Positions 1 to 36,746 of a DNA stretch of 36,746 bases are shown piece after piece. The stretch is from an uncultured Candidatus Saccharibacteria bacterium (lineage in GTDB: Bacteria; Patescibacteriota; Minisyncoccia; Phycocordibacterales; UBA918): contig CAYGLK010000001.1 of the NCBI GenBank assembly GCA_964350985.1, forward strand, positions 52,272 to 89,017, written 5' to 3'. A model generated the notes under the pieces. The model saw only the letters and a list, made by a program, of their open reading frames with translations. It searched no databases and was not told the DNA's origin. The number at the start of each line of letters is the position of its first letter. The stretch's first letter is position 1. Position numbers and translations under genes: made by a program.

Positions 1-1
1 C

Positions 2-757
2 CGAGTTATGACATCAGGCAAGAACGAATCAAATCTGATGTCTCAAAAAAATAATTACCAAGGCGGGATGAATATTTTTGGAAATGTTGGTATCGGTACT
101 TCTACACCGTCTGAGAGACTTCATGTTATCGGTAATATCAGGGCAAGCAACTTACTTGGAGGGGTGAGTACACTTAGTACAGATGTAAATGGAAACATTA
201 TCCGTACTCCATCAGACGAAACTTTGAAAAAAAATATTAATAACATTGAAAACGCTCTTGATACAGTTTTGTCACTTCGAGGTGTTAGTTATGATTGGCT
301 TGATACTGAGCGCTTTGGCTCTTCAACTGAGATTGGATTCTTGGCCCAAGAAGTAGATGTTGTCTTGCCAGAAGTAGTCCGAAAGGGAGGTGAATACTGG
401 TCACTTAATATCAGTAACATGGTGGCTGTGGTAGTTGAGGCTATCAAAGAGCTTTATCAAAAGGTGATGGCGACAGACGCGAGAGTAGATGAGCTTGAAC
501 TAAGAGTGCAGCAGCTGGAAAGTCTATTGCAGCAACAAAATAACTACACACCACCACCGACTCCACCTCCTCCAGAACCAGATCCGGAACCACTGCCTGA
601 AGAAAATCCACCAGAAGAAGAAAGTGAACCTCCCGTAGAAGAAGATCCGCCAGCACCTCCTCCTGAACCAGAACCAGAACCAGAACCTGAGCCAGAACCT
701 GAGCCAGAGCCAACACCACCTCCTGCACCAACTCCTAGTCCTGAAACCAGTCCTTGA
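2..757 (+). CDS. C-terminal part of a fibre/adhesin protein with peptidase S74 (intramolecular chaperone) domain, coiled coil and Pro/Glu-rich tail; 5'-partial
   Basis: GNVGIGTSTP repeat motif, then SDETLKKNI...LRGVSYDW...IGFLAQEV...P..V...AIKEL, the S74 chaperone signature. The frame is open to the window edge. Confidence 0.85.
   Translation, partial: RVMTSGKNESNLMSQKNNYQGGMNIFGNVGIGTSTPSERLHVIGNIRASNLLGGVSTLSTDVNGNIIRTPSDETLKKNINNIENALDTVLSLRGVSYDWLDTERFGSSTEIGFLAQEVDVVLPEVVRKGGEYWSLNISNMVAVVVEAIKELYQKVMATDARVDELELRVQQLESLLQQQNNYTPPPTPPPPEPDPEPLPEENPPEEESEPPVEEDPPAPPPEPEPEPEPEPEPEPEPTPPPAPTPSPETSP
665..712 (+). repeat. Coding hexamer tandem repeat (GARCCW) encoding (EP)n
   Basis: gaaccagaaccagaaccagaacctgagccagaacctgagccagagcca read directly. 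Confidence 0.9.
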
Positions 758-919
758 TTCCATAAAACAGACAACTTTAGCAACTAAATGACCTAATATA
801 TGAAATAAATAACAATAAAGTCGAAAAAGTAGATAGGTTATCAACAAAGACGGTACAAGAGGAATTAAAAGTGAACAAATATTGGTACAATTATTATATA
901 AAACATTAGAAATATACTT

Positions 920-1615
920 ATGAACTCAAAACATTATTTATCGGCAGCAACACAATCAATGCTGACTACGAGCCTTATCGTTGCTTTAGTAGCCGCTTTA
1001 TTTTTCACTATCGAACCAAAAATCAGTCGAGCAGTAGATAGTGGACCGTTTACTATCAAGCAAACAATCACTGACGAGATTTCATTTTTAGTTGATGCTG
1101 CGAATGTCTCTATGGTTGGTCCGCTACAAGGTATTACTGGAGGTACAGCCAATGGTTCAACTACAGTAGTAGTACAGACTAACAACGCACAGGGATACAC
1201 AATGACAATTGCTTTCTTCGATAATGGTACGCCACAAACTATGCTTGGTGATGTTTCATTAAGTGAAGCTATTAGAGATTATCCAGCTACTTCGAGTCAA
1301 CCAACTTTTCTCTTCTCAACTGCTAGTACCTCTTCTGTATTTGCTTATACAGTTAGTGCCAACGACAGTAGTGACTTAGATCCGTCTTTCTTAGATAATG
1401 GCTCTGCTTGTAATACTGGTAGCGGATTTACGACAGAACGATGTTGGATGGAGCCTCAAACTAGTGCTTTCCAAATAATCGATCGTGATGTTGATGCCGG
1501 TACTGGGGCGACTACGACTATTCATTTCCGTGTATATGTACCAAATAACCCAACTCCAGCTGTAACAGAAGACGTTTACACCGCCACTGCCACCTTGACG
1601 GCACTAAACCAATAG
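920..1615 (+). CDS. Secreted WxL-like cell-surface protein (paralog 1)
   Basis: N-terminal hydrophobic signal, TVVVQTNNAQGYTMTI, a Cys pair, and C-terminal DVYTATATLTA strand. Adjacent to a DUF916-like gene. Confidence 0.6.
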   Translation: MNSKHYLSAATQSMLTTSLIVALVAALFFTIEPKISRAVDSGPFTIKQTITDEISFLVDAANVSMVGPLQGITGGTANGSTTVVVQTNNAQGYTMTIAFFDNGTPQTMLGDVSLSEAIRDYPATSSQPTFLFSTASTSSVFAYTVSANDSSDLDPSFLDNGSACNTGSGFTTERCWMEPQTSAFQIIDRDVDAGTGATTTIHFRVYVPNNPTPAVTEDVYTATATLTALNQ

Positions 1616-1660
1616 ATGTACTGTAGTCACTATATGACTGCTGTAGTCTCTAAAAACTTG

Positions 1661-2698
1661 ATGCAAAAAATATTTTTAACTATAGCTCTACTAGTATTTC
1701 CGGTACTGGCTTTTGGTCAAGAAGATTTTATTGCACCGACAACTACTGACTCAGGTGCTAGTGAAGTTTCTACTACAACTGTTCAACTCGTAGAAACCAT
1801 AGCTACAAATTGGTTTGAAGTAGAACAACTTCAGGGTTTGATTGACCAAGGAGATTTCGTGGTCGGCCCGGGCCGGGCTGAGATTGAAGTGAAGCCAGGG
1901 CAAACAGTAGTGTATCCAATCTCAGTGACAAACCGAATTAGTGACGGCAGAGTCTTCGACCTGACTGTTGAAGATATGGCTGGTTCTGAAGATGGTACTC
2001 AGGCAGTAATCTTGCTAGGAGAAGAGAGAGGGCCGTATACAGTTAAGGATTATATTACTTTCCCTGAAGACTTCTTTACTTTGGATCTTGGAGAAAGAGC
2101 ACAAATACCAGTGACCATCAGTATCCCAGAAGACGCTGAACCTGGTGGATATTATGGAGGGGTTTTAATTTCAACAGTGAGAACTAGTGAAAATGAAGAA
2201 GGTTCAACTCAACCACGATCACCAATCATCGCTAGAATCGGTACTCTATTTTTCATTACAGTTCCCGGAGCGGTAGAGACCGAAGGAGAGACTAAAACTA
2301 TCACTCAAACTAGTGGACGTTCTTGGTATGAAAAGGGACCAATTGGTTTTAATATACTTTATGAAAACAAAGGATCAGTACACCTCAATCCTTACGGTGA
2401 ATTAAGAATTAAAAATATTTTTGGCGAAGAGGTAGGCTTTCTTGAATTGGAGCCATGGTTTGTTTTACCAAAGTCGGTTCGTTCTCGGGATATTGTTTGG
2501 GACAGGGAATTATTATTTGGACGTTATACCGCGACTGCTTATATAAATAGAGGCTACGGTGATGTTGTTGATGAGGTCAGTACTACCTTCTGGGTTTTGC
2601 CGTGGAAAATATTTGGTGCGCTATTTGTATTTATCTTTGTAATTATGTTTGCTTTTAGAGCTTTCTTTAGAACTTTCGAGTTTAAAAGAAAGTCCTAA
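1661..2698 (+). CDS. DUF916/DUF3324-like (WxL-interacting type) membrane-anchored surface protein
   Basis: Signal peptide, VGPGRAEIEVKPG, IPEDAEPGGYYGGV, ENKGSVHLNPYG, GRYTA, C-terminal TM plus basic tail. Start uncertain (1616, 1634 or 1661). Confidence 0.7.
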   Translation: MQKIFLTIALLVFPVLAFGQEDFIAPTTTDSGASEVSTTTVQLVETIATNWFEVEQLQGLIDQGDFVVGPGRAEIEVKPGQTVVYPISVTNRISDGRVFDLTVEDMAGSEDGTQAVILLGEERGPYTVKDYITFPEDFFTLDLGERAQIPVTISIPEDAEPGGYYGGVLISTVRTSENEEGSTQPRSPIIARIGTLFFITVPGAVETEGETKTITQTSGRSWYEKGPIGFNILYENKGSVHLNPYGELRIKNIFGEEVGFLELEPWFVLPKSVRSRDIVWDRELLFGRYTATAYINRGYGDVVDEVSTTFWVLPWKIFGALFVFIFVIMFAFRAFFRTFEFKRKS

Positions 2699-3471
2699 TG
2701 TTTATGAATAGTTCTTTCTTCAATAATTTATTTCTCCAATCACTTACTTTAACTTTACTAACCATCACAACCATTGCTGTTAGTGATGCTGAGGTGCGTA
2801 GTAGTAATAGTTACCAATTACAGAGCGATAGCGTTAACTTTGGTGGTGGTCTATCTGAATCTAATAATTACTCACTTGAGAGTACGGCTGGAGAAGTGGC
2901 AACTGGTTTGTCTGACAGTCCTAGTTATAGTTTACGAGCCGGCTACCAGCAAATGCAGGAAGTCTTTTTGAGTATTACAACCGCACCCGATGTGGTGATG
3001 AGTCCAGATATTGGAGGTCTTACTGGTGGGGTAGCTAATGGTTCAACTTCAGTGACGGTTTTAACCGATAGTCCAGGAGGGTATCAGCTATCAATTATTT
3101 CTGAGAACGATCCAGCAATGCAGAATGGGGCAGACACAATCGCTGATTATATACCTGTAGCTGCGCCGGATCCGGACTATACTTTTAATACCACAGCAAC
3201 CCAAGCTCATTTCGGATTTTCTCCTGAAGGGAATGATATTACTGAGCGCTTTATGAATGACACAAATGATTGTGCTGTCGGAACAAATAAAACCCCACTT
3301 ACTTGTTGGGACGGCTTGTCTACTACTAATAAACTTATTGCACAAGGACTATCAAATCAGCCTTTAGGCACAGTAACAAAGATTAACTTCAGAGTTGAGC
3401 TCGGTAGTAATGTTGCTGTTCGTGGCGGGGATTATGTTGCTACCACAACTTTGACAGCCTTACCTTTATAA
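2698..3471 (+). CDS. Secreted WxL-like cell-surface protein (paralog 2)
   Basis: GLTGGVANGSTSVTVLTDSPGGYQLSI, C..G......CW and GDYVATTTLTA align with 920..1615. TAATG overlap with the upstream gene. Confidence 0.6.
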   Translation: MFMNSSFFNNLFLQSLTLTLLTITTIAVSDAEVRSSNSYQLQSDSVNFGGGLSESNNYSLESTAGEVATGLSDSPSYSLRAGYQQMQEVFLSITTAPDVVMSPDIGGLTGGVANGSTSVTVLTDSPGGYQLSIISENDPAMQNGADTIADYIPVAAPDPDYTFNTTATQAHFGFSPEGNDITERFMNDTNDCAVGTNKTPLTCWDGLSTTNKLIAQGLSNQPLGTVTKINFRVELGSNVAVRGGDYVATTTLTALPL

Positions 3472-5057
3472 TGTTTTCACTTACTTTCAGATTTAAATCT
3501 AGTTTAAGCAACGGTTTTTTATCCTTAGTTGTTGGTCTTTTTTTATTTATTCCAGTTCAGAACGCTTTTGCTATTGACGATGAATTTAATATAAAAGTCT
3601 TGGTGGGTGAAGATCTGGTTCCGCCAACGACACCAGTTTTATTATCGGTAGATCCAGTAGCTCCAACGCAAATTGATATTACTTGGAGTGTTTCTACAGA
3701 TAACGTGAGCTTGGCTGGATATGTACTTTTGCGTGACAGTGTAGCGATAGCTACTACAACGCTAAATACTTTTATCGATACCGGCTTATTACCAGAGACT
3801 TTGTATAGTTATGAAGTCTATGCTTTTGACACTTCTTTTAATATTTCGACTACCTCCAATGCTTTAGCGACAACTACGCCAGCAGTACCAATAATTCCGG
3901 TAGTGGAAGATAATGGGTCTACTGAAAGCACCTTAGTTTTTCGCCTACTTGATTTAGAGATAAAACCAGAATCAAACAAAGTCTTCTTTGATTGGCGAAC
4001 AAGTCAACCGTCACGTTTTTTACTGAGGTGGGGCAAGAGTGATAGTTACGATGCTGGGTATATTTCTGGAAATACCTATAGGTCAATTCATAAGACAGTG
4101 ATTGATAATTTGGAACCCGGTTCAGTCTATGTTTACGAGCTGATTGGTTATAACGCTCAGGGTCTTAGTGTCGTTTTGAAAAAAGGACAGTTTAAAACTC
4201 TTGGTTTTCAGTCAGCTTCGCCAACTAACGTAAAAAATTTAGCTGCTAGAGTGGAAGGAGATAATGTCTTCTTGTCTTGGATATTGCCAGAGAATATCGG
4301 AAATGGAAAAGTAAGGATTCTTCGTAGTCACTTAGGTTACCCAAACGACATCTATGCTGGCGCGGTTGTCTATGAAGGCAAGGCTAGTAATTTTTTAGAT
4401 AGGGAGGCTTTTAGTACTGGTGTACGTCAGTTTTATACTGTCTTTGTAGTGGCAGAAGATGGTTCTGTTTCATCAGGTGCCGTAGCACAAGCATTACAGA
4501 CAAACATTTTAGGTGAAGACCCAGAGGAGCCGTTTAATGAGCCAGAAGTCGAGCTGGCTAACTATGATTTCAAGAGAGAAAATATTCAAATCTTCCAAGG
4601 GAGTAATAGTTTTGATTTTACTAGTGACGAAATAAACCTTAACGCCACAGAGTCTTTTTTACTTAGTATCCCAGCTGACTCAATTCCGAATAACCTTAAA
4701 TCAATCGTAGTGACAATTATTGATCCAACAAACCCAAAGCAGAGCTATTCTTTTTTACTTCGAATCAATAAAGAGAGAACTGCTTATGAGGCGTCTATCG
4801 CAGCTTTAAATTTAACCGGTTCGTCTAGGCTACAGATTGAGATATTTGATTTTGAACAAAATATTGCAGCTAGGTATCGTAAGCCAGTAAATTTTACTTG
4901 GTCGGGGAATAACCCTAACGTCATCTTTCCAGACAAGATTGTTAGCTCAGTCTTACCGCTGATTGTCCCAGCACTGTTTGCTTTTGCTTTACTCCTTTTA
5001 GTTACATTCCTTTTTCTTTTGTATCGGCGTCGCTCTAGAGCTGAGGATAATATTTAG
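3471..5057 (+). CDS. Fibronectin type III repeat surface protein with C-terminal TM anchor
   Basis: PPTTP..L...ITWSVSTDNV..AGY...DTGLLPETLYSYEVYAFD, then further FN3-like units (LEPGSVYVYEL; SPTNVKNL...LSW). TM followed by RRRSR. TAATG overlap. Confidence 0.8.
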   Translation: MFSLTFRFKSSLSNGFLSLVVGLFLFIPVQNAFAIDDEFNIKVLVGEDLVPPTTPVLLSVDPVAPTQIDITWSVSTDNVSLAGYVLLRDSVAIATTTLNTFIDTGLLPETLYSYEVYAFDTSFNISTTSNALATTTPAVPIIPVVEDNGSTESTLVFRLLDLEIKPESNKVFFDWRTSQPSRFLLRWGKSDSYDAGYISGNTYRSIHKTVIDNLEPGSVYVYELIGYNAQGLSVVLKKGQFKTLGFQSASPTNVKNLAARVEGDNVFLSWILPENIGNGKVRILRSHLGYPNDIYAGAVVYEGKASNFLDREAFSTGVRQFYTVFVVAEDGSVSSGAVAQALQTNILGEDPEEPFNEPEVELANYDFKRENIQIFQGSNSFDFTSDEINLNATESFLLSIPADSIPNNLKSIVVTIIDPTNPKQSYSFLLRINKERTAYEASIAALNLTGSSRLQIEIFDFEQNIAARYRKPVNFTWSGNNPNVIFPDKIVSSVLPLIVPALFAFALLLLVTFLFLLYRRRSRAEDNI

Positions 5058-5117
5058 TGTCCTTAAGTCCGTTTACCGTTATAGTATAAGGAGTTAGTAT
5101 TAATTTTTATTGTATAT

Positions 5118-6140
5118 ATGGTTCGTGTAGCAATTAATGGTTTTGGACGTATTGGTAGAACTTTCTTTAGATTGGCTTTTGGTAATCCAAATTTTGAAGT
5201 AGTGGCCATGAACGACCTCGGTGACTTAGATAACTTGGCGTATCTTTTGAAGTACGACTCAGTTTATGGACGAAGTCCTTTTTCGGTGGAAGTAAAAGAC
5301 GGAAGTATTTTTGTCGACAATAAAAAAATTAATTTCACTCAAGAACGAGAACCAAATAAATTACCTTGGAAGGATCTAGGGATTGATATCGTGGTTGAAT
5401 CAACGGGTTTCTTTACGACTTATGAAGGAGCGAAACTTCATCTAGACGCAGGAGCAAAGAAGGTAGTGATCTCAGCACCAGTGAAAGGTGACCCGGCGGC
5501 TGTTGGTGTGACTGGAGCGACTGTGTTGATGGGTGTAAATGATGACCAACTTAAGACTTGCCAGATTTCTTCAAACGCTTCTTGTACCACAAATGCTACT
5601 AGTCCACTGATTGCAATCCTAAAAGAGAGTATTGGTATTGAAAAGGCAGTTCTAAATACCGTGCATGCTTATACAGCTTCTCAGTCTTTGGTAGACGCAC
5701 CTAGTAAGAAAGATAAGAGGGCAGGACGTTCAGCTGCTCTTAATATTGTTCCTAGTACTACTGGAGCAGCGATCGCTACTACACTAGCGCACACTGAGTT
5801 GGCAGGAAAGTTTGATGGTATTGCAATGCGTGTGCCTGTACCAGTTGGATCTATCGTTGACGTTACTTTTATCGCTTCGCGCGATACTACTGTTGAGGAA
5901 GTAAATGAAGCTCTCTCTAAAGCAGCCGCTGATCCTAGATGGACTAATTTGTTTGCTGTTACTGACGAGGAGATTGTTTCGACAGATATTATCGGTTCAA
6001 GAGTCGGTTCTATCGCTGACCTGTCATTTACAAAAGTAGTTGGAGGAAATCTAGTCAAAGTACTTTCTTGGTACGACAACGAAACATCATACACTCAGAC
6101 ATTGGTAGAGCATGTAACTAAAGCAGCAGAGTCAGTCTAA
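5118..6140 (+). CDS. gap: Type I glyceraldehyde-3-phosphate dehydrogenase
   Basis: AINGFGRIGR, SNASCTTN active site, SWYDNE. Confidence 0.98.
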   Translation: MVRVAINGFGRIGRTFFRLAFGNPNFEVVAMNDLGDLDNLAYLLKYDSVYGRSPFSVEVKDGSIFVDNKKINFTQEREPNKLPWKDLGIDIVVESTGFFTTYEGAKLHLDAGAKKVVISAPVKGDPAAVGVTGATVLMGVNDDQLKTCQISSNASCTTNATSPLIAILKESIGIEKAVLNTVHAYTASQSLVDAPSKKDKRAGRSAALNIVPSTTGAAIATTLAHTELAGKFDGIAMRVPVPVGSIVDVTFIASRDTTVEEVNEALSKAAADPRWTNLFAVTDEEIVSTDIIGSRVGSIADLSFTKVVGGNLVKVLSWYDNETSYTQTLVEHVTKAAESV

Positions 6141-6149
6141 TTATCTAAA

Positions 6150-6638
6150 ATGAGTTCATCTTTAACCAATAAGAAAATTCATCTTGCTTCAGACCATGCT
6201 GGTTTTGAGCATAAAGAAGAAATTAAGACTTGGTTAAATGGATTGGGCTGCCAGGTTGTGGATCATGGAGCTGCTCACTATGATGCGGAGGATGATTTTC
6301 CTGACTTCATCAGTTTGGCAGCCAAGGCTGTCAGTCTAGATCCAGAAGGAAGTTGCGCGATTATTTTTGGTGGTTCAGGGCAAGGGGAGGCCATGATGGC
6401 AAATCGTTTTACAAACGTTAGAGCCACAGTCTTTTATGGTGGCGATAAAAACATCATTAAGCTCTCACGTGGTCATAATAACGCCAATGTACTTTCTATC
6501 GGAGCTCGCTTCGTTTCAGTGACTGACACTAAGTTAGTAATTGAGGATTGGCTAAAGAGTGACTTTTTAACTGATGAGAAATACCGACGACGCAATCAAA
6601 AGATTGAACGCATTAGTAAAGAAAATAGAAATTCATGA
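6150..6638 (+). CDS. rpiB: Ribose-5-phosphate isomerase B family
   Basis: ASDHAGF, DDFPD, GGSGQGE, SRGHNNANVL. Confidence 0.93.
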   Translation: MSSSLTNKKIHLASDHAGFEHKEEIKTWLNGLGCQVVDHGAAHYDAEDDFPDFISLAAKAVSLDPEGSCAIIFGGSGQGEAMMANRFTNVRATVFYGGDKNIIKLSRGHNNANVLSIGARFVSVTDTKLVIEDWLKSDFLTDEKYRRRNQKIERISKENRNS

Positions 6639-7282
6639 TTCCTATTATTCCAGCCATTATTCCTAAGTCTCAAACTGACTTACAAGAAAACTTAGCCAGA
6701 CTTTCTTTTTCTCAGGAAGTGCATGTTGATGTAGTAGATGGGAAGTTTGTTTCTCAGGTATCTTGGCCTTATGAACCTAGGGGGGAGGAGAGCGATATAA
6801 AAAGTGAGACTGACAAATTTACCCTAGAGGTAGATTTGATGGTAGAAGATCCTTTGACTGCTGCAGAAGCTTGGGTAAAGGCAGGAGCTGACATGTTAGT
6901 TTTTCACACAGAACATATCTCCCCAGAAGCTTTCAAAAGATTTTGTGATACGACTTCTGTTTCGGTTGGTATCGCTGCTGTTAATGACACCTCGCTTGAA
7001 ACACTAAAACAATACCTAGACGCAGCTGATTATTTACAACTGATGGGTATTGCTAAAGTAGGAGCCCAAGGGCAGCCTTTTGATGAGAGGGTTTTAGACA
7101 GAATCAAAGAGATAAAAAGCCTGCTACCAAATACCCTGATTTCGATTGACGGGAGTGTAAATAAAGACACTATTAAGCTACTAGCTGAGGCAGGAGCTGA
7201 TCGGTTTATCTGTGGTTCAGCTATTACTGGAGCTGAAAACCCAGCTGAGGCTCATGCCGCTTTATCTAAGTTGATTAACTAA
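6635..7282 (+). CDS. rpe: Ribulose-phosphate 3-epimerase
   Basis: HVDVVDGKFV, EVDLMV, GAQGQPF, IDGSVN, GSAI; pentose-phosphate gene context. Confidence 0.9.
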   Translation: MIPIIPAIIPKSQTDLQENLARLSFSQEVHVDVVDGKFVSQVSWPYEPRGEESDIKSETDKFTLEVDLMVEDPLTAAEAWVKAGADMLVFHTEHISPEAFKRFCDTTSVSVGIAAVNDTSLETLKQYLDAADYLQLMGIAKVGAQGQPFDERVLDRIKEIKSLLPNTLISIDGSVNKDTIKLLAEAGADRFICGSAITGAENPAEAHAALSKLIN

Positions 7283-7333
7283 CACTCAAACTCTACACGT
7301 TAGCAAACGCAGCTGTTATACTAAAAAAGTTAT

Positions 7334-8230
7334 ATGAACTACCTGACATCAAAAGAAGTAAAATCTTTAGAGCTTAAAGCCAATCAAATCCGCCAAAGTA
7401 TTATTGAAATGCTGGTAGCTGCTGGTAGTGGTCATACCGCTGGGCCACTCGGAATGGCTGATATTTTTACGCTGCTTTACTTTAAGATTTTGCAGCACGA
7501 TCCTAAGAATCCAGATTGGGCTGATCGGGACCGTCTGATACTCAGTAACGGACATATTTGTCCAGTCTTATACGCTACGATGGCTCACGCTGGGTATTTT
7601 CCGGTAGAGGAACTTTTGACACTACGAAAGTTTGGTTCAAGACTCCAAGGCCATCCGCATCGGCAATCTCTCCCAGGTTTGGAGAATAGTTCTGGACCTC
7701 TAGGTTCGGGCATTTCTCAGGCTGTCGGTATGGCTTTAGCTGAAAGAATTGATAATCCTTACTCTTCAAAATACTTCTACTGTCTTATTGGCGATGGAGA
7801 AATGAACGAAGGACAGATATGGGAAGCCTTACTTCAAGCCGGAAAAGAGAGACTGCATAACTTGATTGTGATTGTTGATCGTAATGGAATTCAAATTGAT
7901 GGTTATACCAAAGATGTGATGCCGCTAGAGCCACTAGCAGAAAAGCTTGAGTCATTTAACTTTGATGTTCAGGAAGTAGATGGTCACAATATCAGAGCCG
8001 TGAACGATGCTGTCTTAAAGGCTCAAGCTGTCTACGGTCAGCCTTCAGTTATTATTGCTCATACAATTGCTTCAAAGGGTGTGGACGTCTTCGAAAGAGA
8101 TTTTAGGTGGCACGGTAATCCTCCAGGTAAAGGTCCTGAAGATCGGGTTCCAAAAAATAAACAAGCTGAAGTAGCTTTAGAAAAACTTAGGACTCTAGCT
8201 GGACTAATTGCAAAAGAAGATCTCTCTTAA
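7334..8230 (+). CDS. Transketolase N-terminal subunit
   Basis: GSGH, DRDRLILSNGH, LQGHP, GDGEMNEG TPP-binding motif. Confidence 0.95.
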   Translation: MNYLTSKEVKSLELKANQIRQSIIEMLVAAGSGHTAGPLGMADIFTLLYFKILQHDPKNPDWADRDRLILSNGHICPVLYATMAHAGYFPVEELLTLRKFGSRLQGHPHRQSLPGLENSSGPLGSGISQAVGMALAERIDNPYSSKYFYCLIGDGEMNEGQIWEALLQAGKERLHNLIVIVDRNGIQIDGYTKDVMPLEPLAEKLESFNFDVQEVDGHNIRAVNDAVLKAQAVYGQPSVIIAHTIASKGVDVFERDFRWHGNPPGKGPEDRVPKNKQAEVALEKLRTLAGLIAKEDLS

Positions 8231-8256
8231 AAATTAATTTTTATTAACACACTATT

Positions 8257-9243
8257 ATGTTAGCTTCACACTTAGATAAAAATTTTGATACACCGGAGAT
8301 GTCATCTGTACCAAGCCGTAATGGTTATGGTGATGGTTTGCTCGAAGCTGGGAAGCGAGACGTTAATGTTGTCGCTCTAGCAGCGGACTTAACTGAATCA
8401 ACCAGAACCCATATCTTTGCTGATGCTTTCCCAAATCGTTTTATCCAGATGGGTATTGCTGAACAAAGTATGGCGTCAGTAGCTTCGGGTATGTCAGCGA
8501 TGGGTAAAGTGCCTTTCATTGCTTCATACGCGATGTTTTCTCCAGGAAGAAACTGGGAGCAAATTAGAACAACAATTGCTTATAACGACAGTAATGTAAA
8601 AATTATTGGCGCTCATGCCGGAGTGTCTGTTGGTCCTGATGGAGCAACACACCAAGCGATCGAAGATATTGCTTTGATGCGAGTGATCCCTAATATGATC
8701 GTTATCGCGCCGGCTGATGCTCATGAGGCTCGTAAAGCCGTCCTGGCTGCAGCTAAGCATCAAGGCCCAGTCTATATTCGTGTAGGAAGAAGTAATACTC
8801 CTGTAGTAACCACCGAGGAGTCACCGTTTAAAATCGGAAAAGCAGAAGTGATGTATACCGCTAAAGAAGGTTTGGATAATAAAGTTGGAATTGTTGTTAC
8901 TGGTACATTTTTATTTAATGCTATTAAAGCCGCTCAAGCCTTGGAAGAACAAGGGATTGGCGCAACTGTTCTTCATATGGCAACCATCAAGCCTTTAGAC
9001 AATGAAGCTCTGTTAGAGTTGGCTAAATCAACCAAAGGGATTGTTACTGTAGAAGAACACCAAAAAGCAGGTGGACTCGGAAGTGCTGTTAGTGAATACT
9101 TAAGCGAGGTACATCCAGCGAAAGTAGTGCGGGTTGGGGTGGATGATCAGTTTGGTCAATCAGGTGAACCAGACGAGTTGGTAGAGCACTATGGTATGGG
9201 AGTTGGTTCTATAGTTGAGGCTGGAAAGAAAGCTGCAGAATAG
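8257..9243 (+). CDS. Transketolase C-terminal subunit
   Basis: ADLTEST, GIAEQ, GPDGATHQ, EEHQKAGGLG. Confidence 0.95.
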   Translation: MLASHLDKNFDTPEMSSVPSRNGYGDGLLEAGKRDVNVVALAADLTESTRTHIFADAFPNRFIQMGIAEQSMASVASGMSAMGKVPFIASYAMFSPGRNWEQIRTTIAYNDSNVKIIGAHAGVSVGPDGATHQAIEDIALMRVIPNMIVIAPADAHEARKAVLAAAKHQGPVYIRVGRSNTPVVTTEESPFKIGKAEVMYTAKEGLDNKVGIVVTGTFLFNAIKAAQALEEQGIGATVLHMATIKPLDNEALLELAKSTKGIVTVEEHQKAGGLGSAVSEYLSEVHPAKVVRVGVDDQFGQSGEPDELVEHYGMGVGSIVEAGKKAAE

Positions 9244-9266
9244 GAAGGAAAGATTTTTATAGAAAT

Positions 9267-9308
9267 AAACAAACCCCGCGAGACTTTAGTCTCGCGGGGT
9301 TTGTTTTT
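9267..9308. terminator. Bidirectional intrinsic terminator
   Basis: aaacaaaccccgcgagact-tt-agtctcgcggggtttgttt between convergent genes. Confidence 0.9.
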
Positions 9309-9318
9309 AGGTTAACCT

Positions 9319-10323
9319 CTAGTCAATCTTCTTGGCTTCGTATTCAGCTGGTCTATTCTTCAAAGTTTCCATCAATGCTTCGTGTGTCAAAAGTCCTTTT
9401 TGAGCACCAACATGTTGTACTACTGACATTGAGTTTACTGGTCCCCAAGTGAGGGCTTCAGCTGGACTCTTGCCTAGAGCAATCGCAGCAGTGAAAGTAG
9501 AAGCAAAAGCATCTCCAGCACCAGTACGGTCTACAGGATCGCTTGGGTCTGGGTACATTGGCATATGCCAAGCTTGATCGTCCTCATCTACTACGTAAGC
9601 TCCATTTGGACCGTCTGTGATAACTGGTAATTTCGGTCCTAGTTCCTTAAATTGTCGAAGCAAGGTAGGAATATGCTGTTCTTCAGTCTTTAGGATTTCC
9701 TGAGCTTCTTCTTTATTACAGAAGAAGATTTCAGTTACTTGATAGAGTTCTTTGAGGGCTTCGTAACCAAGTTTGATTTGGAATGTTCCTGGTTGGAAAA
9801 CTAACTTAGTATCGTTTTCTTTAACATACTTAGCAATCTCAAAGTGGAAAGGTAAACCATGTTCACCAATAGACGAGAAGTATAAGTAACGTGGAGCTTC
9901 AGCAAAATCTGGAAGTGAATAAGGGAATTTTTCGTGTTTGATCAAAATAGTTCTTTCTGGTCCGTATCGTAAAACATAGTGGTAATTGGTCTCTTTACCT
10001 TCATGTAATTTTACAAAGTCAGTATGAACCCCTTCTTGTCTTAATGTTTCAAGACAGTCTTTTCCGTTTCTGTCTTGACCTAAGTTTGTCACTAAGCCAG
10101 TTTGTAGACCAAGGCGGTGGGCTGATACGGCAGCGTTTGGTGAGTTACCAACGGCGTTGATTACTTCTACTTTATCGTAAGGGAGTTTACTACCAAATGG
10201 CATATGGAGAGTGTATCTACCAGTATCCATATCTTGGCTTACGTCAGCAGCGTCTTTGTTAAGTTGAATAAAGGCATCGATCACTATGTCACCAATGGCG
10301 ACAAAATCATATTTTTCTGACAT
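9319..10323 (-). CDS. PfkB/ribokinase-family carbohydrate kinase
   Basis: GNSPNAAV, NKEEA, ITDGPNG, DRTGAGDAF signature. Confidence 0.93.
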   Translation of the reverse strand: MSEKYDFVAIGDIVIDAFIQLNKDAADVSQDMDTGRYTLHMPFGSKLPYDKVEVINAVGNSPNAAVSAHRLGLQTGLVTNLGQDRNGKDCLETLRQEGVHTDFVKLHEGKETNYHYVLRYGPERTILIKHEKFPYSLPDFAEAPRYLYFSSIGEHGLPFHFEIAKYVKENDTKLVFQPGTFQIKLGYEALKELYQVTEIFFCNKEEAQEILKTEEQHIPTLLRQFKELGPKLPVITDGPNGAYVVDEDDQAWHMPMYPDPSDPVDRTGAGDAFASTFTAAIALGKSPAEALTWGPVNSMSVVQHVGAQKGLLTHEALMETLKNRPAEYEAKKID

Positions 10324-10415
10324 ATAGATGATTGTAACATCCGTCCGGGGAGGGTTTTCGTGTTCGTGTGGAGACTAGTGCGTTGTTTCAGCTTCTGTGA
10401 TATGTTATGACGCAT

Positions 10416-11045
10416 ATGACAGTAAAATTAGCAATTCAACCACGGACAACAGTACCTGAAAATGCAGCGGAATTTATTTCAGCTGTGGTCTATGGTCCAA
10501 AGTTTCCATCAACACCTATCTTTGTAAATAAGAAGGCTTTTGATAAAACTTTCAAAGAAGCAGGGGAGTCAGTTATTATTGAACTAGAAGGATTGGATAA
10601 ACCAGTTGATGTTTTGATCAAGGAGGTTGCTTTCTCACCAGTGAAGGGTGGTATTAATCATGTTGATTTTTACGCTCTAGATAAGGACAACGAGATCACT
10701 ACAGATATTCAACTACACTTTGTTAATGAAGCACCAGCTGCCAAGCTTGGAGCTGTAGTCAACAAGGTGCTCCATGAAGTAACTGTTACTTGTAAGCCAG
10801 CAGATTTGCCAGCTCACTTGGACGTTGACCTAGGTCTTTTGAAGGATGTTGAGTCAAAGATTCATGTTTCGGACATTGTTTGTCCAAAGGGTGTAAAGAT
10901 TGAACAAGATGCTGATGACATGGTAGCTCTATCAGAAGTCATTGCTGACGAAGTTGAATCAGAAGAACCAGTGATTGCAGCAGCTGATGTGCCTGTAGAG
11001 AAGAAGGGCAAGGCAGAAGAAGAAGAATCAGAAGCCGCAGAGTAA
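10416..11045 (+). CDS. rplY: 50S ribosomal protein L25 (long CTC type)
   Basis: AVVYG, HVDFY, C.PADLP, IHVSDI, acidic tail. Start 10416 or 10407. Confidence 0.93.
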   Translation: MTVKLAIQPRTTVPENAAEFISAVVYGPKFPSTPIFVNKKAFDKTFKEAGESVIIELEGLDKPVDVLIKEVAFSPVKGGINHVDFYALDKDNEITTDIQLHFVNEAPAAKLGAVVNKVLHEVTVTCKPADLPAHLDVDLGLLKDVESKIHVSDIVCPKGVKIEQDADDMVALSEVIADEVESEEPVIAAADVPVEKKGKAEEEESEAAE

Positions 11046-11059
11046 TCTCCTTTTGAGTA

Positions 11060-11105
11060 GAAATAATTAAAACCGACCCCTGTGGGGGTCGGTTTTAATT
11101 ATTTC
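11060..11105 (+). terminator. Intrinsic terminator
   Basis: gaaataattaaaaccgacccc-tgtg-ggggtcggttttaattatttc. Confidence 0.9.
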
Positions 11106-11131
11106 CAAGAAGTTTGGTATACTAATGCTAC

Positions 11132-12499
11132 ATGTACAGACATCTCTCATTAGTAGTATTACTATTGGCGATTATTTCGCTAGTGCCATTTTCTGTTGAT
11201 GCAGAAACGGAAGGTGAAAGACGTTCAAGACTAGAAGCGGAGCTGCAAGTAGTCGAGAGACAGATCTTGACTCAGAGTCGTTTGGTTGAAGATAAGCAGC
11301 TTGAACGGCAATCACTTGAGCGGGATATCTCTATTATTGAAGGTCAGGTTAATCAGGCTAAGCTAGGGATCCAAGCGCGTTCATTGGCGATTACTCAGAT
11401 ATCAGATCAGATTGGTGAGAAAGAAGTAGTGCTTTCAATCCTTGAAGAAAAACTAAAAAAACAAAGAGAGTCTTTGGCTGACCTGGTGCGCAAATCTGCC
11501 TTAATCAATGATTACTCTTTGGTAGAGGTAATGTTGAGTAAACAAAACTTCTCGGAGTTTTTCAGTGACGTTGCTACTTTTAATTCACTTAAAGATTCAC
11601 TCAATGAATCTTTAGCTACTTTGCATACTATTAGAGAGGACACAGCTTTACAGAAAGATGACCTAGCGACTAAGCAAGAAAGAGAAGCAGAGATGAAAAG
11701 AATTCAAGAATTGCAAAAACAAGAGATTGAAAAAAAAGAAAGAGAGAAGGAAAAGATTTTAACAGTGACTAAAGGAGAGGAAAAAGAATATCAAAAGTTA
11801 CTTGAGTCACAACAAAGAACAGCTGCTCAGCTACGTAATGCACTCTTCGAACTCTTGGGAGGTGGAGGAGGGATTGCTTTCGGAGATGCGGTATCGCTAG
11901 CAAAATACGCTTCTTCACAAACTGGCGTTCAAGCAGAATTTATCTTGGCTATTTTGGAACAAGAAACAAATTTGGGTAGCAACCTCGGTAGCTGTACTTT
12001 TACTGACAGTCGAAGCGATCGACCAGTGATGCACCCAGATCGAGACGAACCAGTTTTCTTGGCGATTGCTAAAATATTAGGCTTTGATCCTTTGACGCGT
12101 ACTGTCTCGTGTCCGATCATTCAAAACGGTTCTCGAGTTGGTTGGGGAGGAGCAATGGGTCCATCACAATTTATTCCATCTACTTGGGCTATTTATGGCG
12201 GTATCGTTAATCGGGGTAATGGTTGGGAATACAGCCAGGCTGACGATGCAATCAGAAGAATCAATGGTGGTTCTACTCCAGCTAATCCATTCAATAACCG
12301 AGACGCTTTCCTAGCCACAGCTTTATTACTTAGAGACAATGGAGCCAATGGTACTTACGCTGGAGATCGCTTAGCGGCCCTACGTTACTATGCTGGTTGG
12401 GGAGGGGCAACTAACCCGGCCAACTCCTTCTATGGTGATCAGGTGATGAATCGTAAGACAAGACTAGCCAATGAAATCAAGATTTTGGGCGGCTCTTAG
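11132..12499 (+). CDS. Secreted coiled-coil (PcsB/CwlO-like) lytic murein transglycosylase
   Basis: Signal peptide, long coiled coil, AILEQET catalytic Glu, GGAMGPSQFIPSTW, NPFN..DA, ALRYYAG. Confidence 0.85.
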   Translation: MYRHLSLVVLLLAIISLVPFSVDAETEGERRSRLEAELQVVERQILTQSRLVEDKQLERQSLERDISIIEGQVNQAKLGIQARSLAITQISDQIGEKEVVLSILEEKLKKQRESLADLVRKSALINDYSLVEVMLSKQNFSEFFSDVATFNSLKDSLNESLATLHTIREDTALQKDDLATKQEREAEMKRIQELQKQEIEKKEREKEKILTVTKGEEKEYQKLLESQQRTAAQLRNALFELLGGGGGIAFGDAVSLAKYASSQTGVQAEFILAILEQETNLGSNLGSCTFTDSRSDRPVMHPDRDEPVFLAIAKILGFDPLTRTVSCPIIQNGSRVGWGGAMGPSQFIPSTWAIYGGIVNRGNGWEYSQADDAIRRINGGSTPANPFNNRDAFLATALLLRDNGANGTYAGDRLAALRYYAGWGGATNPANSFYGDQVMNRKTRLANEIKILGGS

Positions 12500-12546
12500 T
12501 TAACTAGTTGCTAAAATACAGAAATTTGATATAGTTCACACCACAT

Positions 12547-12819
12547 ATGAAAGCAGACATACACCCAGAAAATTATCGCCAAGTTATCTTTAAAGATAAC
12601 TCAAGCGGAGAACGTTTTATTATCGGTTCAACTGTTGAGACAGAAGCAACTGATACTTGGACTGACGGCAAAGAATATCCACTGGCAACAGTCGATGTTT
12701 CTAGTGCTTCACATCCTTTTTATACAGGACAAGACAAGGTGATGGACACAGCTGGACGAGTAGAGCGGTTCAAGGCTCGAGCGTCACAAGCTACAGCTCG
12801 ACGTAAGAAAGCAGCTTAA
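12547..12819 (+). CDS. rpmE2: 50S ribosomal protein L31 type B (Cys-less)
   Basis: [30 protein letters not shown]. Confidence 0.97.
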
Positions 12820-12822
12820 CTT

Positions 12823-12859
12823 AAAAGACCGTCCAGGCAATGAGTCAGGGCGGTCTTTT
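12823..12859 (+). terminator. Probable intrinsic terminator
   Basis: aaaagaccgtcc...gggcggtctttt. Confidence 0.65.
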
Positions 12860-12875
12860 GCGTTATACTATATTT

Positions 12876-13850
12876 ATGGAATACGACTTAGACGAATTAC
12901 AAGAATATCGTGACAACCACAAGACGCAATTTACTGCGAGCCAGTTTGATGATGTCTGCAAAAAAATTGAAGCAGCAGAGAAATTGGCTGTTGATGAACC
13001 GGAAATGGCAGAGTTGGTTAAAGATGAAATTGAAGAACTAACCAAACAACGAGATCTTTTTTATGAAGAACTAAAGCGTATTGGTGAAGCCTCTAAGGTA
13101 GAAGACGAAAAACCTTATGGAGTAGTGCTTGAAGTTCGTGCTGGAGCTGGGGGAGACGAAGCCTCCTTGTTTGCTGAGGAGCTAGCTCAGATGTATTTAC
13201 AATATTCTACACTCAATGGTTGGCTATACTCAGTTGAGAGTGAGTCTAGAAGTTCTTCTGGAGGATACAAAGAAGCAGTTTTTGAAATATTAAATCCAAA
13301 GGTATACGAAGATCTCAGGTACGAAACTGGGGTCCATCGAGTACAAAGAATTCCTGTCACAGAAAAGTCAGGAAGAATCCATACTTCGACCGCTTCAGTC
13401 GCTATTTTACCTTTGCGTCGAAAACCAAAGTTCGAGGTCAGTCCAACGGATATCTTTATGGAGTTCTCTCGTTCTGGTGGAGCTGGTGGTCAAAACGTTA
13501 ATAAGGTTGAAACGGCGGTTCGTCTAGTGCACAAGCCAACTGGAATTGAAGTACGGAGCCAGAGTGAGCGTTCACAGCTTAAAAACCGGGAAAAGGCTAT
13601 GACATTACTTGTGGCTCGGATTGAAGCTCTTCATGAAGAAGAAGAGGCTAAAAGTCATGCTTCAGAGCGTAAAGATCAGATTGGAACCGGAGATCGGTCT
13701 GAAAAAATTCGAACATACAACTTCCCACAAAACCGCATCACTGACCACCGCCTAAAAGAGTCTTGGTACAACGTAGAGGGTATTATGGCCGGAAACCTGG
13801 ACCCAATTGTCGAATCCCTCAAAAAAGCCACTGCGGAAGTGGTTGCATAG
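12876..13850 (+). CDS. prfA: Peptide chain release factor 1
   Basis: [16 protein letters not shown] (PxT = RF1), [16 protein letters not shown]. Start moved to ATG 12876, downstream of the terminator. Confidence 0.95.
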
Positions 13851-13914
13851 GTTTTTTATCTATGATAAGCTCTCGAGGCTTAAGCGCAGTGCGCTTTTTT
13901 GCTTAGTATTATAT

Positions 13915-14691
13915 ATGTCAACACAAACAAACAACCCATCACTAATTGAGCGCCTTTTTGGCGCTGGAGCTCACTTTGGCTTCAAAAAGAGTCGACGTCA
14001 CCCAACAGCAGCACCGTTCCTATTTGGAACAAAAGAAGGAAATGATATTTTTAACCTAGAACAAACAGCTAAATCAATTGAAGACACTAAAGCTGTCTTG
14101 AAAGAAGCAGCTATGAATGGAAAGACTATTCTTTTCGTTGGTACAAAAAGCGAAGTTATCGATAATGTTAAAGCAGCAGCTCTAAAGGTAGAAATGCCTT
14201 ATGTTGTAAATCGATGGATTGGAGGAATGTTGACTAATCTTCCAGAAATCCGAAAGCGAATTAATCGTATGGAAACTTTGGTTCGAGAACAAGAATCAGG
14301 TGAACTAGAACGAAAATATACTAAGAAAGAAAGACTGCTTATCTCACGTGACTTAGTAAAGCTAAATCACAATTTCCAAGGTATTAGTAAGGTTACTAAA
14401 GCGCCAGACTTTATGGTGATTGTTGACCCGCGTCAAGAATCAATTGCTCTTAATGAAGCAATTCACCTAGGAATCCCTACTGTAGCTATTATGAGCTCTG
14501 ACTGTGATGCTTCAAGAATCACTCATCCGATTATGGTTAACGATGCGCTACAGGGAAGTGTTAAACTAGTTCTAGGTGAATTAGTAGAAGCTATATCTGA
14601 AGGAAAGGCTGCCTTTGTACCAAAGCCAGTAGCACCACGTCCAGTTACTGCTCGAACTGAGACTCGACCAAGTACAGCACCTAGAGCTTAA
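13915..14691 (+). CDS. rpsB: 30S ribosomal protein S2
   Basis: AGAHFG, LFVGTK, RWIGGMLTN. Start moved to ATG 13915. Confidence 0.96.
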   Translation: MSTQTNNPSLIERLFGAGAHFGFKKSRRHPTAAPFLFGTKEGNDIFNLEQTAKSIEDTKAVLKEAAMNGKTILFVGTKSEVIDNVKAAALKVEMPYVVNRWIGGMLTNLPEIRKRINRMETLVREQESGELERKYTKKERLLISRDLVKLNHNFQGISKVTKAPDFMVIVDPRQESIALNEAIHLGIPTVAIMSSDCDASRITHPIMVNDALQGSVKLVLGELVEAISEGKAAFVPKPVAPRPVTARTETRPSTAPRA

Positions 14692-14760
14692 CTTTAATTT
14701 AAAAGGAGGAGGGGGAAGTAAATTGTTCTGTTAATAACACATTAAGTAATATCATTAAAT

Positions 14761-15345
14761 ATGGAAATCACATCAGCTCAACTAAAAGAACTTCGTGATA
14801 AGACTGGTATTTCTGTAATGCAGTGTAAGCGGGCTCTTGAAGAAGCTCAAGGTGACATGGAGAAGGCTTTAATTATTTTAAAGAAACGAAGTAGCGAAGC
14901 TGCAGAAAAGAAATCAGACAGAGAGCTAGGCGCTGGCGCTGTTGGTTCTTATGTTCATAATACTAACGAAGTAGCGGCAATGGTAATGCTTTCATGTGAG
15001 ACTGACTTTGTTTCTAAAAATGAAGACTTTGTTATTTTGGCTAGAGAAATTGCTATGCAAGTAGCCGCAACAAACCCAACTTACGTATACAAAGAACAAG
15101 TTCCAGCTGAAGCCCTAAAGAAGGCTGAGGAAGTGTTTGTTAAAGAAGTGGCAGACAAGCCAGCTGATATGCAAGCAAAGATTATGGAAGGAAAGCTAGC
15201 TGCATACTTTAAAGAACAAATCTTAATGGAGCAGCCTTTCATTAAGAATCCTGAAACAACAATTGCAGGTAAGATTTCTAGTGCAGTACAGAAGTTTGGA
15301 GAAAACGTTTCTATTACACAAATCTCACGCCTTTCAGTAAAGTAG
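14761..15345 (+). CDS. tsf: Elongation factor Ts (short form)
   Basis: LKELRDKTG..VMQCKRAL, CETDFV, IAMQVAA; follows rpsB. Confidence 0.96.
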   Translation: MEITSAQLKELRDKTGISVMQCKRALEEAQGDMEKALIILKKRSSEAAEKKSDRELGAGAVGSYVHNTNEVAAMVMLSCETDFVSKNEDFVILAREIAMQVAATNPTYVYKEQVPAEALKKAEEVFVKEVADKPADMQAKIMEGKLAAYFKEQILMEQPFIKNPETTIAGKISSAVQKFGENVSITQISRLSVK

Positions 15346-15355
15346 GGTGAAGATT

Positions 15356-15793
15356 ATGTTTAGTACTGGAGAACTACTTATCTTAAGCCTAGTATTGTTT
15401 ATATTTCTAGCTTGGTTTTTTTCTTTTGAGAAAAAAAGAGATAAGCGGTTTTTTCAAACCTTGAGAGAATATCTAGATAATATTGTTAGCAAGACGGCGG
15501 TATATCTGGCTCTAAAATGGACCTATGTTGAACGTCATATTATCAAGCTGTCTTGGTATTATGGTGTTCATAAGGTGTTACGGTTAACTTTAGGGTTACT
15601 GGTTAAATCATACGATTACTTAGAGGAAGCCTTTACTAGTAACCGGGATCGAGCCAGGCAGTTAAAAATAGAGAAAAGGAACCTTAATAGGGATTCCGGG
15701 CATTTAGGACAGGTAGCAGACCATAAAGCATCAGTTTCTTTAAGTCCGCAGCAAAAGAAAAAGCTGCTGCAGAAGAAATTGGAGCGCGGATAA
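15356..15793 (+). CDS. Hypothetical membrane protein
   Basis: N-terminal TM and basic C-terminus; fills the gap after tsf. Start 15347 or 15356. Confidence 0.7.
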   Translation: MFSTGELLILSLVLFIFLAWFFSFEKKRDKRFFQTLREYLDNIVSKTAVYLALKWTYVERHIIKLSWYYGVHKVLRLTLGLLVKSYDYLEEAFTSNRDRARQLKIEKRNLNRDSGHLGQVADHKASVSLSPQQKKKLLQKKLERG

Positions 15794-15798
15794 GAGGG

Positions 15799-15826
15799 TT
15801 GCGATTTTTTTTAAAACCGGCATAAT
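15799..15826 (+). promoter_or_regulatory. Possible sigma70 promoter for the tRNA-Thr transcript
   Basis: TTGCGA-16 bp-CATAAT. Confidence 0.45.
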
Positions 15827-15855
15827 GGCAGTCGCAGGAGGGAATGAGAAGAAGT

Positions 15856-15933
15856 GCCATCTTAGCTCATTGGGATAGTTAAAATAGTCTGGGAGACTAT
15901 TTTAAAGTTTTGTAAATAAATGGTTTACAAAAC
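15856..15933 (+). repeat. Duplicated tRNA-Thr 5' end plus two hairpins, one made of anticodon-arm sequence
   Basis: gccatcttagctca at 15856-15869 equals tRNA 15977-15990; hairpins at 15879-15905 and 15907-15933. Confidence 0.8.
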
Positions 15934-15976
15934 ATTTCTTGAGATAAGCTATTGTAGTAGAGTAGAGGGAAGTATT

Positions 15977-16049
15977 GCCATCTTAGCTCAGTTGGTAGAG
16001 CAACGGTTTTGTAAACCGTAGGTCGTCAGTTCGAATCTGACAGGTGGCT
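15977..16049 (+). tRNA. tRNA-Thr(UGU)
   Basis: Cloverleaf: GCCATCT/AGGTGGC acceptor, TAGCTCAGTTGGTAGAGC D arm, ACGGT-TTTGTAA-ACCGT anticodon arm, GTCAG-TTCGAAT-CTGAC T arm. U discriminator, CCA not encoded. Confidence 0.97.
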
Positions 16050-16086
16050 CAAAGCGAGGGTCGCGTGGAGCGAGTGTGGCGAGCGG

Positions 16087-16146
16087 AGAACCACAGAAAA
16101 AGCCTAAAAGAAAACTAGTTTTCTTTTAGGCTTTTTCTGTGGTTCT
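16087..16146. repeat. Perfect 60-bp palindrome with no spacer
   Basis: agaaccacagaaaaagcctaaaagaaaact|agttttcttttaggctttttctgtggttct. Confidence 0.95.
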
Positions 16147-16244
16147 AGCCAAGGCAACTGCCTTGGCGAACCCATGACCGAGCGTGACCAACCTGTATGC
16201 TTGCCATACAGGTGGTCCTTCTAACATGCTATTATTCAAACAAT

Positions 16245-17111
16245 ATGAACCCAGAAAATACAAATCAAGAAATTGATCAAAAGAACTCAGTTTTTAAGGT
16301 GACTCCTTTATCTAAATATTTAGCGATGATTCTTTTTATTGCCATGCCGTTCATTGGCGGCTGGATTGGGTATCAGTATGCATCTGAGAAGGTGGTGGAG
16401 GTGGAGAGGATGGCGTCTGATAATTTAGAAGCTGAGACGGCTAGTGTTGAGGATATTCCAGAAATAGAAAAGGTTGATAATAACGACGGTATATATTCAC
16501 CAGATGGACAGATATTAGATGATAAAGATTTGTATGACCAAACAGGGTTACCATATGTGACTACTTTTAGTAGAAAATATCCTCTCTATGTATTGGGAGG
16601 TGCTGATAGTGATACGTTTACTATCTATAAATATAATGAATCAACTCAGACATATCAGTCTTTGATTGAGGATATTTTTAAATTTGTTGAAGAAGCAGAT
16701 ATTGAAACAGGTAAGGGAGGTATAGTGCTGTGGGGGTGGTCAAGTGATTTAAGGTATCTAGGTATTCGCTCATCTTTGTATGAAGGTATTGTCGCGAATT
16801 TTGTTTATTATATTGATACTCAGAATTTAGATAGAGGTCTTATTGCTGGACCAAGCCACTTTTTATCGACAGGTATTGATATACTGATAAGTCCAGATTA
16901 TTCTAAAATACTTGGAATAAAAAATCTCAATCAAATTGAGTTTGATACAAAAAAGAATCTGCTTATGTTTGATTTAAACACACAAACAGTCAAAAATATC
17001 TTCACTCTCTCAAGTGAAGGACTTACTTTTCAAAGGCCAGAATTTTATTTTGGTGGTGGCTATACAAATGCCCGATGGCTCAATGAAAATACTGTGGAGA
17101 TAAAAATTTAG
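16245..17111 (+). CDS. Hypothetical N-terminally anchored extracellular protein, AT-rich, possibly with a premature TAG
   Basis: KVTPLSKYLAMILFIAMPFIGGWIGY anchor and beta-rich (WSSD, ISPD) body. The frame continues 31 codons past TAG to 17207. Confidence 0.75.
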   Translation: MNPENTNQEIDQKNSVFKVTPLSKYLAMILFIAMPFIGGWIGYQYASEKVVEVERMASDNLEAETASVEDIPEIEKVDNNDGIYSPDGQILDDKDLYDQTGLPYVTTFSRKYPLYVLGGADSDTFTIYKYNESTQTYQSLIEDIFKFVEEADIETGKGGIVLWGWSSDLRYLGIRSSLYEGIVANFVYYIDTQNLDRGLIAGPSHFLSTGIDILISPDYSKILGIKNLNQIEFDTKKNLLMFDLNTQTVKNIFTLSSEGLTFQRPEFYFGGGYTNARWLNENTVEIKI

Positions 17112-17310
17112 ACAGTAGAAAATTATGAGATGTATTTAATGGATCCGAACGATGGTTATAAAAAGTTTGAAGAGGAATTAGAGACGGTTATTGTTAAGGT
17201 TGAGTAAATTTTAATTTTGTGCACTGGAATGCAAGAAGTCAGAACTGCTGTTATAGAAAGTGACTAAAATTTCTTGCCGAGTTTTGTAAAAAATGAAGAG
17301 GTCTTTGTAT

Positions 17311-17356
17311 AAAAGAAAAGCCGTCCTCCAAGTGGCTTTTCCAGTTGGTGGACGGC
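17311..17356 (-). terminator. Intrinsic terminator of the alpha-CTD-like gene
   Basis: gccgtcc-tccaa...ttggt-ggacggc stem with a U-rich tract on the minus strand. Confidence 0.7.
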
Positions 17357-17362
17357 AAGGCG

Positions 17363-17893
17363 TCATGTTTTGGCGAAATTGCGAAGCGGTTGCATGCCCA
17401 TCTGGCTCAGAACGCAATCGATGTACGAAAGCGTCTTGTTGCCGACGTGGCAGTATTGCTGACCAGCAATCTCTGAGCGGGTCAGAGAAACGAGTTCACC
17501 GATGCTTCTCACTTCGAGCGTAATGCATGCACGCGGAAGTTCTCTCCTTGCGAACGAGCCAAAACCATCGTAGTCGAACGTGTCGAGGATGTCGGCAATC
17601 CGTGCATTTTCGCCCATATCCATCAGGTCGGCGACCGTCATCCTGTCGTCTTTCGGTCGACGCAAATCGGCACGAAGCGCGGATTCTGTCATGTCCCACA
17701 CACGCTTCGGTTGGTCTTCGAACACGACCCAGAAAATCTCGTCTCCGTCACCATCTTGCGATGTGGCATCGTTGGCAAGAGCGTAGTCGATGACTTGCTC
17801 GGTGAAAATGAGATTGTAGGGTTTGTCAGTCTCTTCCAGAACAACAACCTTTTGCACAGGGCAGCCAGGTTGGGGTGGAAAATCAAGGTACAT
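17363..17893 (-). CDS. Hypothetical protein with C-terminal RNA polymerase alpha-CTD-like domain
   Basis: RELPRACITLEVRSIGELVSLTRSEI...VGNKTLSYIDCVLSQMGM resembles the alpha-CTD pattern (R..NCL...I.TIGDLV..TE.EL....N.G.KSL.EI...L...GL). AAGGAG SD before ATG 17893; own promoter and terminator. Confidence 0.7.
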   Translation of the reverse strand: MYLDFPPQPGCPVQKVVVLEETDKPYNLIFTEQVIDYALANDATSQDGDGDEIFWVVFEDQPKRVWDMTESALRADLRRPKDDRMTVADLMDMGENARIADILDTFDYDGFGSFARRELPRACITLEVRSIGELVSLTRSEIAGQQYCHVGNKTLSYIDCVLSQMGMQPLRNFAKT

Positions 17894-17925
17894 CTCAGTC
17901 TCCTTCGTTTTTGAGTGCAAACAAA

Positions 17926-17954
17926 AGAATACACTATAAATAGTGTATTGTCAA
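17926..17954 (-). promoter_or_regulatory. Sigma70 promoter with palindromic operator-like spacer
   Basis: TTGACA-17 bp-TATTCT; aatacactat-aa-atagtgtatt at 17928-17949. Confidence 0.75.
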
Positions 17955-17959
17955 GGTTT

Positions 17960-18535
17960 GTGCGCCGGGAGGGAATTTCTCGGCTTACTTGGACAAATGA
18001 GTATCTAAATTAAATTTTATTTTCATTTATGATACGAATGTAGTTCAAGAATGTTTACATACAGCCGCAGTACACCTTTTGGATTTTCTTTTCGTAAACT
18101 CAAGAAAATGCTCAAAAGCTTTTCGAATCCCTACGCACGTGACGTTTAGTCACGTGCTCCCGGCGCACATAAGAAAAAGTCGGGATTCGTCCTGACGGTC
18201 ACCAAACTCAATTATTTTGCTCCGCTCATAATTGAGCAGGTGCCGCGGGACACGGCTCGCTGGCCCTAAAAGGGGACTCCAGCTCCGCCGTTCGAATCCC
18301 TCCCGGCGCTAACAAATACAACAAAACCAAAGCATAAGCTTTGGTTTTGGTATTTGGTGCGCCGGGAGGGAATTTCTTTCTCTACGAGAACGGTACACCT
18401 TTCGTATCGTACTTCGCTAGCGCTCGTGCGATAAACTCAAGGTCTTCGAATCCCTCACGCAAGGCATGCAGATGCCTTGCTCCGGCGCACGAATAAAAAT
18501 AGCACTCCCGTAAAGGAGTGCTCATTTTTATATTC
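17960..18535 (-). repeat. Array of structured elements bounded by direct and inverted copies of the tRNA-Tyr 3' end
   Basis: Direct copies at 17960-17974 and 18357-18371; inverted copies at 18122-18168, 18290-18309 and 18445-18490; shared internal boxes. Confidence 0.88.
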
Positions 18536-18536
18536 G

Positions 18537-18619
18537 TGCGCCGGGAGGGATTCGAACCTTCGTAGACATAAGTCAGGAGATTTACAGTCTCCCCTCGTTG
18601 ACCGCTTGAGTACCGACGC
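18537..18619 (-). tRNA. tRNA-Tyr(GUA)
   Basis: GCGTCGG/CCGGCGC acceptor, GGAGA-CTGTAAA-TCTCC anticodon arm, long variable arm, GAAGG-TTCGAAT-CCCTC T arm with one mismatch. Confidence 0.95.
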
Positions 18620-18688
18620 AGTGCCATACAAATTACCACAGACGGTGGGTTTTAGAAAGATGTCTTGCGTGAGATAATATAAGTACTT

Positions 18689-20314
18689 ATGTGGAAAGCC
18701 TTCTTTATCTTTTTCCTGTTTGCTGTTACTCCAATGAATATCTATGCTGCCGGATTGGTTCCTTGCGGCGGTCCTGGTGAAGCTGATTGTCAAAGTTGTC
18801 ACGTTGTTCAGTTGGCTCAAAGCGGTATTGATAGATTGGTAGGGGTTTTGACTATTATCGTCATTCTAATACTGATAGTCTCTGGTATCCGCCTAGTTAC
18901 TTCAGCTGGGGACGCTAGCGCTGTCTCTGCGTCAAAGAAGATGATTACGAATGCACTAATTGGCTACGTGATTGTCTTGGTTGGATGGCTTCTAATAGAC
19001 CTTGGCATGAAGACTTTAGTAAATGAGACCGCTTATGGTGTATGGAATGAAATACAGTGTGTGGATCAACCAATTGCTTTGGTCCTACCACCTTTACCAG
19101 ACAGACCACCAAGAGTTAATCCAGGGGGACCAAATGGCACACCAGGCGTTGCTGGTATTCCTGTCTCTGGTACGCCTAGCACTAGCTGCACCAACTGCGG
19201 AAGTACACCAACTAACTGGATTCCGTCTCAAACTGTTCCTAATGGTGGTGGTCCAGGAATTGATACCACTGTCGGATCACTCTGTCAGACTCAACTAGCA
19301 CCAGACGGTCAGTGCGTCATTTCAAATGATCTCTTACCTGAACTCAATCTTTTTCACAACACTGTGATGTCGGAAAATATTAGCTCTTGGTGGGTGACAG
19401 AAGCATGGCCTCCGACGGGTTGGTCTCCTACCAACCCTACAGGTATTCATAGTCACTCATGTTTCTCTAACGGAACCTGTGTTAAATATTACTTTGTCGC
19501 TGGCGGTATTGCTGGAGTAGATGCTATTAATAGTATTATTGGTTTTGCGCACCAATACGGGCTTTTGGCTATTTATGAAGTGAAAAACCAAGCAGAGAAA
19601 GACTTCTTGGTTCGTGGTGGTGTTTCAGCTAACTCAATCCAAATAACCGGAACTGACAGACCTCACTTTACTATATATATTCTAGAACCAGCTGGTTTGG
19701 CTGGACCAGGAACGACACCAAACTCGGGGCTGCTAGGCTACTGCGGGGAATATTACAATGGGGTAGACAGAGCAGTGCCAACAGACCCTGCTTTTACTGC
19801 CTATGGTCTTACAAAAAAAGAAATCTCACTCGATGAAGCAGTCAATTTCTTTCAAGTCGCTATCACGGAAAATAGAGTTTTACCAGGACCTCATCTAGCG
19901 CCTGAAAGCGATGGTCGTTATCTCGCAATTCCGATTACTGTATTGGATTCCAGAAGTAGTGCAGATATCAGATTATTTGATGTCCAAGGTTCTCCTTCAA
20001 AAACTGCAAATATCACAGCTAGCTTGAGTCCGTGTCCAGGGGATTTTAGAAATGCGGCTGCATTTAACAGTAACAACACTGATGATTATTTAAAAAGCTT
20101 CTGTCGCTCTAATGAAGGAATTAGCGGTGCGTTGAAATTGGGTACTGATGAATTTTCTTGTAGTGTTCCAGTCGGAGAGGTGATGTATCTAAATGTTACA
20201 AATCATCGATTTGATAATGGTTGGCCAGAACCAACTTGTCGTTTTGAGTTTAATGGTAATTGTGGACTAAGTTTTAATCCTCTACCATATCCTGATGGAA
20301 TTTATTTTGAGTAA
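18689..20314 (+). CDS. CPR-type (TrbC/VirB2-like) pilin with long Cys-rich extracellular extension including a degenerate Hedgehog/LAS-like domain
   Basis: Signal peptide, GLVPCG...C..C, two TMs around SAGD....ASKKMITNALIG; VTEAWPP...HSCFSNGTCVK. Confidence 0.75.
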   Translation: MWKAFFIFFLFAVTPMNIYAAGLVPCGGPGEADCQSCHVVQLAQSGIDRLVGVLTIIVILILIVSGIRLVTSAGDASAVSASKKMITNALIGYVIVLVGWLLIDLGMKTLVNETAYGVWNEIQCVDQPIALVLPPLPDRPPRVNPGGPNGTPGVAGIPVSGTPSTSCTNCGSTPTNWIPSQTVPNGGGPGIDTTVGSLCQTQLAPDGQCVISNDLLPELNLFHNTVMSENISSWWVTEAWPPTGWSPTNPTGIHSHSCFSNGTCVKYYFVAGGIAGVDAINSIIGFAHQYGLLAIYEVKNQAEKDFLVRGGVSANSIQITGTDRPHFTIYILEPAGLAGPGTTPNSGLLGYCGEYYNGVDRAVPTDPAFTAYGLTKKEISLDEAVNFFQVAITENRVLPGPHLAPESDGRYLAIPITVLDSRSSADIRLFDVQGSPSKTANITASLSPCPGDFRNAAAFNSNNTDDYLKSFCRSNEGISGALKLGTDEFSCSVPVGEVMYLNVTNHRFDNGWPEPTCRFEFNGNCGLSFNPLPYPDGIYFE

Positions 20315-20416
20315 CATATTAAATTTCAATAAACAAACTTATCATTTAAGATTTAGATTTAAGTATTAAAGCCTTTATTTATATAGCTTTTTAGTATATA
20401 CTGACCTCCAATAACT

Positions 20417-21973
20417 ATGAACGACCCAGAATCAAACCATTTGCTTCCCTATGCTCAAAGGCCTGATTTTCATGTTGGTCGAGCGACCGATTTAAGCGGT
20501 AAAGCTAGGATTTTTTACCGTTTCTTGGAAATTCTACCCGGACTAGCTTCTTGGACGACACTGATAGGCGTTGTATTACTTTCAATATATGCTCCTTTTG
20601 TAGCTGCTTACTTTGTCATCGCCTTTGCTCTTTTTTGGGTTCTTAAGACAGCTTTTTTGTCTTACCATTTAAGATATAACTGGAAACGTTTGCGACACCA
20701 CATGTCACTTGATTGGTCAGAAATGGTTAGCCGCTTTCAATACCAACATTTACACCATGTTGTTATTTTACCTTTTTACCGTGAACCTATTGAAGTGATA
20801 GAAGCTAGTTTGGAAGCTTTGTCTAAATCAAAGTATGACCTAAAAAAAATCATAGTAGTTTTAGCTGGAGAAGGAAGAGTTGGTGATTACGCTGAAGAAA
20901 TTTTTGCTAAGGTACAAGAAATTTATGGAGATCGTTTTGGTGCACTTTTAACTACCCTACATCCCAAAGACACTCCAGGAGAAATGATTGGTAAGGGTTC
21001 AAACGCTGCTTATGCTGCTGAACAGGTTCGAACCAAAGTACTTGATCCTCAAGGTTTAAAATACTCTGAGACGATAGTTTCTATTTTTGATATTGATACT
21101 GTTTTATATCCAGATTATTTTAACTGCCTCGTTTGGCACTTCCTGACAGCTGAAAACCCTCTTAAGAGCTCTTTCCAGCCAGTACCTATTTTTAATAACA
21201 ATATCTGGGAGGCTCCAGCTATTTCTCGCGTAGTAGCTATGAGTAGTACTTTTTGGGAAATGGTCCAACAAGAAAGGCCAGAACGTATGGCGACATTTTC
21301 TTCGCATGCAGTGAGTTTCCAGGCACTGTATGAAGTTGGTTATTGGCAAACCAATATGGTAAATGAAGACTCTCGTATCTTCTGGAATTTACTGGTGGCC
21401 AATAATGGTAAATACCAAGTGATTCCGCTTTCTTACCCAGTATCAATGGATGCAAATGCCGCACCAACATTACGTCAGACTATTGTTCAAATTTACAAAC
21501 AACACCGCCGCTGGACTTATGGTGTAGAAAACCTCTGCTACATTTTGTATCACTTCTCCAAAAATAAAAACATTCCGCTTAAGCAAAGGATTGTCGTAGC
21601 TCTACAACAAGCAGAAGGTTATTGGTCTTTAGTGACTAATCCAATCATGTTGTTTATTTTGGGTTGGGCACCAATTTTCTTGGGAGGAGCTGAATTTCAC
21701 CAGACTGTCCTTTCTTATAACCTACCAATTGTAGTTCGCGACTTACTTATCTTAGCAATGTTTGGTTTAGTAATTTCTTCAGTGATTTCATTAAGTCTAA
21801 TTCCACCGCGACCAAACAATGCTAGTCGCTTTAGATATATAGTGATGGCATTACAATGGATCATGATTCCAGCCACGATGATTATTTTTAGTGCTATACC
21901 AGGCTTGGATGCTCAAACAAGATTAATGTTTGGAAGGTACATGGGCTTTTGGATTACACCTAAAACGAGGTAA
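20417..21973 (+). CDS. Membrane GT2 glycosyltransferase (processive, cellulose-synthase-like)
   Basis: LPFYRE, GKGSN, DID, NED, QHRRW (QxxRW); TMs at both ends. Confidence 0.88.
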   Translation: MNDPESNHLLPYAQRPDFHVGRATDLSGKARIFYRFLEILPGLASWTTLIGVVLLSIYAPFVAAYFVIAFALFWVLKTAFLSYHLRYNWKRLRHHMSLDWSEMVSRFQYQHLHHVVILPFYREPIEVIEASLEALSKSKYDLKKIIVVLAGEGRVGDYAEEIFAKVQEIYGDRFGALLTTLHPKDTPGEMIGKGSNAAYAAEQVRTKVLDPQGLKYSETIVSIFDIDTVLYPDYFNCLVWHFLTAENPLKSSFQPVPIFNNNIWEAPAISRVVAMSSTFWEMVQQERPERMATFSSHAVSFQALYEVGYWQTNMVNEDSRIFWNLLVANNGKYQVIPLSYPVSMDANAAPTLRQTIVQIYKQHRRWTYGVENLCYILYHFSKNKNIPLKQRIVVALQQAEGYWSLVTNPIMLFILGWAPIFLGGAEFHQTVLSYNLPIVVRDLLILAMFGLVISSVISLSLIPPRPNNASRFRYIVMALQWIMIPATMIIFSAIPGLDAQTRLMFGRYMGFWITPKTR

Positions 21974-21984
21974 TTTAATTTGTT

Positions 21985-23124
21985 ATGAAACCAGTTATTG
22001 AACCACTAGCAAGATGGCAACGAACTCTAATTTTCGTTCTTTTATTGTCTGCGTTTATAATTAGCCTTCCGGCCTTCATCTTTTATGCTACTGGATATAG
22101 ATACGATTTTTTTGCTGAAAAGCCAACTATTACTGCAACTGGAGGTTTATATATTGCTGCTGACGCAGCTGACAGTTTGATTTATCTAAATGAAGAACCT
22201 GTCACTAATGTTCGGGTTTTTAGAAAAGCTTCCTACATTCAAGGTTTAATTCCTGGAATTCAAAGAGTCCACGTGCAGTCCCTGGGGCTACACACTTGGG
22301 TTAAAGAGTTGAAAGTCTCACCACACATAGTTACGGAAGCGGAGGCGTTCAATCTTCCTCTTGTGCCCCAAGTACGACCAGTAACTGAATTTTCTTCTAT
22401 TAGAGGTGAGAATGTCATTTTTGCCACAACTACTTCAAAAGAAGTTTTTGCTCGAGCCTCAAGTACAGTTTTATCTATTACAGCTACGGGAACAGCAACA
22501 AGTTCTTATCTAACTAATTCAGAGTTTGCCGTTTTGAAACTTCTGTTTCAAGAGCAAGCAGACTTAAGAGAAGCAACCAGATTTTTAGAGGAGAAGAAGT
22601 TCTCTTTTTCTACAACTACAGCGACAACTACTTTGGTAGAAAATGCTACCACTACCAAAAATAGAGACAATATTTCTTTATATCAAGTAGGGGAGGATGT
22701 GTTTGCTGGAATAATCGATCCGTCAGGAAAAGTGCCTTATTATTTTTGTACCATTGCCGAAGTCCCTTCTTCATTGTTGAAACAAGATCCTACTGAACTG
22801 GAGGAAGAACAAGATTTATTTACGGAAACTGATTTAGTCGAAGCTGAAGATGTGAAGCAGGCAGGAGAGTGTCGAGATCAGATTAGGATAGATCGTAAAG
22901 GACAAGAAGTAATTAAATTTGATTTCTTTCCTGATAACTCAAATCTAGTGTTAATGCATCTGACGGACGGTATACATGTAGTGGAAATAGATGATCGTTC
23001 TTGGCAGAATACCCAAAGCTTATATAGCGGAGTAGGGCTTGAAATGCTTATCTCAAATTCAAGTATTTTCGTAAAGGAGAAAGACTTTATGTTTGAAGTT
23101 CTAACTGAAATACCTCTAGAATAG
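21985..23124 (+). CDS. Membrane-anchored PEGA-like domain protein
   Basis: N-terminal TM, YATGYRYD, TGGLYI, IYLN, GLIPG, WVKEL.V. Confidence 0.65.
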   Translation: MKPVIEPLARWQRTLIFVLLLSAFIISLPAFIFYATGYRYDFFAEKPTITATGGLYIAADAADSLIYLNEEPVTNVRVFRKASYIQGLIPGIQRVHVQSLGLHTWVKELKVSPHIVTEAEAFNLPLVPQVRPVTEFSSIRGENVIFATTTSKEVFARASSTVLSITATGTATSSYLTNSEFAVLKLLFQEQADLREATRFLEEKKFSFSTTTATTTLVENATTTKNRDNISLYQVGEDVFAGIIDPSGKVPYYFCTIAEVPSSLLKQDPTELEEEQDLFTETDLVEAEDVKQAGECRDQIRIDRKGQEVIKFDFFPDNSNLVLMHLTDGIHVVEIDDRSWQNTQSLYSGVGLEMLISNSSIFVKEKDFMFEVLTEIPLE

Positions 23125-23143
23125 TTTGTGCTAAAATTGCTTT

Positions 23144-23860
23144 ATGTCTGAACAAGAAGGCCACAAACATTTGATGTCACAAATGATCTCAGAAATAAAT
23201 AGTATTTTTTCGGAGATCGGCTTTGTGTTTGCTGAGGGTCCTGAAAGAGAAAAAATTGTCTTTAACTTTGATGCACTTAATGTTCCTCCTGACCATCCCT
23301 CCAGGGATATGCAAGATACATTTTACCTCGCTTCAGATCCTGACTTGGTAATGCGTACTCATACATCGCCGGTTCAAGTGCGCTACATGAAGTCTCACCA
23401 GCCTCCAATCCGGATGATTTGTCCGGGTAAGGTTTTTCGTAATGAAGCTACTGACGCCACTCACGAAGCTCAATTTTTCCAACTTGAAGGTTTGATGATT
23501 GATAAGGATGTTTCTCTTGGACATCTAAAAGGAGTCATTTCTCATTTCTTTTCAAAATTTTTTGGTGACGAGGTTGAGGTACGTTTTCGCCCTAGTTTTT
23601 TCCCGTTCGTTGAACCTGGTGTAGAGGTGGACATGATGATTAAGAAAAATGAACACAATAAACTTTCGGGTAAGTGGATTGAGATCATGGGTGCTGGAAT
23701 GGTACATCCAAAAGTACTGGAAGCTTCAGGAGTTGATTCTAAGATCTATCAAGGATTTGCTTTTGGTGTCGGAGTCGATCGTTTAGCTGTTTTGAAATAC
23801 GGACTAGACGATATTCGATTGATGTATAACGGAGATCTTCGTTTTGTTAATCAATTTTAG
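23144..23860 (+). CDS. pheS: Phenylalanyl-tRNA synthetase alpha subunit (N-terminally short)
   Basis: NFDALN.P.DHPSRDMQDTFY, RTHTSPVQ, FRPSFFPFVEP, GFAFG.G.DR. Confidence 0.96.
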   Translation: MSEQEGHKHLMSQMISEINSIFSEIGFVFAEGPEREKIVFNFDALNVPPDHPSRDMQDTFYLASDPDLVMRTHTSPVQVRYMKSHQPPIRMICPGKVFRNEATDATHEAQFFQLEGLMIDKDVSLGHLKGVISHFFSKFFGDEVEVRFRPSFFPFVEPGVEVDMMIKKNEHNKLSGKWIEIMGAGMVHPKVLEASGVDSKIYQGFAFGVGVDRLAVLKYGLDDIRLMYNGDLRFVNQF

Positions 23861-23869
23861 TAATCAATC

Positions 23870-25774
23870 ATGAAATTTTCTTACAATTGGCTACAAAATT
23901 ACTTTGCTGAACCACTGCCAAAAGCAGATGATTTGGCAGACAAAATTACTTTCCATTCTTCTGAGATTGAAGAAGTAATTCCACTAGCAAATGATACTGT
24001 TCTTGATGTTAAGGTTTTGCCTGACAAGTCTGCTTGGTTAATGTCTCATCGAGGGCTCGCTAAAGAGTTGTCAGTTATTTTAGATAAACCTTTGCTCAAA
24101 GATCCTTTTTTAGGTGAAGTTGATTTACAGCATTCAGAATTGATCAAGATAAACAGAGAGTCGTCGGTGTGTGATTTTTATGGTTCAGCACTGATTAAAA
24201 ATATAAAAGTAAAAGAGTCACCAACTTGGCTTAAGGAGAAAATAGAGGCGCTAGGACAAAGATCAATCAATAATATTGTTGATGCTACTAACTATGTAAT
24301 GTTTGAGCTGGGACAACCACTCCATGCTTTTGATGCAGATAAAATAAGTCAAAATGACGGTGCTTACGAGATCCAAATCAGACAAGCAAAAACAGATGAA
24401 AAGATTGTTACTTTGAGTGATGAAGAGTTGGATCTTTCTGACGCGGATACTGTGATTGTTGATAATACTTCAGAAAAGCTTTTGGCGCTTGCTGGTGTTA
24501 AGGGAGGGAATGAGGCAGCAGTAGATACTAAAACTAAAAACATCTTACTCGAAGCGGCTCATTTTGATCGTGTGGTGGTTCGTAAATCAGCACAAAGGCT
24601 AAAACTTCAAACCGATGCTGCTAAGCGTTTTGAAAACGGTATTAATGCCAGAGTAGCTCCGATCGCTCTAAACCAGCTAATTCTGCTAATTCAGAAAGTA
24701 GCCGAAGGGGAAGTGATGGCTGTAAGTCATTCTGGAGAACAACAAAATGATAGTAGATTGGTTACATGTTCACTAACTAAAATAAACTCAGTTTTAAACC
24801 TGAGCCTGTCTCTAAGCCAAGTGACTGATATTTTAGATCGATTTGGCTTCGCTTATGAAATAGAAGGTGAGTTGTTACAAGTTACTCCTACATTTGAGCG
24901 GGATGACTTAGTTATTGCCGAAGACCTTATTGAAGACATTGGTCGCATTCATGGACTTGATCAGATTGAGGCTATTTTACCTCAAGAACTTGATCTAACT
25001 GAATATAATCCGCGACATTATTATTCTGAAAAAATACGAGCAGTTTTAGTTGGCTTAGGTTTTTCGGAAATCTATACTAGTTCTTTTAGAAAAATAGATG
25101 AAGTTAAACTAGCAAATGCTTTAGCTTCAGATAAAGAATATCTTCGAAGTTCTTTGGTCTCAAACTTAGTAGAGGCAAGAACGGCCAATATTCCGCATCG
25201 TGACTTACTTGGGTTAAAAGCAATAAAGATTTTTGAGATTGGCACAGTATTTGGTAAAGACCGTGAAGAATTTAAAGTTGCTTTAGCAGCACAAACTTCT
25301 ACGGCTTACAAAGCTAAAGTAGACGAACCTTTAATAAAAGAAGCAATTTTGGAAATAGAAAAAGATTTGGGTGTAACTCTGACGCTAGATTCGAATGCTG
25401 AAGGAGTAGTTGAATTTTCTCTGGATCAAATACTTAGTAGTTTACCTATAGTCACAAGTTACGAATCAATCCAAGAGTCAGAACTAAAAAGTTATCGAGC
25501 TTTTTCAGTCTATCCAGCTATTAGTCGTGATGTTGCAATGTGGGTTCCTGAAAATACGGAGGCTAATTCAATCAATGTTCTTTTAAAGAAAACAGCTGGA
25601 GATCTCTGCGTTCGAGTTAGTCATTTAGACACCTTTACTAAAGAAGGTAGAACTTCAAATGCTTTTCGTCTAGTTTTCCAGTCCCTAGAAAAGACTTTGA
25701 CTGACCAGGAAGTGCAAGTGATAATGGATCAGGTTTACAAAGTGATTGAAGAACAAGGTTGGGAAGCTAGATAA
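23870..25774 (+). CDS. pheT: Phenylalanyl-tRNA synthetase beta subunit (lacks B2 OB-fold)
   Basis: SYNWL, INNIVDATNYVMFELGQPLHAFD, R.DL..AEDLIEDIGRI.G, YPAISRD, KTLTDQEV. Confidence 0.95.
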   Translation: MKFSYNWLQNYFAEPLPKADDLADKITFHSSEIEEVIPLANDTVLDVKVLPDKSAWLMSHRGLAKELSVILDKPLLKDPFLGEVDLQHSELIKINRESSVCDFYGSALIKNIKVKESPTWLKEKIEALGQRSINNIVDATNYVMFELGQPLHAFDADKISQNDGAYEIQIRQAKTDEKIVTLSDEELDLSDADTVIVDNTSEKLLALAGVKGGNEAAVDTKTKNILLEAAHFDRVVVRKSAQRLKLQTDAAKRFENGINARVAPIALNQLILLIQKVAEGEVMAVSHSGEQQNDSRLVTCSLTKINSVLNLSLSLSQVTDILDRFGFAYEIEGELLQVTPTFERDDLVIAEDLIEDIGRIHGLDQIEAILPQELDLTEYNPRHYYSEKIRAVLVGLGFSEIYTSSFRKIDEVKLANALASDKEYLRSSLVSNLVEARTANIPHRDLLGLKAIKIFEIGTVFGKDREEFKVALAAQTSTAYKAKVDEPLIKEAILEIEKDLGVTLTLDSNAEGVVEFSLDQILSSLPIVTSYESIQESELKSYRAFSVYPAISRDVAMWVPENTEANSINVLLKKTAGDLCVRVSHLDTFTKEGRTSNAFRLVFQSLEKTLTDQEVQVIMDQVYKVIEEQGWEAR

Positions 25775-25893
25775 TCACTTTTTTTCTTAAAATAGGCCCA
25801 AATAATCAACTTTTTAGGTCTAAAACAACTCAGACAATGAAGTAGTTTTATGCTATAATAACGCTATATTTAACGTTAATAACTTCAGTAAGC

Positions 25894-28002
25894 ATGGCAG
25901 AAAAAAAAGAAAAGAAAGGGAGCTATGACGCTTCTTCGATCTCGGTACTTGAGGGTCTAGAGCCAGTTCGAAAACGTCCGGGAATGTATATCGGAACTAC
26001 TGGTCCCGATGGACTCCATCACATGATTTGGGAAGTGTTCGACAACTCTCGCGATGAAGCGATGGGTGGCTTTGCTGACAGAGTAGAAGTAGCACTGCTA
26101 CCTGGTGGTTATGTTCGCGTCACTGATAACGGTCGTGGTATTCCGGTTGATGTTCATAAACAAACTAAAGTATCTGCACTTGAGACGATTTTAACTGTGC
26201 TCCATGCCGGCGGTAAGTTTGGTGGTGAGAGTTCTGGTTATAAAGTATCAGGAGGTCTTCATGGAGTGGGTGTATCGGTAATGAATGCACTTTCTTCGCA
26301 CGTAATTGTAGAGGTGCACCGAGACGGTGGTTATTACATGCAAGAGTACTCAATTGGTGTACCAAAGTATAAAGTAAAGAAAGTTGGTCCTTCAAAGAAA
26401 AATGGCACAATCATTACTTTCCAACCCGACGCTACTATATTTCCAGATACTAGTTTTGATTTTAAACGAATAGTTAATCACCTTCGTCAACAAGCCTACT
26501 TAGTGAAAGCTATGCAGATGTCAGTGATAGACGCCCGCCTAGTAGCAGGTGAAGCTGCAGCTGTACATGCTATTGATGATAAAAATGTAAAGAAGTTTCT
26601 TGAAGGTATTAAAGGTAAGTTTTATCTTACTGATGAACATCTTGAAGTACCAAATCAGAATTTCTATTTTGAAGGAGGACTACGCTCATTGGTAGCCTTT
26701 AATAACCAATACCAAAAACCAGTTCATAAGAACATTTTCTACATTGAAAAAACTAATGTCGACTCAGCGGTCCTTTCGGTTGAGGTGGCAGTTCAGTATG
26801 TAGATGATATTTCTTCTCGTATTTCTGCCTTTGCCAACAATATCAATAATCCTGAACACGGGACACACATTACCGGCTTTAAGACTGCTTTAACCAGAAC
26901 GCTAAATAACTACGCCAAGAAGAATAATTTCTTCTCAGTTAAAGATAAAGACACAGGCTTTACTGGAGATGATGTACTTGAAGGTATTACGGCTGTTGTA
27001 TCTGTAAAAATGCCTGAAATTCAATTTGAAGGACAAACAAAAGCAAAACTTGGTTCAGTTGAAGCTAGAGGTGCTGTCGAGTCAGTTTTTGGAGAGAACT
27101 TTAGTGCTTATTTAGAAGAAAATCCTGACGATGCTAAAGCGATCATAAATAAAGTCGTGATTGCAGTAAAAGCTCGTAAAGCAGCTAAAGCAGCTAAAGA
27201 CAGTGTGTTGCGTAAAGGAGCTTTGGAGGGAATGTCTCTTCCTGGAAAACTGGCGGACTGTCAAAGTAAAAAAGCTGAAGATTCTGAACTCTTTATTGTA
27301 GAGGGAGACTCAGCTGGAGGTTCGGCTAAGATGGGACGTGACCGAAAGACTCAAGCTATCTTGGCTCTTAGAGGAAAAATTCTAAACGTTGAGAGGGCCC
27401 GAATAGACAAAATGCTAGCCTCGGAGCAAATCAAAAACGTTGTGATTGCTCTTGGAACTGCTATCGGAGACGTGTTTGATATATCACGCTTGCGTTACCA
27501 CAAGATAATTATTGCAACAGATGCTGATGTTGACGGTGCTCACATTAGAACATTATTGTTGACTCTGTTTTATCGTTACTTTAAACCACTAGTAGAAGGA
27601 GGTTTTATCTACATCGCTCAACCACCACTGTATAAGATTCAAAAAGGAAAAGAAGTTCAGTACGCCTTTAACGATGAAGAGAAGTTTACTGTCCTCAAGT
27701 CTATGGGTATCGACCCGGATGATAACGAAAGTGTCGCTGAAGGTGATGGAGAAGAAGAGGCAGTTGAAGCAGTAAAGAAAAATACTAAGGTTAGAATTCA
27801 GCGTTATAAGGGTCTTGGAGAAATGAACGCTGAAGAGCTAGGAGAGACAACTATGAATCCTGAATTCCGTATCCTAAAACAAGTTTCTATTGATGATGCT
27901 GAGATGGCCGACAAAGTATTTGATGTTTTGATGGGAACTGATGTTTCTAGTAGAAAATCATTTATCCAATCAAACGCTAAGATGGCTAATCTTGATATTT
28001 AA
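25894..28002 (+). CDS. gyrB: DNA gyrase subunit B
   Basis: LEGLEPVRKRPGMYIG, DNGRGIP, HAGGKF, VEGDSAGG, TDADVDG, QRYKGLGEMN. Confidence 0.97.
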   Translation: MAEKKEKKGSYDASSISVLEGLEPVRKRPGMYIGTTGPDGLHHMIWEVFDNSRDEAMGGFADRVEVALLPGGYVRVTDNGRGIPVDVHKQTKVSALETILTVLHAGGKFGGESSGYKVSGGLHGVGVSVMNALSSHVIVEVHRDGGYYMQEYSIGVPKYKVKKVGPSKKNGTIITFQPDATIFPDTSFDFKRIVNHLRQQAYLVKAMQMSVIDARLVAGEAAAVHAIDDKNVKKFLEGIKGKFYLTDEHLEVPNQNFYFEGGLRSLVAFNNQYQKPVHKNIFYIEKTNVDSAVLSVEVAVQYVDDISSRISAFANNINNPEHGTHITGFKTALTRTLNNYAKKNNFFSVKDKDTGFTGDDVLEGITAVVSVKMPEIQFEGQTKAKLGSVEARGAVESVFGENFSAYLEENPDDAKAIINKVVIAVKARKAAKAAKDSVLRKGALEGMSLPGKLADCQSKKAEDSELFIVEGDSAGGSAKMGRDRKTQAILALRGKILNVERARIDKMLASEQIKNVVIALGTAIGDVFDISRLRYHKIIIATDADVDGAHIRTLLLTLFYRYFKPLVEGGFIYIAQPPLYKIQKGKEVQYAFNDEEKFTVLKSMGIDPDDNESVAEGDGEEEAVEAVKKNTKVRIQRYKGLGEMNAEELGETTMNPEFRILKQVSIDDAEMADKVFDVLMGTDVSSRKSFIQSNAKMANLDI

Positions 28003-28010
28003 TCGAGAGG

Positions 28011-28055
28011 TAAATAAAAAGACCGGGAGCCATAGGCTCCCGGTCTTTTTATTTA
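28011..28055. terminator. Bidirectional intrinsic terminator
   Basis: taaataaaaagaccgggagcc-ata-ggctcccggtctttttattta. Confidence 0.92.
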
Positions 28056-28066
28056 TTGAGAGAGTT

Positions 28067-29086
28067 TTATCTTACCTCAACTGACCAATCAAAATCATTG
28101 TTTCTTTGATTTGTATCTTCATCAACACTTACTTCAATACCAAATCCTTCTAGACCACGGTCACTTACAGCAGGGAAGCCGATAGTGATAGTTGTTCGTT
28201 CGTTTGGCTTCAGTGGGTTTAAGTCGTTTGACTCATAACTGCCACCACCAGGTAAGTCAGCTTCAAATGTCCATTTTTCGGAAGTCTTTGTTCCCACATT
28301 CTTCACAGAGAATTGGAATGCTCCCTTAACGTTTCTTGTGAGTAATCCAGTATTACTAAATATTCCAGCGCTGTTTTGAGTACCGATACCAAGATAAGTT
28401 ACAACCAAATCAGTGAAACCGTTTGGATTTGATACTGGAATAGCATACTCGTATTCATATACCGGAGCTGGTGGAAGTGGAGTTGAAGTTACTGGAGTAG
28501 ATGGAGTTTCCTCAACCACTTCTTCTGTTGAAGTTGCTGTTTCATCTATAACTAGACGAGGGTTTTCTACTAAAACAGTTTTAGATACTGAGCTAGCTTT
28601 ACTTAGGCTATTCTCTTTAAAGTAAGAGATTGTGTAAGTAAGATTTACTTCAGCATTCTTTTCAGAGTCGATAACTAGCACAACTGTATCAACTAACCCT
28701 AAGTTGTATGAGTTGTTACAGTCAGCGGAGTTAAATTTGTTTGTCGCTGTTTCAATTGAGAGTGATACACCTTCTTCACATTGATAACTAAAAGTGTATT
28801 GACCGCTTTCAGCGTCATTTGCCCAAGAGATGACAAAGTTTGCACCACTATTTACTCCACTATTAGTAGAAGTAATTATAATATTCTTTTCAACCTCGAC
28901 TACTTTAGTCGGATCTTCACTGTAAACACTGTCAGCTAAAGAGGCTAGGGAAGTAACCGCTGAAGGAAACAGATTAACTAATTGAACTGATAACCAAGCA
29001 ATAAGAACTACTATTCCTAAAAGACCAATTATGGCTAATGTATTTAATACTCCTGACTTCTTTTCTGGTGTAACGTTATTATTCAT
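28067..29086 (-). CDS. Membrane-anchored protein with C-terminal CARDB-like Ig domain
   Basis: N-terminal TM; TDLVV...F.VKNVGTK...L.PNE...EDTNQRNN. Confidence 0.7.
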   Translation of the reverse strand: MNNNVTPEKKSGVLNTLAIIGLLGIVVLIAWLSVQLVNLFPSAVTSLASLADSVYSEDPTKVVEVEKNIIITSTNSGVNSGANFVISWANDAESGQYTFSYQCEEGVSLSIETATNKFNSADCNNSYNLGLVDTVVLVIDSEKNAEVNLTYTISYFKENSLSKASSVSKTVLVENPRLVIDETATSTEEVVEETPSTPVTSTPLPPAPVYEYEYAIPVSNPNGFTDLVVTYLGIGTQNSAGIFSNTGLLTRNVKGAFQFSVKNVGTKTSEKWTFEADLPGGGSYESNDLNPLKPNERTTITIGFPAVSDRGLEGFGIEVSVDEDTNQRNNDFDWSVEVR

Positions 29087-29196
29087 AATGGGAACCCTAC
29101 CACTAATGATACAATATGTCAACTCATCTGAATCTTGAAAAAGACTTGAGCTCTAGTATTGACTTTTTTATAAAACGTGCTATCATAGCCCGATCT

Positions 29197-29928
29197 ATGG
29201 AAGTAAAAACTTTGTCACAATTAGTTGAATTAATCTTTTTAAGAAAAATCGCTTTTCTTTTAGCTTTTTTCACTATCTTCACTATTTCTTATGCTTTTCT
29301 AGCATGGGCTGACTTTCTGCCTGAGATGGTTGAAAAAGAAAATGCTGCAGTTGAGGTTAGTGAAGTTGAGGCAGCTACAGACTTTGCGACTATTACACCT
29401 ACTATAGTTGAATATATTGAGGAAACTGTGGCTATTGATAATAACAATAGTGTTTCTTCTAATGGTTCTGCTTCAACTTTTACAGACCCTGTTTATCCAA
29501 CTAGTATCTATATTGAAGCTTTAGATAGGAGAGTTGATGTTTTAAATCCAACTTCACGTAATATTGCTGATTTAGATGAGGCTCTATTAGAGGGAGTGGT
29601 ACGCCATCCTGATTCTGCCACGCTAGATAGGACTGGAACAGTCTTTCTTTTAGGACACTCAAGTTATTTGCCGGTAGTAAATAACAAGTCTTTTCAAGCC
29701 TTCAACGGTATCCAAAAACTTAAATGGGGTGAATTAATTGAGGTAACAACAGCGCAAGGGAAGTATATTTACCGTATTTCTAAGGTTTATCGTGCTAAAG
29801 CTGAAAATGTCACTGTACCAATTGCTGGTGATAAAAAACGCTTAGTTTTAGCCACTTGTAATAGTTTTGGTAGTACCGACGACCGTTATATTGTTGAAGC
29901 TGAAATCATCGAAGAACGTCTATTTTAA
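29197..29928 (+). CDS. Sortase
   Basis: N-terminal TM; L.EGV..HP, LLGHSS, AFNGIQKL..G, LVLATC, DRYIV give the His/Cys/Arg triad. Confidence 0.92.
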   Translation: MEVKTLSQLVELIFLRKIAFLLAFFTIFTISYAFLAWADFLPEMVEKENAAVEVSEVEAATDFATITPTIVEYIEETVAIDNNNSVSSNGSASTFTDPVYPTSIYIEALDRRVDVLNPTSRNIADLDEALLEGVVRHPDSATLDRTGTVFLLGHSSYLPVVNNKSFQAFNGIQKLKWGELIEVTTAQGKYIYRISKVYRAKAENVTVPIAGDKKRLVLATCNSFGSTDDRYIVEAEIIEERLF

Positions 29929-29948
29929 GCTGAACTCCTCTCAAGCAC

Positions 29949-29977
29949 TTGACAAAACCCAATAAATGGTATATCAT
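29949..29977 (+). promoter_or_regulatory. Sigma70 promoter of the large surface protein
   Basis: TTGACA-17 bp-TATCAT. Confidence 0.7.
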
Positions 29978-30107
29978 ATTGGGAATACTTGTTCTCCAAT
30001 AGTTCTCTGAATTTCCTAAAAAGTGTTGCCACCCAGTTTAAATGGGAGTAACATTTTCGTAATCTTAATTACTCAGCTTACAAAGGTGTAGGTGGGGTAT
30101 AAAAATT

Positions 30108-33100
30108 ATGAATATAAAAAATATTATTATGAAAGTTACAAATTTTCTAAAGCGATTTGCACCAGCTATCGCTGTCTTCGTTGTATTACTTGCCGCTTTA
30201 AACTTTGGATCATACGATCCTTATAATGAGCTCACAGTACTGACTCCAGATAATGCTCAGGCTATGGTTGCTGGTACAGCTGCTGTTGGCGAAGCCACAA
30301 AATCAGAGCCGGCTAATTCAGGCGGCAGTAATATTAATGTGGTTTGTGACTTACGTTCTAACGTATCCAATAACACTGTTACAGCTGGAGGTAGTGTGAC
30401 TATCTCGTGGACAGTTGAAGGTTACGGCCCGGTTACTTTAAATGGTAATCCGGTGGCAAATTCAGGTTCACAGACTTTCGATAATATTCGAACAAATACC
30501 CCCTACACCATCTCAGCTTCTGGAAATAATGGTAATTGTAATCTTAAAATTACCATTATCTGTGTTCAACCAGTACCTCCTCAATGTGTTGAGTTTAGAG
30601 CTCTACAGCCACAAATCTTAGTTGGTGAAAACACTGATTTACTTTGGCGTACTGAAAACGCTGTTACGGTAACAATTAGTAATGTTAACTCAAATAACTT
30701 GCCCGTTTCTGGTAGATATACAGTCAATCCAACTGAGACTACTACTTATGTATTAACAGCGACCAACGCAAATGGTGATCAAGATACTTGTACAACTACA
30801 ATTACTGTAGTTGTCAGTGCACCAATTGCTAGTTGTGAGATGTTTATCTCTACAGATAATGTGAACTTCACAACTGGGCAAGTTACTATTACTCAAGGTC
30901 AACCTGTTTATGTTAGATGGACTACGCAAAATGCTGATCAGGTAGTGTTCACTGATACTAGTTCAAGTGGACTATCAAGGGTGGTTGGTCCAAGTGGGAC
31001 TGAAACATTTTATCCTACTTCATATACTACTTACGTAATCGTGGTACATAGTGCAAATAGTTCAGGAGGTATTCCTGATCAAAAATGTAGTGTCTATGTT
31101 GAAGTTCTACCGCCCACAACACCAATTGTGCCAGTTTGTGATTCATTTAGAGCTAATCCAACAAGTATTAGAAATGGTGAATCATCAACTCTAGCTTGGC
31201 AAACAACAAACGCTACTAGTATTACTATTAGTGGACTAACAGGACCGTTTCCGGTTGATGGTAATACTGATGTTAGACCAACTGTCACTACTACATATAT
31301 ATTGACTGCTACAAATGCTAGTGGTCAGCAAGTTACTTGTCCAGCTGTGGTTGTGACAGTAACACCAGTTGTGCCAAACGTACCTTATTGTAACTCTTTC
31401 AGTGCTACTCCAAGTGAGTTACCTGCAGGAGGAGGAAACGTAACACTCATCTGGAACACAATTTATGGTAATTCAGTTACTATCACTCCAGATATTGGTT
31501 CAGTAAATCAAAGAGGAATACTAGAAGTGTTTGTAAACTCTACAAGAACTTACACATTGACTGTAGTAGGCGCTAATAACCAACAAGATACTTGTACTGT
31601 AACAATTAAAGTTTCTACAAATACACAGACTCCAATTTGTTTCCTTCAAGGAAATTATGTTGAGACGTTAGCAAATGGTCGTCATGTTGTTTCACTAACT
31701 TGGTGGACAGCTAATGCTACTAATGCGACTATCCAACCAATATTTGGAGCAGTTGGTCTTAGTGGAGCTACAACAACTACTGTTACCCAGAACACTACTT
31801 TCACCCTGACTGCTTTTGGAGCTAATGGGCAATCAGACATTTGTCCGATAACAGTTACTATTCCACCACCAGTAGATCCAGTATTACCTGTTTGTAATTC
31901 ATTTACAGCAGACCCAGGGACGGTTAATAAAGGTGGTACTAGTACTCTAGCTTGGTCTACAACAAACGCTGTTAGAGTAGCTATTGATAACGGAATCGGA
32001 CAAGTGGCTACTAGTGGCCCATTGGCTACTACTGAAGTTGGTAATATACAACAAACAACAACTTTTACCCTGACTGTGTTTGGTGCAAATAATCAGCAAG
32101 ATACTTGTACAAGAACAGTAACTGTTAATCCGACAACACCAACTCCAATCAATTGTACAGACAACGTAGACTTCACGGCTGACCCAAGTTCAATCCGTCG
32201 TGGAAACGATTCTACTTTGACTTGGACTACAACTGGAATCGATAGTGTTCGTTTTGATAACGGCATCACTTCAACTGACCCAAGTGGATCAGTAACCGTT
32301 TCTCCAAATGATTCAACTACATATAACCTAATTGCGACTACTGGTTCTACAACTATCAGTTGTCCAGTTAGAGTTTCAGTTACTACAGGAGGTGGTGGAG
32401 GAGGATCATCAAGTCCACGATGTGAGCTTTCTATCTCAAAGAATAAAATTAAGAGTGGAGAAAGAGTTACTCTTACATGGGATAGTTCACGAGCGACAGA
32501 ATTGGTAATTGAAGACCAAACTACACGAAAGGATATTGTTACTACTGAAGATTTACTTGGTGACGATAAAGATGATCTATTTGACGGAACTATTACAGTT
32601 TCTCCAAAGAAGGACACTACTTACTTAATGACTGTAAGTCGAGGTTCAAAGGACCGAACTTGTAAGGTAAGTGTAGATGTCTCAGACGATATAGTTGTTA
32701 ACCAAGTTCGAGATCAGCAACCATTAGTTTCTGGTATTTCTCTAACACAAGTACCTTATACAGGATTTGAAGCTGGACCAATTCTAACTGTCCTATTCTA
32801 CATTCTACTAATGGCTTGGGCGCTATACATTGCTTACTTGCTTGTAATCAAGCGTGATCAGTTTGGTGGACTAGCTCTAGCAACTAGTAAAATTGATTCA
32901 GAAGTACCAACTCGTTTCATCTCTGAATCAGTACGTCCAGAAATGCTGTCTGCGAGTTTCATTGCTCCAGCTGCATCTGTGGCAACAGCTCCAGTAAACC
33001 TACCTACAGCAGTAGTTGGTTATGCAAACCTTGGAGAAGAAAAAGCAGCAACAGTAGCCGTAGATCATAATGTGAATGAATCAGAAATGACTCAACTAGA

Positions 33101-33659
33101 AAATTATGCTCACAGTAAGAAAGTGCTACTTTCAAGTGATGCAATCAATCACTTTGTATCAACTACAAATTCTGATACTGAACGAACTGAAGCGTTAGAT
33201 CAAGTTATTAAAGCAGCTAAGGAACAGTATCCAGCAGAAGATGGTTGGGTAGTTCTAAACGAAAAGCGAATGCAAGATGTTTGTTTGGTTTGCCAAGTAA
33301 ACGCTGAAGCAGTTGCTGACGAAGAAAAAGAATATACTCCAGCAGTTATTCCAGTAGGATCAGGATCACTAGCAGAAGCTATTGTTACAGGTAACATTAT
33401 TTCAGCTTATGAAATGATTGGTCACCGTCCAATGTTTGCTCTAGCTGACGCAGCTGCTGATCTAGACGCAGTTTACCGAATTCGTCGTGGGGGAGATGGA
33501 GTTGCTTCTGAAATGTTAATGAAAGAAACAGCTAAGCTTTCAAACGAACAAATTCTACAAATGATCCAAGCTCTAACAGGTGCTATCGACGGTACATATA
33601 CTGACGAAGCAGCAGCTGTAAAGATGTCGATCATGAAGGCTGTAAAGATGGCTAGTTAA
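30108..33659 (+). CDS. Large surface protein: nine Cys-paired Ig/PKD-like modules, VPYTG-TM-KR sorting-like signal, C-terminal cytoplasmic domain
   Basis: Repeated C..F.A.P.....G....L.W.T.NA...TTYTLT......C units; VPYTG at 32751-32765; next to the sortase. Start 30108 or 30129. Confidence 0.85.
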   Translation: MNIKNIIMKVTNFLKRFAPAIAVFVVLLAALNFGSYDPYNELTVLTPDNAQAMVAGTAAVGEATKSEPANSGGSNINVVCDLRSNVSNNTVTAGGSVTISWTVEGYGPVTLNGNPVANSGSQTFDNIRTNTPYTISASGNNGNCNLKITIICVQPVPPQCVEFRALQPQILVGENTDLLWRTENAVTVTISNVNSNNLPVSGRYTVNPTETTTYVLTATNANGDQDTCTTTITVVVSAPIASCEMFISTDNVNFTTGQVTITQGQPVYVRWTTQNADQVVFTDTSSSGLSRVVGPSGTETFYPTSYTTYVIVVHSANSSGGIPDQKCSVYVEVLPPTTPIVPVCDSFRANPTSIRNGESSTLAWQTTNATSITISGLTGPFPVDGNTDVRPTVTTTYILTATNASGQQVTCPAVVVTVTPVVPNVPYCNSFSATPSELPAGGGNVTLIWNTIYGNSVTITPDIGSVNQRGILEVFVNSTRTYTLTVVGANNQQDTCTVTIKVSTNTQTPICFLQGNYVETLANGRHVVSLTWWTANATNATIQPIFGAVGLSGATTTTVTQNTTFTLTAFGANGQSDICPITVTIPPPVDPVLPVCNSFTADPGTVNKGGTSTLAWSTTNAVRVAIDNGIGQVATSGPLATTEVGNIQQTTTFTLTVFGANNQQDTCTRTVTVNPTTPTPINCTDNVDFTADPSSIRRGNDSTLTWTTTGIDSVRFDNGITSTDPSGSVTVSPNDSTTYNLIATTGSTTISCPVRVSVTTGGGGGGSSSPRCELSISKNKIKSGERVTLTWDSSRATELVIEDQTTRKDIVTTEDLLGDDKDDLFDGTITVSPKKDTTYLMTVSRGSKDRTCKVSVDVSDDIVVNQVRDQQPLVSGISLTQVPYTGFEAGPILTVLFYILLMAWALYIAYLLVIKRDQFGGLALATSKIDSEVPTRFISESVRPEMLSASFIAPAASVATAPVNLPTAVVGYANLGEEKAATVAVDHNVNESEMTQLENYAHSKKVLLSSDAINHFVSTTNSDTERTEALDQVIKAAKEQYPAEDGWVVLNEKRMQDVCLVCQVNAEAVADEEKEYTPAVIPVGSGSLAEAIVTGNIISAYEMIGHRPMFALADAAADLDAVYRIRRGGDGVASEMLMKETAKLSNEQILQMIQALTGAIDGTYTDEAAAVKMSIMKAVKMAS

Positions 33660-33670
33660 TACTAGAAAAT

Positions 33671-33714
33671 ATAAAACAAAACCCCTGCGCCTTGGCGCAG
33701 GGGTTTTGTTTTAT
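33671..33714. terminator. Bidirectional intrinsic terminator
   Basis: ataaaacaaaacccctgcgcc-tt-ggcgcaggggttttgttttat. Confidence 0.92.
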
Positions 33715-35484
33715 TTAGATCTTCTTTGTCTCGATTTCTGTGAGTAAGTGGTTTCCTAGTTCGTTGGTAGTTAGTTGTCTTGGTTCGCCATCTCTGGTCT
33801 CCAAAGTGACATTTTTAGCTTCGACCTCTTTGTCTCCGATAACCACGAAGTAGGGGAGACGATCTGTTTTAGCTTTACGGATCTTCTTTCCCATTGAATC
33901 ATTATCATCCATGAGCTCAGTTCGGATACCAATTCCCTTAAGTTCATTGTAGACCTTTGTGGCATACTCGTTATGTATTTCACTAACCGGGATTACTGCT
34001 ATCTGTACTGGCGCCATCCAAAGTGGGAAGTTCCCACCATAGTGTTCGATTAAGAAGCCAATAAATCTTTCGTGTGTACCTAATGGTGCTCGGTGAATAA
34101 TAGCTGGGGTTTTTTTAGCCCCGTCTTTGTCTGTATATTCAAGTCCGAAACGTTTTCCCATAAATAGATCAAGCTGGTTTGTAGAAGCTGTGAAAGCTCT
34201 ACCGATAGAAGAAAATATCTGGAAGTCCATTTTTGGTCCATAGAAAGCAGCTCCTTCGTTTACAACTTTAAATGGCACTCCTGATTTTTCCATTGCTTCG
34301 ATGGTCATTTTTTCTGCATCAATCCAGTCAGCTTCGTCACCGTGATATTTATCTAGTTTGTTCGGGTCACGTAACGCAAGTTCCATTTCATATTTTTCGA
34401 TTCCAAGAGCTTTGTAATAGTACTCATGTAACTTAATGACGTTAATGAATTCTTCAACAGCATCTTCTCGAGCTACATAAATATGAGCATCATTCATTTG
34501 CATACCTCTCACCCGCATTAATCCAAAGAGACTTCCTGAATCTTCATACCGATGACACCAACCATACTCAGCAAAACGCACTGGTAAATCCCGATAACTC
34601 TTAGGTCTAGCAGCAAAAGTTTTGTGGTGGAAAGGACAATTCATTGGCTTAATGTAGTAGTTTTCTTCCTCAATTTGGATCGGGGAATACATGCTGTCTT
34701 TATACAAGGGTAAGTGTCCAGATGTGTAAAAGAGATCTTCTTTTGTTATGATAGGTGTAGTAACGCGCTCATAATCCCATTTTTGCTCTGTTTTCTTGGC
34801 CCAATTCTCTAATTCTTCTTTTATTATATTTCCTTTAGGTAGCCAGATTGGTAGACCTTTTCCGATAGTTTCATCAAAATGAAATAAGTCCATTTTTTCA
34901 CCAATCAGGCGGTGGTCTCTTTTTTTAGCTTCAGCTATTTGGGCTTCGTAAGCTACTAGCTCTTCATTAGTTTCAAATGCTAGTCCGTAGATACGAGTTA
35001 GCATCGGATTCTTTTCGCTTCCGCGCCAGTAAGCACCAGCGATCTTATCAAGCTTGAAACTATCAGCTGGAATTTCTTCGGCTGGATTTTCACTATGCCC
35101 GCCACGACAAAGATCTGTAAACTGATGTTTGTCACTACCAGCTGTATAGAGAGTAATGGACTCACCTTTAGCGACAATCTCATCAATTAGTTCTAGTTTG
35201 AACTGATTGTCTTTGAAGATATCTTTGGCTTCAGCTTCTGTAACTACTAGGTGAGTAAACTTAGTCCAATTAGAAAGAGTCTTACGCATCAATGTCTGTA
35301 AGCTTTTTAAACTAGCTTCAGTTGGTGCTTCGCCGCCACTAAAATCAAAGTCATAATAAAAACCGTTATCAATCGCAGGACCGATTGTAGTTTTGGCGTG
35401 AGGAAATTCTATTTGCACAGCTTTAGCCAAGAGGTGGGCCAAGGTGTGTCGTTTTTGATCTAAATTATTTATTTGGCTACACAT
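33715..35484 (-). CDS. thrS: Threonyl-tRNA synthetase (no N-terminal TGS domain)
   Basis: RHTLAHLLA, GFYYDF, DLCRGGH, KRDHR, KPMNCP.H, GAAFYGPK, HRAPLG..ERF. Confidence 0.97.
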   Translation of the reverse strand: MCSQINNLDQKRHTLAHLLAKAVQIEFPHAKTTIGPAIDNGFYYDFDFSGGEAPTEASLKSLQTLMRKTLSNWTKFTHLVVTEAEAKDIFKDNQFKLELIDEIVAKGESITLYTAGSDKHQFTDLCRGGHSENPAEEIPADSFKLDKIAGAYWRGSEKNPMLTRIYGLAFETNEELVAYEAQIAEAKKRDHRLIGEKMDLFHFDETIGKGLPIWLPKGNIIKEELENWAKKTEQKWDYERVTTPIITKEDLFYTSGHLPLYKDSMYSPIQIEEENYYIKPMNCPFHHKTFAARPKSYRDLPVRFAEYGWCHRYEDSGSLFGLMRVRGMQMNDAHIYVAREDAVEEFINVIKLHEYYYKALGIEKYEMELALRDPNKLDKYHGDEADWIDAEKMTIEAMEKSGVPFKVVNEGAAFYGPKMDFQIFSSIGRAFTASTNQLDLFMGKRFGLEYTDKDGAKKTPAIIHRAPLGTHERFIGFLIEHYGGNFPLWMAPVQIAVIPVSEIHNEYATKVYNELKGIGIRTELMDDNDSMGKKIRKAKTDRLPYFVVIGDKEVEAKNVTLETRDGEPRQLTTNELGNHLLTEIETKKI

Positions 35485-35601
35485 AGTTTAAGACTTATTA
35501 GATTTATATTTTAACAGGTTTTCTTGTTCCAGGAATTTGCTCTAGGAAAGAACAAATTCGGAACTAAATTCACAATATTCGCTACGCTCTTTTGTTCATT
35601 T

Positions 35602-35651
35602 AAAAAAACGTCCGAGCAAAAAGGTGACAGAGTCACGTTTTTGCTCGGACG
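35602..35651 (-). terminator. Attenuator terminator of the thrS leader
   Basis: CGTCCGAGCAAAAA-C-GTGAC-TCT-GTCAC-C-TTTTTGCTCGGACG followed by T7 on the minus strand. Confidence 0.9.
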
Positions 35652-35783
35652 ATCTTTGTTAGGCAAAGCCGCGGTTCCACCGAGTTTCTAGATAAGTTCT
35701 TACCTAGCACTTTATGATTCAGATTGGATGCCGAAGCATGAACATAAGTCCTAGCGTTTGGTAGACGCTACAATCTCTGATTA
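35602..35783 (-). ncRNA. T-box riboswitch (atypical, no canonical Stem I) upstream of thrS
   Basis: AAACTCGGTGGAACCGCG T-box (core 35670-35681); antiterminator partner CGTCCGAG overlaps the terminator; Stem III-like hairpin; ACC Thr codon in a 5' hairpin loop. Confidence 0.85.
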
Positions 35784-35789
35784 CCTTAT

Positions 35790-35818
35790 ATCGTAAGCTG
35801 ATTGGTAGATTTCGTCAA
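35790..35818 (-). promoter_or_regulatory. Sigma70 promoter of the thrS leader
   Basis: TTGACG-17 bp-TACGAT just after the dnaE stop. Confidence 0.7.
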
Positions 35819-35822
35819 ATTA

Positions 35823-36746
35823 CTAATTTTCAGCCACTACCTCTTTAGTGGCTAATAACTTAGCTTTATCAACCATAATACTAGGAGAATCATTACGGAT
35901 AGAAAGCTTGCCCTTAATAGCAATACAGGTTCCTGGAACTAATAACTCTTTTACTTCTATGTAAATCTTTGGAAAGATAACCATTTCAATATCTTCCTTT
36001 TTATCAGCCAAAGAAACAAAAGCCATCTTGTCTCCTTTTTTTGTTAAGAGTTCTCGTACAACGGTAACCATTCCAGCGGTTACAAGTTCACCTTTCATCC
36101 TGACAATAGCAATTTCTTCTTGGTTGTTTACCGCTTGTTTGATTGAGGTTACACTCGGTCTCTTTTCCAGCTCTTCACTAAAAGCATCAAGTGGATGACC
36201 GGAAACATAAACGCCGAGTAATTCTTTTTCCCAGATTAATTTTTGTAGCATTGGTGCCGGATCAGCAGCTGCTAAATTTAGTTCGTGGTTGTTGTCTGCA
36301 CCAAGTCCAAAGAGTGATTCTTGGGCAGATTCTTTTTCTGCTACACGTTCTTTGTTGAAAGCGAGCATCAGCTCTAAGTTGCTGTGCATTAAGCCTCGTT
36401 CTGCAAACCGATCTAGAGCCCCGGTCATGATCAGTGCTTCTAGAGATTTTTTGTTTAGGTTACGGTCATTAACTCTAGATAAGAAATCAGCCAGGGAAGT
36501 GAAAGGACCGTTTTTCTTTCGCTCAGTAATAATAATGTCAGCAATACCAGCACCAAAGTTCTTGATGGTTGTCAGTCCAAAACGAATGGTTTCTTTTCCA
36601 GGAACAACGGTGAAGTCCGCAAAGGATTCATTTAGATCTGGAGGTAGAACTTCAATATTCATGCGTTCACATTCACGAATAATTTCAGATACTTTTTCAG
36701 TATCGCCGGAGTCTGCTGTTAAGACAGCAGACATATACTCCACGCG
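35823..36746 (-). CDS. dnaE: DNA polymerase III alpha subunit, C-terminal part (5'-partial)
   Basis: EYMSAVL, VLPPDLNES, IRFGL..IK, EKELLGVYVSGHPL, OB-fold TKKGDKMAF. Confidence 0.96.
   Translation of the reverse strand, partial: RVEYMSAVLTADSGDTEKVSEIIRECERMNIEVLPPDLNESFADFTVVPGKETIRFGLTTIKNFGAGIADIIITERKKNGPFTSLADFLSRVNDRNLNKKSLEALIMTGALDRFAERGLMHSNLELMLAFNKERVAEKESAQESLFGLGADNNHELNLAAADPAPMLQKLIWEKELLGVYVSGHPLDAFSEELEKRPSVTSIKQAVNNQEEIAIVRMKGELVTAGMVTVVRELLTKKGDKMAFVSLADKKEDIEMVIFPKIYIEVKELLVPGTCIAIKGKLSIRNDSPSIMVDKAKLLATKEVVAEN

Follow-up and report, generated by a model that had tools for sequence, protein, structure and literature searches.

Three tandem gene-less modules behind a Saccharibacteria tRNA-Tyr gene belong to a large family of structured repeats linked to tRNA genes

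Repeats linked to tRNA genes have been on record in Escherichia coli since 1978, and Rfam includes a model, RtT, among its families. According to one account, the tRNA-linked repeats (TLRs) of E. coli comprise 22 sequences at ten loci, with one to five per locus, and each closes with 18-19 bp that exactly repeat the 3' terminus of the tRNA or rRNA before it (PMC8144298). Examples are RttR/rtT of tyrT-tyrV and rrA, rrB and rrF of the rrn operons, and the same account gives no known function for TLRs, with the exception of rrA/rrB/rrF, which arise by transcriptional read-through and bind Hfq and CsrA (PMC8144298). In the tyrT-tyrV locus of strain K-12 we located six 19-nt copies of the tRNA 3' end: one in each of tyrT and tyrV, one in the interval that separates these genes, and one closing each of the three 178-bp units that lie downstream. 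Each of these units also carries an inverted 10-mer approximately 100 nt before its copy, and the predicted fold of the unit pairs the two, with a stability that is not above that of shuffles (z -0.92).

Here we analyze a similar arrangement in an uncultured Candidatus Saccharibacteria bacterium (GCA_964350985.1), whose genome measures 0.97 Mb, has 40% G+C and is assembled in four contigs. The window, by which we mean the whole stretch of DNA that was analyzed, is 36,746 nt long (CAYGLK010000001.1:52272-89017). Downstream of a tRNA-Tyr gene, on the minus strand, it carries three tandem gene-less units (17960-18491), which belong to a large family of structured modules that, in Saccharibacteria-type (Patescibacteria) genomes, is linked to tRNA genes. 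In several respects the units resemble TLRs. Both lie directly behind a tRNA gene (for TLRs, also behind rRNA), on the same strand and in tandem, with one to five units in E. coli and three here; in both, the final part of a unit repeats the 3' end of the RNA that precedes it, over 18-19 bp in E. coli and over 15/15 nt for the direct copies S1 and S3 described below; and an inverted piece is also found in the tyrT units. An earlier note on this stretch, made from the sequence alone, had proposed an undescribed kind of element or RNA. With regard to kind, this goes too far, since tandem units of such design were already described for E. coli (PMC8144298) and those of tyrT include the inverted piece. 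As to the family itself, a largely superficial search of the literature on Saccharibacteria mobile elements, tRNA integration or small RNAs, and on TLRs, found no description of it.

The tRNA-Tyr gene (anticodon GTA; 18536-18619, minus strand) was identified by ARAGORN and scores 47.6 bits with the Rfam tRNA model. Its final 15 nt (18536-18550) serve as the reference copy, S0. Proceeding 3' from the gene along the minus strand, one meets a first hairpin, unit 1, a second hairpin, unit 2, unit 3, a promoter-like site and an ORF of 185 aa. The 15-mer of the tRNA-Tyr 3' end is present in exact form at 17960-17974, 18357-18371 and 18536-18550, and in inverted form, with two mismatches, at 18297-18311; these four matches (at most two mismatches allowed) compare with 0.02 expected, and none of 100 shuffles reached four.

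Hairpin 1 (18501-18522) is terminator-like, with an A-run on entry and a T-run on exit, and together with S0 and the adjoining inverted copy it forms one long palindrome whose arms (18482-18499 and 18527-18544) are 94% complementary. For the two core types that we distinguish, covariance models were built from the copies in this genome (R1 for type 2, R2 for type 1) and were then aligned to the copies of relatives. Unit 1 (18357-18491, minus strand; unit B of the earlier note) is a type-1 module recognized by its repeats, by a score of 102.9 bits with R2, for which it is a seed, and by a fold z-score of -4.98. It consists of an inverted acceptor piece (18480-18490), an inserted hairpin (18460-18479), an inverted T-stem/T-loop piece (18445-18459), the core, and the direct copy S1 (18357-18371), whose sequence ends in ACCA. 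Terminator-like hairpin 2 (18322-18349), with a 12-bp stem, separates it from unit 2 (18169-18321, minus strand), a type-2 module that scores 47.7 bits with R1 (E 3.5e-8; fold z -4.24). Here the inverted copy of 20 nt (18290-18309) is perfect and unbroken, and the direct copy is shortened to the T-loop plus 3 nt. Unit 3 (17960-18169, minus strand; the former unit A) is again of type 1, scoring 59.8 bits with R2 over 18038-18169 (E 1.5e-12; fold z -5.93); its inverted copy (18122-18168) holds an inserted hairpin, its UGUAA hairpin carries an AT-rich insert of approximately 75 nt, and it ends in the direct copy S3 (17960-17974).

Directly after S3 lies a promoter-like site (17926-17954, minus strand; TTGACA, 17 nt, TATTCT, a 10/12 match) that overlaps a 10-bp palindrome. 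The same sequence is also located directly 3' of the second tRNA-Tyr gene of the genome. No promoter-like site was found upstream of units 1 and 2, and a single weak one (9/12) lies within the insert of unit 3. The 185-aa ORF (17363-17920, minus strand), which matches no Pfam family, forms part of an adjacent cassette-like unit with a degenerate copy of the tRNA 3' end, S4 (17219-17230, minus strand), at its far end.

The repeats and the hairpin-interrupted inverted copies listed in the earlier note are all present where it had placed them. The scaffold that it saw as shared between its units A and B is borne out by their common match to R2, its two scaffold motifs being the reverse complement of core type 1, and the inserted hairpins, which differ in sequence, both pair in predicted folds. 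What had been overlooked in drawing the unit borders is that the 'GC-rich multi-hairpin' in the middle is a type-2 module, our unit 2, and that the inverted copy reaches into the tRNA trailer.

On the tRNA strand, a unit is thus laid out as a terminator-like hairpin, an inverted copy (A), a conserved core of approximately 100 nt belonging to one of the two types, and a direct copy (S), with a size of 130-210 nt and no ORF within. Both A and S correspond to the 3' part of the tRNA, from the T-loop to the discriminator plus C, inverted in A and direct in S; A often includes a few trailer bases in addition, and in the window it extends into the complement of the real tRNA-Tyr trailer. In the two units with core type 1 (1 and 3), A is split by a hairpin between its acceptor and T-stem pieces, and unit 2 has core type 2. 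Predicted folds pair A with S into a perfect copy of the tRNA acceptor/T-arm helix that closes the unit; in this helix the core takes the position of the T-loop and the small hairpin takes that of the D and anticodon arms. The three units of the window fold far better than shuffles, with z-scores from -4.2 to -5.9.

Selection maintains the module fold, and does so on the tRNA-sense strand. In alignments fitted to their own models, which somewhat favors structure, 98.1% of 754 cells were paired for type 2 (R1, which includes one truncated row, the tRNA-Asp module) and 95.8% of 661 cells for type 1 (R2). Double changes were seen in 19 of the 22 pairs of type 2, a result matched by none of 500 shuffles, and in 15 of the 16 pairs of type 1, while controls in which the pairing was slid gave 27-38% and 33-58%, respectively. 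Covariation and G-U bias were both computed on the core helices of R1 and R2. It is the excess of G-U over A-C on the tRNA-sense strand (18:5 for type 2, 53:19 for type 1), together with one type-1 hairpin loop that reads GTA in 43/43 copies, that assigns the selected fold to this strand. Such selection fits an RNA and a single-stranded DNA alike and does not discriminate between them. A comparison with Rfam, as suggested in the earlier note, gave no family beyond tRNAs: over the window, only the two tRNAs reached the gathering threshold, and nothing else credible, RtT included, was matched at E<=10.

BLAST and profile searches of this genome returned 17 type-1 and 36 type-2 matches, 53 together. 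Of these, 39 lie at most 1 kb downstream of a same-strand tRNA gene, where random placement, repeated 1000 times, puts 0.9 on average and never more than 5, and 35 lie at most 400 nt downstream; counted by tRNA gene, 25 of 38 have a module within 1 kb and 23 of 38 within 400 nt. The family had been proposed to be anchored at tRNA genes and to accumulate in tandem, and these figures show it to be real. The suggestion that module ends might switch to match the adjacent tRNA also proved correct. For eleven tRNAs of this genome, the last 16 nt recur 139-290 nt downstream with at most one mismatch, the A copies agree with the local tRNA, and near-identical type-1 cores stand behind tRNA-Tyr and tRNA-Asn with differing ends. 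The copied 3' end measures 15 nt at tRNA-Tyr and up to 28 nt elsewhere in the genome. Among congeneric tRNA-Tyr genes, A tracks species-specific variants of the T-arm in five of six variant loci, including a G-to-A change in the T-loop. A second architecture, consisting of the hairpin, A and the core without the distal S, is found at six tRNAs (Trp, Val-tac, Ile-tat, Lys-ttt, Ala and Asp), where A is complementary to the 3' strand of the real acceptor and to 4-8 bases of the trailer. The modules are hence a real family that is linked to tRNA genes and whose ends are re-tailored to each tRNA. In some arrays of this genome, such as that of tRNA-Asn, single-gene units lie between modules.

In a draw of 61 genomes of relatives, this one included, type 2 is present in 55 (35/36 congeners and 19/24 from other families of the order) at 0-33 copies per genome, and type 1 in 52, at 0-45 copies. 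Both types are absent from six genomes that are at least 92% complete (G026, G038, G043, G044, G046 and G052). A phylum-wide draw gave module matches in 6/150 other genomes, and all seven distant-family loci, which come from five of these six, have a same-strand tRNA 25-35 nt upstream. Across 30 loci of relatives, each of approximately 3 kb, a same-strand tRNA lies upstream of 33 of the 45 module matches. Collections of phages and plasmids gave no blastn match to 17960-18536, and a search of IMG/VR with one exact 17-base type-2 motif returned two contigs, neither of which carries a module by nhmmer.

Units are present or absent both between species and within one population. For the first comparison, 28 of the 29 congeneric tRNA-Tyr loci had at least 400 nt of downstream sequence and were used; 13 carry a same-strand module of either type within 900 nt, one was recognized by eye only, and 14 have none. 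For the second, contigs from four DNA runs of one study were compared with the window. In run X4, a short contig of low depth (188 nt, depth 3.4) passes from 17959 straight to 18536; 15 nt fit both sides, and the flanks of 74 and 114 nt contain no mismatch. It is distinct from the paralogous locus, whose flank differs, and provides the exact empty-site allele for the comparison of empty and filled sites that the earlier note had proposed. The neighboring ORF unit gave a head-to-tail junction (17955->17217), likewise on short, low-depth contigs (depth 10.4 in X1 and 4.1 in X3, with 34 nt on the shorter side), which represents either a circle or a tandem duplicate; the remaining joints in X1 derive from paralogous loci. 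At the second tRNA-Tyr gene (contig 1, 471364-471447), identity is 100% along 118 nt, and 3' of the gene the same pieces recur as a mosaic, differently ordered.

Of the ways in which these data can be read, we favor, tentatively, the one in which the modules are non-autonomous insertions with a folded attachment structure. Units would enter and leave through exchange inside the repeated segment that runs from the T-loop to the 3' end, an exchange that would keep the tRNA 3' end intact and place a new terminator behind it. As attachment structure, the A-core-S fold would be recognized in single-stranded DNA by an enzyme of host or external origin, and by analogy with integron attC and with the folded attP of CTX phage it may imitate a double-stranded target. 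This reading is favored because identity to the tRNA spans the T-loop to the 3' end, because every S has a terminator-like hairpin of its own behind it, because occupancy is patchy, because near-identical cores stand behind different tRNAs with different ends, and because the best partner of A is the real end of the tRNA, a pairing that would do harm were the module an RNA. We also counted in its favor the linkage to tRNA genes, the re-tailored ends, the selected fold, the empty-site allele, the wide range of copy numbers, the head-to-tail junction of the ORF unit at S-like ends, the fact that the two tRNA-Tyr loci are mutual mosaics, and the lack of a promoter-like site ahead of units 1 and 2. 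Against it, cargo is absent from most units, the conserved unpaired bases and purine-rich loops resemble those of an RNA, slippage or unequal exchange between short repeats could also yield the empty allele and the junctions, and the searches of phage and plasmid records and of IMG/VR described above gave no module. The six tRNAs with A and core and no distal S indicate, moreover, that the modules are not simple duplicative insertions.

A mobilizing enzyme was not found in this genome, nor one that tracks the modules in congeners, and this also weighs against insertion. The genome encodes one Xer-sized tyrosine recombinase (the sole PF00589 match) and two large serine recombinases, all outside the contig of the window, as well as one RAYT-like Y1 protein of 220 aa whose gene is flanked by its own, unrelated palindromes. 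IS110, RVT_1/reverse transcriptase, rve, DDE_Tnp_1 and the TnpB zinc ribbon had no match in the genome, and none of the recombinase families searched was matched in the window, in agreement with the earlier statement that it holds no integrase or transposase. Serine recombinases were rejected as the required mobilizer, G026 having seven and no modules, and G009, G034, G021 and G011 having none together with 10-19 type-2 and 8-45 type-1 matches. The Y1/RAYT protein was rejected likewise, being present in the module-free G038, G043 and G046 and absent from the module-rich G010, G032, G006 and G020. The tyrosine recombinase is found at about one per genome with or without modules, as a single Xer-sized copy in 39/41 congeners, this genome included. 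Of the enzymes that had been suggested as possible companions of the array, recombinases and an HUH protein (the Y1/RAYT one) are encoded in the genome; none of them tracks the modules, and reverse transcriptase was not matched.

A stronger version of the insertion reading, about which we are doubtful, holds that the modules are self-tailoring attachment sites: the single-stranded core with its A/S helix would imitate the double-stranded 3' end of a tRNA gene and recombine with it through a host enzyme, and A would be regenerated from the target at each insertion. The single-stranded DNA could come, for example, from natural transformation. Were this version true, one integrase-less family could colonize almost any tRNA gene and seed arrays of gene cassettes, and the E. 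coli TLRs could be relics of the same process.

The possibility that follows close behind insertion, and that we take nearly as seriously, is that the modules encode small RNAs linked to tRNAs, as the E. coli TLRs do. They would be transcribed by read-through of the hairpin located 3' of the tRNA, and their copy number would change by ordinary unequal exchange. The A/S helix would mimic an acceptor/T-arm minihelix, to be processed by RNase P at the 5' end and by RNase Z and CCA addition at the 3' end, and the cores would be protein-binding or sponge RNAs. Much of what was described above is in line with this: the fold covaries, has many G-U pairs on the tRNA-sense strand and contains invariant loop bases; module orientation is always that of the tRNA; S1 ends in ACCA; the same A-core-S topology is found in the tyrT units of E. 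coli; and no mobilizing enzyme tracks the modules, most of which are cargo-free. Many units are also followed by a terminator-like hairpin, reminiscent of the dual terminators of the E. coli read-through transcripts rrA/rrB/rrF (PMC8144298). However, occupancy at one tRNA varies among congeners and copies range from zero to dozens within a genus, unlike what is seen for a housekeeping RNA, and processing by RNases P and Z requires no identity to the neighboring tRNA, yet this identity is kept. Moreover, A, both in the S-less architecture and in the window, pairs best with the real tRNA end and its trailer, and as an RNA it would compete with folding of the tRNA. Finally, the hairpins 5' of units 1 and 2 resemble efficient terminators; ahead of these units there is no promoter-like site, and that in the insert of unit 3 is weak.

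A further reading, improbable in our view, regards the units as by-products without function that arise when replication goes wrong at tRNA genes. Switches of template, both at the terminator hairpin and at TTCGAA, the palindrome of the T-loop, would here make and maintain the perfect inverted and direct copies, and the cores would spread by gene conversion. Such an origin would account for the long, near-perfect palindrome formed by S0, the hairpin and A, trailer bases included, for the fact that A mirrors the T-loop variant of the resident tRNA, and for the location of every junction at the T-loop palindrome; that no mobilizing enzyme was found is also in its favor. It does not predict that two cores of approximately 100 nt should be kept across a clade at the level of an order, with helix-by-helix compensatory changes and invariant unpaired bases, or that all seven distant-family copies should still be linked to a tRNA; neutral scars are expected to decay, and not to covary. 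Passive template switching may be the source of the perfection of A, and leaves the covarying cores unexplained.

The earlier note had also suggested that the transcript of a module could sequester the pre-tRNA by its acceptor and T arm; the inverted copy might do the same in cis, and the step controlled would be the maturation of tRNA-Tyr. A is indeed complementary to the last ~20 nt of the tRNA plus the trailer. Nevertheless, this idea is unsupported and very unlikely, considering that approximately half of the congeneric tRNA-Tyr genes have no module, that the tRNA folds before A is transcribed, and that A of units 1 and 3 has an S partner in its own unit. Least credible of all is that the array is an assembly chimera of paralogous repeats, since, although no single contig of X1, the probable source run, spans it and approximately 80 nt of unit 3 are common to two paralogous loci (behind tRNA-Asn and the second tRNA-Tyr), overlapping X1 pieces cover 17319-18096 and 18118-18653 with no differences, and the same architecture recurs at 25 tRNAs of this genome and in dozens of other genomes.

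Natural variation, in the form of covariation, of empty and filled alleles and of re-tailored ends, makes the nature of such repeats testable. If the modules are insertion sites, as in the reading that we favor, they would target tRNA genes in a new manner that needs no dedicated integrase, and would open a route for gene flow among bacteria whose genomes are tiny. If the modules are RNAs, they would be two abundant families that are missing from Rfam and that carry a built-in, tRNA-like processing handle.

Under the insertion reading, several mobile systems offer themselves for comparison. In integrons, attC sites are imperfect inverted repeats that are folded on one strand and separate the units of an array at one primary site. 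The modules are similar in that their imperfect inverted repeats also fold on one strand between units, with the A/S helix in predicted folds, and different in that there is no IntI, attI or Pc here, in that the ends copy the anchor tRNA and not an R-box, and in that most units are gene-less, the adjacent ORF unit having its own promoter-like site. CTX phage, an element that lacks its own integrase, has an attP with two inverted pieces approximately 100 nt apart that fold into a stem imitating the double-stranded chromosomal target. The modules share with such Xer-exploiting elements the inverted pieces at a distance of approximately 100 nt, the lack of an integrase and a host with an Xer-sized recombinase; in their case, however, the target would be many tRNA 3' ends and not dif, no phage genome is attached, and a role for Xer is putative. 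REPINs are short, non-coding, hairpin-forming and strand-specific repeats that are not linked to tRNAs and do not copy their target. The modules are likewise short, non-coding, hairpin-forming and strand-specific, occur in dozens of copies and share a genome with a RAYT-like gene, but the palindromes that flank this gene are unrelated and its distribution is independent of that of the modules. In tycheposons, according to their description, partial tRNA copies separate successive insertions beside the full tRNA gene, with identity from inside the tRNA to its 3' end, and the heterogeneity of the islands peaks next to the tRNA (10.1101/2020.12.28.424599). As in such tRNA-targeting elements, direct repeats of the 3' part of the tRNA (S0, S1 and S3) flank the inserts, and the empty allele is joined within the repeat; those elements, in contrast, are kilobases long and encode a tRNA-specific integrase, whereas the modules measure 130-210 nt, lack an integrase, and have an inverted tRNA copy and a structured core.

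The TLRs of E. coli remain the closest in design. Compared to them, the Saccharibacteria modules have two strongly covarying cores, a longer A/S helix and a hairpin insert, and they number in the hundreds across an order, are polymorphic for presence or absence and are associated with gene cassettes. Homology between the two is not detectable: against the K-12 tyrT locus, R1 and R2 reach at most 5.3 and 6 bits, and since the models fail to match the E. coli units, we file the modules as a family that is analogous to TLRs and not part of them, with a design that is not new in kind. What the Saccharibacteria add is that the TLR design recurs as a large, well-folded family with fast turnover, with hundreds of copies in 60 genomes and a place behind two thirds of the tRNA genes of the genome described here.

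The genome that contains the window (four contigs, 0.97 Mb) carries a pair of tRNA-Tyr(GTA) genes, at 18536-18653 of the window and at 471330-471447 of contig 1, that share 118 nt with 100% identity, including 34 nt of leader. Near the second copy, no more than about 1.5 kb away, is tRNA-Trp, an arrangement shared by 8 of 29 tRNA-Tyr loci of relatives; the copy in the window is therefore probably the secondary one. A 541-aa ORF divergent from it (18689-20314) resembles a type IV secretion pilin family weakly, scoring 18.7 bits where the cut-off is 26.6.

Unit 3 (17960-18169), one of the tandem structured units downstream of the window's tRNA-Tyr, holds an AT-rich insert of ~75 nt. Behind tRNA-Asn on contig 1 (about 174825-174940) lies a 115-nt unit, which ends in a 26-nt copy of the tRNA-Asn 3' part. 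Because the body of this 115-nt unit is similar to the unit 3 insert, the insert is a recurring piece in its own right; further occurrences lie behind tRNA-Lys-ttt and beside tRNA-Gln-ctg.

The promoter-like sequence TTGACAAT recurs directly 3' of the direct copies of tRNA 3' segments that close units, ahead of small ORFs, and overlaps a 10-13-bp palindrome. It was found, with the palindrome, after such a copy in the window (17926-17959, minus strand), 3' of the second tRNA-Tyr gene, and in three copies in the tRNA-Asn array of contig 1 (about 173100-174940). This combination looks like a cassette promoter and operator common to several sites. In contigs of two sequencing runs, the end of the cassette-like ORF unit adjoining unit 3 (17217-17955) is joined to its start by a 739-nt step back, which means that the unit exists as a circle or as a tandem duplicate; the joint has short support, with 34 nt on one side.

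The genome has one gene for a RAYT-like Y1 (HUH) transposase of 220 aa, on the minus strand of contig 3 (11756-12418). Similar GC-rich palindromes of ~40 nt lie on either side of it, and BLAST returned no further copy of them in this genome. As to tRNA 3' ends, C follows the discriminator in all 38 tRNA genes; CA is encoded by 21/38, more A often following, and full CCA by only 7/38.

The modules were compared with the tyrT-linked repeats of E. coli K-12 (NC_000913, 1286700-1287330). Each 178-bp repeat carries an inverted 10-mer of the tRNA-Tyr 3' end, of which no mention was found in the accessible part of PMC8144298, and this 10-mer stands about 100 nt ahead of the 19-nt direct copy.

Follow-up and report, generated by a model that had tools for sequence, protein, structure and literature searches.

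A compact thrS leader in Candidatus Saccharibacteria couples an anticodon-loop-like specifier hairpin to a T-box antiterminator

The thrS locus and its promoter

The window analysed here is a stretch of 36,746 nt from Candidatus Saccharibacteria (GCA_964350985.1, CAYGLK010000001.1), and the coordinates of leader elements refer to its minus strand. The regulated gene, thrS (33715–35484, minus strand), encodes 589 aa and matches NCBIfam TIGR00418, threonine--tRNA ligase, with 618.2 bits against a cut-off of 383.65. Upstream of it, from 35818 to 35602, lie in order a promoter, a hairpin with the apical loop CUACCAA, a Stem III, a T-box with a UGGA bulge, and a terminator. T-boxes are the textbook example of an mRNA that reads a tRNA, and this leader is a genuine and unusually small T-box riboswitch.

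A promoter scan located the sigma-70-type promoter (35790–35818) where an earlier note on this DNA had placed it, with the −35 element TTGACG at 35818–35813, a 17-nt spacer, and the −10 element TACGAT at 35795–35790; nine of the 12 consensus positions are matched. We infer a transcript start at approximately 35783–35780, which leaves only ~ 97 nt up to the T-box. A promoter resembling TTGACA-17-TAGGAT is common to the homologous leaders (n = 98). In 92 of them, 7–11 nt separate the end of its −10 element from the first conserved base, and its −35 element matches at least four of six consensus positions in 94, and no conservation of the sequence upstream of the promoter was seen in this set. 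Since a conserved promoter lies so near the conserved 5′ motif of the leader, there is no transcribed room for a Stem I hidden further upstream.

Conservation of the leader in related genomes

At Rfam gathering thresholds, the window contained two tRNAs only and no match to the T-box model RF00230. When RF00230 was run in E-value mode, it scored 39.8 bits (E = 1.9e-7), short of its gathering score of 93, and aligned the linker, Stem III, the T-box sequence, and its 3′ strand at high posterior probability; its Stem I part aligned poorly and within the upstream ORF. The antiterminator, to which the earlier note had expected hits of this model to be confined, was recovered below threshold together with Stem III, and we rejected the accompanying alignment of Stem I, II, and IIA. 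That no canonical Stem I is recognisable, as the same note had held, agrees both with the position of the promoter and with the RF00230 Stem I positions, which are unaligned or deleted.

The RF00230 alignment could also be taken to mean that the true Stem I is located upstream, within the final part of the preceding ORF, with the CUACCAA hairpin serving as Stem IIA of a IIA/B pseudoknot and the specifier located elsewhere. cmscan does put this hairpin and the CUA that follows it on Stem IIA/F-box at high posterior probability, and it stretches Stem I/II over 35879–35771. That stretch, however, is full of non-pairs with low posteriors and takes in both the upstream ORF's stop codon and the promoter, whose conserved distance from the 5′ motif and lack of conserved sequence beyond it argue against such an extension. 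The loop has no conserved downstream partner, and in sister leaders its triplet varies with the amino acid to which the gene downstream belongs (see below). We find this reading hardly credible.

A covariance model built from the thrS leader (R1) found matches at E ≤ 0.01 in 135 of 151 same-family Patescibacteria genomes; among the matches listed, 125 reached E ≤ 1e-10, in 123 genomes. As the whole arrangement is found again in more than 120 related genomes, the leader is not a product of chance. A ThrRS ORF lies downstream of the element in 96 of 99 homologous leaders. When these 99 leaders were aligned, 96.8% of cells were paired compared with 88.0% after shuffling (none of 500 shuffles equalled the real value), and sliding the partners lowered the figure to 34–43%; the alignment was fitted to the model's pairs in the specifier hairpin (H1) and in antiterminator helices A1 and A2, and favours those pairs.

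The specifier hairpin

H1 (35752–35770) has a 6-bp stem and a 7-nt apical loop, CUACCAA, at 35764–35758. The specifier ACC occupies 35762–35760, with a purine next to it on the 3′ side (A at 35759). ACC was invariant in the homologous thrS leaders (99/99), the next base was a purine in all 99 (A in 98, G in one), and the complete loop CUACCAA recurred in 65. All six stem pairs showed compensatory changes on both sides, in 33, 30, 24, 40, 6, and 20 cells of the 99 aligned leaders. The proposal that ACC is centred in an anticodon-like 7-nt loop on a 6-bp hairpin is therefore borne out, and the hairpin is kept in orthologous leaders. The mimicry of an anticodon loop is imperfect, because 13 of 99 loops have C or G where U33 would be expected (U precedes ACC in the other 86) and the loop-closing pair of H1 fails in 20 of 99.

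We also considered pairing of the loop within the RNA itself, between ACC and the GGU of the T-box sequence. This candidate was rejected; it is not transferable to leaders that carry GAC, AUC, GUC, or UGG in the loop, and the invariant ACC of the thrS leaders cannot decide it by covariation.

A four-way junction closed by P0

The conserved 5′ motif (35771–35779; consensus CAGAGAUUG) pairs through its first two and last five bases with a strand at 35720–35726 (family consensus CUAAUCUG, CAAUCUG here). The resulting helix, P0, closes a four-way junction and contains a bulged, near-invariant GA at 35777–35776 that was present in 94 of 99 leaders. Among the 99 leaders, outer pair 1 was C-G in 85, U-A in 3, U-G in 2, and other in 4, and outer pair 2 was A-U in 89, G-C in 4, G-U in 2, and other in 3; neither pair was part of the model that made the alignment. 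P0 is mostly invariant, with compensatory cells in these two outer pairs only (3 and 4, respectively). The G-C pair beside the bulge was unpaired in 11 of 99 leaders, mostly as A·C.

Folded alone, this domain of the window sequence formed the four-way junction at −16.5 kcal/mol, with P0 in the register AGAUUG/CAAUCU in the minimum free energy (MFE) structure. The two further arms in this structure are H2a (35740–35751; 4 bp with a tetraloop), a variable arm that is expanded in relatives, and H2b (35728–35739; 4 bp with a UUCG tetraloop), which lies directly 5′ of the second P0 strand. In the 99 leaders, 17–75 nt separate H1 from that strand; this stretch varies in sequence and gave one or two plain hairpins by MFE, two of them in 66 leaders, and in most relatives a 2–7-bp hairpin adjoins the conserved 3′ motif. 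H2a and H2b come from single-sequence folding, the region being unaligned and thus offering no column-wise covariation. P0, H1, H2a, and H2b together make up a four-way junction closed by the AGAUUG/CAAUCU helix.

The complementarity between AGAUUG and CAAUCU (35776–35771 with 35726–35721), already remarked on in the earlier note, is real. That note had treated it as a pseudoknot or alternative fold beside a composite second stem, so that the decoding part would consist of the ACC hairpin and this long stem. Such a stem can be drawn in the window sequence, with CAAUC then in an internal loop, but it is not conserved: the equivalent segments of 99 homologues gave a mean best helix of 4.23 pairs, no better than the 4.36 obtained after shuffling. 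The covariation of the outer P0 pairs and the MFE structure both identify the complementarity as the junction-closing helix, and we judge the composite-stem arrangement very improbable.

Two further motifs were tried in this region and rejected. A K-turn in P0 would need tandem GA where the 3′ strand has UC. The AGAGA of the 5′ motif does not fit an elbow-platform T-loop; its bases pair in P0 and no conserved UGxRA partner was seen.

Stem III and the terminator/antiterminator switch

From the junction, a single-stranded linker (35708–35719) leads to Stem III. Its last four bases form a conserved, purine-rich AG(U/C/A)G, and AGUG, AGCG, or AGAG immediately precedes Stem III in 74 of 99 leaders. 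Stem III (35688–35707) has 8 bp and a 4-nt loop, and 95 of 99 leaders have a hairpin of at least 4 bp in the same position. The T-box and antiterminator (35644–35684) consist of helix A1 (35684–35680 with 35648–35644), the 7-nt bulge UGGAACC (35679–35673), and helix A2 (35672–35670 with 35651–35649), which carries a small inserted hairpin. The bulge sequence UGGAACC was present in 98 of 99 leaders, and the pairs of A1 and A2 were 97–99% paired, with compensatory changes in A1.

The intrinsic terminator (35602–35651) is formed by a hairpin at 35651–35609 and seven U residues at 35608–35602. The 3′ strands of A2 and A1 also serve in its 5′ arm, and terminator and antiterminator are mutually exclusive. 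For the full leader, folding gave the terminator structure (−64.7 kcal/mol, z = −4.66, 0/200 shuffles as stable), whereas the leader lacking the 3′ half of the terminator folded into Stem III and the antiterminator. A strict test detected a re-pairing 3′ arm and a U-rich tail in 94 of 99 leaders, and the other five have weaker tails. Stem III, the T-box with its UGGA bulge, and the mutually exclusive terminator with its run of seven T all lie where the earlier note had placed them.

The apical triplet tracks the regulated gene

The A of the UGGA bulge is complementary to U73 of tRNA-Thr, and this discriminator is found in both tRNA-Thr(GGU) and tRNA-Thr(UGU). The U discriminator predicted from the bulge is indeed carried by the tRNA-Thr of the window (15977–16050, plus strand), as had been claimed; this tRNA, however, has the anticodon UGU, and the cognate tRNA-Thr(GGU) is encoded on a different contig of the same genome. 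A second leader in this genome, that of aspS, has a UGGC bulge, which matches G73 of tRNA-Asp.

Leaders with a UGGC bulge carried the apical triplet GAC in 20 of 20 cases. This set comprises the aspS leader of the genome itself, 18 of the 20 second-class matches retrieved from the family, and leader L137; an AspRS-like N terminus was recognised by eye in the ORFs of 18 of the 20, and L001 was assigned to AspRS by NCBIfam. The K-turn pattern RCC-NNN-GA ... GA-GG was present in all 20, and the apical loop was a hexaloop in most. Other sister leaders displayed AUC before IleRS (L217, L222, and L224 by NCBIfam, L225 by likeness to L224), GUC before ValRS (L226), and UGG before trpD-like genes (L218 and L223). 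Among sister leaders, a change of regulated gene goes together with a change of the apical triplet to a codon for the corresponding amino acid, a point that the earlier note had proposed to check. As ACC never varies among thrS leaders, codon–anticodon covariation here means a comparison between genes.

This bears on whether the discriminator half might sense the tRNA 3′ end by itself, the junction and the ACC loop being an operator for ThrRS or another protein, or an aid to co-transcriptional folding. The E. coli thrS mRNA has an operator that is bound by ThrRS, and ThrRS recognises the anticodon arm of tRNA-Thr. The ACC and the junction motifs are invariant, moreover, so that covariation with a ligand cannot be demonstrated within the thrS leaders. 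Against an operator stands the loop itself, which presents the codon ACC and not GGU, UGU, or CGU and is therefore no mimic of the tRNA-Thr anticodon arm. The loops of aspS, ileS, valS, and trpD-like leaders each show the matching codon, as tRNA decoding predicts and ThrRS binding does not. We regard a protein operator or folding role as improbable.

Comparison with described T-box classes

T-box classifications list four architectures and tie transcriptional output to a long Stem I with an elbow-binding platform, and a short Stem I to Stem II and translational control of ileS (PMC7583486, PMC10482949, bioRxiv 10.1101/2023.02.28.530422). The thrS leader has the features of the broad family, that is a T-box with UGGN bulge, an exclusive terminator, a discriminator match, a specifier followed by a purine, and a Stem III with purines. 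Its architecture fits none of the described classes.

The closest resemblance in the decoding part is to Class III, represented by the ileS leaders of Nocardia farcinica, Mycobacterium tuberculosis, and M. smegmatis. These actinobacterial leaders also have a short Stem I that lacks the elbow-binding double T-loop, an apical-loop specifier followed by a purine, a canonical Stem III, and a T-box discriminator with a UGGN bulge. Class III is described as having a penta- or hexanucleotide loop and a K-turn joint, as depending on a Stem II with S-turn and a IIA/B pseudoknot, and as mostly translational, and the ultrashort class is said to regulate ileS only (PMC10482949, bioRxiv 10.1101/2023.02.28.530422). 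The thrS loop, by comparison, has 7 nt where 5–6 nt are described (PMC10482949), and its hairpin shares an enclosing four-way junction with two small hairpins. It ends in an intrinsic terminator and U tail upstream of thrS, in contrast to the translational, Shine-Dalgarno-sequestering output on ileS recorded for Class III. There is no K-turn at the base of H1, the 3′ flank of which runs into H2a with no tandem GA opposite the 5′ GA, and inspection of the family leaders by eye revealed no conserved AGUA/GAA S-turn or F-box between H1 and the P0 3′ strand. Neither a IIA/B pseudoknot nor an elbow platform is recognisable in the thrS leader. The leader may contain a non-canonical functional substitute for Stem II and its S-turn.

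With the Class II glycine T-boxes, such as Bacillus subtilis glyQS, the leader shares transcriptional output, the lack of Stem II, and a single-stranded linker to Stem III and the antiterminator (PMC10482949). With Class I (the RF00230 core), it shares the T-box sequence, the bulge–discriminator rule, Stem III, the terminator/antiterminator switch, and the specifier logic, and Class I thrS orthologues of Chloroflexi (ThrRS ~ 50% identical) have long leaders with the same UGGAACCGCG core. The 5′ half is unlike that of Class I, with its ~ 100-nt Stem I, K-turn, internal S-turn specifier loop, AG bulge, distal loop, Stem II, and IIA/B; neither an internal specifier loop nor a distal double T-loop (AGAGA + UGxRA), which we looked for as marks of a Class I/II Stem I, is present in the thrS leader.

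Within the phylum, the Class III-like aspS, ileS, valS, and trp leaders have the apical-loop specifier, the terminator output, and the same discriminator domain in common with thrS. Unlike thrS, they keep a basal K-turn and a hexaloop (N-U-codon-A), and in most of them a Stem II bearing an AGUAGA-type S-turn signature is retained; in place of all these features, the thrS leader has the P0-closed junction and a heptaloop. The principle of an apical-loop specifier is already known from Class III/ultrashort ileS leaders; the novelty lies in the architecture, in the mode of output, and in the lineage concerned.

Proposed mechanism

We consider it probable, at roughly 85%, that the thrS leader is a transcription-attenuating T-box that senses uncharged tRNA-Thr(GGU) through a reduced, non-canonical decoding module. 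The earlier note had arrived at a transcriptional T-box with ACC in an anticodon-like loop, and covariation, triplet tracking, the bulge match, the promoter, and the terminator all support it; tRNA binding itself, the part that the junction and its GA bulge play in three dimensions, and the effect on regulation are predictions from sequence.

The RNA would start at the conserved 5′ motif or 1–4 nt before it, and a compact four-way junction of ~ 60 nt would fold, comprising P0 with its GA bulge, H1, H2a, and H2b. H1 would then display the Thr codon ACC and the following purine in a 7-nt loop with the shape of that in an anticodon arm, where the anticodon GGU of tRNA-Thr could pair with ACC loop to loop. 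If the tRNA is uncharged, its 3′ end, U73-CCA, would pair with the UGGA bulge and stabilise the antiterminator, and polymerase would read into thrS. When uncharged tRNA is lacking, the more stable terminator would form.

Reviews hold that an elbow-binding platform is generally necessary for transcriptional T-boxes and that forms with a short Stem I need Stem II (PMC7583486, PMC10482949). As neither element is recognisable in the thrS leader, it would have to work without both. More tentatively, and at somewhat less than even odds, the P0-closed junction may be a self-sufficient new anticodon-binding fold and hence a fifth T-box class, in which two 7-nt anticodon-type loops would kiss and so capture the tRNA co-transcriptionally without platform, K-turn, Stem II S-turn, or IIA/B, and the invariant GA bulge or the stacked arms would give lateral support like that of Stem II. 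If the junction is such a fold then, taken with aspS leaders that lack Stem II, the elements supposed to provide fast capture would be dispensable for transcriptional T-boxes.

The leader breaks the usual class associations, as it joins a ~ 60-nt junction and a heptaloop specifier to a terminator in more than 100 genomes of an ultra-small-genome lineage. Should it work as proposed, it would be a minimal natural sensor of a tRNA anticodon, a compact part for engineered tRNA-responsive switches, and a new RNA–RNA recognition module for structural biology. Patescibacteria, a group with few known regulators, would then retain feedback from tRNA charging for thrS and aspS at the least.

Occurrence in the phylum

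Our literature search found no description of T-boxes for Patescibacteria, the candidate phyla radiation, Parcubacteria, or Saccharibacteria; the supplementary models and tables of TBDB may list such leaders. A T-box-like word, GGUGGCACCGCG, at C1:23862 of genome G000 was dismissed as a chance occurrence, being inside a coding region and on the other strand. T-box-like elements were found in 50 of the 151 genomes sampled from the phylum and are common in it.

The thrS leader: a textbook discriminator behind a short 5′ domain

The leader of thrS, ~180 nt long, lies on the minus strand, downstream of a dnaE-like ORF that ends at 35823. A promoter scan identified a promoter-like site, TTGACG-17 nt-TACGAT, at 35818-35790 (-), and the 589-aa ORF at 35484-33715 (-) encodes a threonine--tRNA ligase (TIGR00418, 618.2 bits vs a cut-off of 383.65). 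The 3′ half has the textbook layout of a T-box discriminator, with Stem III (35707-35688, -), the antiterminator helices A1 and A2, and the UGGAACC bulge of the T-box sequence (35679-35673, -). A long terminator (35651-35609, -) is built in part from the A1 and A2 3′ strands and ends in a run of seven U residues (35608-35602, -). Both this anatomy and the competing folds were obtained directly by computation. The genome comprises 972 kb in 4 contigs, and its closest ThrRS loci in public genomes are of Patescibacteria, Paceibacteria or Kaiserbacteria type.

Homologues are concentrated in one family

A strict motif search in 80 thrS loci taken from public genomes found a leader of this type in 8, and a relaxed motif revealed more divergent forms. 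R1, a covariance model built on the window and these 8 loci, matched 135 of 151 genomes of the same Patescibacteria family (E <= 0.01); at E <= 1e-10 we counted 125 matches across 123 family genomes. Beyond the family but inside the class, only 5/150 genomes gave a match (E <= 0.001), four upstream of thrS and one upstream of aspS. We aligned 99 leaders: the window, the 8 public loci, 88 family loci and 2 loci of other families. The family loci were drawn from 29 of the 30 top loci and 60 further ones, with L086 omitted as identical to L005; ~35 additional strong family matches lie outside the alignment.

Covariation and gene linkage across 99 leaders

The specifier hairpin H1 is conserved in orthologous leaders. 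All six of its pairs covary (both sides altered in 33, 30, 24, 40, 6 and 20 cells), and ACC is present in 99/99 leaders. The whole loop reads CUACCAA in 65/99; ACC is followed by A (98 leaders) or G (one) and preceded by U (86), C (11) or G (2). Over the whole structure 96.8% of positions are paired, vs 88.0% after shuffling (none of 500 shuffles reached 96.8%), and shifting the partners by 1-3 columns lowers pairing to 34-43%. Fitting of the alignment to the H1, A1 and A2 pairs of the model favours those pairs; the two outer pairs of P0 lie outside the model. A same-strand ThrRS gene lies downstream in 96/99 cases, the exceptions being one leader at a contig end and two with no match inside 520 nt. 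In 94/99 a terminator with a U-rich tail re-pairs the 3′ arm of the antiterminator; the remaining five have weaker tails. Stem III is present in 95/99, and AGUG, AGCG or AGAG stands directly 5′ of it in 74/99.

The decoding module is predicted to fold as a four-way junction

A conserved 5′ motif (consensus CAGAGAUUG; 35779-35771, -) pairs with a 3′ motif (consensus CUAAUCUG; 35726-35720, -) to form the closing helix P0. Its inner five pairs are nearly invariant and its two outer pairs covary, C-G being replaced by U-A in 3 and U-G in 2 sequences, and A-U by G-C in 4 and G-U in 2. P0 contains a bulged GA dinucleotide in 94/99 leaders; the adjoining G-C pair is lost in 11/99, mostly to A.C, which argues against an ordinary Watson-Crick helix at this point. 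The segment between H1 and the 3′ motif is 17-75 nt long and folds by MFE into two hairpins in 66/99 leaders: a variable, expandable H2a (35751-35740, - in the window) and a short H2b adjoining the 3′ motif (35739-35728, -). The MFE structure of the isolated window domain (-16.5 kcal/mol) is exactly a four-way junction with zero unpaired linkers.

Two earlier structural proposals are replaced by this fold. The long composite stem drawn after H1 is not conserved, its mean best helix over the 99 leaders having 4.23 pairs vs 4.36 in shuffled sequences, and the AGATTG/CAATCT pairing, read as a pseudoknot or alternative fold, instead closes the four-way junction, as judged by MFE and by covariation of the outer pairs. 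Inspection by eye of the aligned thrS leader rows found no K-turn, AGUA/GAA S-turn, IIA/B pseudoknot, F-box or double T-loop. The GA bulge in P0 is only a candidate substitute for the lateral support given by Stem II.

The promoter position leaves no room for an upstream Stem I

The Rfam T-box model RF00230 scored 39.8 bits on a 501-nt stretch (E = 1.9e-7), below its gathering score of 93. Stem III and the T-box aligned with high posterior probability, in line with the antiterminator-only match anticipated for this model, but a spurious Stem I/Stem II alignment came with them, its positions scattered with many non-pairs across the promoter and the final part of the preceding ORF. Taken literally, this alignment implies that the ACC hairpin is Stem IIA, with Stem I upstream. 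The promoter rules this out: a TTGACA-17-TAGGAT-type site is conserved in the 98 leaders with enough upstream sequence, and in 92 of these the 5′ motif has its first conserved base 7-11 nt after the end of the -10 hexamer. By this promoter geometry the RNA would begin at the junction, and the claim that a canonical Stem I is absent holds.

The apical triplet and its tRNAs

The tRNA-Thr gene in the window (15977-16050, +) has a UGU anticodon, w/o a Watson-Crick match to ACC; the cognate tRNA-Thr(GGU) is encoded on contig C2 (50339-50412, complementary strand). Both genes have U73, the complement of the A in the UGGA bulge, and neither encodes a complete CCA end. The discriminator predicted for the in-window tRNA was thus correct, but that copy is not the GGU isoacceptor.

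A second T-box of this genome precedes aspS (54.6 bits; L001 1503-1705, ~214837-215039 of contig C1, +). It contains a K-turn, a 5-bp stem capped by the hexaloop CU-GAC-A, Stem II with an S-turn signature, and IIA/B; its UGGC bulge matches G73 of tRNA-Asp. This Class III-like leader has no terminator, and in its MFE structure the A1 5′ strand and a linker segment pair with the start-codon region, which suggests translational control by an unusual sequestrator. Twenty family hits of this second class were fetched; 18 carry a UGGC T-box and 2 are divergent thrS leaders. The printed ORFs of 16/18 UGGC loci have an AspRS-like N terminus (one other is at a contig end, and in one another frame was picked), and all 20 UGGC leaders examined (L001, the 18 family hits and a further locus, L137) combine the K-turn with GAC in the apical loop.

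We looked at whether the triplet changes with the downstream gene, as the earlier note proposed, and it does: besides GAC before AspRS, short T-boxes of the phylum carry AUC before IleRS (L217, L222 and L224 by NCBIfam, L225 by its likeness to L224), GUC before ValRS (L226) and UGG before trpD-like genes (L218, L223). The matches of triplet to amino acid and of bulge to discriminator base were again computed directly, and across these leaders the apical triplet follows the regulated gene. With the terminator and the invariant ACC, this upholds the main proposal of a transcriptional T-box with an apical ACC specifier. Terminators also accompany these apical-loop T-boxes before ileS, valS and trpD-like genes (L217, L218, L222-L226), which come from other Patescibacteria families. 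In those families too, L216, before a bacterial-type AspRS gene, has a hexaloop with the in-register triplet AAC (Asn), which would be consistent with tRNA-Asn sensing and a non-discriminating AspRS.

In the mechanism we propose, the ACC loop would pair loop-to-loop with the GGU anticodon of tRNA-Thr and the UGGA bulge would capture the 3′ end of the uncharged tRNA, so stabilising the antiterminator and permitting readthrough. Pairing of two 7-nt anticodon-type loops may be unusually strong, an idea that derives from studies of paired tRNAs with complementary anticodons.

Relation to known T-box classes

A 2023 paper (PMC10482949) lists four classes: Class I, with a long Stem I, elbow platform and Stem II; Class II, glycine-specific and w/o Stem II; Class III, mostly translational, with a short Stem I, the specifier in an apical loop of five or six nucleotides, and Stem II required; and Class IV, with an intermediate Stem I. 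A 2023 preprint (bioRxiv 10.1101/2023.02.28.530422) states that all ultrashort T-boxes regulate ileS, and the short-Stem-I model of TBDB was applied to Actinobacteria and to those class I hits whose Stem I was truncated (PMC7778990). The thrS leader shares the principle of an apical-loop specifier with Class III and the absence of Stem II with Class II, but its heptaloop, four-way junction, lack of a K-turn, terminator output and thrS target place it outside both. Judged from comparative sequence analysis, it is a genuine T-box, strongly conserved, whose decoding architecture is new. No paper in the collection searched connects T-boxes with the Patescibacteria phylum; an earlier description may exist. 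T-box-like elements as such are frequent there, with RF00230 matches in 50 of 151 sampled genomes of the phylum (E <= 1e-4), five of which exceed the gathering score.

Variant leaders and a repeat in the 5′ UTR

In six of the 20 aspS leaders (L120, L123, L128, L129, L130, L132, of related genomes) the T-box follows the K-turn hairpin at a distance of only 37-64 nt, with a short Stem I, no S-turn signature and no Stem II domain; terminator-like hairpins are visible in all five that were inspected over that region (the six less L123). A short Stem I w/o Stem II is said, in a review, not to bind tRNA in actinobacterial ileS.

Divergent thrS leaders occur in other genera and families (L124, L127, L025, L026, L030, L031, L134, L136). 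ACC lies at the 3′ side of an internal loop in L025 and L026, and in 9-nt apical loops w/o the junction motifs in L030, L031 and L136; no specifier was located in the 5′ domains of L124, L127 and L134. The T-box bulge of L031 is degenerate. The nearest ThrRS relatives outside Patescibacteria are from Chloroflexi (~50% identity; L052-L081), and many of their thrS loci have long, canonical-looking T-box leaders with the common core UGGAACCGCG, which hints that the ThrRS gene and its leader may share a history.

Between the terminator and the thrS start lies a structured repeat of ~76 nt (35526-35601, -), composed of a 25-nt core and an imperfect hairpin of ~39 nt, with no Rfam match. The core (<=5 mismatches) occurs 7 times across the 0.97 Mb of the genome, and L116 has a similar repeat copy 5′ of its aspS T-box. 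In the window ~117 nt separate the terminator from the start codon, and the median from model end to ThrRS start in relatives is 92.5 nt; the repeat probably accounts for the greater length.
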